Source: a virus
Taxonomy: Duplodnaviria > Caudoviricetes
Length of the DNA stretch: 47,548 nucleotides
Strand: one strand, 5' to 3'
IMG/VR virus record: IMGVR_UViG_3300037790_000016
Coordinates: 1-47,548 of that record
The translations under genes were made by a program, and so were the position numbers. Below the pieces are notes generated by a model. It was not told the origin of the DNA. It was given only the letters and a program-made list of their open reading frames with translations, and ran no database searches. Shown here in pieces: positions 1-47,548 of the stretch. How positions within the stretch are numbered: position 1 is the stretch's first letter; each line of letters begins with the position of its first letter.

Positions 1-127
1 CGAAAGAGGGGTTTTACTGTGCAGAAATTGTGCAGATTTAGAGTTAATTAGAGTGTTTTGGAGGTAGTCTGAAACCTCGCAAACCTTTGGGAGCGTTGAC
101 ATATATGAACGTTATTATTTTGGGCAC
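1..127. repeat. Exact 127-bp direct repeat, copy 1 (attP-like junction: phage right end + core joined to the int end)
   Basis: Identical to 46230-46356; sequences diverge after ...TTATTATTTTGGGCAC. Confidence 0.95.
16..39 (+). promoter_or_regulatory. Putative integrase arm-type binding sites (tandem TGTGCA repeats)
   Basis: ACTGTGCAGAAATTGTGCAGATTT matches 189-212 at 21/24 positions, on the other side of the crossover region. Confidence 0.7.
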
Positions 128-188
128 GAATACGAATAGATTTTATAAGCTATTGAATGTAAATAAGATACAGGGAATACAGTAAATA

Positions 189-212
189 ACTGTGCAATTA
201 TTGTGCAGATTT
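189..212 (+). promoter_or_regulatory. Putative integrase arm-type binding sites overlapping the int stop codon
   Basis: ACTGTGCAATTATTGTGCAGATTT, near-copy of 16-39. Confidence 0.7.
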
Positions 213-1166
213 TTTTTGATTTATGATAGTTTCGTTCAATTTTTGAGATTTTAGAGCTTCGAGATAATGCTTTTCCATTACCTTAATTGTATGCCCAAAT
301 ATTTGAGACGCTATATTCAGTTGCATACCACTTATAATATGAGAATTGATTGCATACTTACGAAAACTATGAAAAGCTACATTACGTCTTTTTGTATTTG
401 TTTTCTTTAATGCTTTATTCAGTTCCCATTTTAAAGAGTCGTAAGAACGGTTAGCAGGTTTTAAATATTTCCTCACCTCTGGGAATGCTTTTAATGGGAA
501 AATACGCTCTTTAGAACCCTTACCGTGAATTACTAAGTGGTCTTTTAGTATATCCTCTTCTTTAATAGATAATACTTCATTAATTCTCATTCCAGTAAGA
601 GTTATTAGTTTTACTACTCTGTAAAGCTCCCCACCTTCAATAGCATCTAATATAGCATCTACTTCGTTATCTGAGAGGAAGCCAGTTTTAACAGTAACTA
701 CTTTAGGAATAAGGGATTTTTTAATAGGGTTTTTATCTACGTATTCGTACTCAATACCAAATTCAAAAAAGTGGTGTACCGTACCAATATACATAGATAG
801 AGTGTTATTACTATAATGAGACTCGGATTTTACTTTTATAACATGTTCACGAATTGCGACACTATCTGAAAGAGTAAAGTTCTTAGTTAGGAATGTATTT
901 AAAGCCCGCAACACAGATTCTTTCCGTTTTGGTTTAAGCTTACTTATATATAGCTCTTCGTATAACTCTTTGAGGTCAGCTACGGTCTTATCTGAAGAGT
1001 AAAGCTGTCTATACCTATCTTCAGCAATTCTAAGAGCAAATTGTCGGTTTGCTTGTTTCCATTTCAGATTAGTTGACTTCCTATCTCCCTTAACAGATGT
1101 ATAGACCACACCGTTACGGTTATAGCAAAAGCAATGATTAAATAGTTTTGATTTCCACTTTTCCAT
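198..1166 (-). CDS. int: Tyrosine recombinase / phage integrase
   Basis: TGMRINE (R), HGKGSKER (K), FHSFRK (HxxR), FGHT (H), HY (Y); adjacent to att. Confidence 0.95.
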   Translation of the reverse strand: MEKWKSKLFNHCFCYNRNGVVYTSVKGDRKSTNLKWKQANRQFALRIAEDRYRQLYSSDKTVADLKELYEELYISKLKPKRKESVLRALNTFLTKNFTLSDSVAIREHVIKVKSESHYSNNTLSMYIGTVHHFFEFGIEYEYVDKNPIKKSLIPKVVTVKTGFLSDNEVDAILDAIEGGELYRVVKLITLTGMRINEVLSIKEEDILKDHLVIHGKGSKERIFPLKAFPEVRKYLKPANRSYDSLKWELNKALKKTNTKRRNVAFHSFRKYAINSHIISGMQLNIASQIFGHTIKVMEKHYLEALKSQKLNETIINQKKSAQ

Positions 1167-1169
1167 AAT

Positions 1170-1212
1170 AAAAAATAGAGGTGGCTAAGGTTTAGGGAAT
1201 ATAGCCACCTCT
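1170..1212 (-). terminator. Intrinsic terminator between cI and int
   Basis: Perfect 11-bp stem AGAGGTGGCTA (1177-1187) / TAGCCACCTCT (1202-1212) followed by a U-tract on the minus strand. Confidence 0.8.
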
Positions 1213-1232
1213 GGGAGTCCTCTTTGATTGCC

Positions 1233-1253
1233 AGTTACAATGGAGATAAAAGA
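1233..1253 (+). repeat. 21-bp sequence AGTTACAATGGAGATAAAAGA, repeated at 5339-5359; partial copies at 10245-10261 and 3738-3748
   Basis: Direct sequence identity. Confidence 0.9.
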
Positions 1254-1259
1254 GGTGTA

Positions 1260-2141
1260 TTATATCGTTTTGTTATAATAATAAGTAACGACTCCTACAA
1301 TTTTGCATTCATCGTCATAGTTTTCTTTTAATGGTAGTGTAAGACCGTCCGCTGAGTGTAACTCTATCTTCCCATCCTTTTCGATGTATTGCTTAACTAA
1401 AAGATTACCATTCAACATAGCAACTACAAAGTTACCAGATTTTGGTTCTAACTCTTTATTAAACACTACTATAGTTCCTTCGGTCATCCCATAATTGACC
1501 ATAGAATTACCAGATACTCTAATAGCTCCGAAGCTCTCAGCTTCGCCCTTAACTCCAGTCATTGTGTTTATCGTCCCATTTGCGTAATCCTCCAAATTTG
1601 GTATAACAGTTGATGTATTTGCGTAAGCTACTTGGTTATATAGCGTTACGGTAGCAAAAAAGTCTTTGAATTTCAAAACCTCTTTCACGTCTATTTCGCT
1701 GTGAGGTACATACTCCATCGACCCTGTACCATCTCTGTACCATTCTGGATTGAGACCGAGCTTTTTTAACAAGCTAATTTGTTCGTAGTTAGAGAATACC
1801 CTGTTTAAGTTCAAATATTGATTAAGGTTCTGAGTAGTCATACCCATAGCATCAGCGAACGCCTTTTGTGAGTTAAACTTAGACTCAATAAAACGTCTCA
1901 ACCTCATTTGAGGGGTTTCGCTTGCGTCCATTTCTCCAACGCCATTGAGGTACCAAGTTGTATTCAAACCAGCGTTTCGTAGTTGCTCTAACTTCTCTCG
2001 AGTTGAGAAAACAAATCCTTGGTTTAAGTATTTGTTTAACATTTGCGGAGAATTGCCTAATTTTCGCGCAAAAGCGGAATTACTTTTAAACCTTTGTTTT
2101 ATAAAGTGTTTAAGACGTTCCTGTGGTGTGTCGAGTGCCAT
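1260..2141 (-). CDS. cI: CI/LexA-like repressor: two tandem XRE-HTH domains + S24 peptidase (probable start 2141; ORF track extends to 2183)
   Basis: Two ~68-aa HTH repeats ending in GLNxxWY..G.G.M; S24 motifs VSGNSM and LLVKQY; divergent from the early operon. Confidence 0.9.
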   Translation of the reverse strand: MALDTPQERLKHFIKQRFKSNSAFARKLGNSPQMLNKYLNQGFVFSTREKLEQLRNAGLNTTWYLNGVGEMDASETPQMRLRRFIESKFNSQKAFADAMGMTTQNLNQYLNLNRVFSNYEQISLLKKLGLNPEWYRDGTGSMEYVPHSEIDVKEVLKFKDFFATVTLYNQVAYANTSTVIPNLEDYANGTINTMTGVKGEAESFGAIRVSGNSMVNYGMTEGTIVVFNKELEPKSGNFVVAMLNGNLLVKQYIEKDGKIELHSADGLTLPLKENYDDECKIVGVVTYYYNKTI

Positions 2142-2176
2142 AATGTTAAAATTTTCATCAAAAAGTTTATAAATAA

Positions 2177-2208
2177 TTTGCATATTTAAACCAGATTGTT
2201 TAAGTTGT
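2177..2208 (+). promoter_or_regulatory. Early rightward promoter (PR-like), FCB-type -33/-7
   Basis: TTTG-N20-TAAGTTGT; spacer overlaps the operator palindrome. Confidence 0.6.
2186..2203. promoter_or_regulatory. Operator O1, TTAAAC-N6-GTTTAA
   Basis: TTAAACCAGATTGTTTAA palindrome in the cI/early intergenic region. Confidence 0.75.
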
Positions 2209-2238
2209 ATTCAGATATTTAAACAAGACAATAAAAGT

Positions 2239-2256
2239 TTAAACCAAACGGTTTAA
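2239..2256. promoter_or_regulatory. Operator O2, TTAAAC-N6-GTTTAA
   Basis: TTAAACCAAACGGTTTAA, same geometry as O1; an extra half-site at 2219-2224. Confidence 0.75.
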
Positions 2257-2282
2257 TTTCACTAACTAATAAAGGAGTTCAA

Positions 2283-2462
2283 ATGTCAGAGACTAAAGAG
2301 AAAAAAAAGCTACTTCAAGTCTATATATCACCAGCGACAAACAAGTTGCTATTAGACAAAGTAAAAAACACCAGTCCTAAAAAAACAAAATCAAAATTTG
2401 TTGAGGACATTCTGTTATTAGCTTTAACTGGTGACTATAAGAGTTTAATAAACCTTTATTAG
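2283..2462 (+). CDS. 59-aa ribbon-helix-helix-like regulator in the Cro position (not in the ORF track)
   Basis: AAGGAG RBS; MSETKEKKKLLQVYISPATNKLLLDKVKNTSPKKTKSKFVEDILLLALTGDYKSLINLY has a strand-helix-helix pattern. Confidence 0.7.
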   Translation: MSETKEKKKLLQVYISPATNKLLLDKVKNTSPKKTKSKFVEDILLLALTGDYKSLINLY

Positions 2463-2475
2463 TCAATTTATAAAC

Positions 2476-2507
2476 CCAACTTATATAATTATTTTATATA
2501 AAACAAA
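2476..2507 (-). promoter_or_regulatory. Possible leftward (PRE-like) promoter
   Basis: Minus-strand TTTG-N20-TAAGTTGG, same spacing and -7 box as PR. Confidence 0.4.
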
Positions 2508-2520
2508 TTCTATAAACAAT

Positions 2521-2733
2521 ATGCTTAAAAATAATTTTGAAAAGCTGGTTAAGAAGAACGACCCTGAGTATTGGTCAACTTCTATTAAAGTGGATTATGA
2601 ATACAAAGAGAAGTGGGAAGACATACAAAGACACTATAATAAACTAATGGAGTCAGCACCGTCGAAAGCTGATGTTTTTAGAAATGCAATAGATATAATA
2701 CATGGAGAATTATATGGAAATACTAACAACTAA
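2521..2733 (+). CDS. Small DNA-binding protein, RHH-like
   Basis: TSIKV...EKWEDIQ...PSKADVFRNAI pattern. Confidence 0.55.
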   Translation: MLKNNFEKLVKKNDPEYWSTSIKVDYEYKEKWEDIQRHYNKLMESAPSKADVFRNAIDIIHGELYGNTNN

Positions 2734-2902
2734 AAAAGCTTCAGAATTGTACGGACAAACCCCGTCATTTTACAGGAAGCTTATCAACTCTGGGAAGTTA
2801 GAAGCTTGGAGTACAAATCCTAAGTATTTTCTTAGGTCAGATTTAGAGAAAACATTAAACAAACTAAAAGAACCGAATAAGGTGGGAGATATAAAATGGT
2901 AG
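2714..2902 (+). CDS. Excisionase-like HTH protein
   Basis: ILTTKKASELYG.TPSFYRKLINSGKLEA...YFLRSDL is typical of HTH_17/Xis; GGAG RBS before 2714. Confidence 0.75.
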   Translation: MEILTTKKASELYGQTPSFYRKLINSGKLEAWSTNPKYFLRSDLEKTLNKLKEPNKVGDIKW

Positions 2903-3198
2903 AAATAAAAAAAGCCCCCGAAGAGGCTAACGATATAATGCAAGATATGATAAAGTATGCAGAAAACCAAATTAAAAAACTAAGTGTGGAAAATAAAGCT
3001 TTATTAAGTGATATTTCAAACAGGATATTTAATGAAGTAGAGCCACGCTCTTTTGATGAGATGGTATTTCTAATCACTTTCAACGTGTGCAAAATGAAGA
3101 TGAGAAATGATAATCACGATACGCATAAACTGATTTTAGCAGATACTTTCACTCATTTTTCAACTTTCAAAGAGGTCTGGAATGGAAACAATAGCTAA
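2896..3198 (+). CDS. Hypothetical early protein
   Basis: ORF with RBS, overlaps neighbours. Confidence 0.65.
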   Translation: MVEIKKAPEEANDIMQDMIKYAENQIKKLSVENKALLSDISNRIFNEVEPRSFDEMVFLITFNVCKMKMRNDNHDTHKLILADTFTHFSTFKEVWNGNNS

Positions 3199-3460
3199 CA
3201 TAATACATAAGATTGCTGAGATTAAGGAAATAGCTGACAGACAAGGTCTTTTAAGAATTGCACAATGGGACGGTAAATTCAACGATGAGACCGAAGTGTT
3301 TAACGCTATTGTAAGCATTAACGGCTTTTATAAGAGTTTAGTAATAACTAAGAATGACAATATACTACTAATGAATGAAGAGCATACAACTATAAGGCAA
3401 ATAGCAAAAGAGTTAGAAGTTATGAGAGATTATCTGGAGTTTGAAAATGCCGTTATTTAA
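3182..3460 (+). CDS. Hypothetical early protein
   Basis: ORF in a tightly packed operon. Confidence 0.65.
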   Translation: METIANIIHKIAEIKEIADRQGLLRIAQWDGKFNDETEVFNAIVSINGFYKSLVITKNDNILLMNEEHTTIRQIAKELEVMRDYLEFENAVI

Positions 3461-3677
3461 AGACACTTTCGACTGGGCTGTAGATAAGTTCAAAGATTAC
3501 AAAGTAGTACCATACTATGATAATAAAGTCAATTTTGGCAATGTAATTATAAGAGTTGGTACTGATGAGATAAGATTATTTGGATGCAACGAATTAGTTA
3601 CAGGAAAGATAAACAACCGAAAAATAAAAGATGTTAAAAAAGAGCTGAGGGAGTTCTACAATGCAAAGCACAATTAA
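3447..3677 (+). CDS. Hypothetical early protein
   Basis: GGAG RBS before ATG 3447. Confidence 0.6.
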   Translation: MPLFKDTFDWAVDKFKDYKVVPYYDNKVNFGNVIIRVGTDEIRLFGCNELVTGKINNRKIKDVKKELREFYNAKHN

Positions 3678-3741
3678 AGAATACATAACACTAAGAATAT
3701 GGAAAATATATATTTACTTCAAATAAAAAGGGAGACGTACA

Positions 3742-3843
3742 ATGGAGAATACAAAACAACTAATGGATTTTGTAAGTGATTTAGCTTATGAAGCTCAAAA
3801 AGAGTTAGAACAAGATATTAAAACTGCAAGGGGTCAAAAATGA
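3742..3843 (+). CDS. 33-aa small ORF coupled to the ERF gene
   Basis: AGGGAG RBS; MENTKQLMDFVSDLAYEAQKELEQDIKTARGQK; ATGA overlap with 3840. Confidence 0.5.
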   Translation: MENTKQLMDFVSDLAYEAQKELEQDIKTARGQK

Positions 3844-4415
3844 GTGTAGCAAAAAAGATTTTTAAGATTAAAAATGAATTGTCTTCAATTTATAGAAATG
3901 CAGATGGGTATAAATTCAAATACCCAACTCTGACAACTATAAAGAATGAAATAGACCCAAGATTAGAAGCTGAGGGAGTAGTTATAATACCGTCAATTCA
4001 GGATATAACTGATAATATCTATACTTTTATAGTAGATGTAATTGATGTTAATGACGATGACTCGCTACAATTAACTTTTACAGTTAAGGGAGATACCCAA
4101 CAACAAAATAGCGTCCAAAGCTCAGGAGCTACAATGTCTTATATGCAAAGGTATATACCAAAATTACTATTTGATTTGGACTTTGTAGACGATGACCCAG
4201 ATCATAAGAAAAATTCTACTCCCAAAAAGCAAGCGGAGGGAGTTAAGACATTTAAAGAGCAGTTAAAGACTTACTGTAATAGGAATAAGATAGAGCTAGA
4301 CCAAGCCGCTAAAGTAATGAAAGAGGTAGCAAACAAGACTAAAGCGAGTGAACTAACTCAAAAAGAGTACAACGCTGTAATTAACAAGTTAGACACAATG
4401 CAGAGGACTAACTAA
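3840..4415 (+). CDS. erf: ERF-family single-strand annealing protein
   Basis: GYKFKYPTL, QSSGATMSYMQRY and DDDPD motifs. Confidence 0.85.
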   Translation: MSVAKKIFKIKNELSSIYRNADGYKFKYPTLTTIKNEIDPRLEAEGVVIIPSIQDITDNIYTFIVDVIDVNDDDSLQLTFTVKGDTQQQNSVQSSGATMSYMQRYIPKLLFDLDFVDDDPDHKKNSTPKKQAEGVKTFKEQLKTYCNRNKIELDQAAKVMKEVANKTKASELTQKEYNAVINKLDTMQRTN

Positions 4416-4609
4416 TGAGTTTAGACCGTGAGCAAATAATGGAATTACTTAACGATAGAAGAGAACAGCATAAAGACGCAGTAAGTTATGTATTTTCTCA
4501 ACCTGCAGAAATTAGAGATATGCAAAAGCTGTTTATTTATACGGCACTGGAAAATGAGCTGACTAATATAATATGCGAAATTGAATTAACTGAGGGTAAT
4601 CACGAATGA
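4415..4609 (+). CDS. Hypothetical protein
   Basis: Coupled start/stop codons. Confidence 0.6.
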   Translation: MSLDREQIMELLNDRREQHKDAVSYVFSQPAEIRDMQKLFIYTALENELTNIICEIELTEGNHE

Positions 4610-5340
4610 GTACAATAACAGCACCTAAGCAAAAAGAAATAGACTACTACGATAGACCAGAAATTAGCCACTCTAAGCTAAAGAAATTACAAGTGAGTTA
4701 TAATGAGTTTTTAAAGCCGTTTGATAGTATCAGTGAACCTATGATTATGGGTTCTTTAATGGACGAAGCCGTATTAGAGCCAGAGTTATACGCCACACGT
4801 GAAGAGTCTAAGTTAAAGACTGTAACGTCAAAGGGATTTTTAGAAGAGTATAAAGAAAAGGGTTTGATAATCCCAAATGGTAAAAAAGACAAGATAGATA
4901 ATGCTGTAAAAATAGTGAAAAATCACCCACTCTATTATCTATTAGAGGGAGATGTTCAAACTGAAATATACGAAACTTTGAACGGTGAGCCGTGTAAGAG
5001 CAAATTAGATGTCTTGAACTTAGATAGAAGCCGTATAATCGACTTTAAAACGACTTCTAAGGACTTAAGCGACATTACACCTTACTATTGGGTTAGAAAT
5101 TGGTTCTATCATACTCAGTTAGCTTTTTATCGTCAAATGGTGAGCAAAGCATACGGTATTAATGCTGAGTGTTATTTATTTGTTTACAGCTGGTCTAATG
5201 AAGATGTAAGAGTATTCCAACTATCTGAAGACACACTTAGTGAAGCTGATAGAATTATAGACGGTTGGTTTGACAAATTAGCAAATGTAAAGATAGACGG
5301 TGCTTTTAAGGGAATGAGTGCCGAAGTAGAAATTATTTAG
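4606..5340 (+). CDS. PD-(D/E)XK exonuclease (RecE/ExoVIII, DUF3799-like)
   Basis: ISHSKLK, CKSKLD, IIDFKTT, YHTQLAFY; next to ERF. Confidence 0.85.
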   Translation: MSTITAPKQKEIDYYDRPEISHSKLKKLQVSYNEFLKPFDSISEPMIMGSLMDEAVLEPELYATREESKLKTVTSKGFLEEYKEKGLIIPNGKKDKIDNAVKIVKNHPLYYLLEGDVQTEIYETLNGEPCKSKLDVLNLDRSRIIDFKTTSKDLSDITPYYWVRNWFYHTQLAFYRQMVSKAYGINAECYLFVYSWSNEDVRVFQLSEDTLSEADRIIDGWFDKLANVKIDGAFKGMSAEVEII

Positions 5341-5359
5341 TTACAATGGAGATAAAAGA

Positions 5360-6100
5360 ATGAAATTAGTAAACTTACTAGCTTCGAGTCATTACAATAT
5401 ATACAATAAAGAAATAGCGAGGAAATATGGAGTATTAACTTCAATTATTCTATCTCAATTATGTTCTATGAGTGATAATTTAGCTGGTGAAGACGGTTGG
5501 TTTTTTTGCTCAGCTGACACTATGGAAAATGAAACCACTATATCAGCATATAAACAAGCCAAATGCTATAAGAAACTAGAGGAAGCTGGTTTAATTGAGA
5601 CTAAATTAAAAGGATTACCAGCAATTAAACACTTTAGAATAAAAGACCTTACCATATTACTAGAGGATTTAGAAACAACAACCAAAACTACTAAAAAACA
5701 AGATTTCAAGAAACTTGAAAACTTATATAAAGAAACTTCAAAACAAGATGTCAAGAAACTTGACACTATTAATATAACTAATCAATATAATAATCAATAT
5801 AAAGATAATAGGGTCTCTTTTAAAAAATTCCTTGAGGTATATCCGAGTAATAGAGATGAGCAAAAAGCATATTCAGTATTCCATAGCTTTTTAAATGAAG
5901 AGGAAAAGCAAAAAGCAATAGATAAAATACCAATCTATTTAAAATACTTAGAAGTATCTGAAACACAAAAGTTTTTAAAAGCACCAGCTAACTACTTAAA
6001 AGATAAGACATTCAATACTGACTGGGAAAAAGAGATTGGTAGAATACAGAAATACAGTAAAGAGCCAGAACCTAACTCACGGTTTAAGGAGGTTCTGTGA
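5360..6100 (+). CDS. Phage replication initiator
   Basis: N-terminal wHTH (DGWFFCS...ET.IS...Q), low-complexity linker with iterons, C-terminal F...YP..K..A..YL domain; precedes DnaB. Confidence 0.8.
   Translation: MKLVNLLASSHYNIYNKEIARKYGVLTSIILSQLCSMSDNLAGEDGWFFCSADTMENETTISAYKQAKCYKKLEEAGLIETKLKGLPAIKHFRIKDLTILLEDLETTTKTTKKQDFKKLENLYKETSKQDVKKLDTINITNQYNNQYKDNRVSFKKFLEVYPSNRDEQKAYSVFHSFLNEEEKQKAIDKIPIYLKYLEVSETQKFLKAPANYLKDKTFNTDWEKEIGRIQKYSKEPEPNSRFKEVL
5695..5802. repeat. Putative replication origin (iterons + AT-rich repeats)
   Basis: AAAACAAGAT(T/G)TCAAGAAACTTGA at 5695-5718 and 5740-5763 (each with the TCAAG-AAA-CTTGA palindrome); AAGAAACTT between them; TAATCAATATAA twice at 5779-5802. 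Confidence 0.75.
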
Positions 6101-7464
6101 GTATTGCGAACCTATTGAACAACGTAAGACCTCACACAAAGGAATATGAGAAGCTCTTAATTAGTGCTTTGATGCAAAAGCCAGATACTATAAAAGAGTA
6201 TTACGATTTCTTAACTCCTGAGATGTTTTACGATATAAAATACTCTAAGATATACTCAATAATTTTAGATATGTATAATGCTGGCGAGGATATCAATCTA
6301 ATAACATTATCTGAAAAGCTTAGACGCTCTGGGGATTTAGACAAGATTGGTGGACGTGCTTATTTAGCTTCACTATTAAAAGAGTTTTTATCTACGGTAG
6401 AGGTTAAGTCAAAAGCTATGGATGTTTACTATTTCTATCTAAAACGACAATTTATAGATAAGACTGGCAATGTATTAGAAAAGGCTTTTAACTCGAATTC
6501 TAACCTAATTGATATATATAATGATATTGCAAATATAACAGCTGACTTGCAAACAAAAATAGATATTGAGGAAAATCAAAGCGAAATAGAGAAAATAGAA
6601 GCCGTAAGAGCTGAGACCTTAGACATTATTAGAGGTATTAAACCGAGAATAGATACACCGTTTGCAGATGTAAACAAATTCTCATTTTTCTTAACTGGGG
6701 AAGTCCTAACTATAGCGGCTAGACCACGAATGGGTAAGACGGCACTTGCACTAACTTTAGCAGAACATTGGAGTAAGAATTACAAAGTCTATATAGCTTC
6801 GTTGGAAATGAAAGAGGAAGCATTGATTAAAAGGCGTATGAGTTACCACTCTGGGGAGTCGATGTATGATATACACCATAGCGAAGACGCTCTAAACAAA
6901 GCGACTGATGAGCTAATTAGAAGCACAAACGGTAATATTATAATTGATGACCGCTCTGAGATATGCTATGAGAATTTAGCAGGTGTAGCTCGAAAAGCTA
7001 AGGATATGGGATGTACTATGATGTTTATTGACTTTATTCAGTTACTACCATCAAAGATAACAGACGAAGTAGCAAAGATAACAAACGCAATTCGATTAGT
7101 ACAAAGGTTAGCTAAGCAATTTGATTTATTAATGATACCACTTGCACAATTAAATAGAGATGCTGAAGGTTCTAATAACTATCAAATGAAACACCTCAAA
7201 GGGTCAGGAGCTATTGAGGAAGCGTCTAACCATATTTGGTTTTTAGATAGACCAGAAGTAAGCTCACCAGATAAGAGTATAACAGTTAAGGGAGATACTA
7301 TACCACCAGAGGGTATAGCGAAATTAATGACAATTAAGAATAAGAACGGAGCTTCAGATATGTTGACTTGGCTAATATACAATAAGGAAGCTATGAAATT
7401 TGAAAACTATTTAAGCACCTCGCAATGGGAGTCCAGAGGTGGCGAAATTACAAGTAATTTTTAG
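6097..7464 (+). CDS. dnaB: Replicative DNA helicase, DnaB family
   Basis: DnaB N-domain (KIGGRAYL), AARPRMGKT Walker A, SLEM, IDFIQL, LAQLNR, GSGAIEE. Confidence 0.95.
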   Translation: MSIANLLNNVRPHTKEYEKLLISALMQKPDTIKEYYDFLTPEMFYDIKYSKIYSIILDMYNAGEDINLITLSEKLRRSGDLDKIGGRAYLASLLKEFLSTVEVKSKAMDVYYFYLKRQFIDKTGNVLEKAFNSNSNLIDIYNDIANITADLQTKIDIEENQSEIEKIEAVRAETLDIIRGIKPRIDTPFADVNKFSFFLTGEVLTIAARPRMGKTALALTLAEHWSKNYKVYIASLEMKEEALIKRRMSYHSGESMYDIHHSEDALNKATDELIRSTNGNIIIDDRSEICYENLAGVARKAKDMGCTMMFIDFIQLLPSKITDEVAKITNAIRLVQRLAKQFDLLMIPLAQLNRDAEGSNNYQMKHLKGSGAIEEASNHIWFLDRPEVSSPDKSITVKGDTIPPEGIAKLMTIKNKNGASDMLTWLIYNKEAMKFENYLSTSQWESRGGEITSNF

Positions 7465-7474
7465 GGAGATTATA

Positions 7475-7657
7475 ATGTACGTAACAAAACACAATGAACT
7501 AATAAGAGCAAAGAACAGATACGTAAGGGAGTACTGTAAAAAAGAGGGCTGGGAGCGTTCACTATTGAAACATGACCAGATAGAAGAGATACGCCAAAGC
7601 AAAGGCTATAAAGAAGTATCTAATAAAGTATCAAGAGGCGTTTATAATGAAAATTGA
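7475..7657 (+). CDS. Hypothetical protein
   Basis: AGGGAG RBS before ATG 7475. Confidence 0.55.
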   Translation: MYVTKHNELIRAKNRYVREYCKKEGWERSLLKHDQIEEIRQSKGYKEVSNKVSRGVYNEN

Positions 7658-8030
7658 TTTAAACACTATAAGCAAAGCAATTCACAAAGGTAACGTAAAG
7701 CAAGGCTTTTATGATGAGCCGAAGTCAATACCAGAGTTATTATGTTTAATACATAGTGAATTAAGTGAGGCTCTTGAGTCAGATAGAAAAAATATAGAAT
7801 GTACTCTAAGCAATACGGCTCTTTTAACATTGCTAAAGTTTGAAGACGATGACTATTTTAAAGAGCAATTCAAAAAAGAGGTTAAAGATAGTTTTGAAGA
7901 TGAGATTTCAGACGCTTTAATCCGATTATTTGACCTTTGCGGTTACTTAGATATAGATATTGACAAACATATAACAGCAAAGCTAAGGTATAACAGTTTA
8001 AGGGAATACAAACACGGTAAGAGGTATTGA
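7647..8030 (+). CDS. MazG-like nucleotide pyrophosphohydrolase
   Basis: LIHSELSEALE...DEISDALIRLFDL...KL.YN..R.YKHGK.Y. Confidence 0.8.
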   Translation: MKIDLNTISKAIHKGNVKQGFYDEPKSIPELLCLIHSELSEALESDRKNIECTLSNTALLTLLKFEDDDYFKEQFKKEVKDSFEDEISDALIRLFDLCGYLDIDIDKHITAKLRYNSLREYKHGKRY

Positions 8031-8031
8031 G

Positions 8032-8499
8032 ATGAGGCAAGGAAGACACACGATAGACATTAGAAATAATGAAGCTCAAACAATGCTAAAGAGTCCGATA
8101 CCCTTGAACCATTTCCATAAAATAGCTGGGATTAATAAAAAAGTAGGTACTGGATATTATAAGCACGAATACAATAAACTTAAACCGATAGTAGAAAACT
8201 ATAACGAACTGATTAAAATAGTTGAGCAAACTAAGTTTTACTATCAGTACACAAATGAAAAGACCGAACCGAATATTTATATCTATTACGGCATTATAGA
8301 AGCTTTGGACGATATGGGATTAACCTCTACTTTAATTGGTAGAATAGTTAATCGGAATAGGTCAACTATAACAACAGCTTTACAGACTATCAAAAATGAC
8401 CAGTATAGAATAAGCCAAATAATCAAACAAGATGTAAAGAACCATATAAAACAACTTGTAATGCAAAAAATAGGAAAGTTAGAATGGAAAGCGAATTAA
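8032..8499 (+). CDS. Hypothetical protein with a DnaA-C-like HTH
   Basis: LIGRIVNRNRSTITTAL resembles the DnaA domain IV IG..F.RDHSTV motif. Confidence 0.5.
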   Translation: MRQGRHTIDIRNNEAQTMLKSPIPLNHFHKIAGINKKVGTGYYKHEYNKLKPIVENYNELIKIVEQTKFYYQYTNEKTEPNIYIYYGIIEALDDMGLTSTLIGRIVNRNRSTITTALQTIKNDQYRISQIIKQDVKNHIKQLVMQKIGKLEWKAN

Positions 8500-8586
8500 T
8501 GATATTAGTAGCTGGGTTTTTACTCGGTTACTGGATAGATGAGATAACAGAACCAATTTACAATTTATTTAACAAAGGAGATGACA

Positions 8587-8997
8587 ATGAAGTCACTAAA
8601 TAGAGTATCCTTATTAGGAAACGTAGGAAAAGAGCCAGAAATAAGAACGACACCGAACGGAAATAAAGTAGCTAATATGTCAGTAGCGACTACTGAAAGC
8701 TACAAAGACAAGTCAGGGAACTGGCAAGACTCAACTGAATGGCACAAAGTACAAGGCTGGGCTTATATAGCAGACCAGATAGAGAAATTAGACAAAGGGT
8801 CTAAGGTATATGTAGAGGGTAAGATTAAAACTCGAAGCTATGAAGACAAACAAGGACAAACTAAGTATATAACTGAGATAGTAGCGTCTGGGATTGTGAA
8901 CTTAAACCAAAATGATAGAGCGATAGACTCCCAGCCAAATTACGACAAGTTTGAAGATACTGATAAAAGCGACATTGGGGACGATGTACCATTTTAA
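8587..8997 (+). CDS. ssb: Single-stranded DNA-binding protein
   Basis: LNRVSLLGNVGKEPE, TEWH, KGSKVYVEG, acidic DDVPF tail. Confidence 0.95.
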   Translation: MKSLNRVSLLGNVGKEPEIRTTPNGNKVANMSVATTESYKDKSGNWQDSTEWHKVQGWAYIADQIEKLDKGSKVYVEGKIKTRSYEDKQGQTKYITEIVASGIVNLNQNDRAIDSQPNYDKFEDTDKSDIGDDVPF

Positions 8998-9008
8998 TTG
9001 AAAATTTA

Positions 9009-9040
9009 TTTGCATATATAAAATTATTTACTTAATTTTG
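9009..9040 (+). promoter_or_regulatory. FCB-type promoter
   Basis: TTTG-N20-TAATTTTG. Confidence 0.7.
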
Positions 9041-9080
9041 TATAGTTGGTTTGAGTAAGACCTCCTATTTATTTATAAAC

Positions 9081-9149
9081 GGTTACTACTGCAACCGAAT
9101 AACTAAACAATGTTTAGCGTGGCTGTAAAGCATAGGTTGCAGAGTAATT
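9081..9149 (+). ncRNA. Candidate structured leader RNA (three-way junction)
   Basis: CTGCAACC/GGTTGCAG stem extended by GGTTACT/AGTAATT, enclosing a CTAAAC/GTTTAG hairpin and a GCT-GTAA-AGC GNRA hairpin. Confidence 0.45.
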
Positions 9150-9175
9150 GAAAAACAAACAAACGGAGTAATAAA

Positions 9176-9787
9176 ATGCCGTCAGCTTACACGGATAAAA
9201 TAGTAAAGGGTAGTATAACTGAGTTTGAAGATTTCGCAAAACTTTGTACAAAGGCTTTTTTAATACATTTAAGAGATGAGCCTTTAAGTACGGAATACAA
9301 AAAAAGAGAGCCGTCAAATTATCACTTAAAACAAATTGAAAGAGCTAAAAAAGAACTTAAAGAGTTAGAAAATATTTCTAATGAACAGCTATTGATGGAT
9401 AAAAGGTCGGAATTAATTAATGATAGAGACAGAGTAGTTAATAATGTAAAAAATACAAAAAAACTAAAAAGTACAGTTTTAGAATTTTTAGATAAAGCAA
9501 AGAAATTCAAACCACCAACCGAGAGTCATAAAGGAATAAAGGAATTTATGATAGAACAGTTAGAAAGTACTATCAAGTGGGATTGTTCAACAGAATGGTC
9601 AGACAGGACTTTAGAAAACATAGAGAAAAATCTCAAAAACTTAGATGCGGAAAAAGTCAGAGAAGTAATCAAAGATAATTGTTTAGACTCAATTGAGTAT
9701 CACACAAAAGAACACGAAAAAGAGTTACAGAGTTGTAATGATACTAATCAATGGTATCAACAATTTATACAAAGCTTAGAAAAATAA
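9176..9787 (+). CDS. Hypothetical coiled-coil phage protein
   Basis: 203-aa ORF with GGAG RBS. Confidence 0.75.
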   Translation: MPSAYTDKIVKGSITEFEDFAKLCTKAFLIHLRDEPLSTEYKKREPSNYHLKQIERAKKELKELENISNEQLLMDKRSELINDRDRVVNNVKNTKKLKSTVLEFLDKAKKFKPPTESHKGIKEFMIEQLESTIKWDCSTEWSDRTLENIEKNLKNLDAEKVREVIKDNCLDSIEYHTKEHEKELQSCNDTNQWYQQFIQSLEK

Positions 9788-9941
9788 TCCCAGCTCGGGG
9801 GCTGGGTAAGTATCATTAACAAAACAAAGGGAGTTTAGAATTTAGCTTAGCGGTGGGGAGTAGCAGTTATATTTTTGAAGTATTTTATAAACATAAGTTT
9901 AGTATTTGCGAAAACCACCAAAGAGCTACTTAAAAAGAATT

Positions 9942-10178
9942 ATGAGATGGAGTTTAGAACAAGAGAAGTATTTAATAGACCACTACGGTAAAAAAGACAC
10001 TATCTACATAGCAAAGGAATTACGGAAGTCATTACCAACGGTTTACACGAAAGCTCAGCGAATGGGTTTGAAGTACATAACCCAAGCCGAACGCTATGCA
10101 ATGGAGCAGGAGCGAAAAGCTAAGATGGACGATACGAAAGAGTTAATAGATAATACATTGTTAAGGTTAGGGATTTAG
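9942..10178 (+). CDS. Small HTH/Myb-like DNA-binding protein
   Basis: RWS.EQE.YL..HY......IAKELRKS...VY.KA.RMGL. Confidence 0.65.
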   Translation: MRWSLEQEKYLIDHYGKKDTIYIAKELRKSLPTVYTKAQRMGLKYITQAERYAMEQERKAKMDDTKELIDNTLLRLGI

Positions 10179-10209
10179 CAAAAAAAAATAAATAAAATTA
10201 TTTATTAAA

Positions 10210-10241
10210 TTTGGAAAAGTCATAATAATTTACTATATTAG
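10210..10241 (+). promoter_or_regulatory. Motif TTTGGAAAAGTC-N12-TATRTTAG, copy 1 (putative middle/late promoter)
   Basis: Three copies with identical spacing (10210, 23437, 26170). Confidence 0.7.
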
Positions 10242-10252
10242 AGTCAGTTACA

Positions 10253-10552
10253 ATGGAGATAGTGAAACAATTCTTAAACAATAAAGAATATAAGTTACCT
10301 ATCAATTTATACAAACTCAATCCTTGTAGGGAGTGGGTATTAGCAAAATTAAGATTAAACGGTCTTTACGTGAAAGTAGCTTTGATAATGAACGAGTTAA
10401 ATTATAGAGGTATATCCGTTGAGGAAACGGCTGGGATGCTGACCAAAATAATGGAGCTTAGCGAAAAGCACTCAGTAGAGCGAGTAGTCGAGATAATGGA
10501 ACGATATGCCAAATCGAAGCGAGCTGAAGAAGGAATTGACGACTCTTTTTAA
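10253..10552 (+). CDS. Hypothetical protein
   Basis: ORF directly after the promoter motif. Confidence 0.6.
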   Translation: MEIVKQFLNNKEYKLPINLYKLNPCREWVLAKLRLNGLYVKVALIMNELNYRGISVEETAGMLTKIMELSEKHSVERVVEIMERYAKSKRAEEGIDDSF

Positions 10553-10892
10553 CTATTACATTAAGTTAAAAGAGGTAAACCATCAAGGGTATATTAAGTG
10601 CTTTACGTGTGATAGAGTGTGTCATATAAGTAACATAGACGCCGGTCATTTTCAAGGTAGCAAAAAGTCTACTGTAAGATGGGACGAAATGAATGTTAAA
10701 CCACAATGTAGGCAATGCAATAATACTAACAACGGAATGCGAGAAGAGTTTGCTAATAGATTGGATTTAAAGTACGGTTGTGGTACGGCTAAGAGATTAA
10801 AGGAAAGAGCGAATCAAACAAGCCACTTTAAAAGCGACTGGCTAAGACAAAAGATAGAATACTATAAGAGTAAGATATTAGATGCACAATAA
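10506..10892 (+). CDS. ninG: NinG/Rap-family recombination endonuclease
   Basis: CFTC, DAGHF, RWDEMNV.PQC..CN. Confidence 0.85.
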   Translation: MPNRSELKKELTTLFNYYIKLKEVNHQGYIKCFTCDRVCHISNIDAGHFQGSKKSTVRWDEMNVKPQCRQCNNTNNGMREEFANRLDLKYGCGTAKRLKERANQTSHFKSDWLRQKIEYYKSKILDAQ

Positions 10893-11307
10893 ACATTATA
10901 CAGGATTTGATTACGAGCCGTTGGACTTCATAATAAAGTTTAATCTCAACTTTGTTGAGGGTTCTTTTTTGAAGTATGTAACCAGATGCGAACGTAAGGG
11001 AGAAGCTTTTAAGGATTTAGACAAAGCTAATTTTTACTATAGAGGTGAGACTGGTGGTAATCAGTATCCGATGGACGTAATAAAGAGCCGTGCAAATGAT
11101 AAAGACTTCAGATTTGAGTTATTTGAATATTGTGCTTTGAATGAATTAAAGGACTGGCAGAATGAAGCATTATTTAGCTACTTTACTCGGAACTATACTG
11201 AGACCGATAGAGCGTTGGAAAGAGGAAAGCAGTCATTACGAGAATATAAAAAGCATATTGAAAGCTGTGAACGCCTCACCTTTTCAGATGGACTCGATAA
11301 TAATTGA
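10882..11307 (+). CDS. DUF3310-like protein
   Basis: HY...EPLDFI...LNFVEG..LKYVTR..RKG...DLDKA.FY. Confidence 0.75.
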   Translation: MHNKHYTGFDYEPLDFIIKFNLNFVEGSFLKYVTRCERKGEAFKDLDKANFYYRGETGGNQYPMDVIKSRANDKDFRFELFEYCALNELKDWQNEALFSYFTRNYTETDRALERGKQSLREYKKHIESCERLTFSDGLDNN

Positions 11308-11458
11308 GTCAGATAGGGAATTTACAGACGTGATAATGGACGTACACTACTTAGAGGGTAAGGAAACTGAGCTAACAGAGCTAATAGAATACTTTAGTAA
11401 GATAGAAGATAGTAGAATTAAGGTAAGAATTAACCAAACTTATGGATGCGTGAACTAA
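11288..11458 (+). CDS. Hypothetical protein
   Basis: In-frame internal ATG of the 11162..11458 ORF avoids a long overlap. Confidence 0.5.
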   Translation: MDSIIIESDREFTDVIMDVHYLEGKETELTELIEYFSKIEDSRIKVRINQTYGCVN

Positions 11459-11643
11459 TAAACATACTGGGAGAAATAATATTGCTAATACTATTTGTAT
11501 TCTTTGCAATATTCTCAGCTATTATAGTAGTAGGTTTTATATATGGAATACTCAAGGCAATTATTGACATTATTAGCAGAGCTTTTAAAGATACTAACAA
11601 TAGTAGTAGCTCTTTATCTAATCGGAATAATGATAGAAGCTAA
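11446..11643 (+). CDS. Small membrane protein
   Basis: Long hydrophobic stretch. Confidence 0.5.
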   Translation: MRELINILGEIILLILFVFFAIFSAIIVVGFIYGILKAIIDIISRAFKDTNNSSSSLSNRNNDRS

Positions 11644-11815
11644 CTTTGATTTTAGAGAATGGGCTTTAATAACACGCTGGGGCTTTGCAATTAGTTTTTT
11701 AATGCTATTAGACTATTCAGATGACAAAAAGCTCTTAGAGTGGCTAAAAAAGACAATAAAAGATATTTACAGTAAGGTTAATTACAGAGTAAAGCAATTT
11801 AGACAATGGTATTAA
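11543..11815 (+). CDS. Small membrane protein (start uncertain)
   Basis: Two hydrophobic segments; overlaps the previous ORF. Confidence 0.45.
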   Translation: MEYSRQLLTLLAELLKILTIVVALYLIGIMIEANFDFREWALITRWGFAISFLMLLDYSDDKKLLEWLKKTIKDIYSKVNYRVKQFRQWY

Positions 11816-12312
11816 GACACAAAGCTACATACAACGGTAAACTAAATATAGAAGACCGTCCGAAGTTTGTAAAAGATTTGGAGACGTTCAAAGGGAAGCC
11901 GTTTTACATTGTTCTTAGAAAAGATATATCTGAAGACTTAGACTATCTTAATAGATACTATTGGGCTTGTATCGTAGACGGTTTTAGTAATGAGTCTGGA
12001 TACTCTAAACACGAAGCCCATAATGTACTGAAAGATAGATACGGAATAGTGGAGCGTGAAAAGGTTGGGACTAAGTTAGATGTTGATACACTCGAAACGG
12101 CTTTGAGAATAACTACTAATTTATTGCAGAACTTCGCAAGTGCGAGTAATATAAAGCAAATAGTGTCCGAGAATGGTATTTGTTTAGAATATACCAAAGG
12201 GTATTCAGTAATGACAGCTAAGGAACGAATAGCATACCATAACAGATGCCGTGAGGGATTGTTTAAGGAATTGAATTTAAGTTTACCAAATGAAAGAGAA
12301 GTAGAAATATAA
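11806..12312 (+). CDS. NinB-like protein
   Basis: LNRYYW..IV......GYSKHEAHNVLK pattern. Confidence 0.55.
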   Translation: MVLRHKATYNGKLNIEDRPKFVKDLETFKGKPFYIVLRKDISEDLDYLNRYYWACIVDGFSNESGYSKHEAHNVLKDRYGIVEREKVGTKLDVDTLETALRITTNLLQNFASASNIKQIVSENGICLEYTKGYSVMTAKERIAYHNRCREGLFKELNLSLPNEREVEI

Positions 12313-12394
12313 AGCTGGGTAGGGTTTTTTTCCTAAGACTCCTGTTAATTACACCTAAGGAAAGGTACTCCATTATTTGTTTACCTACTCAGCT
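12313..12394 (+). ncRNA. Candidate intergenic structured RNA with CUCC-containing loops
   Basis: AGCTGGGTAGG/CCTACTCAGCT closing stem; inner TTCCT/AGGAA stem. Confidence 0.4.
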
Positions 12395-12409
12395 ATTATT
12401 TAAAGAGAT

Positions 12410-12619
12410 ATGATAAAGAAATTATACAAATATAAATATACAACTCAGAATGATTTATACGATATAGATAAATCTATGATTATTGAGAGTTACGTAGTGT
12501 CGAACTCATTACAAGAAGCTCTTGACTCAGCTTTTGAAGAGTTAAGTAATAAAAATACTCCGTCTTTACAATACAGTTTACTAGGGGTTGAGTATGTACC
12601 AAATGAAGTACACTATTAA
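12410..12619 (+). CDS. Hypothetical protein
   Basis: ORF in operon. Confidence 0.55.
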   Translation: MIKKLYKYKYTTQNDLYDIDKSMIIESYVVSNSLQEALDSAFEELSNKNTPSLQYSLLGVEYVPNEVHY

Positions 12620-12621
12620 TT

Positions 12622-12933
12622 ATGAAAACTGAAAGTGAAATACAAAATGAGATATTAGACTACCTAACAGATAGTGGTTATCTAACAACTCGTGTAAATA
12701 CTATTAAAAGCGGTTGGAGACGTAGCTATAAAGTACACAATACTAAAAAGTGTGCTGGGTTTCCAGATATATTAGCTATAAAAGACAATCAAAGTTTACT
12801 GATAGAAGTAAAAGACCATAAGGGACAACAAAAAAAGAGTCAAAAGGAATTTGAAAAGGTATGTGAGCAAACTGGCAATAATTACTATGTAGTTAGAAGT
12901 CTTACAGATGTAAAAGAAATAATAATGAATTGA
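12622..12933 (+). CDS. VRR-NUC domain nuclease
   Basis: ESEIQNEILDYL, GFPDI, IEVK...G.Q..SQ..F, YYVVRS. Confidence 0.9.
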   Translation: MKTESEIQNEILDYLTDSGYLTTRVNTIKSGWRRSYKVHNTKKCAGFPDILAIKDNQSLLIEVKDHKGQQKKSQKEFEKVCEQTGNNYYVVRSLTDVKEIIMN

Positions 12934-12934
12934 T

Positions 12935-13162
12935 ATGAAAGAGTTTACATTAAATATAATAATTATATTAATAGCTTTCACAGGTGTTGTGATAAAACTA
13001 AGCTCTTGGTTTTTATGGTTAATACCAGCGTTTTTAGTTTATGGATTAGACTACCCATCAGTTTACCTTTGGGGTTTTGCATTATCTATACCAGTAACGA
13101 TATTATCTGAATGGTTTGGAGACGTGATTACTCGACTAGCTAAAACTATGAGCGAAAATTAA
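12935..13162 (+). CDS. Small membrane protein
   Basis: Mostly hydrophobic 75 aa. Confidence 0.6.
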   Translation: MKEFTLNIIIILIAFTGVVIKLSSWFLWLIPAFLVYGLDYPSVYLWGFALSIPVTILSEWFGDVITRLAKTMSEN

Positions 13163-13163
13163 G

Positions 13164-13343
13164 ATGCCACTATACGAATACAAATACATAGATACTGGCG
13201 AAGTAGTAACAAAGCTACAAAGTATTAAAGATGAGCCGTTGAAAGAGATAGACGGTCGTAAGGTGGTAAGAATACCGAGTGTAGTAAATAGTAGGTTTAC
13301 TGGCTCAGGGTTTTATGAAACAGATTATAAGAATAAAGACTAA
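13164..13343 (+). CDS. FmdB-family protein lacking the Zn-binding cysteines (59 aa, not in the ORF track)
   Basis: MPLYEYK...LQSIKDEPL...RI.S...FTGSGFYETDY. Confidence 0.8.
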   Translation: MPLYEYKYIDTGEVVTKLQSIKDEPLKEIDGRKVVRIPSVVNSRFTGSGFYETDYKNKD

Positions 13344-13504
13344 CAGCAAAGGCACTAAGGTTTTCTCGTAGAATAAGTTTCCTTAGTGCTGGAGCTAATA
13401 ACAGGAAATATAAGTTTATTGACAAACTTAAATTAAGCAATACAATAGGATAAGTAAAAAGACCTATGCTTTATTGACAAATTTATTAACAATTAGAGAT
13501 ATAT

Positions 13505-13738
13505 ATGAGCAAAAAGAAAGCATTAGAAAACCCACAAACTGGGGAAGTTTACAAAAGAGTTTGCTATGAACAGCAAGAATTGTTTACAAAAATAACAAAA
13601 CTGCAAGACTTCAAAGCTTCAGATAAATACAAAGAAGTGTCACCAGTGCAAAGGGAGTTATTAAACACGCAATTGATGGCAATGAATCTTTACAACAGCG
13701 TACTAATATCAAGAATAGTAGAGTTCCAAAAAGATTAA
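13505..13738 (+). CDS. Conserved small phage protein (crAss001_48-like)
   Basis: R...E..EL..KI.KL..F...Q..LL..QL.AM..Y..VL..RI. Confidence 0.7.
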   Translation: MSKKKALENPQTGEVYKRVCYEQQELFTKITKLQDFKASDKYKEVSPVQRELLNTQLMAMNLYNSVLISRIVEFQKD

Positions 13739-13842
13739 AATAATATGGTGTGGGTGTGACTAAAATAATTAATGCAATCCTCCCAGTGATGAGTTAGATA
13801 AATCCCACACCGTTTAATAATAGGAAAAGAAATGAGGTAGAT

Positions 13843-14142
13843 ATGAAAATGAAAGTTTCAGGAAGAGGCACTGGTAAAACTCTAAAATGTTTAATAATGT
13901 CAGATAAAAAGCAGTACCCTATAATTTGCGAAAGTAAATATAGATGCACTGATTTAAAATTAATTGCTGAAGAGCTTGGGTTGGAGATACCAGAGCCTAT
14001 AAATTTCAACAATTATACAGCCGATATAATTGGTAGAAAGGCAGAAGGTTATATAATTGACGATGTCGATTATATATTGCAAAGTATGTTTGACAACAAA
14101 GTTAAGTTTATAACACTTTCAACTGAACCTAAGGCGGAATAG
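13843..14142 (+). CDS. Small P-loop-like phage protein
   Basis: GRGTGKT and IIDD motifs in 99 aa. Confidence 0.65.
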   Translation: MKMKVSGRGTGKTLKCLIMSDKKQYPIICESKYRCTDLKLIAEELGLEIPEPINFNNYTADIIGRKAEGYIIDDVDYILQSMFDNKVKFITLSTEPKAE

Positions 14143-14144
14143 TA

Positions 14145-14609
14145 ATGAGTAAAGAAACAATAAAGCTATATAGCCACGATGGGACTTTAGTAAAAGTAGC
14201 AAAGTTTTATAAAAATGACCATCCTGAAATTGGGTGGCGTTCAGGTTGGTTTAAAAGCTATGAAGATGCTGAAGATGATTTGGAGTTCCGAAAAAGAGTT
14301 GATTTTGCTATCCCAAATTGTGATGACAAGTTAAAAAAGGATATTGAAAATCTGAAGAATGATCTTGACATTATAAAGCGGTTGGAACGATTAGAAGATA
14401 AAAGATTTGAGTCGATAGACACCGAACAAGTCCATCTATCTGAAAGGATAGAAAAGTTAAGTAGAAAACTAAATGGAAAAGATAACAGGGTGGACGCTCT
14501 TTCAGATAAGATAGACAATATCAAAAAGGAAAGCAAAAGAGGTCAAGATTTACTGTTAGATAGGATTAAGGAACTTGAAAGTGAAAATAATGAAATTAGT
14601 TTTTTTTGA
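14145..14609 (+). CDS. Coiled-coil hypothetical protein
   Basis: Heptad-rich C-terminus. Confidence 0.6.
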   Translation: MSKETIKLYSHDGTLVKVAKFYKNDHPEIGWRSGWFKSYEDAEDDLEFRKRVDFAIPNCDDKLKKDIENLKNDLDIIKRLERLEDKRFESIDTEQVHLSERIEKLSRKLNGKDNRVDALSDKIDNIKKESKRGQDLLLDRIKELESENNEISFF

Positions 14610-14693
14610 ATTTGTAGTAGTATCACTTGCTATAACTTCATTGGCATTCTCATTATTCTCGTTCTTTTCAATAACCTAACATCTTAAAAGAGA

Positions 14694-14939
14694 ATGGAAA
14701 GTAAAGATATTAAATACCTTGCACAAATAAAAGAACAATGTAGAATATACCTCAGTGAAGTATTCGATATAGATGAGAAATACTTTTTATTAGAGGAAAT
14801 AACTAACAACGGTGCGGTTGTATCTTTTATAATCATAGACTATGATATATTCTTAGGTCAAAACAAACCAACAAGGATATACAAGGAAGTATTGTTTGAA
14901 AATGATTTACCAATAGGGTATAAGATATATGAAGACTGA
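14694..14939 (+). CDS. Hypothetical protein
   Basis: ORF. Confidence 0.55.
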   Translation: MESKDIKYLAQIKEQCRIYLSEVFDIDEKYFLLEEITNNGAVVSFIIIDYDIFLGQNKPTRIYKEVLFENDLPIGYKIYED

Positions 14940-14971
14940 GCAACTAACAGACTATGAAGAGATATTAGCGT

Positions 14972-15493
14972 ATGGAGGTTTGGAGTGAACTGGAAGCTAA
15001 CAAAAAGACATTATGTAAACTAAACGACGAAAGAACGACGATGGCACAGGGTAATACAAAACCAAAAGGGAAAGAATATATGGCTAATCTCGGTAAGAAA
15101 TTCGGAGATGGTCAAGACCCCTCTAAAGCTGGGAAAAAAGGCGGTAAAGCTAAGAACTTAGTCAACTATCTTAAACAAGAGCTTAATGTAGAGTTAGGAC
15201 ACTCTTTTACGTCTGACTCTATCTATGAAAGTATAGAGCTGTTAATAATGACACCGACAAGTAAGATAAAAGAGCTAAAGAATAACGATGCTTTACCAAT
15301 CAGTTTGTCAGTATATGCAAACGCTTTATTACAAGATAGAGAAAAAGGGCGTACATCTACAGTAGAGGATTTACTTAACAGGGTATATGGAAAAGCTAAA
15401 GAGAATGTTAATGTAACAACTGAAATGACCTATGAGGAAGCTCTAAAGAGAAAAAAACAATTAGATGACCTTAGAAGACGAAATAGTAGTTGA
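14972..15493 (+). CDS. Probable terminase small subunit (start uncertain, possibly 15041 or 15079 region)
   Basis: Directly upstream of terL; KFGDGQDP..AGKKGG and LLNRVYGKAKE motifs typical of TerS-position proteins. Confidence 0.65.
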   Translation: MEVWSELEANKKTLCKLNDERTTMAQGNTKPKGKEYMANLGKKFGDGQDPSKAGKKGGKAKNLVNYLKQELNVELGHSFTSDSIYESIELLIMTPTSKIKELKNNDALPISLSVYANALLQDREKGRTSTVEDLLNRVYGKAKENVNVTTEMTYEEALKRKKQLDDLRRRNSS

Positions 15494-16775
15494 CGAAATT
15501 ATACACTTTCAAGAGTGTGTAATAGACAATAGAGACGTTACTGGCTTTGTACCATACATAACACCAGAGTACAACGCTCCTGACCACCTAACACCATTAA
15601 CAAAGGAATTAGCTGAGATAACCTTTGACGGTGCTAAAAAGAATATATGTCTATCAGCACCACCTCAGCACTTCAAAACAACAACCTTACAGCATTGGTT
15701 AGCTTTACACTTAAAGATACATCCCAAAGCTAATATAGTCTATATGAGCTATAACGAAACATTAGCTACAGAGCGTACCTATGAGATAATAAAGATACTC
15801 AATAGAATGGGTATATATGGAGACCCAAAGCAAAGCACTAAAAAGCAATACTGGACTGAGCACGGTGGTAAGATAACAGCCGCTGGTATTGATGTTGGTT
15901 TTACAGGTCGTAAAGCAGATATTATAGTAATAGATGACCCACACCGAAGCTTAGACGATGTTAATTCAAACGCTCGAATGACTCAGTTAATAAATACTTT
16001 TACTGGCGTTGTTGAAACACGTGAGCAAAAGAATACCTCTGTTATAGTTACACATACACGTTGGAGTAAAAACGATTTAATCGGCTGGGTTTTAAAGAAT
16101 AGAAGTTACACTAATATCAACATCCCAGTAATAACAGACGGTAAAGCCCTATTACCTCAACTATTCGGTATAGAAGAGATAGAGAAAAAACGTAAAGAGT
16201 CTGAGAATGTCTTTAAAGCTATGTATATGGGTCAGCCCCCTGACTCAATAAACCAAGTGTTTAGAAGCGACGGTGTGCAATATTACACCGAACTACCAAG
16301 TGAGTATCAAAGCTTTGCAATAGGTGGGGATTTAGCTTATACTGATAAGACAAGAGCCGATTATACTTCAGTAGTCTATATGTACAAAGCTAATGACAAA
16401 TACTATATAGACCACGTAGAACGCTGGCAAAGAGACTTCAATTACTCACGTCAAAGACTAAAAGAGATTTACAACGATAAAGACACACCAATACAATTAG
16501 AGTACAACGGCGTACAAAAGGGGATTGTAGATACACTTATCTCAGACGGTCTATATATCAATAAGCAAAAGATAGACAGCTCGAAATACACACGCTCTTT
16601 AGAGTTTGCCTCAGCTTGGAACTTAGGCAACGTCTATCTAAAAAAAGGCGATTGGAATGAGTGGTATATAAAAGAGCTACTCGACTTCACTGGCTCTGGA
16701 AAAGAACACGATGACTGCGTGGACGCTTCGGTTTATGCTTACAAGGGTTTGCAGTCAAGTTTCGCGTTCGCTTAA
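15465..16775 (+). CDS. terL: Terminase large subunit
   Basis: APPQHFKTT Walker A variant, TGRKADIIVIDDPH Walker B, THTRW..DL.G, GGDLA, HDDCVDA nuclease motif. Confidence 0.95.
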   Translation: MTLEDEIVVDEIIHFQECVIDNRDVTGFVPYITPEYNAPDHLTPLTKELAEITFDGAKKNICLSAPPQHFKTTTLQHWLALHLKIHPKANIVYMSYNETLATERTYEIIKILNRMGIYGDPKQSTKKQYWTEHGGKITAAGIDVGFTGRKADIIVIDDPHRSLDDVNSNARMTQLINTFTGVVETREQKNTSVIVTHTRWSKNDLIGWVLKNRSYTNINIPVITDGKALLPQLFGIEEIEKKRKESENVFKAMYMGQPPDSINQVFRSDGVQYYTELPSEYQSFAIGGDLAYTDKTRADYTSVVYMYKANDKYYIDHVERWQRDFNYSRQRLKEIYNDKDTPIQLEYNGVQKGIVDTLISDGLYINKQKIDSSKYTRSLEFASAWNLGNVYLKKGDWNEWYIKELLDFTGSGKEHDDCVDASVYAYKGLQSSFAFA

Positions 16776-16827
16776 CCTATCTAAAAACAACTACTTACAA
16801 AAAACTTTCAAAAAAGTTTGCAAATAA

Positions 16828-16859
16828 TTTGCATATATAATTTTATTTATTTAATTTAG
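16828..16859 (+). promoter_or_regulatory. FCB-type promoter heading the small-gene array
   Basis: TTTG-N20-TAATTTAG; spacer nearly identical to those at 9009 and 44425. Confidence 0.65.
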
Positions 16860-17810
16860 TATCAAGTTAAAACAACAAACAACAAAAAAGGAGTTAGAGA
16901 TGGATAGATTAATAATGTATAACAGAAATGATAATTGGGGGCAAGCCAAAAATCTAATGTTTTATTATAGTGAGGTAAGGCAATGCAAATAGAAGTAAGA
17001 AAGAGTGAAGCGAAAGTGGAGAGGGAGTATCCATATATAGGAGAAACGAAAGACCCATTCAAACACGTATTATTTTTCTCTAAAAATAATGGCGTTGTAA
17101 TTAAATCAGATGACGAAGACTTAAACCCTATTGGGTATATCCCTGAGAGTGGCTGGAGGGAAATATGTTTCACCCCCATAGCTAAAGTAACGAAACTAAT
17201 AATAGAAACGGAGTAAACAATGAACATTAATATAGAAGTAGTTAATCTTAAACTTAAAGAGGTGTGAGGGTGCGAAAAGGAACATTATATATAGTGTATG
17301 ATATTAGATATGTAGATAATCCTGATGATGCAATGGCTTTGATAGTTTGTAATTCGTTAAAAGAAGCCAAAAGAGAAGCTCCCAGTTATGGTGGAACTTA
17401 TGTGATAGTTAAATCAGATTATATCGGTGAAGAAATTATTAACAGTGAAACAATAAAAGTGGTATCATAATGCGTAAAGTAATAGAAATAGAAGGAATGG
17501 GAATAGACCTGAATTATCATTTCGATAGTAATGACAATGTAGTGATAAAGTACGTGAATGATTTTTGGGATAGTGGTGGGTTTTTGGAAGAAAATATAGA
17601 ACATAGTAGCTTGGAGGTTTATCCTGAATCTTATATAAATGGGTTAAGTGATGACGACAAGATTACTTACTTCTACCAACTATCACACCGTGAACAATGC
17701 GAAATAATCAAAGAAATGATTGAAGATAAGATAGATGAGTATAAAGAGGAACTATACCCAACTCAAGACGATTACGAGTTTAATATGGAAATTAATGCGG
17801 GGGTTTAGTT

Positions 17811-18164
17811 ATGAATAGAGAAATAAAGTTTAGAGCTTGGAACGGTTCTAAAATGAGGTACAAAGTTAATATTGACGATGGCAAATGTGTAAGATATGGT
17901 TACCAATGGTTTAATAAACAAAATGATGTTTATAGTGCAGAACCTATGCAATACACTGGAGTAAGAGATAAAAATGGTGTGGATATTTATGAGGGGGATA
18001 TTATTAAAACCGATATAGGGACTGCGTTTGAAAGCGTAATGGTTGTAGAGTACTGCGAAACAATAGCAAGTGATGATATGGGTACAGATACAGTAGGTTT
18101 CAGAGTAAGTGAATATGATGAAGTAATAGGCAATATATACGAAAACCCTGAATTATTAACATAG
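17811..18164 (+). CDS. yopX: YopX-family protein
   Basis: MNREIKFRAW, MQYTGVRDKNGVDIYEGDI, EVIGNIYENPELL. Confidence 0.9.
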   Translation: MNREIKFRAWNGSKMRYKVNIDDGKCVRYGYQWFNKQNDVYSAEPMQYTGVRDKNGVDIYEGDIIKTDIGTAFESVMVVEYCETIASDDMGTDTVGFRVSEYDEVIGNIYENPELLT

Positions 18165-18174
18165 GAGCAAACAA

Positions 18175-18342
18175 ATGAAAAACATACCTAAGAAAATATA
18201 TCTGAATTTAGGATTAGATAGTGAATTAGATTTAGAGCAAGTAAAAGACTTTAACGAGCTAAGGGAAGTTACTTGGTGTGAAGATAGACAAAGTGAGTCA
18301 GATATTGAGTATCAAATAGTGGAGCAAGCAAATGAGAAATAA
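18175..18342 (+). CDS. 55-aa phage protein (not in the ORF track)
   Basis: AGGAG RBS; MKNIPKKIYLNLG...EVTWCEDRQSESDIEY. Confidence 0.65.
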   Translation: MKNIPKKIYLNLGLDSELDLEQVKDFNELREVTWCEDRQSESDIEYQIVEQANEK

Positions 18343-20309
18343 AGAACACTACTGTCAGGAATGTTTAAGCTATAGCAAAGAGGAACTAACTCAACAGGGT
18401 TGGTTGTGTGATGAGTGCAATGAGGGAATTCAAATACAAATGAAAAAAGCTATGGAAGATGCAATTGCACTAGAAAATGAAATATACAATCATAACATGA
18501 AAATAATTAATAGCTTAACAGACAATATTGATGATTATGAAATAGGTTTATTGGATGATGGTTGTGTTGATGTAACTGGTAAAATAGAATGGGTAGAAGA
18601 GCCGAAACACATTAAATCACAACAGAACGCAGAGAAATATGGAGTCTTTACTTTAAAGTATGTTGATCAATGGTCTACAGGGTGGGAAGGAGATTCATTT
18701 AGTGGGTATATGTATGTCGGAGTAGAAAACCATAAAAAATATTTAAAAATACCATACAGTTGTTAGGAGCAAACAAATGAAAGTGATTAAAGAACAATAC
18801 GAGGTTACAAAATGAGTAGAGAATTGCTACAATTAGAATTAAGATGTGAAAAGCACCCTTACACAAAGTTGAAATTAAATTATAAAGATAGTAAAATAGG
18901 TGCGGATTCAGCTTATAAAATGAATGTAGAAGTTATAGTAACACCTTGCATTGAATGTCAAAAACAGTTATGGGATTTGCAACAAGCAATCTATACTTTT
19001 ACTAAAACTTCAAAAGAATTTAAAAAGATAGAGAAGGTAAAATGAGCAAATTGAAACACTACAAAGGAAAAGACTGGGAAGTTAAGGTTAAGTATGATGA
19101 GGAAATAAAGGGTTTAATATTCCTAAGCAACGCTACTAAAATACCTTGTATATCGGACTGTCCACGGATTAATGACTTAATAGACACAGTTATTAATGGG
19201 GAATATGGTAAATATGGTGGTGGCGTAGTTTTCATGGGGGTTGACAAATATAATGAGTTAATCAATTACCTCGACAACCTAACAGCACCTAAGATAATAA
19301 ACGAACACACTTTTGATAATCCTAATTTCAAAATAAGGATTTGGGAAACTGAAGACAGAATAGGTGGAGAGACTTTATGGGTTCGTGAGGGGTTTAGGTA
19401 TTATAGGGGCGGAGGTTCTGTAATAATAGAAAATGGATATAAAACTAATTTCTTTAATTCGTTTGATAACCATGTGTATCCAAACTTTGGCACTAGTGTT
19501 AACTTAGCAGAAATTTATAAAATCGAAATAAACTACACCTACAAAGACCTATACAAAGCCCTTGAAAGAGCAGAGCAGGAGACAACAGCACCAACTAAAA
19601 AGCAATTATTCGCTGGTGAATTGAATGAGTTGTTAGATAAATATTTTGGTGGGTCTAATCAAACTAAGGGGGACTAAGTGAAAACTGAAAGAGCAATAGA
19701 GGTAATAAAGCAATACATAGACTTCCGTAATGGTGCTTTAAAGATGCCTGACAATGTAGAATTAGACAAGGCGCTTAGTAAAGCGGTGGAGTTGATGGAG
19801 AATGCTAATAAAATAACACCGTTCAAATGTAGCGAAACAAAAGAGCCGTTATTTATTGGTGACTATGTAGAAGATAATGAAAAGCGTTGTGGAACTCTTC
19901 AGTTTGATACTTATATCAATGGTTACGTAATTAAGACTAAAGACGGTGGCAATATTAAAGCTAAACACTTCACAAAGATTAAAGAGTTATATAATTATAG
20001 CATTGTGAATGCAAATGTAGAATGTAGAAGTAATAATAAGAGGAAATGGTAATGACTGATTACACTTCAGAAGATATGAAAAAGATACATAGCAATTACA
20101 TAGAAAATAAGAAATTTCAATGGACTGGTAAAACTTATGAAGATTATCTTGACTATTTAGAATTAATGGGAATAGGTGTTGAGTATGCAGATAGAAGTTA
20201 CGATGATGATACAAACATAATAGCACTTAGTAACACACTTTGCGGTCAAGGGTTGGTAACTATAAAGCCAAATCAATACTTATGTTTTAATGAAAAGAAT
20301 GAGCAATGG

Positions 20310-20595
20310 GCAATAGAGGTAACCAATGACTAAAATACAGCACTACAAATTGAACAAGTGGAATCCATTAACTTATTTATGGCTTTTAGCATCTTCAATA
20401 ATGGTTATTCCGTCTACTGTATATAAACATATAAAAGGTTACTTACCTTACTTCAAAGAGCGTACTGTAACTTCACCCAGCAGAGGGTATGTAATAACTG
20501 GTATAGTTGTAAAATGCGAAAGCCCTAAAAAGCCTAAGAAAAAGGTAAAAAGGCAATTAAGAGAAAGAAAGCAATAGAGGTAACCAATGACTAAA
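20310..20595 (+). repeat. 25-bp direct repeat GCAATAGAGGTAACCAATGACTAAA flanking ORF 20326..20577
   Basis: Exact copies at 20310-20334 and 20571-20595. Confidence 0.9.
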
Positions 20596-21602
20596 GAAGT
20601 AGAAGAGATATTGGAGATGCTATACGATAGACAGGCAAATTATGACAAACAAGGTTCAGCTATGCCGTTGGGTATGACAAGGGAATACACAAGAATAAAA
20701 ATGATTGAAGTTAGACAAATAATCAAAGAGATAGAGAATGAACATAGACAAGATAGTTAAAGAGAAAAATATCAAAGTTACAAGATTAAAACCTAATGAA
20801 TATATAAAGACTTTGGATATTACTGTAGCATCAAACTTTTTAGCTACTTCTACTTATAAAAAACCACAAATTGAGCAAAACAGTAAGGAGAATTGAGTAA
20901 AATGGATACAATAGCAATGATAGTTGGTTATATAGTGATGGGAATATCTACACCGATAGTTATAACTTTAGCATACTATTACATATTAGACTGGATGAAG
21001 ATAAACAACATATTTAAGGGTCTCAGGTACTTTCATTGGTTTATCGTTTATAGAAAAAGCTTTGTTAGGTATTACAAGAGTGAGTTAGAAAGGAAACATG
21101 GGGAAATTCAGTAAAGAAAGCAGCGAAAAACTTAACCGTCCGACATTATCGTACACTTGAAACCGTGAAGATTTGACACGCTTTGAAAATTATGAAAATT
21201 ATGAAAAATTTAGTATATTACAATTACGCATAAGTATTTGAGGGGTATTAACAACCGAACTAACAAAGGATAGAATATGAGTAAAGAGGAATTAAAACGA
21301 TTAGCAATAGAATGTAATAATAAACAATTAGAAATGGCAGAGCCAGCTATAACATACATACTACCTGAAGTTAAAAAGGGGAAAGAGCCAAGCGTGTTGC
21401 AAAGAATTACATATTGGATTAAATACACATTTTTACCAGTATCATTAATATTGTGCTTTTTAGGTATTGGTACTTTTGCTATATTCAGTTCGGATAATGA
21501 TTTCTACAAAGGTGTTTTAATTATGATGTATAGTTATGCTGGGTTAAGATTTATGTTAGAAAGATAATTAGCTACTCACAATAACGAAAATATGAGCGAC
21601 AA

Positions 21603-21881
21603 ATGAAAAGAAACACAAACAATTCAGTAATAAGCAGAATAATGAATAGAATAGACCCTGTAAGTATGGCACAAACAAGCACAAAGATGCACATAGCTTG
21701 TTTAATAGACGATGCTATGAAAGAGCAAAGCATAACTAAAGAAATGTTTGCAGAAGACTTTAAAACCGATGTTGAAACTGTTGAGTATTGGTTAAGTGGC
21801 ACTTACAATTTTACAGTTGATAATTTAGTTAGCTTTGGGTTGTACTTCGGTTTGGATTTAGTAACAATGTATAAGGATTAG
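21603..21881 (+). CDS. XRE-family HTH regulator
   Basis: IA.LI.DAMKE..IT...FA......V..WLSG.YNFTV..L. Confidence 0.75.
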   Translation: MKRNTNNSVISRIMNRIDPVSMAQTSTKMHIACLIDDAMKEQSITKEMFAEDFKTDVETVEYWLSGTYNFTVDNLVSFGLYFGLDLVTMYKD

Positions 21882-22813
21882 ATATGAAAGAGAAAAGCAA
21901 AGTGTTAGAAGATATAAAAAAAGCACAAAGTTTATTAAGGGGAAAAGCTTTTTATAATGAGATGGAGGAATACAGTTTCAACTTTACTGAAAAGGGTGGT
22001 GTTAGATATGTATCCACCGAAGATTTAACGAATGCATTAATAACAGCAAGGCAATCAGAAGATATTGGTTCAGAGTTGGGCACAATACTAATAATGCTAA
22101 ATACATAAGGAATAGATATGAATATAGATACAAAAGAATTTATAACACCAAGTGTAACTGAAGCTAAAGAACATATTCAGAACACACCTAACCCTATTGA
22201 ATATAGTGAAACTTATGATGCTAATGGTGAGGTAACATTCACAACTCCCTTAGAAGTTAAAAATGAATATGGATATTCTCAATATCAAGAATGTGAATAC
22301 AAAGGTAAAGATGCACTTGAACTCATGTTATGTCTTCGCAAAACAAGAATGGAAAAAGCGAAAAAAGAATATGACAATTTGAACACAATAGTTAAAATTA
22401 TTGAAAAGCAACTGAAGGAATACAAATGAATATAGAACAATTACAAATGGATAAGAAAGCAGTTGAGAATAGGTTTAATGAAGTTATAGAAGCTGAACTA
22501 ATGGCATTTGTTAATAAATACAAGGGTATTAACGTGAGTGTCTATTTTAATTACGAAATAAAAGAAAATATGGACGGAATTAAATACCTAAATGGTAAAA
22601 CTAAAATTAAGGTGGAATTGTGAAAGAGCAAAATATACCAATATTTACAAAGACAACTGAAATAACTAACTTAGGTTGGGTAAATAAAAAGCCAAATGCA
22701 GAGTATTTATTCTATTTCCATCATTACTCATACAGTTCAAAACGGCTTACAGAAAAACTCATAGATTTCCAAGCGACTTACAGAACAGCTTATCCAACAA
22801 ACAACGAGACTAA

Positions 22814-23155
22814 ATGAGAAAACTAATAAGCTCAAAGCTAAAAAAACACACTCCAAATATTAACAAATACAAAAGAGATACGATACTAAGTAATAAAAAC
22901 TACCGTATAAGCTCTTTATTTGAATTTTTACAAGATAGTCAATACAAACTATACATAGACGGTAAAAAATGCAATAGCGTTGATGATATACGTAAAATAA
23001 TAGCATTACAGCAATTTAATACATACGAATTTAGCAAGTCGTTTCACCTGAGTCAATATTACAACTTTGTAAGCAAAGGGAAAGACCTTGAAATAATGAC
23101 ACTTGAGAAGTGGTTAGATTATTTTGGAATAGATAGTAAATTAATTGAGGAATAG
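22814..23155 (+). CDS. Hypothetical protein with a possible C-terminal HTH
   Basis: SQYYNFVSKGKDL...TLEKWLDYFGI. Confidence 0.5.
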   Translation: MRKLISSKLKKHTPNINKYKRDTILSNKNYRISSLFEFLQDSQYKLYIDGKKCNSVDDIRKIIALQQFNTYEFSKSFHLSQYYNFVSKGKDLEIMTLEKWLDYFGIDSKLIEE

Positions 23156-23436
23156 AAATGAAAGAGAATATTGAGATAGAGTTAGAGGTAGAAACTGAGA
23201 AGGTTAATGGTATAGAGTCTTTAACTGGTGCTATTAATTTACACGTAGACACCACACCAGAGAATATACTATCTGAAGATATTTTGTTTAGAGTTACAGA
23301 TATTAAAAAAGACGGTTCTAAGTTTAAGGTAAAACTATCGAAAGCACAACATATAGTTACAGCTACCCATTATATGAAAGACAATTCAGTATATCAATTA
23401 GTAGTTAAGGGTGGTAAGGTGGTGATTAAGTAGCAG

Positions 23437-23468
23437 TTTGGAAAAGTCGTAAATTTTACGTATGTTAG
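23437..23468 (+). promoter_or_regulatory. Motif TTTGGAAAAGTC-N12-TATGTTAG, copy 2 (upstream of portal)
   Basis: Same core and spacing as 10210 and 26170. Confidence 0.7.
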
Positions 23469-23495
23469 TGTAATTATTTTAATTAGGGATAAAAT

Positions 23496-24668
23496 ATGTT
23501 TAGCGTTTTACGTAAAAAGAATTTACCAATCAGTAGCGGTATATTAACTACCAATTACACACAAAGAGCATACCAAACCGACCCAGTCCAGACGGTATTT
23601 GCAATAATCCAGAAAAAAGCACAATTTTTGTCGATGCTTAATGAGTCAGTAACCTTAGACGGTGACCCAGTTGAGAATTACTTAACAGATATAATGGAAA
23701 GTCCTAACAGCTCAACAACTTGGCAACAATTAGAGTACGCTCATTATTGGTGGCAATTTACAAGCGGTAATACTTACATATTCACTCCGAAAGATAATAA
23801 CGGTGTCCCATTAGAATACTGGGTGTTACCTTCTCCAAACGTTACTATAAATGCTAATAGTGAAAGAGTAGTAGATTATACTTATAGACAAAACGCTAAT
23901 CAAATAACAATCCCAGCTGATGAGATAATACATATTAAAAAGTCGCACCCGTCAACTAACTTCGATAAGAATTACTTATACGGTACACCTATTGAGTTAG
24001 AGAAGAGTTTAGACCTTATGAATTTAGAAGTATCGGCACTTGACTTCGTACAATCGTTTTTAGATAGTGACGGTGTCAGTCCATATATCCTAAGTGCAAC
24101 TGAACAGATACCACCAGAGGTTTTAAAGAAATCAAAAGCAGGGTTTAACTCGTCAATACCTAACAGTAAATACCACGTACAAGCTATGGTGGACAAGGGG
24201 TTAAAAGTCGAGCCTTTAGCTAAAAGTAGCCAAGCTGATGGACTTGCGGTTAAACAATCCGAAGCGGTGGTAAAAGCAATATGTACTATTTGGGGAACGC
24301 CTGAGAATATACTGACCTTAGACTTTAATGGTAAAGCATTAATTGAAGGAGCTTTAGAGAATTGGTATCAGAGTACACTCAAACCAGACAAAATGAACTT
24401 TGAACAAGCTATTAATAACCAACTATCTCAATACGATAGAGCCGTTTATAAGATAGAAGACTACAAAGTTAATGATACTGAGGAAATAAGAAAACAAGAG
24501 CTTCACGATTTTAGTTTAGGATTAGCTACTATAAATGAGCTAAGAGCAAAAAGAGGATTAGAACCGTTAGATAATGGAGATACTCCTATGTTATCTGGTA
24601 GCTTTTACCCATTAGATGACTTGTTATACATAGACGGTGGCGAAAAAAAAAAGACCTTAGAAGCGTAG
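23496..24668 (+). CDS. Portal protein (HK97 family)
   Basis: PN...T..Q, GNTY, IPADEIIHIK, YGTP, IC..WG.P, TINELR...GL.PL..GD. Confidence 0.9.
   Translation: MFSVLRKKNLPISSGILTTNYTQRAYQTDPVQTVFAIIQKKAQFLSMLNESVTLDGDPVENYLTDIMESPNSSTTWQQLEYAHYWWQFTSGNTYIFTPKDNNGVPLEYWVLPSPNVTINANSERVVDYTYRQNANQITIPADEIIHIKKSHPSTNFDKNYLYGTPIELEKSLDLMNLEVSALDFVQSFLDSDGVSPYILSATEQIPPEVLKKSKAGFNSSIPNSKYHVQAMVDKGLKVEPLAKSSQADGLAVKQSEAVVKAICTIWGTPENILTLDFNGKALIEGALENWYQSTLKPDKMNFEQAINNQLSQYDRAVYKIEDYKVNDTEEIRKQELHDFSLGLATINELRAKRGLEPLDNGDTPMLSGSFYPLDDLLYIDGGEKKKTLEA
24643..24653 (+). promoter_or_regulatory. A10G run containing the slippery heptamer A_AAA_AAG (portal to gp7, -1 frameshift)
   Basis: The -1 frame is open from 24620 and runs continuously into the 24770..25405 ORF. 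Confidence 0.65.
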
Positions 24669-25405
24669 TAAGGACTGCATATTGGAAAAAGAACCAACGC
24701 CGTTTAATACCCTTTGAACGTAAACTATTCAGAGCTGTAAGAGATGTATTCAAAGATATTGAAGAGGAAGTGTTAGATAATATAGATAATGAGATTAATA
24801 AGAACCTAACTACTCTATTTAATGTATCCAGAGCTATAAAAGCAATAATCAAAAAGACCACACCAATTTTACAGACCTTAACAGTTAGCTCAACTAAAGA
24901 GAGCTTAGAAGTAATAGAAACTGGTTACGTTGCTGAGAGTTGGTTTGAACGAAACGCTCGAATAAGTAGAGAATATAGCGAACGAATATCAGAGTCTATC
25001 AATACCTTAGATAAAGACTTGAAAGAGGATGTTAGACGCTCTTTAGCTCGAAATGCTACTCGAGATAGAAACGAACAATTAGAACAACTACTAAAAGATA
25101 CTTCAAACAAATTCGATAGTTACTACACTAAGGAAAGAGCTAATATGATAGCTCGTACAAATACAAACGCTGTAGATAACAATGTAAAGCGAGATACTTG
25201 GACTCAAGAGGGTGTAACTGAGTTAGAATGGGTAACAGAGGGAGACGATAGGGTAAGAGATAGTCACGAAGCTATGGACGGAAAGAGAATATCTGTCAGT
25301 GGGTCTTTTGATGTTAATGGAGATAGTATGCAGTTCCCAGCTGGTGGCTCTGTAGCTGGTGAAAATGTCAACTGTAGATGTACTATGCTACCTATTAAGA
25401 GATAA
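24650..25405 (+). CDS. Minor head protein, SPP1 gp7/MuF-like; probably expressed as a frameshift extension of portal (ORF track start 24770)
   Basis: RANMIART, EWVTEGDDRVRDSHEAMDG, FP, NCRC motifs. Confidence 0.85.
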   Translation, partial: KDLRSVVRTAYWKKNQRRLIPFERKLFRAVRDVFKDIEEEVLDNIDNEINKNLTTLFNVSRAIKAIIKKTTPILQTLTVSSTKESLEVIETGYVAESWFERNARISREYSERISESINTLDKDLKEDVRRSLARNATRDRNEQLEQLLKDTSNKFDSYYTKERANMIARTNTNAVDNNVKRDTWTQEGVTELEWVTEGDDRVRDSHEAMDGKRISVSGSFDVNGDSMQFPAGGSVAGENVNCRCTMLPIKR

Positions 25406-25436
25406 AAAAAGCCCCTTAGAATTAACTAAAGAGCTT
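25404..25436 (-). terminator. Intrinsic terminator for the minus-strand moron
   Basis: Minus-strand GCUCUUUAG/CUAAGGGGC stem followed by U7. Confidence 0.75.
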
Positions 25437-25470
25437 GTCGAGGGAATACGGAGATAATTAGTTTTGTTTG

Positions 25471-25728
25471 CTATAGAAATTCGGTTTTATTTTCCCTTTG
25501 AACAAAATTCCCAGAAAACGACACTTCGCCAGTTACAGGAGTTTTCTCAGCATCAGCATTTTCTAATACACTAATAGCATCATTAAGTTCGCCTATTATA
25601 TCTAAAATTGCATCAGTATCAGGGCAGGGTGAGTTATCTTTGCAATTTCTTGCGACAAAACTCATTTTAATAAAATCTTCTTTAGTTTTAGCTCTTTGTT
25701 CTTTTAGTTGTTCAATTATTCTATTCAT
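25471..25728 (-). CDS. Moron hypothetical protein
   Basis: Leader AAATCGGAGTTGAAATG shared with the neighbouring gene. Confidence 0.7.
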   Translation of the reverse strand: MNRIIEQLKEQRAKTKEDFIKMSFVARNCKDNSPCPDTDAILDIIGELNDAISVLENADAEKTPVTGEVSFSGNFVQRENKTEFL

Positions 25729-25745
25729 TTCAACTCCGATTTAAC

Positions 25746-26000
25746 TTATATTGGTTTTTTTATTCCATTGTGCTTAATACTAGCTTTAGCTACAAAATCT
25801 GTATCTCGAATTGGTCTTACTGTTTCCCTTTCAACATTTTTCGCCCTTAAATAATCAACAACTTCAAATATAGTGTCTTTACTATCATCACGTTCTACCA
25901 ATTTAAGTACATAGTCTAATATATGGTAACTCCTATATAGACTTTCGTGATTATTATCTATAACGGTTGGTCTTTCCTTAATACTTGCTAACTTTCCCAT
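25746..26000 (-). CDS. Moron hypothetical protein
   Basis: Same 17-nt leader; own promoter upstream. Confidence 0.7.
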   Translation of the reverse strand: MGKLASIKERPTVIDNNHESLYRSYHILDYVLKLVERDDSKDTIFEVVDYLRAKNVERETVRPIRDTDFVAKASIKHNGIKKPI

Positions 26001-26083
26001 TTCAACTCCGATTTTAATAAATGTAAGAGAGTAGCTCGTTCCTCTTCAATGTTCTTACCACTCCCTTACGAACGACAGTAATA

Positions 26084-26114
26084 CAAATATAACAAACTAT
26101 TTTAATATATCAAA
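26084..26114 (-). promoter_or_regulatory. FCB-type promoter for the moron
   Basis: Minus-strand TTTG-N19-TATATTTG, perfect consensus. Confidence 0.75.
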
Positions 26115-26169
26115 ATATTTATTTCATTTTGTAACTATTATTATTACTGAATGTAGTTTAAACCTCCGA

Positions 26170-26201
26170 TTTGGAAAAGTCTATTTTTTTTCGTATGTTA
26201 G
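26170..26201 (+). promoter_or_regulatory. Motif TTTGGAAAAGTC-N12-TATGTTAG, copy 3 (upstream of the capsid operon)
   Basis: Same core and spacing as 10210 and 23437. Confidence 0.7.
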
Positions 26202-26205
26202 TAGT

Positions 26206-26376
26206 ATGATTGAAAGTTACAACAACAAAAACCATACGAATAAAATCATATCTAATAAAGAGATTAAGCACGTTAGGAATAAGGTTAGGGACTTTATAAA
26301 CAAATATCCTAACGAGCGTTTAATAAGTGAGTTATACAAAGTCTGCATAGCTTACGGAATGGAAAAAATAAAATAG
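26206..26376 (+). CDS. 56-aa basic protein, possibly leaderless (not in the ORF track)
   Basis: MIESYNNKNHTNKIISNKEIKHVRNKVRDFINKYPNERLISELYKVCIAYGMEKIK; ATG 4 nt after the -7 box. Confidence 0.5.
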   Translation: MIESYNNKNHTNKIISNKEIKHVRNKVRDFINKYPNERLISELYKVCIAYGMEKIK

Positions 26377-26420
26377 CATAGCTTAACAGCACAGCTAAAA
26401 AGCAAAGTAAACGAATTTAC

Positions 26421-26459
26421 AAAGCAATCACTCCAATATTTGGGGCGGTTGCTTTTTTT
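26421..26459 (+). terminator. Intrinsic terminator directly before the prohead protease gene
   Basis: AAAGCAATC-A-CTCCAA / TTGGGG-C-GGTTGCTTT stem with a T-tract. Confidence 0.7.
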
Positions 26460-26474
26460 ATTTTAGGGGATAAA

Positions 26475-27311
26475 ATGTCAGATACCATATTAGAGCAAAG
26501 CGAATACAAAGAGCCGATTAATAAACACCAATTAATAGAATTAGATAAAGTAAAAGCAAAAGAGATAGAAGTAGACGGAGAAACTAAAACCGTTTACCCT
26601 TTTGTACTTACCTCTGAAATAGTAGATAGAGACGGTGACGTAGTTATAGTAAACGATATGAATATCGACAACTACAAAAAGAACGCTCAGGTATTCTTTG
26701 AACACGATACTAACAAACACTCAGTAGGTAAAGCTTACAATGTTAGGAAGCTGAAAGGTAAGGTAGTTGGTGATGTATGGTTTCACGAATTGGACGAAGA
26801 GTCTAAGCAAATAAAAAGATATGTAGAAGCTGGCGTATATGAAGCTGGCTCTATTGGTTTCAGAGTGTACGGCTCACGAAAGAGAAGAGCCGATAGAAGC
26901 GAAAAAACACCGTTTGAAACTGTAAACGAATTAACACCAACCGAATTATACGAGTTTTCAGTAGTTAAAATCCCAGCCAATCCAGAGGCAATAAGAAAAG
27001 CATACCAAAGGGAGGTAGAAGCTAAGCAAAAAGGATTATTAGAAGAGGGGGATAATATAATGGAAGTTAAAGCTGGTGCGGTGCTTAGTCAAAAGAATAA
27101 ACAAAACTTAATAGATGCTAAAGAGAAAATCGAAAAGGTTTTAGCGAGTGCTGAGAGCGAGAAGTCCGAACAAGTAACCGAACAAGTAACCGAGCAGGTC
27201 GAAGAGATTAAAAGATACTCACTAAAAGAGTGGAATAAGCTAAACACAAAACGAATAACATTGAAAGAATATAATCAATTATTAAATAAAGAGGGTAGAA
27301 ATGCCAGATAA
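26475..27311 (+). CDS. HK97-family prohead protease
   Basis: VDRDGDVV, FFEHD, VGK, SIGF, LYEFSVVKIPANPEA. Confidence 0.9.
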   Translation: MSDTILEQSEYKEPINKHQLIELDKVKAKEIEVDGETKTVYPFVLTSEIVDRDGDVVIVNDMNIDNYKKNAQVFFEHDTNKHSVGKAYNVRKLKGKVVGDVWFHELDEESKQIKRYVEAGVYEAGSIGFRVYGSRKRRADRSEKTPFETVNELTPTELYEFSVVKIPANPEAIRKAYQREVEAKQKGLLEEGDNIMEVKAGAVLSQKNKQNLIDAKEKIEKVLASAESEKSEQVTEQVTEQVEEIKRYSLKEWNKLNTKRITLKEYNQLLNKEGRNAR

Positions 27312-28680
27312 TAAAACTGAAATTGTGATGACTCCAGAGGAGTTAGAGCAAACGAAGTCCGAAGCGGTTAAGACTGTTAAAGAGCAGTTAGAAGCTAAGG
27401 AAAAAGAATTATCACAAATGAGTGGTAATTCAGAGCTTATTGCGAAAATGCAAGAGCAAATAGAAGAGCTTAAAACAGCTCAGGAAAAAGCATTGGAAGG
27501 TGCTAAGGAAGTTGAGAAGTCTGAGGAAGTGAAAACTACTGTAAAAGCAGACCAATCACAAAAAAGACAAGATATGTTTAAGAGACCTATCGAAGTAAAG
27601 GATAGTAAATTCCCAGTTTTGGGAACTATAGCACTTGCAACGGCTTTAGGTGTTCAACAACGTAAGACAGCTTTAGAGGTTCTTAATGACCATATAAAAT
27701 CTAATTCTTACACCGATGTTGCTTATAAAGCTATTAGGTATATGGAGAACGCTTCTAAAGGTATTCAAAACGGTCATAATAACTTTATTAACCAAGCTAA
27801 GTCAATTGGTATGGGCTCTATCTTAGAGGGTGCTGGTTTGGGTGCTCCAGATGCTGATGCTGAATTGATACAAGCTCTAAGACCAGAAAACTCAATACAG
27901 TCAATGACTGGATTGTATAAAGAGGTTAGACTTACGAATGGTACAGCTAAAGTTAATATTGTTGACAACGGTATGAGTGCCTATCATGTTGGTTCGAAGT
28001 CAGGTGGTAACGAGTCTAATGCTGGTTTGGGTCAAAGAATATTGAATGCTAAGAAAATAGCTGGTTTATCAGTAATTGATAATGATAGATTAAGATTTGG
28101 TGACTTTAACGTGGCTTCGGAAATTGAACAAGATATTATGAATGGGATTATTCAAGAATGGGATAGAGGATTCTTGGATGGTTCTGGCTCTGACCACGAG
28201 CCTTCAGGTTTAATAGTAAGTGCTGGTAACTCGTTTACGAGAACTACTTCACCAGACGCTACTAAGATTGGTAAAGACCTTAGAAAAGCTAAAAGACAAT
28301 TACAAGACGATGATATCAAACTTCTCTCACCAGCTTGGGTAATGAGACCAGCTACGAGAACTGCAATCGAAGACCAGTACACTTCTAATAAAGACCAGAT
28401 GCACTATGCTTCTAGGCTTGAAAGTGATGGTACTTTAATGGGTTATAGAGTTATTACTACAAACAATATGCCTACTGGTACTGACCATTGTGTATTATTA
28501 GTAGATGCCTCTGAGTTAATCTTAGGTTTGGGTTATGGTATTGTAATAGACGTGGATAGCTCAGTAGCATTCGATAATGACCAAACTAAGATAAGAGGTT
28601 TATTCTCTTACGACTTAGCATATAAGAGAACGAATGGAATTTGTAAAATAGGAAGCACATCAGATTGGGAGGATGCATAA
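27301..28680 (+). CDS. Major capsid protein (HK97 fold, N-terminal coiled-coil delta domain)
   Basis: Position; D..FL.GSG...EPSGL, AWVM.P.T, GTLMGY.V..TNNMP. Confidence 0.9.
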   Translation: MPDNKTEIVMTPEELEQTKSEAVKTVKEQLEAKEKELSQMSGNSELIAKMQEQIEELKTAQEKALEGAKEVEKSEEVKTTVKADQSQKRQDMFKRPIEVKDSKFPVLGTIALATALGVQQRKTALEVLNDHIKSNSYTDVAYKAIRYMENASKGIQNGHNNFINQAKSIGMGSILEGAGLGAPDADAELIQALRPENSIQSMTGLYKEVRLTNGTAKVNIVDNGMSAYHVGSKSGGNESNAGLGQRILNAKKIAGLSVIDNDRLRFGDFNVASEIEQDIMNGIIQEWDRGFLDGSGSDHEPSGLIVSAGNSFTRTTSPDATKIGKDLRKAKRQLQDDDIKLLSPAWVMRPATRTAIEDQYTSNKDQMHYASRLESDGTLMGYRVITTNNMPTGTDHCVLLVDASELILGLGYGIVIDVDSSVAFDNDQTKIRGLFSYDLAYKRTNGICKIGSTSDWEDA

Positions 28681-28681
28681 A

Positions 28682-29152
28682 ATGTTAATAGATAGTCAAG
28701 CAAAAAAGATAGTAAATCAATATATCGGATATAGCGATGCTGTAGCTGGTGGTTCTGGAGATAACACGGCCGTAGTAAATGCTTCAGGAATTGATACTAA
28801 AAATTATTCGAGTGCTTTAATAGTAGTAAACGGAACTACTACTTTAGCAGAGGGGGAGACTTTAGCTCTAACTGTAGCAACTACTGAGTGTGCTACTTCA
28901 GGTGGTACTTATACAGCTAAAGAGACATTAGCGAACGCCGTAACTATAGCGACTGGTGACACTGGTGGTTCTACTGAGGCTGGTAGCGTTGGATATGTAA
29001 TAGACTTAGATGACTATAAAAGATATGCAAAGTTTAGTTTTACGCCAAACTTATCGGCTGGGTCAACTGACACGGCTGATTTATCTTATAGTGTGATATT
29101 ATGTAATGCTACTGAGCAACCAGTGAGCGTACCAAATACTACATTAGCTTAG
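28682..29152 (+). CDS. Putative capsid decoration protein
   Basis: T/G/A-rich beta-type protein right after MCP; GGAGG RBS. Confidence 0.6.
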   Translation: MLIDSQAKKIVNQYIGYSDAVAGGSGDNTAVVNASGIDTKNYSSALIVVNGTTTLAEGETLALTVATTECATSGGTYTAKETLANAVTIATGDTGGSTEAGSVGYVIDLDDYKRYAKFSFTPNLSAGSTDTADLSYSVILCNATEQPVSVPNTTLA

Positions 29153-29211
29153 TTTTTAACGTGGGGAGCTACATTGTGGCTCTCCGATTAAGAATTAATA
29201 AAGAGGATTAA

Positions 29212-29595
29212 ATGAGTTTAGATGTTTATAGATACTTAAACGCTGATGACGGCTCAGGTAGTGAAACAACTGATACAAACGGCGTAACAGTTTACACTTT
29301 AGATGCTACTGAAGCTATAACTACTTATGGCGTTGGTATAGATGGTTCGCCAGTAACTTATGAGTTAAAAGGAACTGGATTAACAGGGTCTGGAACTGTT
29401 AAGCTACAATTTACATTAGATAGTATAACGTGGACGGATGCCGTAGATAGTGATGGTAACGCTGTTAGCTTTACAACGAGTAGTGCGACATTGGACGAAG
29501 TAGTTAAAGACTTTCAAGTTATCGGAACGGCTCAAAGATGGAATATAGACGGTTCAAATACTGATGGAGATATAACTATTAAGGTGGTTAAGTAA
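29212..29595 (+). CDS. Putative virion structural protein
   Basis: T/D/G-rich; in the structural operon. Confidence 0.6.
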   Translation: MSLDVYRYLNADDGSGSETTDTNGVTVYTLDATEAITTYGVGIDGSPVTYELKGTGLTGSGTVKLQFTLDSITWTDAVDSDGNAVSFTTSSATLDEVVKDFQVIGTAQRWNIDGSNTDGDITIKVVK

Positions 29596-30080
29596 TGGGT
29601 ATAACAGTAATAAAAAAAGACGGTGGCTCTGGTGGTGGCGGTAGTGCTGGTGGTTTTTGGAATTCTGTAACAACCACTACTGATTTTGTCATTTCAAATA
29701 ACGGAACTTACACAGATGTAACAGGACTATCAGTTTCATTAGAAGCGAATAGTTTGTATTTGATAGCTTTAGAGTTGGGGGGGTATCGAGATGGTTCTGG
29801 TACTGGTCAATGGTTTTTAGATTATAGTGGGACTAAAGCTGATGGTGCGATTAGGGCACTCGATGATGCAACTGGTGCTGGTTACAGCTCGAGTGCTGAT
29901 ATACTTGCCAGTAAGGTTCAATACATTACAACTAGTGGAACTGTATTTGTATCTTTTAGAGGTTATATTGAAACAACAACAGCAGGTGACTTGCAAGTGC
30001 AACTCAAACAAGCGAATGTAACTATGGATGATACGGTATGTGTTGCTGGTAGTACAATAATGTATAAGAAGGTGGTGTAA
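29595..30080 (+). CDS. Putative virion fibre/decoration protein
   Basis: Gly linker followed by DVTGLS..LEANS.Y, a C1q/BclA-like beta domain. Confidence 0.55.
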   Translation: MGITVIKKDGGSGGGGSAGGFWNSVTTTTDFVISNNGTYTDVTGLSVSLEANSLYLIALELGGYRDGSGTGQWFLDYSGTKADGAIRALDDATGAGYSSSADILASKVQYITTSGTVFVSFRGYIETTTAGDLQVQLKQANVTMDDTVCVAGSTIMYKKVV

Positions 30081-30520
30081 TGAAGTTTAAAATTACAAAA
30101 GAAGTGGACGGTGTGTTTTATTTTGATGCTGAAGAGAATGGTAAACTTGTTAAACGTGGAGCTACCAAAGCACAAAGCAAGTCGGATGCAATAAAATTTT
30201 TAGAGACTAAACAAACTAATTACGAAAAAAGAGATGTCGATGCAGAAAAAATTAATGAATTTAAAGAACAGCTCCTGAACCAAGTTAAATATGAAGTATC
30301 GGCACTTTTACAAGCTACTGATTACAAGGTTATAAGACATAGAGACCAACTTGACTTAATAGCAAAGGGTGAGGTTATAACGACTACTCTATCGAGTCAG
30401 GAATATGAAGACCTGTTAAAAGAGAGAAACGCTTTGAGAGCAAAGAGCAACGAGTTAGAAGCTACTATTAACAGCAAACGAAGTGTAAACACACTTGAAA
30501 AGATTAAGATAGAATACTAA
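30080..30520 (+). CDS. Putative fibre assembly chaperone
   Basis: LL.ATDYKV.R..DQ...Y..L...R.ALR pattern of fibre chaperones. Confidence 0.5.
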   Translation: MKFKITKEVDGVFYFDAEENGKLVKRGATKAQSKSDAIKFLETKQTNYEKRDVDAEKINEFKEQLLNQVKYEVSALLQATDYKVIRHRDQLDLIAKGEVITTTLSSQEYEDLLKERNALRAKSNELEATINSKRSVNTLEKIKIEY

Positions 30521-30891
30521 TGCAATTAACAGAGAATTTCCATATTAACGAGTTCGCGTGTAAAGACGGTACACCAGTACCAGAGGCTCTTTACGACAAC
30601 GTAGAAGAGTTAGCTATTAACTTACAAGTTATAAGAGACTTTTGTGCTTGTCCTATTTACTTATTGAGTGGTTATAGAACAATAGACCATAATAAGAGGG
30701 TAGGAGGTGCAAAACATTCACAGCACTTGTTAGCTAAAGCTGGGGACTTGCGAACTACTGAATATACATCTAAAGAGCTTTACAATATAATAGAAGAGCT
30801 TATTAAGATAGGAGCTGTTAAACAAGGCGGTTTGGGTTACTATGATACGTTTGTTCACTATGATATTAGAGGTAAAAAAGCGAGATGGTAG
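30520..30891 (+). CDS. Endolysin, peptidase M15A family
   Basis: LTENF...EFACKDG, SGYRT..HN..VGGA..SQH...A.D, FVHYDIRG..ARW. Confidence 0.9.
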   Translation: MQLTENFHINEFACKDGTPVPEALYDNVEELAINLQVIRDFCACPIYLLSGYRTIDHNKRVGGAKHSQHLLAKAGDLRTTEYTSKELYNIIEELIKIGAVKQGGLGYYDTFVHYDIRGKKARW

Positions 30892-31313
30892 AGATAACAA
30901 AAGCACCATTAGCTAAAGAACCTTTGGAGCTGAAAAGACAAATTAAGCTTCAGTATAGGGAGTTGGTAACATTAACAGACCCATACCCAGACCAATGGAA
31001 ATTGAACTTTTTTGAAAAGATTAATTACTGGCTCAACAACGGAGCTAAGTATTCAAAACTGATATTTACGATAATAAATTTAATAACCAAAATAGGTATT
31101 ACAATGTCAACAAATAACGACAAAAAGACAACGAGAGCAGGGACAGTAAAGCTCATTATTACTGCAATAGTTAATATAATTGCAATTTTCTTTGCTACAG
31201 AGATAGACGCTGGTGTTCAAGAAGCAATAGCATTGTTTATTATAAATGCTTGGGCTATAGTGGATTGGATACAAAGTTTTTTCACTAACAAGCCAGACGA
31301 AGATGGAAAGTAA
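30885..31313 (+). CDS. Putative holin (second in-frame start at 31104)
   Basis: C-terminal half has two TM segments and a charged tail; follows the endolysin. Confidence 0.6.
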   Translation: MVEITKAPLAKEPLELKRQIKLQYRELVTLTDPYPDQWKLNFFEKINYWLNNGAKYSKLIFTIINLITKIGITMSTNNDKKTTRAGTVKLIITAIVNIIAIFFATEIDAGVQEAIALFIINAWAIVDWIQSFFTNKPDEDGK

Positions 31314-31488
31314 TGTAGCAACGTGGCTACCGTATATTTTTATAGGGGTGCTGGGCTTTTTAGCTACATCCCTATATAATTCATTCAACAAAGCCATAGA
31401 CAATTTGAATAAAACGATAGTAGAACTTAATAAGACTGTAGGTAAACTCGGTGAGCGTGTTTCACACTTAGAGGGTAAGGTTAATTGA
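31303..31488 (+). CDS. Small membrane + coiled-coil lysis-module protein
   Basis: N-terminal TM, C-terminal ERVSHLEG coiled coil. Confidence 0.6.
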   Translation: MESNVATWLPYIFIGVLGFLATSLYNSFNKAIDNLNKTIVELNKTVGKLGERVSHLEGKVN

Positions 31489-32138
31489 TAACAGTAGTAG
31501 CTATAAGTAGTGAACAAGATTATAACGGCTTGGATGAGTGGATAGACCACTTACCAGCTTCAGTTAATAAAGTAGTTGTTAAGACTGTAAAAGGTGGTAG
31601 CAACTTACTAATTGCTCAGGACGGCAATACTAAAATATATGAGTGGGGATATACAAAATTTAGATTTGACGAAGCTCGAAACTATGCACTTAGTAAAGTA
31701 GAAACTGATTGGTGTATAATGTTAGATATGGACGAACGGTTACAGATATTTGACAAAGATATTGAGTTTATAAGCTCTTTACCTAATGACGTTTACGGTG
31801 CTAAGGTTCGTTTGAATTGCTTTAATAATCAAGGTAGTTGCGGTGGTACTTATGAAGTCATTAGAGTAATGCGAAAAGATGTAAGATATTCTTACTATTG
31901 TCACGAAACGCCTCATAAATGGATTGAGGAAAGAGGATATAATGTAGTAGCAACGCCTTTGAATATAAGACACGATAGTTACTCTAATAAGGAATTGATG
32001 CCACATAAATTAGTAAGGAATTTTAATCTAATCTTAGACAATATTGAAGAGAATAGAGAAAATAGACAAGACCCTAAATTGTTGGGTGATTTATTTAGAA
32101 CATTAGAAGGGATTAAGAGATTTGGCACTACTAACTAA
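31485..32138 (+). CDS. Glycosyltransferase family 2-like protein
   Basis: FDEARNYAL....DWCIMLDMDE (DxD), CHE, I.H..Y motifs. Confidence 0.8.
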   Translation: MITVVAISSEQDYNGLDEWIDHLPASVNKVVVKTVKGGSNLLIAQDGNTKIYEWGYTKFRFDEARNYALSKVETDWCIMLDMDERLQIFDKDIEFISSLPNDVYGAKVRLNCFNNQGSCGGTYEVIRVMRKDVRYSYYCHETPHKWIEERGYNVVATPLNIRHDSYSNKELMPHKLVRNFNLILDNIEENRENRQDPKLLGDLFRTLEGIKRFGTTN

Positions 32139-32688
32139 AACCGATGTAAAAGATTATTTAGATATTTCAGGTGTCGATTACGACGATATTATCGATGACT
32201 TTATAAGTGAAACTGAGAACGATATTCTAAATAAGTTAGGTCAGGAAGTTGAAAGCACTACAGCTGATGTAATTATAATGGGTACTGGTAAGAGCCAAGC
32301 CCTGTTATTAAACCATCCAGTAACAGCTATAAATACTTTATCTTACAGAGCTGTACCAACTGACAGCTGGACTACTGTAGATAGTGACGATTATACATTA
32401 TACAAAGCTGACACTTGCGACTTTATCTATTACAATAGCTTTACAAAGGGTTACCAGTACAAGGTAAATATAACTTATGGTTATGGTAGTGTACCAGATG
32501 CAATAAAGAGCGTTGCTGTAGAAATGGTAACTGACAAACTACTTAATTCAAACGCTTCACCATTGCCAGAGGCTTTTAGACACGGAATAGCACAAAGAGC
32601 TGAGAGTACAAACGGATTTACAGGAACTACGACACTTAAACAAGCTGAGTATTACCATAGATTAGCTAAATACCAAGTAATACTATGA
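32122..32688 (+). CDS. Head-tail connector (gp6-like)
   Basis: LLT..DVKDYL.I...D.D.II, V.ITYGY..VPDAIK..A.EMV. Confidence 0.8.
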   Translation: MALLTKTDVKDYLDISGVDYDDIIDDFISETENDILNKLGQEVESTTADVIIMGTGKSQALLLNHPVTAINTLSYRAVPTDSWTTVDSDDYTLYKADTCDFIYYNSFTKGYQYKVNITYGYGSVPDAIKSVAVEMVTDKLLNSNASPLPEAFRHGIAQRAESTNGFTGTTTLKQAEYYHRLAKYQVIL

Positions 32689-33230
32689 AAAATATAGAAA
32701 GGGTAATAGAACAATTCCCATTGCTACTAAAAGAATTTAGTAAAGAGCTTTTAAATGCTTGGCAAGTTTCAGTTAGTAGACAATTTAGAGATAAAGACGA
32801 TAAGATATTTAATAACTCAGATAGACTTAGAAGTGGTACGAAAAAGACCAATTTAAGAGGTGATTTATCTCGAAATGCAAAGCCAGAAGTTAAAGATGGA
32901 AAAGCAATTTTAACTTGGGAAACTGACAAGCCCTACGCTGGTATTCAGAATAGAGGCGGTTTTATAAAAGCAAAACCAACTACGAATAGTAGAGGTAAAA
33001 AAACTTACAAGATGGCTCAGTACTTTTGGGCTAAAAGTTTTGAAGCTGATGTAAAAAGAAAAAGAGAATTGTATAAAAGAATAGCTCTAAGTGTAGAAAA
33101 AAAGGGCGGTGTTAATATCAAAGGTAAACACTACTTAGAGAATAGCTTAAAAGACTTTGAACAAACTCAACTACAAAGAGTAGTACAAGAGTTTTTTAAC
33201 AATATAGCAAAGGTATGGAATGCTAATTAG
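32685..33230 (+). CDS. Neck / virion morphogenesis protein
   Basis: Basic protein; PYAGIQNRGG.I, V.I....YL motifs. Confidence 0.7.
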   Translation: MKNIERVIEQFPLLLKEFSKELLNAWQVSVSRQFRDKDDKIFNNSDRLRSGTKKTNLRGDLSRNAKPEVKDGKAILTWETDKPYAGIQNRGGFIKAKPTTNSRGKKTYKMAQYFWAKSFEADVKRKRELYKRIALSVEKKGGVNIKGKHYLENSLKDFEQTQLQRVVQEFFNNIAKVWNAN

Positions 33231-33669
33231 AACGTGGCTACAAAGTGAATTAACAACTCTTTTTAGTGGTCTTACAGTAAACTCAAAGACTATTGAAATA
33301 GTTGACTCATTAGAAGAGCGAAACTACAATTATTTGGGTATTTACTTAGGTGATGAGACTAACAGTTACGCTATAAATGATGCACAAACGGAAGCAGGCA
33401 CTTCTATCAACTTTGAGTTAGCGTTTAGTGTAAAAGCGAGTATAGGGTCTTACAATGCCGTGCAAAATGAAGCTATAGAGAAAATCAAAAAGAAAATTTT
33501 AGAATATCGAAAGACATTATCAAAGAGTACAACTAATAGCGACTTTAAAGCTGAGATTATTGAAATGACTTATAACAATATATATCCAGTAATTGATGCA
33601 CAAAGTAAAGCGGTGTTACTCTTTATTGAAGGTGAAATTATTATTAATCAATATTTAATAGAGGTATAA
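33220..33669 (+). CDS. Putative tail terminator
   Basis: Size and position before the major tail protein. Confidence 0.55.
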   Translation: MLIRTWLQSELTTLFSGLTVNSKTIEIVDSLEERNYNYLGIYLGDETNSYAINDAQTEAGTSINFELAFSVKASIGSYNAVQNEAIEKIKKKILEYRKTLSKSTTNSDFKAEIIEMTYNNIYPVIDAQSKAVLLFIEGEIIINQYLIEV

Positions 33670-33670
33670 A

Positions 33671-34231
33671 ATGCCAAATTACAGAGATACGAGTGCCGTA
33701 GGTCAAGACTTAGGGTCTTCACGTATGGCAATAATGGAACACGACTCTGATTACGTAGTAACTGGGGAATTGATATTCTTACCAGTTATTGAAACTTCAG
33801 ACGTTGCAAACTCAGTAGCTACTTTATCTAAAGAGGATGAGGAAGGTGCTACTTACGAAGCTGATGGTGCTAAGACTATCACTAAGAACATCACAATAAT
33901 GCAAAAAGATGTTGACTCAGTGAGGTTACCAAGATTATTAGAAGGTAAAAACTTTGTTTGGGTAAAAGAGATGTCAAGGACAGCAGACCCTAACGGTGAT
34001 TATCTTTATGAAGTTGGTGTTGGTGCTAAATTATCACAAAATTACACTATTTCTGGTAAGTCTGGCTCAACTCCATTGACTTTTAACGTAACTAAAAATG
34101 ACACAGCCGTTGGTGTGGACTTAGCAGACTTTAATGACTCTAAATTCTTAGGGGATTTAACAGGAGCTTCATTAGTTACTATTACAGCTGACTATGGTTT
34201 CGACCACTTTGCAGTTTCACCATCATCATAG
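33671..34231 (+). CDS. Putative major tail protein
   Basis: Position before chaperone and tape measure; acidic, beta-rich. Confidence 0.65.
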   Translation: MPNYRDTSAVGQDLGSSRMAIMEHDSDYVVTGELIFLPVIETSDVANSVATLSKEDEEGATYEADGAKTITKNITIMQKDVDSVRLPRLLEGKNFVWVKEMSRTADPNGDYLYEVGVGAKLSQNYTISGKSGSTPLTFNVTKNDTAVGVDLADFNDSKFLGDLTGASLVTITADYGFDHFAVSPSS

Positions 34232-34240
34232 GAATAAGGA

Positions 34241-34660
34241 ATGATAAACGAATTTGAATACAAAGGACGTAAATTTAAAAGAATTGACTTTAAAAATCAA
34301 TACACCTTTGAACAATCAGATGAGTTTGATAAGATTAATACGGTGGTTACTGATGTAGCCACCTATCTTAACAACGCTCAAAAGTCAGGTTTAACTGAAT
34401 TACAAATGGGTATTGAGTTAAAGAAAAAACTACAGACTTCAAAGGTATTTCCAGAGCTATTAGCTCACGTATGGTATGATGCTGAAGACTCTGAATTTAA
34501 CATCGAAAACTTTAAAACTCGAATAGATTTCTTTAAAAAGATGCCGTTAGGTGTTATCAAAGAAAAAGGAATTTCTGAGGGTGTTCAAGATTTTTTGTTA
34601 GAAGGGATGAAGTCTTCAACGGAAGGTATCCAGAGCTTACTTCCAACAGCCAAAAAGTAA
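34241..34660 (+). CDS. Tail assembly chaperone (gpG-like)
   Basis: Position; ends shortly after a slippery site (QDFL). Confidence 0.75.
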   Translation: MINEFEYKGRKFKRIDFKNQYTFEQSDEFDKINTVVTDVATYLNNAQKSGLTELQMGIELKKKLQTSKVFPELLAHVWYDAEDSEFNIENFKTRIDFFKKMPLGVIKEKGISEGVQDFLLEGMKSSTEGIQSLLPTAKK

Positions 34661-34854
34661 GTGCTGAGATATTAAGAGAATTAGAAGGTATAACACCAGA
34701 GGCGGACTTAGACCCACCTCACAAATGGTTCTATACTTTTAAAATGGCTCATAAGGACTTTATCTTTCCAGAGGTTACAGAAAAATTATATAGAAGCCCA
34801 TTGATTTGGGTATTAGACAGCATACACCAAGATATTAAGAACGCCAAACATTAG
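34591..34854 (+). CDS. gpGT-like -1 frameshift extension of the tail chaperone
   Basis: T_TTT_TTG at 34591-34597; -1 frame open (FVRRDEVFNGRYPEL...DIKNAKH) to TAG 34852-34854, 6 nt before the TMP start. Confidence 0.75.
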   Translation, partial: FFVRRDEVFNGRYPELTSNSQKVSAEILRELEGITPEADLDPPHKWFYTFKMAHKDFIFPEVTEKLYRSPLIWVLDSIHQDIKNAKH

Positions 34855-34860
34855 GGAGTT

Positions 34861-37800
34861 ATGGCTACATTAAAGACCGATATAACAGCTGATGCGAGTC
34901 AGTTTCTCAAAGTAATAAAAGATGTTTTAAAGTCAGCAGAACAAGCTCAGAAAGCAATAACAGACGCTTTTAATGAGAACGCTGATATTAAGATAGATGA
35001 CTCTGGTATTAAAAGTGCCATAGACGAAGTAAACCGATTAGAGAAAGAACTATCTGGCTTGTCAGGTGGTGTTAAGATAGACGACTCCGAAGTAAAGAAA
35101 ACACAAAAAGAATTAAAAGATATTGACGGCACTACTTTAAATGTAGATGTCGAAACAAGTGGGTTATCAGGTCTTACAGACGCTTTCAGTGGTGCTTTAG
35201 CTGGTGGTGTCTTAGGTGGTGGGTTAGCTGGTTTAGCTACAGCTGGTCTGGAAGCCGTAGTAAGTGGCTTTTCAGATGCAATAGCTTTAGGGAATGAGTT
35301 TAACACGGCACTCGGAGACTTACAAGCTAAGACAGGAGCTACTACTGAGGAAATGAAAGAGCTTGAACAAGCTTCAAAAGATGCTTTTTTAGGTGGGGTT
35401 GGTGAGTCAGTAGCAGAAGCTACTCAAATACTCGGTAATACTCAAATAAGGTTGGGAGATATATTCTCTACAAAAGAGATTAGCGACTTTACAGCCCAAG
35501 CCCAAGCATTAGCAACTACCTTTGATTTAGATGTAAACGAAGTAGTTACAAAAGCAACTCCATTAATAAAACAATACGGACTATCGGCTCAGGAAGCTTT
35601 TGAAACAATAGCATTCAGTTTGCAAAATGGAGCGAACGCTCAGGACGATATTTTAGACTCTTTCGCTGAGTATTCACAATTAGCTCAGGAAGCTGGGTTT
35701 TCAGCTCAGGAGTTAGGAATATTAATATCCCAAGCTGGTGAGGATGGGGCTTTTAATACTGATAAGTTAGTAGACTCTTTAAAAGAGGCTCAAATTCGTA
35801 TTAATGCTGGTGACTATAAAGATGCCTTCAAAGGACTAAAAGACGGTGCGGACGAAGCTCAAAAAGGTGTTATTAGCTCAGTAGAAGCTATAATACAAAA
35901 AGCTGACTCAGGTGAGTTGTCAATAAAAGATGCTTTAGCATTATCTACAAAAGAAATAGAGGAAGCTTACGACTCTGGTCAAATTTCAGACGCTATACGT
36001 TCGCAGTTACAAGTAGCTATTGCTGGTACACCAGCTGAGGATTTAGGAGCTGATTTATATGCCAAAGCTTTTGGAGCTGATATACCTCAGGATGTAATAG
36101 ATGCACAATTTCAGGAAGCTGGGGCTTCAATATCCAATGCAATAGGACAATACACCTCTTTTGATGCTGTTACAAGGCAATTTGAGTTATTCATTACTGA
36201 AGTTTCGCAAGGTTTAATATCCTTTGCTGACACGGTAATAGCTCCGTTAATAGGTGGTGTTATAGAAATTATCGGAGGTGTTAAAGATGCTTTTGATAGT
36301 GTTTTTGGAGACTTTGAACTCGGTGGTGTTACTGATGAGTTAAGCGGTCTGTTAGATGTATTTAATATAATAGTCAACTTTTTAAAAGATAGAGTAGAAG
36401 CGACATTCAGAGCCGTATTTGGATTTATTAGAAGTGTAATAGAGTCCGTACAAGATGTATTTAGACCATTAATAGAGTTAGTAGGTGAGTTAGCAAACTC
36501 TTTCGGTGGTGCTGGGTCTATATTTGAAGACTTTGGCGACATTATGAAAGATGTCGGAGATATTATAGGTCTTGTTGGTGGTCTTATCTTTGATTTGCTC
36601 ATAACACCATTAGAATTTACTGTAAACATCTTAGCTGATGTAATAACAGAGTTTTTAGAATTTATCGGCGTGTTAGGTGAAACTGAAAGCTCTGGCTCTA
36701 TTGTTTCAGATGTACTCAACTTCATTAAGGAAGCTTTAGAAAATATTAAGGGTACTATCGGTGGCGTGGTTAGTGCTTTTGACGCTTTAAAAGACGCTCT
36801 AACAAGTTTAGATTTAGGTAGTATAGTAAGTGACCTATTGAGTGGTAAAAATCCTTTTGAGGGTATAACAGACCAGATAGAAGATGCTTACGATAAAGGA
36901 TTTAATAAAGCTACTGGAAAATTTGAAGATGCTTTAGATGACCAGGTAGACGCTAACTCCAAAGCTTATGAGCAAATAAGCAAAGATATTGAGACCTTAG
37001 CAAATAACAGAGCTAATCTATCCAATAAAGAGTTAGCAAACGAAAAACGAAAATTACAAGGTATAATAGACTCTAATTTAGAAGCTAACGAATTAATCAA
37101 ACAAGATGCTATTAAGTTAGAAAACCAACTCGGTCAAATTAAAGTAATTAACCCTAGTAGTGTAGAAGATGCTAAGGTAGATATAGTAGACCTCTCAAAC
37201 TTCATTACTGATTTACTGTCAAAAGAACCATTCAAAATCAATACTGAATTTGAACTTTCAGATATTGGAATTGAAGACGCTTTGGATTTCTTTAACAATG
37301 GTACGGCTCTTACTGGTGATAAAGATATATTAGCAGAGATTAACAAAGAACTTGAAAGAGTAGCAGAGCTTAAAGAGTCTATTACTGAAACTGACCAGTT
37401 TATAGAGTTACAAATTGAAGGTAAAGACCAGATAATTAGTGACTTGTCAAGTGTACGTAATGAAAATGACAAGCTACTTAACCAATTAGAAGATAGAAGA
37501 CTTGATTTATCTCAACAAATAGCATTTTCTAATACTGATGAGCAACGTAACCAATTACTAAAAGAGTTAGACACTTTACAAGATGAGATTATAGCTCAGA
37601 CTATAAAAACATCTACAAAATCTAATCTAACAAGGGAAGAGTTAGAGACACTATCAAATGAGCGTATAAAGAAGCTAAGACTAGAAAGCTTAGAAGAGTT
37701 AAACAAAGAAATATTAGACAAGGAAAAAGCTCTTAATGACTTAAAAGCTGACTTTACTACTACGAGCGAAAGAGATTTACAAAAGTTAAGATTAGAATTA

Positions 37801-39048
37801 GCAGACGAAACAAACGAAAATCTAAAGCAAAAAGAGATATTACAAGCTGAGGAACGGTTCGCAGACTTACTAAATAAATTTAGAGATAGTGAGGAAGCTA
37901 AGTTACTAATCAAACAAGCGTACGATGACGAATTAAGAGCTATTGATAAGAAATATACCGTATCGGTTACATCTTTATATGAAGACTTAGCTAAAACCTT
38001 TGCAGAGTCCATATCGAGTTACGACCCTCAAAGCATAATAGACAAAAATAAGGAAGTCGAAGACTCGATAAGCTCTGTAAAAAGTGAGTACGAAGCTGAG
38101 ACCGAAGCTTTAAATAAACAATTAAAGAACCGTACTATTGACTATTCAGAGTACAATAAAGAGATATTAAGATTAGAAACTGAGAAAAATGAGAAATTAA
38201 AAGAATTAGAGACGGAGCGTTTTGGTTTTGTTGATATTATTAATGACCAACTAACAGAGTCTTTTAAGAAATTAGCTGAGAATGTAAAACAAACTTTCGC
38301 AGAGCAGAGCCAAGCCGTAATAGGTTACCAAGACAAACTAACAGACTACCAAAAGCAATTAGAAGACGGTACTATAACAGAGTTAGAATATAACGAATTA
38401 ACTACCCAAGCACAAAAAGACAAAGAAAAGGCATTAACAGAGTCTTACGAAGCTATTGCGGTGGCGTCTGGTGCTACCTTAGCTTCATTAATAGCAGACG
38501 GTGAGTCATTCACTACAGCACTTGCAAAAACAGCTTTAGAGGGATTACAAGCTCTCGTACCAGTATTTATAGCTGAGATATTTGGTCAGTCTTTAGGTCA
38601 ATTAGGTCCTATTGCTGGTCCTGCGGTGGCTGGTGCTTTAACAGCAACCTTACAAGGTCTTATTGCAGTTGCACAATCCAGTATCGGTGGTGCTAATGAC
38701 GGTGTTATCGGTCTTAATGAGTCCAACAAAGGTAAACCAAAAGGAAATGACTCTATACTTATGATGTTAGCTCCGAATGAGTCAGTAATTACAAGCTCTG
38801 GAACGGCTAAAAACAAGCCGTATTTAGAGTTTATCAATAAGGGTGGGTCAATAGCTGACTTAATCAATCCAAATGTTTACAGCTCCGATATGAGTGAAAC
38901 TAACAAACGAATAGATGAGACTAATAGAAGATTACAAGGTCTTGAAAGTAGCTTTAAGCATTTAAGAGTAGACCACTTCTACGACAAACAACCGAAAGTA
39001 TTTGTAAATAATAAAATTGAATTGAAAAGCTCAAGAGGTGTTTTATAA
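34861..39048 (+). CDS. Tape measure protein (1395 aa)
   Basis: Very long helical A/G/L-rich protein; I.ADAS.F N-terminus; GAFNTDKL.DS.KE motif. Confidence 0.95.
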   Translation: MATLKTDITADASQFLKVIKDVLKSAEQAQKAITDAFNENADIKIDDSGIKSAIDEVNRLEKELSGLSGGVKIDDSEVKKTQKELKDIDGTTLNVDVETSGLSGLTDAFSGALAGGVLGGGLAGLATAGLEAVVSGFSDAIALGNEFNTALGDLQAKTGATTEEMKELEQASKDAFLGGVGESVAEATQILGNTQIRLGDIFSTKEISDFTAQAQALATTFDLDVNEVVTKATPLIKQYGLSAQEAFETIAFSLQNGANAQDDILDSFAEYSQLAQEAGFSAQELGILISQAGEDGAFNTDKLVDSLKEAQIRINAGDYKDAFKGLKDGADEAQKGVISSVEAIIQKADSGELSIKDALALSTKEIEEAYDSGQISDAIRSQLQVAIAGTPAEDLGADLYAKAFGADIPQDVIDAQFQEAGASISNAIGQYTSFDAVTRQFELFITEVSQGLISFADTVIAPLIGGVIEIIGGVKDAFDSVFGDFELGGVTDELSGLLDVFNIIVNFLKDRVEATFRAVFGFIRSVIESVQDVFRPLIELVGELANSFGGAGSIFEDFGDIMKDVGDIIGLVGGLIFDLLITPLEFTVNILADVITEFLEFIGVLGETESSGSIVSDVLNFIKEALENIKGTIGGVVSAFDALKDALTSLDLGSIVSDLLSGKNPFEGITDQIEDAYDKGFNKATGKFEDALDDQVDANSKAYEQISKDIETLANNRANLSNKELANEKRKLQGIIDSNLEANELIKQDAIKLENQLGQIKVINPSSVEDAKVDIVDLSNFITDLLSKEPFKINTEFELSDIGIEDALDFFNNGTALTGDKDILAEINKELERVAELKESITETDQFIELQIEGKDQIISDLSSVRNENDKLLNQLEDRRLDLSQQIAFSNTDEQRNQLLKELDTLQDEIIAQTIKTSTKSNLTREELETLSNERIKKLRLESLEELNKEILDKEKALNDLKADFTTTSERDLQKLRLELADETNENLKQKEILQAEERFADLLNKFRDSEEAKLLIKQAYDDELRAIDKKYTVSVTSLYEDLAKTFAESISSYDPQSIIDKNKEVEDSISSVKSEYEAETEALNKQLKNRTIDYSEYNKEILRLETEKNEKLKELETERFGFVDIINDQLTESFKKLAENVKQTFAEQSQAVIGYQDKLTDYQKQLEDGTITELEYNELTTQAQKDKEKALTESYEAIAVASGATLASLIADGESFTTALAKTALEGLQALVPVFIAEIFGQSLGQLGPIAGPAVAGALTATLQGLIAVAQSSIGGANDGVIGLNESNKGKPKGNDSILMMLAPNESVITSSGTAKNKPYLEFINKGGSIADLINPNVYSSDMSETNKRIDETNRRLQGLESSFKHLRVDHFYDKQPKVFVNNKIELKSSRGVL

Positions 39049-39509
39049 TGATAGCAACTGTAACTATATACGGTGCTGATACTGACGTGGCGTCTAATCC
39101 TATTGTAGCTGACAATACAGCTATTGAAGCTCTTTCAGGGTATGGAAGTGTTGAGTTAAATGTAGACTGGGTAGAACCGAAACCGTACAACGAAGGCGAG
39201 ATACAAACTTATTTGAATAGTTACCAATTCGCGGTTAATGGTTATAGACTTGGTTACAATTTAGTATCTGAGTGGGTCGATTTTCCGAGTTCTACTACTG
39301 CATTAACTACTGACTTTGGTTTTTTAGATGTTATCAATTTCAAATATCATTGGATTTGTCTAAATGACTATCCTTATACTACTTATAGCTCACCAACTAC
39401 AAAGAGTTTAAGAATTAATATAGAGGATTACGATTTGATAAGTGAGGGTGGTAAGAAATACTGGCGTATTACATTGAAAGAAGTTAAACAAAATATGGCA
39501 CGTAGTTAA
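39048..39509 (+). CDS. Putative distal tail protein
   Basis: Position after TMP. Confidence 0.55.
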   Translation: MIATVTIYGADTDVASNPIVADNTAIEALSGYGSVELNVDWVEPKPYNEGEIQTYLNSYQFAVNGYRLGYNLVSEWVDFPSSTTALTTDFGFLDVINFKYHWICLNDYPYTTYSSPTTKSLRINIEDYDLISEGGKKYWRITLKEVKQNMARS

Positions 39510-41365
39510 TGGCTTTTGATTTACAAAACGATTATTTCATATCACAATTTACTGGCGGTGATGGTAATACTTATGAAATACAATTCTATCCAGCCCATAA
39601 TCTTGATGTAACAAGTGCAAACGGTGAATATTTTTTAGATAATCAGATATTCCCAGAAATAAAAGGTAGTGTTAGTTTACCAGATAATGTACCGTTTGGA
39701 ATGACTACGGCACGTAGTTTAGAGCTGAAAGTAAACTTAGCGAACTTCTCAGGGGATTACGAAGATGTCGCTACTCAGATAGTCAGAGGGCGTTCGGCTT
39801 CGACTCGTACTGTTAATGGACGTGATATATATATACCTAATGTTTGGAGGTTGTTTGGTGGTACGAATACTGATTATTACTATGCACAACTACCAAGCGA
39901 ACAAGATATAGATATTAGCAAAGGGAAAGCCGAATATACTATTAGTTTGATTGGTATTGAAAAAGCAATATTTGAACAATTAAGTATTGAAGATTTAGAC
40001 TTAGACAGCTTAACACCAACTTATAATATAGATACTGATAACTCACCGTCAAAAATTATTTGGGATATTGCTTACGATGTTGGTAGCTCTGATTATAGAT
40101 ACATAGGACAAGAGCCAAACAATAGAATGAAGTTATATAGCAACTCAGCATTTTTCACAAATATAGAGACTAAAGCTGACAACATTTTAGACGCCATAGG
40201 AAGAGGGTTCTATTCAGATAATTGCACAATCGGAATAACAGATATTGACGATATATGGACGTTTTACGAACAAGATATAACAACTAATCATAGTAAAAGT
40301 GCTACTACAGTTGACTTTGAAGACTTGTTAATTATCGGTGGTGTTATAGATGGTGACGGTAATTATAATGACGGCTTTTTTGACCCATCTAAAAATGGGA
40401 TTTACTCTTATAACAATGTATGGAGTTACTTAAGACAATTATGTAATTCTATGAAGTTAAAAGGTGTTTGGACAGACTCGTTTACCTTAAACTTTTACCC
40501 AGCTTTAGATAGTATCTCAGCAACAAATGACGTAGGAGCTTTAGACCCTAAAGAGTTTAAGTTAGCACCTACAGCTAATTATATTAGCCAAGCGACTGCT
40601 TTTGTGTTAGGTTCTGGTAGTGCTGATAAAGATGAGTATAGAGCTATATCTGATTACGGTTCTTTAGATGGTGATAGTCAAGATAGTGAATTAATGTATA
40701 ATACTTACACTTTGAAATTTTTAGAGGGTTTGGAAGCTGGTAAGGAAGACGGTAGTAATGATAAATTCGTAGACACAGCTTCAGAGTTAAGACGTAAGCA
40801 AAACGCCTCCACACGTAGCTATTACTATCAAAAGAGCCAAAATAGCAGAAATTACTGGAAAGTACACGAAGACTGCGACTTAGATATTGGTGGTGGTAAT
40901 GCTACTATAAGTGGTAATACTGATTATACTTCTATTACTTACCCAGACCATACAGGGAGTGATATTACTGATAGATTGCCAGAGTTTAGCGGTCTTGAAA
41001 CTTTTATAGACAGTATGGAAAGAGATGGAAGACAAGAGCTTTGGGGTTATGCCTTAGTAGTAGACATAGCTAATAGACAACAATACTACGGAATGGGTTA
41101 TAATGCCGTAGAGGGTGTAAAAGCTATTTTAGGTAATACTCAACAAGGTGTTTTAACTGCTAAGTTAGGTTATCAAATAGACAGCTCAACTAATTTAGAT
41201 TTATCAAAAATTGGTGAAGCGTTTACAATAGACTTAGACACCGTATCTGAGATACCAAGTCTCGGTACATTTTCAGGAAAGTTAATATTGACTTCAATAG
41301 ACTACGACTTTATAACTGGTGATATTGATTGTGAATTTTTTATGAGAGGTGATGCTGGTGCTTAA
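39509..41365 (+). CDS. Putative tail tip / hub protein
   Basis: 618-aa acidic protein in the tail module. Confidence 0.6.
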   Translation: MAFDLQNDYFISQFTGGDGNTYEIQFYPAHNLDVTSANGEYFLDNQIFPEIKGSVSLPDNVPFGMTTARSLELKVNLANFSGDYEDVATQIVRGRSASTRTVNGRDIYIPNVWRLFGGTNTDYYYAQLPSEQDIDISKGKAEYTISLIGIEKAIFEQLSIEDLDLDSLTPTYNIDTDNSPSKIIWDIAYDVGSSDYRYIGQEPNNRMKLYSNSAFFTNIETKADNILDAIGRGFYSDNCTIGITDIDDIWTFYEQDITTNHSKSATTVDFEDLLIIGGVIDGDGNYNDGFFDPSKNGIYSYNNVWSYLRQLCNSMKLKGVWTDSFTLNFYPALDSISATNDVGALDPKEFKLAPTANYISQATAFVLGSGSADKDEYRAISDYGSLDGDSQDSELMYNTYTLKFLEGLEAGKEDGSNDKFVDTASELRRKQNASTRSYYYQKSQNSRNYWKVHEDCDLDIGGGNATISGNTDYTSITYPDHTGSDITDRLPEFSGLETFIDSMERDGRQELWGYALVVDIANRQQYYGMGYNAVEGVKAILGNTQQGVLTAKLGYQIDSSTNLDLSKIGEAFTIDLDTVSEIPSLGTFSGKLILTSIDYDFITGDIDCEFFMRGDAGA

Positions 41366-42893
41366 TAAAGTTGAAAGTAAATATCTAACTAAAAGAAATA
41401 TAATAGGATTACAGCAAATACCCAGACCAGATGGAGGTGGTATATTTACTGGCTCTACAGTTTCAGATGTATTAGAACCTATTATAGTAGTTGACTATGT
41501 AACCTTAACTAATTACGATTTGGACGGTACTGAAACAATAGACGGTGTGAGTCCTTCAAATGGTTCTATATTATTAGTAGCTAACCAAACGGACGCGAGC
41601 GAGAATGGTATTTATGTTTATTCTACTGGTGGGGCGTGGGGACGTAAGACTGGATTGAAAGGTGGTTATGTTATAAGTGTTAAAAGAGGTGACACGAAAG
41701 CTGAGACGCTCTGGATAGTACAATCTGATGACTTTGAAGAGGGTGTAGACGATATTGATATTATAGAGCAAAATTTAACTAGAAAAGCTGGTGACTTTGC
41801 TGGGTTTTCTACGTTCAGTTTAACCACTTCGGATATTCTATTAGCTGAGGATGTAAGCAATTCAGATGCAAAGGGTAAAGTTACTGTAAATGACATAGTA
41901 TCTTTAGCTGACGGTGGGTCTCAATTAGACACAACTGAAAAAACTTACTTTGTATCTCCAAATTTTACACAAACTGGTCAGTTTTATAACGACTTAGAAG
42001 ATGCCTTAGACGATGCTAATTTAACAGCTGACGTATATACTATAATAGTATTTAAAGGCACTTATACAGGTAATTTTGACGTGCAAGGTCAAATGGTCTA
42101 CTGTATGCCAGAAGTTGAAATAAAAACAACTAACAAAGCATTCCCAGTAATTACAGTAGGTACTAATGGTAAATGGTTAGGACACGCTATAATAATTGAT
42201 AATCCTACATCAGGTTATGCCGTTGAATTAGACGATAACACCGAATTTGAATTTCACACTTGTATAGAGGATGATAATGCTATAGAAGTAACTGCTGAAG
42301 CGTCTGGCGACGTGTATATAAGGGGTAATAGGGTTGGTAAGGTTTACACAGAGTCACACGAATTAAAGACATATATAGACGTAGAAACTATATCTGAGGT
42401 AGCGTGGGCAGACTCTGGGGAGTGCTATATTGAATGCAAAGAATTTGAAACTGTAGCGACTGTGACTGCTGGTACTGTTAGGATTAATGCCGATAGATAT
42501 TTAGCTGAGGACACTCGTATATTTGACGTTTCAACTGGTACTCTAATAGCTTCAGGACGTGCTGAGGATTTTGACGAAGCTGAGAACACTACTACTGGTG
42601 CTGGGTTTCCTATCTTGCAGACTGGCGGTACTATTCAGTTAAATAATTTCTTTTGTCATAATGACCAAGGCGGTATAGTCTTTGGCTCATCTGGGACTTT
42701 AAAGTGTGCTAACACTACATTAGAAGCTGGGACGGCTGGTGGTGGTGGTACTGCTAACACTATATACAGTCCTGTGTTTGGGGCTTACACAGTTCTTTAC
42801 AACAACTCAACAAGTCTTAATTCCAACCCACACGCCAACGTAACTGAGGTAGCAACTGGTAATAAAGTACAAAACGCTTCGATAACAATTTAA
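41349..42893 (+). CDS. Tail fibre / receptor-binding protein with a probable beta-helix
   Basis: LDGTETIDGV...LLVANQTDASENGIY anchor motif; YFVSP...LEDAL...I.V..GTY beta-helix start. Confidence 0.7.
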   Translation: MMLVLNKVESKYLTKRNIIGLQQIPRPDGGGIFTGSTVSDVLEPIIVVDYVTLTNYDLDGTETIDGVSPSNGSILLVANQTDASENGIYVYSTGGAWGRKTGLKGGYVISVKRGDTKAETLWIVQSDDFEEGVDDIDIIEQNLTRKAGDFAGFSTFSLTTSDILLAEDVSNSDAKGKVTVNDIVSLADGGSQLDTTEKTYFVSPNFTQTGQFYNDLEDALDDANLTADVYTIIVFKGTYTGNFDVQGQMVYCMPEVEIKTTNKAFPVITVGTNGKWLGHAIIIDNPTSGYAVELDDNTEFEFHTCIEDDNAIEVTAEASGDVYIRGNRVGKVYTESHELKTYIDVETISEVAWADSGECYIECKEFETVATVTAGTVRINADRYLAEDTRIFDVSTGTLIASGRAEDFDEAENTTTGAGFPILQTGGTIQLNNFFCHNDQGGIVFGSSGTLKCANTTLEAGTAGGGGTANTIYSPVFGAYTVLYNNSTSLNSNPHANVTEVATGNKVQNASITI

Positions 42894-42902
42894 AAGGTAA
42901 GA

Positions 42903-43769
42903 ATGCAACCAAGTAATAAGACTCTTAAAAGAGTCAGAGACGAATATTATAGAGATAGAGATATTAAGAGAGTCGCTAATCAGTTTAATCTTAGCGAAAA
43001 TACTATTAACCATTACTTAAATGTATCATTAAAGACGAAAAAATACATAATACTATCAGATGTTCACGTACCATTTCATAATGAAGTATTAGTCAATAAA
43101 GTAATTGAGTTATGCCATCGTAAAAAATTTGACGGTCTTATTTTTAATGGTGATTTTTTAGACTTGTACTCAATAGCGAGTTTTAACGACAATTCAGTAG
43201 CAAGGTTACAAGGTGTTACATTAGGTCGAGAATATGAGCAAGGACGTGAGGTATTAGATAGATTTGACGAAATAGATTTTGACGAAAAGGTATTTTTGTT
43301 TGGTAATCACGAAGAGCGGTTTGATAGGTTTATTCAAAAGGGAGATAATGCTAAGTTAATTGGTGCTTTGGGTAGACCAGAGGATGAGTTAGAACTTGAA
43401 AAGCGTGGATACAAGGTTATAACAGACTATCCAGACGGCTTTTATAAGTTAGGACATAGCTTAGAAGTTATACACGGCACATATACGAATATGCACCCAT
43501 CTAAAAAGCACTTACAGGAGTTTAAGACTTCAGTAATTTTTGGACACACTCACAGAATGGACTCTTACTTTGATGGTGAGTTTGGAGCTTGGAATATCGG
43601 TGGGCTATATGATAAAAAAAGTGACGGTTTTAAATATGTTAGTCGAGCTGTTAGACGTAAGTGGGTCAACGGCTTCGCTATTGTTAATATAGATGAGTTA
43701 GGTAATCATTACGTTGAAATGATTAATTGTTATAATAATAATTTTTATGCAGAGGGTATGTATTTATGA
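42903..43769 (+). CDS. Calcineurin-like metallophosphoesterase with an N-terminal HTH
   Basis: SDVH, NGDFLD, GNHE, IHG, FGHTH; N-terminal IKRVANQFNLSENTI. Confidence 0.85.
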   Translation: MQPSNKTLKRVRDEYYRDRDIKRVANQFNLSENTINHYLNVSLKTKKYIILSDVHVPFHNEVLVNKVIELCHRKKFDGLIFNGDFLDLYSIASFNDNSVARLQGVTLGREYEQGREVLDRFDEIDFDEKVFLFGNHEERFDRFIQKGDNAKLIGALGRPEDELELEKRGYKVITDYPDGFYKLGHSLEVIHGTYTNMHPSKKHLQEFKTSVIFGHTHRMDSYFDGEFGAWNIGGLYDKKSDGFKYVSRAVRRKWVNGFAIVNIDELGNHYVEMINCYNNNFYAEGMYL

Positions 43770-43874
43770 GCGAAACACAATTGAAAGAATATATTAGGTT
43801 GTCGAAGATATTATTAAGAGACCCGAAAATACAAAACTCACAAAAGGTTTATATTAACGGGCTTGTTAAGTATC

Positions 43875-44336
43875 TTACCAAGCATAGCCCCAAAGGGTTA
43901 AGTTCTTAGTATTGAAATAAGTGATTGTTTTTAGGTCTTCTCTGTACGTTATAGTAATATCTCCCTTTGTAAGCTCCCAGCCGTCTTCTACTTGTTGGTA
44001 AGCGTAACCATAATAGACGTTGTTATTTACAGGGTTTTTATTTATTCTAAAGTCCATATTTCCTATATAGTACCATTCGTCATCAGCACCTAAAACAAAG
44101 TCTGTATATGCTTTTATTTCGTGGTATTCAGTATGGCAACCGTTTTCAAAGACTGTATATGTAAACTCATTAGAATTATCTTTATTGGTTATGTAAGCAT
44201 CTCCAATAGTTGTTTGTGTTTTACCATAAAGACCACCCATTTCTATATTAATAACATCGGTTTTCAATTCGCTTGGTGTGTTTGATTGCTCACACGCTAC
44301 TAAAAATAGTAAGAATGGTATAAGTAAGTATTTCAT
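43875..44336 (-). CDS. Moron lipoprotein
   Basis: MKYLLIPFLLFLVA-C signal peptide with lipobox. Confidence 0.75.
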   Translation of the reverse strand: MKYLLIPFLLFLVACEQSNTPSELKTDVINIEMGGLYGKTQTTIGDAYITNKDNSNEFTYTVFENGCHTEYHEIKAYTDFVLGADDEWYYIGNMDFRINKNPVNNNVYYGYAYQQVEDGWELTKGDITITYREDLKTITYFNTKNLTLWGYAW

Positions 44337-44364
44337 ATCGTTTTTATAAATGTTAAACATAGTT

Positions 44365-44455
44365 CTAATTTAATCAATTCTTACCATATATACAAACGGA
44401 ATTCAGAAAAGTTTCAATAAATAATTTGTATATATAATTTTATTTATTAATTTTG
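44365..44455. promoter_or_regulatory. Divergent FCB-type promoters for the two moron membrane genes
   Basis: Minus: TTTG-N20-TAAATTAG (44396-44365); plus: TTTG-N19-TAATTTTG (44425-44455). Confidence 0.6.
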
Positions 44456-44537
44456 CATTACTCAATTAATATAACTCGACAATATTGATATGAGTAAGAA
44501 AACTCTTATATTGAGTTTTTTCATTACGGGAGTTAAT

Positions 44538-45047
44538 ATGAAACAAAGTAAAGACTATACCACGGCGTTTTATCTATCCATTTTCTTAGGTATTTGGGGT
44601 GTAGATAGATTTTACATAGGAAATATAGGTTTAGGTGTTTTGAAATTATTTACTGGTGGTGGTTTTTTAATATGGTGGATTGTAGATATATTTAAAATGC
44701 GAGATTTAAAGAATAAGCAAGAACACAATAAACGGGTTGCTGAGAAACTAGATTATATCAAATCAAATCCAAAACATAAAAGGTCTTTTGATTTAGCTGA
44801 GAAATATGGTACTGATACAGCGAGACGTATAATTAAGAAACAGCCTGTAGTGGGTGACCATAGGAGAATAATAACAGATATGTTTGATAGTGCTTTATAC
44901 GATATTTCCCACGTGCAAGGTGAAACCTACAATTACCGTTTTTACACTAAAGGTAAAACTGATGAATATGAAATGATAATAAGAATTGAAGACGATTATG
45001 TGACGGAGATAATAGATAAGAGAAAAAACAGGAAAAAACACAAATAA
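44538..45047 (+). CDS. TM2-domain membrane protein (moron)
   Basis: [39 protein letters not shown]; GGGAG RBS before 44538. Confidence 0.85.
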
Positions 45048-45048
45048 A

Positions 45049-45079
45049 TTTGCATTGTAATATATTTTTATTATATTGC
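45049..45079 (+). promoter_or_regulatory. Promoter for the antirepressor operon
   Basis: TTTG-N19-TATATTGC. Confidence 0.55.
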
Positions 45080-45135
45080 AAATGACCATTGCCTAGTTTC
45101 TAGGAAAATCGTTCTTAATACTATTGAAATAAATT

Positions 45136-45227
45136 AAACTTGGGTGAGCGACGCGGTGTAAGTCCGTCTTTCATATCTATACGGTTTTCCGTATTGGGTG
45201 ATGGTCAGCGACTCACCCTTTAAGTTT
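45136..45227 (+). ncRNA. c4-like antisense RNA candidate
   Basis: GGGTGAG/CTCACCC closing stem, two inner hairpins, and segment 45193-45207 complementary to 45083-45097 and 45255-45268. Confidence 0.7.
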
Positions 45228-45253
45228 TATTAATATAATATATAGGTGTAATT

Positions 45254-45490
45254 ATGACCATCACCAATCAAAGTGTAAACAACACACTAAAACAAGCTAC
45301 AGAGCAAAATGTTCTGGCTCAACTTACCGACTTGGCTAATGAAACGCCAACTTTACTTAACGATATATACTTCATATATCTAAAAGACTCAGACGCGTAC
45401 AAACAACTTAACGAAGTAGAAAAAGAGGATATTGACTATCTTTTTTGTTTACTTAATGACTCATTCTTAAAGCTTCAGGGGGTGTCGTAA
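45254..45490 (+). CDS. Small protein coupled to the antirepressor (icd-like position)
   Basis: AGGTG RBS; TAATG overlap with the next gene. Confidence 0.7.
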   Translation: MTITNQSVNNTLKQATEQNVLAQLTDLANETPTLLNDIYFIYLKDSDAYKQLNEVEKEDIDYLFCLLNDSFLKLQGVS

Positions 45491-46194
45491 TGGAATTAGT
45501 ATTTATGAATAACGATAGACCGATTACTACTTCACGTCTAATAGCTGAGAAGTTTGGTAAAAGACACCACCATATACTAAGAGATATACAAAATCTCGAA
45601 TGTCCTAAAGAATTTACTGAAACCAATTTTGGTTTGAGTGAATATAAAGACAGTACTGGTCGTAAGTTACCAGAATATCATATCACAAAAGACGGTTTCA
45701 CATTCTTAGTTATGGGTTTCACTGGTAAACAAGCGTCTAAATTCAAAGTAGAATATATAAACGCTTTTAACCAGATGGAAAAGCAACTCAAAGAGCCAAA
45801 AGAGCTGAGTAGATTAGAAGTAATACAATTAGCTCTGGAAAGTGAAAAGCAAAGGTTAAAACTTGAGAATAGAGTAAAGACCTTAGAGCCAAAAGCTAGA
45901 CTATATGATAAAGTTATGGACGATGGACGATTATACTCTATGAGTGAGGTAGCTAAGGTACTTAAAAACAAAGGCATTGGACGTAATAAACTATACCAAA
46001 AACTTAGAGAGTGGGGTTTGTTATTCAGTAATAAGAACGAACCGAAACAAGAATACGTTAATAGAGGGTACTTTGAAGTAAAATATACTTGGGTCGAGTC
46101 TTTAGAAATGAAAATCCCATCAGTTAAGGTTACCAACAAAGGACTCAAATACATAGAAGACAAATTAAATTCAGATATTGCATTCTTACAGTAA
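45490..46194 (+). CDS. rha: Rha-family regulator fused to an ANT/KilAC antirepressor domain
   Basis: TTSRLIAEKFGKRHHHILRDI, TKDGFTFLVMGFTG..A..FK..YI.AF; GRNKL...LR, P.QEY..RGYF, VT.KG. Confidence 0.92.
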   Translation: MELVFMNNDRPITTSRLIAEKFGKRHHHILRDIQNLECPKEFTETNFGLSEYKDSTGRKLPEYHITKDGFTFLVMGFTGKQASKFKVEYINAFNQMEKQLKEPKELSRLEVIQLALESEKQRLKLENRVKTLEPKARLYDKVMDDGRLYSMSEVAKVLKNKGIGRNKLYQKLREWGLLFSNKNEPKQEYVNRGYFEVKYTWVESLEMKIPSVKVTNKGLKYIEDKLNSDIAFLQ

Positions 46195-46221
46195 TTGATT
46201 AAATTGAAGTTAGTAAAAAAC

Positions 46222-46244
46222 AAGCCCCTCGAAAGAGGGGTTTT
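46222..46244 (+). terminator. Terminator at the prophage right end
   Basis: AAGCCCCTC-GAAA-GAGGGGTTTT. Confidence 0.75.
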
Positions 46245-46356
46245 ACTGTGCAGAAATTGTGCAGATTTAGAGTTAATTAGAGTGTTTTGGAGGTAGTCTG
46301 AAACCTCGCAAACCTTTGGGAGCGTTGACATATATGAACGTTATTATTTTGGGCAC
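46230..46356. repeat. Exact 127-bp repeat, copy 2 (attR-like junction)
   Basis: Identical to 1-127, then continues into a host gene. Confidence 0.95.
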
Positions 46357-46669
46357 CAAGAAGTGCAAGGAAACTAAGAAAGCGATACGATTCTTCAAAG
46401 AGAGGAGAATAACTCCACATTTCAGAGATTTGAATGAGAAAGAACTGAGCAAAGGGGAGCTGAATAATATCGCTAATAAGGTTGGAATAGATAATATGAT
46501 CGATGAAGATAGTAAGGCATACAAAGACAAGGGGCTGCAGTACATGACTTACGATGTTGCGGAGGAGCTGTTGGAAAATAATGACTTACTCAAAACACCT
46601 TTGGTTAGAAATGGGAGTGACGCAACAGTTGGGCATGACCCTAATAAATGGAACGAATGGGTGAAGTAA
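46334..46669 (+). CDS. Host ArsC/Spx-family (thioredoxin-fold) protein; integration target
   Basis: GTKKCKETKKA.RFFKER, ELL.N..LLKTPLVRNG..ATVG; GGGAG upstream of ATG 46334. Confidence 0.85.
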   Translation: MNVIILGTKKCKETKKAIRFFKERRITPHFRDLNEKELSKGELNNIANKVGIDNMIDEDSKAYKDKGLQYMTYDVAEELLENNDLLKTPLVRNGSDATVGHDPNKWNEWVK

Positions 46670-46682
46670 ACAAGGGAAAACT

Positions 46683-47072
46683 ATGATATTCAAGACAAGA
46701 AAATTAGTAAGTCCACCGGACTTGAATCCTGCTGAAACCCTATTTGGTGGTCAGCTACTGAAGTGGATAGATGAAGAAGCAGCAATCTATGCAATGTGTC
46801 AACTCGATGATAATCACATTGTGACTAAATATATGTCAGAAATTGATTTTGTAAATCCTGCATTTAACAATGACATAATTGAAATTGGATGTGAAACAAT
46901 AAGAGTCGGAAATACTTCAATCACTATAAAATGTGAAGTTAGAGTAAAGGACACAAAAACCACTATAATTACTATAGATGAGATTGTTCTAGTTCACGTT
47001 GATCCAAACGGAAGACCAAGAGCTCACGGTAAAACTCTGGAATCTATACAGGAGAATAAAGATGCTGTTTAG
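46683..47072 (+). CDS. Host acyl-CoA thioesterase (hotdog fold)
   Basis: DLNPAETLFGGQLLKWIDEEA, VTKYMSEIDF, VGNTSIT. Confidence 0.9.
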   Translation: MIFKTRKLVSPPDLNPAETLFGGQLLKWIDEEAAIYAMCQLDDNHIVTKYMSEIDFVNPAFNNDIIEIGCETIRVGNTSITIKCEVRVKDTKTTIITIDEIVLVHVDPNGRPRAHGKTLESIQENKDAV

Positions 47073-47442
47073 AACAAGAAAATTAGTTAAGCCGCCAGAT
47101 CTAAGCCCTTCAGGAGCACTGATGGGTGGAGTCCTTATGGAGTGGATAGACGAAGAAGCTTCAATATTTGTAATGTGCCAACTTAACGACAATCATGTTG
47201 TAACTAAGTACATGTCTGAGATTGAGTTTGTTAGTCCTGCATTTCGTGGTGATATAATTGAAATCGGCTGTGAACTTACAGCACTTGGTCGCACTTCACT
47301 AACATTGAAATGTGTTGCCAGAGTGAAAGACACTCAGACTGTGATTGTTAATATAGACAAGATTGTATTCGTTAATGTTGATAGCAACGGTAGAGCTAAG
47401 CCACATGGTTTGACTATGGAAACAGTAGAAAAAGATTCCTAG
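47062..47442 (+). CDS. Host acyl-CoA thioesterase, tandem paralog
   Basis: MLFRTRKLVKPPDL...LMGG..M.WIDEEA, VTKYMSEIEF; AGGAG RBS before 47062. Confidence 0.9.
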   Translation: MLFRTRKLVKPPDLSPSGALMGGVLMEWIDEEASIFVMCQLNDNHVVTKYMSEIEFVSPAFRGDIIEIGCELTALGRTSLTLKCVARVKDTQTVIVNIDKIVFVNVDSNGRAKPHGLTMETVEKDS

Positions 47443-47444
47443 AA

Positions 47445-47548
47445 CTAACCAATAGTTATATATTGGGTCTTCTCTTTGTTCTTGTCGAAAGTTCTTTTCG
47501 TGCGTTCTAGTGAGTCGAAATTGTTATCAATTATCTGATGGGCTAAGT
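47445..47548 (-). CDS. Possible 3' end of a convergent host gene (partial)
   Basis: Open frame ...LAHQIIDNNFDSLERTKRTFDKNKEKTQYITIG* running in from the window edge. Confidence 0.3.
   Translation of the reverse strand, partial: LAHQIIDNNFDSLERTKRTFDKNKEKTQYITIG

Follow-up and report, generated by a model that had tools for sequence, protein, structure and literature searches.

A candidate trans-acting antisense RNA downstream of a phage repressor gene, complementary to the ribosome-binding region of the replication initiator

Why does a temperate phage carry, directly behind its repressor gene, an exact copy of the sequence that precedes the start codon of its replication initiator? The 21-nt sequence AGTTACAATGGAGATAAAAGA is identical at 1233-1253 and 5339-5359 of the window (the whole stretch of 47,548 nt analysed here). 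The second copy abuts the rep ATG (5360) and contains its GGAG Shine-Dalgarno (SD) sequence at 5348-5351, while the first lies in the 93-nt gap between cI and int, between the cI stop codon (1260-1262) and a minus-strand terminator-like stem, with the opposite strand complementary to the rep leader. The positions given in the original prediction are all correct; it proposed that a small RNA derived from the cI mRNA could block translation of replication genes during lysogeny. The antisense part of that proposal is favoured by the present analysis: the gap probably yields a trans-acting antisense RNA of ~84-95 nt that would prevent both rep and a second gene, ORF 10253, from being translated. 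The proposed origin from the cI mRNA is not required, as a TATAAT box would place a separate start at 1252-1253.

The genome is that of a temperate phage of ~46.2 kb within the window, where a 130-nt repeat is found at 1-130 and 46230-46359. Host-type genes (an ArsC-like gene and two thioesterase genes) lie 3' of the second repeat copy, and one thioesterase shows 98% and 92% identity to genes of Chlorobiota-labelled MAGs and 87-88% identity to those of MAGs with a Bacteroidota or Ignavibacteria label. Within 1-250 and 46230-46359, the 130-nt repeat carries arm-type-looking ACTGTGCA repeats (16, 189, 46245); the window start is attP-like, while its end is attR-like and runs into the ArsC-like host gene, the 5' end of which is phage-supplied. 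The record may fuse excised and integrated forms of the phage. The seven sequencing runs containing at least half of the stretch are pond metagenomes, six of which may be its source, and no RNA dataset is listed among the runs that contain it.

The gene order by PHROG assignment is int (minus strand), the 93-nt gap, cI (minus strand), a Cro-position ORF at 2283, erf (3840), exonuclease (4606-5340), an O-like initiator, DnaB, ssb, ORF 10253, ninG and terminase (Table 1). A non-coding stretch after ssb (9060-9150), with the inverted arms TTACT...TGCAACC and GGTTGCA...AGTAA, is possibly a structured RNA.

Table 1. Features of the repressor-integrase gap, the immunity switch and the matched start regions (window coordinates).
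Feature	Position	Strand	Basis or remark
Tyrosine integrase	198..1166	-	phrog_1 E 7e-31; ATG 3 nt beyond terminator U-run
Predicted intrinsic terminator	1170..1212	-	11-bp stem 1177-1187/1202-1212, 14-nt loop, U6 tail
Weak seed hairpin CCTCTTT/AAAGAGG	1219..1255	-	predicted fold, z -2.2
21-nt antisense seed	1233..1253	-	exact complement of rep ribosome-binding region
Perfect TATAAT, candidate -10 box over cI stop codon	1259..1264	-	-35 TTACTT poor, 18-nt spacer
CI-like repressor, two HTH-like repeats and S24 domain	1260..2183	-	phrog_4 E 3e-23; Pfam PF12844 and PF00717
Two exact palindromes TTAAAC-N6-GTTTAA in switch	2186..2256 (2186, 2239)		
Cro-position ORF	2283..2462	+	Atlas features 0.93 to RHH_1 cluster (lead only)
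11-nt match over ATG of 33-aa ORF 3742, which overlaps erf	3738..3748	+	chance-level
Main candidate target: whole exo-rep spacer with GGAG SD	5339..5359	+	exact match and energy rank
O-like replication initiator (rep)	5360..6100	+	phrog_9773 E 7e-15
DnaB helicase	6097-7464		directly after rep; phrog_19 E 4e-61
Promoter-like TTGGAA-17-TATATT	10211..10239	+	one of three TTGGAAAAGTC sites; retained in relative L261
Second candidate target: ORF 10253 codons 1-3, 7-nt leader and predicted 5' end	10245..10261	+	
ORF 10253, conserved helical protein (99 aa) outside the named families	10253..10552	+	upstream of ninG

The immunity switch appears to have its own control sites. The two TTAAAC-N6-GTTTAA palindromes are likely the true operators and unrelated to the repeat; outside the switch, the genome contains no such site with fewer than two mismatches. 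Both HTH-like repeats of CI match the same targets, and the Cro-position ORF is likely a ribbon-helix-helix (RHH) protein. At its 5' end, the longest cI frame overlaps the rightward promoter region with 14 codons (2141-2183); two homologue records begin at the second Met, so the true cI start may be near 2141. AT-rich repeats led by TTTGCAT (family D2/D4/D5; at 9003, 16822, 26094, 44419 and 2160) are likely promoters of sigma-70 type, located in the switch and ahead of accessory genes. The switch of a distant cI relative (L174, 8810-8870) contains five GTAAC/GTTAC repeats, the pentamer that opens the core of the repeat described here; these are probably the operators of that phage and the likeness coincidental.

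The length of the repeat argues against chance. With the terminal repeat set aside, the 1233/5339 match is the second-longest exact repeat of the genome, and none of 120 genomes simulated by Markov models (orders 2 and 5) contained a repeat of at least 21 nt, so exact-repeat statistics speak for the original prediction. The 17-nt match that it placed over the predicted 5' end and start codon of ORF 10253 is likewise exact (1232-1248 = 10245-10261). Repeats of 17 nt alone are frequent, being found in 21/60 and 35/60 simulated genomes, and this match counts because it has the same 16-nt core as the 21-nt match. A third match, over the ATG of ORF 3742, is also present (1236-1246 = 3738-3748), but its 11 nt fall below the modal longest match of random 93-nt tiles (12 nt, n=495) and are therefore at chance level. 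ORF 3742 is thus rejected as a proven target and could at most be a weak secondary one.

Each of the two main targets is closer to the gap copy (21 and 17 nt) than they are to each other (16 nt). The three exact core copies of the genome are all in the same orientation on the plus strand, two of them at gene starts, and a genome scan found no wider core family above chance at 2 mismatches. When 994 tiles were scanned, 11 had at least 16 nt antisense to some start region. Only the cI-int gap tile lies in a non-coding part of a predicted transcript; the other ten were judged on inspection to be either the target copies, duplications of att or repeats running from one start to another.

On the minus strand, fold prediction places a terminator-like hairpin 48 nt past the cI stop, in agreement with the original prediction. 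The fold is strong (z -6.9; 0/200 shuffles equal), although it was missed by an automatic terminator scan, its 14-nt loop exceeding the 8-nt limit of the scan. It is the predicted 3' end common to the cI mRNA and the proposed small RNA. The CCTCTTT/AAAGAGG hairpin around the seed, also anticipated, is present in the predicted fold and by itself modest, 8/200 shuffles being as good; the plus strand folds equally well at this position (-12.5 kcal/mol). The seed covers the 5' arm of the hairpin, the internal loop and the UUGUAAC loop, and in the predicted structure, with its unpaired probabilities, the anti-SD bases sit in the internal loop while UUGUAAC forms the apical one. No Rfam family matched at E<=1 anywhere in the window, and only sub-threshold unrelated matches were obtained on 1100-1330.

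The TATAAT over the cI stop codon is the sole minus-strand TATAAT within 1100-2400, and only 3 of 93 ORF stops, that of cI included, overlap such a hexamer. As a -10 box it would put the +1 at 1252-1253 (6-7 bases downstream), at the edge of the 21-nt match, and the RNA would then be ~84 nt long, with the seed at its 5' end and a looser hairpin. The box suggests that the RNA may have its own promoter rather than derive from the cI mRNA. Transcription of the minus strand to the terminator at 1170 is thus envisaged either as the 3' end of the cI mRNA or from a promoter of its own starting at 1252-1253, with the odds about even. The conserved terminal Ile of cI, whose codon forms part of the TATAAT, was considered as support for a promoter and rejected, as it is also found in the distant cI of L174, where there is no such gap.

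Target scores were expressed as co-folding energy net of self-structure for the 155 start regions of the genome (mean -3.4, sd 3.2). The best-scoring starts are rep (-22.6 kcal/mol) and ORF 10253 (-17.9 kcal/mol), in line with the original prediction, whereas ORF 3742 ranks third (-11.8 kcal/mol), next to starts at -11.5 and -11.3. In a genome-wide scan of 3696 windows, with the 60 best by duplex energy re-scored, the same two lead, self-matches aside (-23.2 and -17.9; next -12.6). This ranking is not independent support, since it mostly restates the exact match. The 84-nt form of the RNA scores better, with -27.9 for rep and -20.1 for ORF 10253. Of the four positions at which pairing with the two main targets is first interrupted, three would allow a G-U pair, which is a weak indication, C-T/A-G changes being common. 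With G-U pairs the duplexes lengthen to 23 nt for rep and 20 nt for ORF 10253 (20 contiguous pairs, two of them G-U).

The antisense reading is thus supported by a 21-nt match beyond the simulations with rep and ORF 10253 as the top predicted partners, and by a predicted +1 that falls on the edge of the repeat, the shorter RNA being predicted to bind better. The copy at rep spans from the exonuclease stop to the ATG, with the GGAG 8 nt upstream, and this leader is predicted to be unstructured. The spacer also contains a mini-ORF, MEIKE followed by a stop (5346-5363), which overlaps the rep ATG. The copy at ORF 10253 starts ~7 nt past the TTGGAA-17-TATATT site. There is no palindromic operator near this promoter-like site, so a second lock would be useful here; the other two TTGGAAAAGTC sites precede portal and head genes. 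Promoter-like sites of the form TTTGGAAAAGTC-N-TATRTTAG, at 10210, 23437 and 26170, are likely a middle/late promoter class, and that at 26170 would yield a near-leaderless mRNA (ATG 26206).

The start of ORF 10253 is supported by six homologues (76-91% identity), which keep the beginning M-E/G-I-V-K-Q-F. The protein has no Pfam, PHROG, PDB-sequence or viral-fold match, and the weak top fold match of its model (pLDDT 67.6) is a DnaD domain (2i5u; Z 6.6, rmsd 3.0, 68 aligned).

Other possible partners were considered. A split 8+7-nt match at the dnaB 3' end (7428-7442) was rejected, being chance-sized and within coding sequence; pieces of 8, 11 and 8 nt in the same region (7428-7470) match the gap linker, terminator stem and loop and are also chance-sized. 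In the host, the exact 16-nt core is absent from five relatives, which contain 42 core matches at <=2 mismatches versus 17 for the reversed control, an excess that may reflect codon composition.

Homologues of cI at 55-84% identity exist only in Logan/ENA. Searches of IMG/VR found three distant loci by cI and none by rep, int, exo or ORF 10253, a cI alignment gave no match in GTDB and JGI, and INPHARED contains distant proteins only. Among 130 host-family genomes, queries with DNA, integrase, ORF 10253 and the gap sequence returned only ssb-like, distant or chance matches. Pattern scans of viral contigs yielded 62 loci with the 15-mer, none related to the window, and one match each to the promoter and seed-terminator patterns, both unrelated. 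A single relative, the 1872-nt L261, was found in JGI by ORF 10253; it does not include the cI region. It shows 80% identity in ORF 10253 and retains the promoter-leader unit, preceded there by another gene, with a 1-nt insertion (extra A) in the target core that weakens the predicted pairing of its leader with the RNA of this phage to -15.6/-11.1.

Twenty-four other repressor-like ORFs (27-40% identity or weaker) are found in 19/26 host-family loci, some of them not prophage repressors and some loci incomplete. In the 250 nt that follow them, antisense matches to a start never exceed 12 nt, compared with 21 and 17 nt here, which indicates that in the loci compared the antisense element is rare or recent and not a family-wide trait. 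A distant host-family prophage (L176) has repeats of 15-23 nt clustered in intergenic gaps of its lytic operon (3493-3530, 3870, 4990-5100), which could be another RNA or operator element. Counting against the antisense reading are the knowledge of the feature from one genome with no family-wide copy, the L261 indel in the core, the equal hairpin of the plus strand and the poor -35.

The strongest rival is that a 16-nt gene-start cassette was copied in module exchange and that the 1233 copy is a functionless leftover of duplication or recombination. The copies at 5339 and 10246 bracket the rep-dnaB-ssb module, all three are co-oriented on the plus strand, the promoter-leader unit in L261 is joined to another upstream gene, and the element was not found in distant relatives. 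Further exact repeats occur in start regions (25 nt at 20310/20571, 19 nt at 18162/18764 and 17 nt at 25726/25998); those of 25 and 19 nt indicate that such repeats emerge in this phage with no antisense partner, which counts against the antisense reading. Repeats over the SD and start codon of small ORFs (20310/20571/19693, 18162/18764, 25726/25998) may be SAS-like or cassette junctions. The other repeats, however, run from start to start, whereas the 1233 copy is followed only by a frame of 12 codons running antisense to cI, has no in-register plus-strand promoter and sits within a hairpin that a terminator and a -10 box flank. This origin, judged unlikely for the gap copy, would moreover require two separate copying events and the absence of subsequent decay.

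Less probable still is that the asymmetric 16-nt core is a stoperator-like DNA site for the double-HTH CI, or for an RHH protein, which would block transcription both at rep and from the 10211 promoter, while the 1233 copy would serve to modulate read-through into int. The asymmetry itself is compatible with CI in view of its two HTH-like repeats; a monomeric two-domain repressor on an asymmetric site is described in the consulted part of PMC9283540. One core copy overlaps a predicted +1, and AGTTACAA also occurs downstream of the 26171 promoter; its 10 occurrences versus 4 expected nevertheless include the three copies themselves. Against a DNA site stand the number of copies (just three), the lack of any core symmetry beyond 3 nt, the reversed orientation of the 1233 copy relative to transcription and the L261 indel within the core. 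The best core match in the cI-cro switch, 10/16, equals the background (9-10), and the switch has its own palindromes. Sites of the CII or RHH type are typically internally symmetric, unlike the core. The CII-like or RHH site offered as the alternative in the original prediction consequently finds little support, there being neither internal symmetry nor a copy in the switch, and the stoperator-like site and the duplication relic are the stronger rivals.

It is most improbable of all that the plus strand is the active one, the sense 1233 copy acting in an anti-cI transcript or its 12-codon peptide, or as a decoy that draws off a translational repressor, an RNA-binding protein recognising this leader on both rep and ORF 10253: a similar hairpin folds on that strand (-12.5 kcal/mol), the 1240 frame opens with MEIKE, as does the mini-ORF preceding rep, and a GTTACA-18-TATTAT site lies at 1234-1263, but promoter-like sites are at background (50 found versus 44 expected), this spacing is not kept at the other copies and the terminator U-run is on the minus strand only.

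In the antisense mechanism, pairing would be nucleated by the UUGUAAC loop and the exposed anti-SD bases of the RNA, on the rep leader, which is predicted to be unstructured, and likewise on the ORF 10253 mRNA at its free 5' end. The duplex would then zip to 20-23 bp with no need of Hfq, and the RNA would occlude the SD of the initiator as well as the short leader and start of ORF 10253. Leaky lytic transcripts of a lysogen, or the early transcripts of a superinfecting sibling, would thus give no initiator, while upon induction the lytic mRNA would out-titrate the RNA, setting a threshold for replication. Hfq was found in 0/5 host-relative genomes, whose completeness is unstated (control positive in 5/14), which fits long perfect pairing.

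The proposed RNA may be compared with known phage systems, as these are described in the consulted parts of the cited papers. The C4 RNA of phages P1 and P7 is trans-acting, exposes in loops its complementarity to a ribosome-binding region, and is encoded in the c4-icd-ant operon, where it silences the antirepressor (PMC12197685, PMC8198154, in part). The RNA proposed here resembles it in predicted loop-exposed complementarity and in forming a second immunity layer beside a protein repressor. Unlike C4 as described there, it would lie at the 3' end of the repressor gene, on the strand opposite targets 4.1 and 9.0 kb away, and be aimed at the initiator; it has no Rfam match, and the Rha/Ant gene of this phage ranks only 15/155 (-7.6 kcal/mol). 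Antisense RNA is also reported, in work by Heinrich from 1995 that PMC9948254 cites, to control the P1 lytic replicon.

The P4 CI RNA is processed from the transcript that it controls and pairs with the flanking seqA and seqC to cause premature termination (PMC4825925, in part). Like it, the RNA proposed here would block the element's own replication genes in the lysogen, although the pairing would be over the initiator SD, on another transcript and beside a protein CI; no complementary copy of the seqA/seqC type flanks the element. The sar RNA of P22, lambda OOP and aQ are cis-encoded and, where the position is given, transcribed opposite their target (PMC12197685, in part). They are similar in long perfect complementarity and in occluding translation of a lytic or decision gene, whereas the RNA proposed here (1170-1259) would be trans-encoded, with copied target sequence and two targets (5339, 10245). 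The STnc6030 RNA of BTP1 is, in the part consulted, likewise a cis-acting phage antisense RNA (PMC7067206), again unlike the trans-encoded arrangement here.

Two DNA repeat systems are also similar in part. The SAS of Cluster K mycobacteriophages is a 13-bp sequence found upstream of starts in many copies and, rarely, in a different context, and whether RNA or protein binds it is left open in the part consulted (PMC3203893). It is likewise an asymmetric exact repeat with an SD just upstream of starts, while the present repeat has three copies, one with its complement in a predicted transcript. The stoperators of Cluster A mycobacteriophages are numerous and asymmetric, and their repressor, which has two DNA-binding domains, also binds early lytic promoters (PMC9283540, in part). 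The likeness is an asymmetric site and a CI with two HTH-like, putatively DNA-binding repeats; the difference is that there are three copies here and none in the switch.

A predicted terminator common with the upstream cI mRNA is shared with small RNAs derived from 3'-UTRs. Such RNAs accumulate as discrete species, by processing or from an internal promoter, for which the TATAAT is a candidate -10 box here. In enterobacteria they typically act by Hfq-assisted short seed pairing; the pairing predicted here is long and perfect, and the Hfq count in host relatives of unstated completeness is the 0/5 noted above.

The phage antisense systems compared, as far as the consulted parts describe them, act in cis or on antirepressor or termination sites. 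A literature survey, with incomplete coverage of older and subscription papers, found no repressor-3'-end RNA directed against a replication initiator. What would be new here is an RNA encoded in trans, where the repressor gene itself ends, and directed at the ribosome-binding site of the initiator.

More tentatively, and with rather less confidence than is given to an antisense RNA as such, cI could be seen as ending in an RNA repressor: an Hfq-independent trans antisense RNA, copied from its targets and silencing both, whose promoter would lie within the final codons and stop codon of cI. ORF 10253 would then be the first gene of an operator-less middle/late transcript and possibly a second, DnaD-like replication factor.

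If true, protein and RNA immunity would form one genetic cassette, coupling the shut-off of replication to immunity and constraining module exchange. The match between RNA and leader would be a second immunity specificity, which must change in step with swaps of the replication module. A repressor 3' gap antisense to the rep leader offers a signature that can be sought in prophage collections. It would represent a new wiring of lysogeny control in little-studied, apparently Hfq-less hosts, whose relatives are labelled Chlorobiota or Ignavibacteria.

Follow-up and report, generated by a model that had tools for sequence, protein, structure and literature searches.

The window analysed here, a single viral contig of 47.5 kb taken in its whole length (IMGVR_UViG_3300037790_000016), carries a lambda-like prophage gene set in which an integrase and a CI-type repressor are accompanied by replication, terminase, head and tail genes. 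The final module, at the right end of the prophage and separated from cI by about 43 kb of the contig, comprises a leader with a predicted structured RNA, a small ORF and a Rha-ANT gene (Table 1). The coupling of the last two, predicted originally from the sequence, is borne out by the overlap of their stop and start codons. The Rha-ANT protein is a putative antirepressor by its family label. The small ORF matches nothing in Pfam, PHROG or NCBIfam and belongs to a rare family, with six credible relatives in seven matches at the 50% level among 1.8 billion representatives. Its structural model is a soluble helical hairpin (pLDDT 85) with no fold match at E<=0.001; matches in the Atlas score 0.85 or less and serve as leads only. 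None of these searches (Pfam, PHROGs, NCBIfam, fold) relates it to Icd or Kil.

Table 1. Features of the RNA/rha-ant module and of the surrounding phage, in window coordinates
Feature	Position	Strand	Basis or remark
Integrase	198-1166	minus	
CI-type repressor, HTH and S24 domains	1260..2183	minus	domain matches; candidate antirepressor target
Promoter-like boxes, TTTGCA-17 nt-TATATT	45049..45077	+	promoter scan; -35 box, spacing and TAnnnT kept in L171
Upstream target a1 (site A, likely decoy)	45083..45097	+	15/15 pairs with the antisense segment
Upstream target b1 (second box)	45103..45112	+	10/10 pairs with 45181-45190
Predicted 77-nt antisense RNA	45142..45218	+	outer stem, two hairpins, single-stranded address; no Rfam match
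Hairpin 1, T-loop-type 7-nt loop (GG-UGYAAGU-CC)	45153..45167	+	10/11 letters same in L171
Hairpin 2; 5' arm and loop hold antisense box b' (45181-45190)	45179..45194	+	covariation with L171
Antisense address a'	45193..45207	+	pairs with sites A and B
Shine-Dalgarno-like AGGTG, 5 nt before AUG	45244..45248	+	same sequence and spacing in L171
Downstream target a2 (site B), covering the small-ORF AUG and codons 2-5	45255..45268	+	pairing with a'
78-aa small ORF, Icd position	45254..45490	+	stop overlaps next start (TAATG)
Rha-ANT (KilAC) protein, 234 aa	45490..46194	+	PF09669 E 1e-33; PF03374 E 1.5e-21; phrog_63; TIGR02681
GC-rich terminator-like hairpin after the operon	46225..46240	+	minus-strand score; on plus, four T lie 3' of it
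127-nt repeat of window 1-127	46230..46356		phage-host junction; host-like sequence from 46350

The two identical copies of the terminal repeat differ in their continuations, one running into the integrase end and the other into host DNA, which suggests that excised and integrated forms of the phage were both present in the sample. An ArsC-like host gene has the junction within its 5' end and gains a new in-frame start from the phage sequence (46316). Over the host flank, identity with a genome labelled Chlorobiota bacterium is 92.6%, and further close matches bear the labels Ignavibacteriae or Bacteroidota; the Chlorobiota-labelled genome would fall in the same GTDB phylum as a Fulvivirga genome, Bacteroidota. 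Between cI and the integrase, on the minus strand (1171-1212), an 11-pair hairpin is followed by a T-rich run, and a 7-nt copy of one of its arms lies about 40 nt upstream; this element could be a terminator whose alternative pairing sets integrase expression. Directly upstream of the RNA module (43875-45047) are moron-like genes, namely a lipoprotein-like ORF on the minus strand and a TM2-domain membrane protein (PF05154). In phage P1 the sim gene adjoins immI, and by analogy these genes are possible superinfection-exclusion cargo.

The promoter originally proposed for the leader matches the consensus at 9 of 12 positions in an AT-rich region (14 promoter-like matches found, 9.3 expected); its support comes from the homologous locus L171 described below, in which the boxes are conserved. 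Transcription would start at about 45083-45085, which would place site A at the 5' end of the transcript. The promoter region (45048-45083) is also a long imperfect palindrome, in which promoter-like boxes on the minus strand were reported as well, and it could be a site of Rha-ANT autoregulation or a divergent promoter. Two perfect TTAAAC-N6-GTTTAA palindromes (at 2186 and 2239, within 2186-2256), situated between cI and a 59-aa ORF in the Cro position (2283-2462), are likely CI operators. Exact copies occur only at these two positions, so the leader promoter is probably not CI-controlled, unlike that of P1; none of the 11 matches with at most two mismatches falls within 45040-45100, and the best operator match at the leader promoter is no better than those in shuffled sequence.

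The core of the original prediction was a three-way complementarity, in which one segment of the leader could pair both with a site A upstream and with a site B over the start codon of the small ORF. All three segments were confirmed at the positions given in Table 1, as were both duplexes, that with site A having exactly four G-U pairs among its 15 and that with site B consisting of 11 of 11 pairs, a single bulged G and three further pairs. The 11-nt core of site B and its complement occur once each in the window. When 45049-45290 was dinucleotide-shuffled 5000 times, four shuffles yielded an exact 7-nt/11-nt triple of this kind; among 782 real 242-nt tiles one did, lying elsewhere (about 1085-1326, minus strand), with tile boundaries that by chance cut through the rha-ant leader locus itself. 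When the 83 ORF starts of the window were ranked by the ability of a segment to pair both upstream and over the AUG, the small ORF came first, with a two-sided score of -20.8 kcal/mol against -12.8 for the runner-up. The duplex of site B with a 30-nt antisense stretch has an energy of -22.3 kcal/mol (shuffled mean -12.1, sd 2.7), and site B lies outside the top 12 genome-wide tiles for pairing with that stretch. A second upstream box, b1, was absent from the first reading of the sequence; together a1 and b1 form 25 pairs with an energy of -34.2 kcal/mol, against a shuffled mean of -11.9 (sd 2.8). To judge by these sequences, the upstream arrangement is the two-box layout of P1 C4. In both phages a1 and b1 are clear, and downstream only the a box is strong, the additional pairs being scattered; no good b box was found 3' of site B.

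The segment that carries the address is predicted to form a compact scaffold. Its outer stem (45142-45150 with 45209-45218) has 7+2 pairs around a bulged A45211, and it encloses the two hairpins and the address. The stem and hairpins anticipated by the original prediction are present in the centroid fold, whereas the single minimum free energy structure is a different rod, 0.8 kcal/mol below the three-way form; despite this rod, comparison with the homologue supports the three-way fold. The 11-mer of the L171 hairpin 1 recurs, letter for letter, as the T arm of a phage tRNA that Rfam recognises. In the modelled structure the features that distinguish the RNA from C4 are its short bulged outer stem, its long single-stranded address and its T-loop-type hairpin.

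L171, the sole full homologue found, was retrieved by a relaxed pattern search and belongs to a provirus of 62 kb that is classed as complete. The provirus encodes an integrase and a CI of its own, has the module at a different place in its genome, and shares 25-36% identity with window proteins outside Rha (47%). The two leaders align over about 250 nt, in which the promoter pattern TTTGCA-17-TAnnnT, the outer stem, the T-loop-type hairpin and the AGGTG before the AUG are all kept. The small ORF is homologous (36% identity) and overlaps a Rha gene through ATGA; because this gene encodes Rha only, with no ANT (KilAC) domain, 'antirepressor' and 'secondary immunity' stay inferred for the system as a whole.

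With the register of the pairs fixed by the conserved 3' anchor, 13 of the 29 long-range pairs are changed on both sides between the window and L171, and one is broken. For the core of the address with site B, all 10 pairs are kept, five through changes on both sides, and sliding B by 1-2 nt broke 8-10 of the 10. The core with site A retains eight of nine pairs (four changed on both sides, one broken), and b' with b1 retains 10 of 10 (four both-sided, two one-sided). Within the scaffold, the hairpin 2 stem shows both-sided changes at three of five pairs, its sixth pair being unpaired in L171, and all 13 pairs of the outer stem and hairpin 1 are retained, three of them through both-sided changes; with two sequences, the shuffle control for the internal stems (72/500) cannot tell this retention from chance. 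Covariation, by which the original prediction was to be judged, is thus found, in one full homologue and in fragments. Identity between the two leaders is concentrated in the scaffold parts (9/11, 10/11 and 15/18) and is low in the linker and address (4/15 and 13/25). Each RNA forms strong calculated duplexes with its own targets (-33.7 and -21.8 kcal/mol for the window, -31.2 and -26.4 for L171), against -7.4 to -14.8 kcal/mol for cross-target duplexes; on these modelled energies the two addresses are orthogonal alleles with weak cross-pairing.

Fragmentary relatives came from DNA contigs of four of 23 runs, none of the 23 being an RNA run. The first contig covers 45048-46206 and differs at 147 letters; the differences listed for it include insertions of C after 45094 and of A after 45196, two letters that would pair in the A duplex. 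Another keeps both flanks, while 45079-45283 is replaced by 213 unlike letters. A third fits 45140-45196 with seven differences and then runs on into another address and a 3' stem strand of the L171 type. These fragments, partial as they are, agree with address switching on a fixed scaffold.

Wider searches of sampled contigs and genomes added no further full homologue. Scans of viral contigs with leader patterns gave 0/7, 1/3, 1/31, 1/62 and 1/47 matching stretches, the sole match always being the L171 contig, and scans of viral stretches for the small ORF gave 0/27 and 1/108, the latter again L171. A lone metagenome match to the small ORF was spurious, lying inside a dCMP-deaminase-like gene. 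GenBank phages held no meaningful DNA match and no match to the small ORF, and Rha-ANT searches of sampled genomes yielded 0/5 and 1/254, the one match being weak. The small-ORF profile matched three of 401 sampled genomes, one of these being real, with the leader absent; a weak profile match in the L237 group was discarded because it sits inside a gene on the opposite strand. The real match, in a host-lineage genome (L272, 661-1973), is a decayed prophage copy in which a helicase is fused to the second half of the small ORF, the leader is gone and a remnant of the Rha gene persists without the Rha domain. An RNA model built from the two sequences gave two weak matches in 151 sampled genomes, neither with the scaffold, and a second search gave 0/151. 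The leader of the rha-ant genes in Bacteroides phage BF344P1 has no such three-way pairing. In a high-GC viral contig (L180, about 115-205) a GC-rich structured element has a similar T-loop motif and a closing stem; 10 nt upstream of the element are complementary to its second hairpin, and no rha lies downstream; it matched neither Rfam nor the two-sequence model. A literature search, which left most subscription papers outside its reach, found no description of this RNA or of a C4-like RNA in this lineage.

Neither the window RNA nor the L171 RNA matches any of 4227 Rfam families at the gathering score, nor any family of the C4 clan at E<=10, nor C4, c4-2 or c4-a1b1 in direct searches, consistent with the initial failure to recognise sequence similarity to C4. 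The relevant thresholds are 45 bits for C4 (RF01695) and 41 bits for c4-2 (RF02944). As controls, 16 enterobacterial-type rha loci returned 13 C4 matches (68-83 bits) and 13 isrK matches, the Rha genes of these enterobacterial prophages lying behind isrK and C4; the two-sequence model matched none of the control C4 loci. Matches to miRNA and snoRNA families in Rfam at E 0.05-10 were set aside as reflecting the hairpin of a' with B or chance.

The closest functional parallel is the immI region of P1 and P7 (C4, a1/b1, a2/b2, icd, ant1/2), described in PMC8198154 and PMC6906374. Both loci have a promoter, a1 and b1, a structured RNA, a downstream target at the start of a small ORF and a coupled gene of an antirepressor family; both RNAs, the present one by prediction, are about 77 nt long with allele-specific pairing, and in both one antisense box belongs to hairpin 2 and the other to the stretch that joins this hairpin to the outer stem. 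The P1/P7 RNA differs in having a 17-pair outer stem and a tetraloop in hairpin 1, in place of the nine pairs and T-loop-type hairpin seen here, where the address is a 15-nt single strand, b2 is weak and the C4 model finds no match at E<=10. The small ORF is moreover unrelated to Icd, and no CI operator-like site lies at the promoter. Of the P1 immI-type logic originally proposed, the order of elements, the pairing and the Rha/ANT coupling stand. According to PMC2864571, C4 is listed for Proteobacteria and phages; the present host lies outside the Proteobacteria. P4 CI RNA, as presented in PMC4825925, likewise resides within its own target transcript, with complementary sites (seqA, seqC) upstream and downstream. 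CI and C4 are RNase P substrates said in PMC5499578 to lack an equivalent of the T-loop, in contrast to the T-loop-type hairpin of this RNA.

Other systems share less. In Gifsy-1, isrK (RF01394)/c4-a1b1 (RF03163) presents a 77-nt isrK fold, whereas here the predicted 5' end is a nearly unstructured 30-nt two-box site, and neither RNA gave an isrK or c4-a1b1 match. The immI region of P22 comprises arc, mnt, ant and the sar antisense RNA, which is made from the opposite strand; like the present module it is a separate antirepressor module far from cI. It differs in that the antisense segment here is part of its own target transcript and the module contains no gene for a small repressor. The c4-2 RNA, of the same clan as C4 and regarded in PMC5737381 as probably a remote homologue of an RNA already known, shares the three-way junction, two hairpins and a similar length, with a consensus UAU/UAA internal loop and GAAA loop that are both absent here. 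A Fulvivirga (Bacteroidota) genome (L365, 1501-1582, minus strand) contains a sub-threshold c4-2 RNA (38.1 bits), recovered as a control for the c4-2 model; downstream of it come an ORF of 78 aa and a pair of genes resembling, by eye, an addiction module. Taken together, the locus likely works like P1 immI and P4 CI and is not a member of the C4 family; remote common ancestry with C4 may exist, since the topology is shared.

We favour, with a probability of about 0.72, the reading that the locus encodes an antisense RNA switch akin to P1 C4 and P4 CI, address-coded and built on its own scaffold, acting in trans and gating the small ORF and the coupled rha-ant gene of a temperate phage. In P1, a1/b1 act as a decoy, and Rho termination operates in immI. 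Equilibrium folding run from the predicted transcription start gave, in both phages, a probability of 0.96-1.0 for the decoy pairing until site B was transcribed and of 0.98 for the pairing of a' with B thereafter. In a new transcript the address would accordingly be predicted to pair first with the 5' decoy (a1 and b1, 25 pairs), leaving the AUG open, and if this duplex were kinetically trapped an incoming phage would translate the operon and make Rha-ANT. By the precedent of P1 and P4, a stable 77-nt RNA would be excised from the leader and accumulate in the lysogen, where it would bind a1/b1 or a2 of new transcripts in trans and cover the AUG; translation of the small ORF, and with it that of the coupled rha-ant gene, would stop. 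The untranslated, C-rich message may then be exposed to Rho, ending the transcript; the C/G ratio of the small ORF, 1.34 in both phages and second among the 70 plus-strand ORFs, fits Rho loading weakly. A phage entering with that address would be silenced and one with another address would escape, giving heteroimmunity, a property treated for C4 in PMC12197685.

The leader could also work in cis only, as a folding switch or timer in which the decoy pairing formed during transcription relaxes to the pairing that covers the AUG, with no trans-acting RNA and no part in immunity. Folding predicts the two cis states for each phage, site B is just 47 nt from the address, and since the closed state is favoured at equilibrium by only 3.5 kcal/mol in the window and 0.7 kcal/mol in L171, a cis-only switch fits these energies as well. 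In the proposed mature RNA, freeing the 9-nt address core would cost 4.4 and 1.4 kcal/mol. Yet the outer stem and the T-loop hairpin are the most conserved parts of the leader, and the outer stem is absent from the two cis states (P<=0.03), a pattern that speaks for a distinct mature RNA; divergence of the address together with orthogonality is also better explained by recognition in trans. We regard the cis-only account as unlikely, if the most serious competitor.

A different payload, rather than a different switch, is at issue if the RNA mainly restrains a toxic small protein by Kil/Icd-like or type I toxin-antitoxin logic, with Rha as a passenger or a general transcription regulator and not an antirepressor. 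The direct target of the RNA is, after all, the AUG of the small ORF, which is conserved alongside the RNA while the C-terminus of its Rha partner differs, and Icd blocks cell division in P1 (PMC8198154). The small ORF is nevertheless coupled to the Rha gene by overlapping codons in both loci, and its model is a soluble helical hairpin that matches no known fold; we consider this account distinctly improbable, and it would leave the RNA switch intact. Least probable is that the matches have no function and were left behind when an AT-rich spacer underwent local inverted duplication or template switching. Inverted copying would create such matches at once, and only two full loci are to hand, but each of the two addresses, different as they are, fits a pair of targets in one shared register with G-U pairs kept, the a1-b1 spacer differs between the phages, and the change of address rewrites codons 2-4 of a conserved ORF.

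To return to the antisense switch that we prefer, its mechanism is already known from P1 and P4; the scaffold appears to be new and to have been missed by Rfam. A bolder proposal, possible although we would sooner bet against it, is that the RNA represents an independently evolved immunity family on the Chlorobi/Ignavibacteria side of Bacteroidota, which would have reached C4 logic by convergence, with a T-loop driving tRNA-like processing or folding and a swappable address setting superinfection groups among otherwise unrelated prophages. A T-loop in this class of RNA would bear both on processing and on whether the design has had more than one origin. Because nature provides two orthogonal alleles, action in trans and heteroimmunity would be directly testable by cross-reporter assays, and such allele pairs could serve as orthogonal RNA regulators. 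The catalogued C4-type immunity RNAs have been described from Proteobacteria; on the reading preferred here, the same control logic would extend to prophages of a little-studied lineage.
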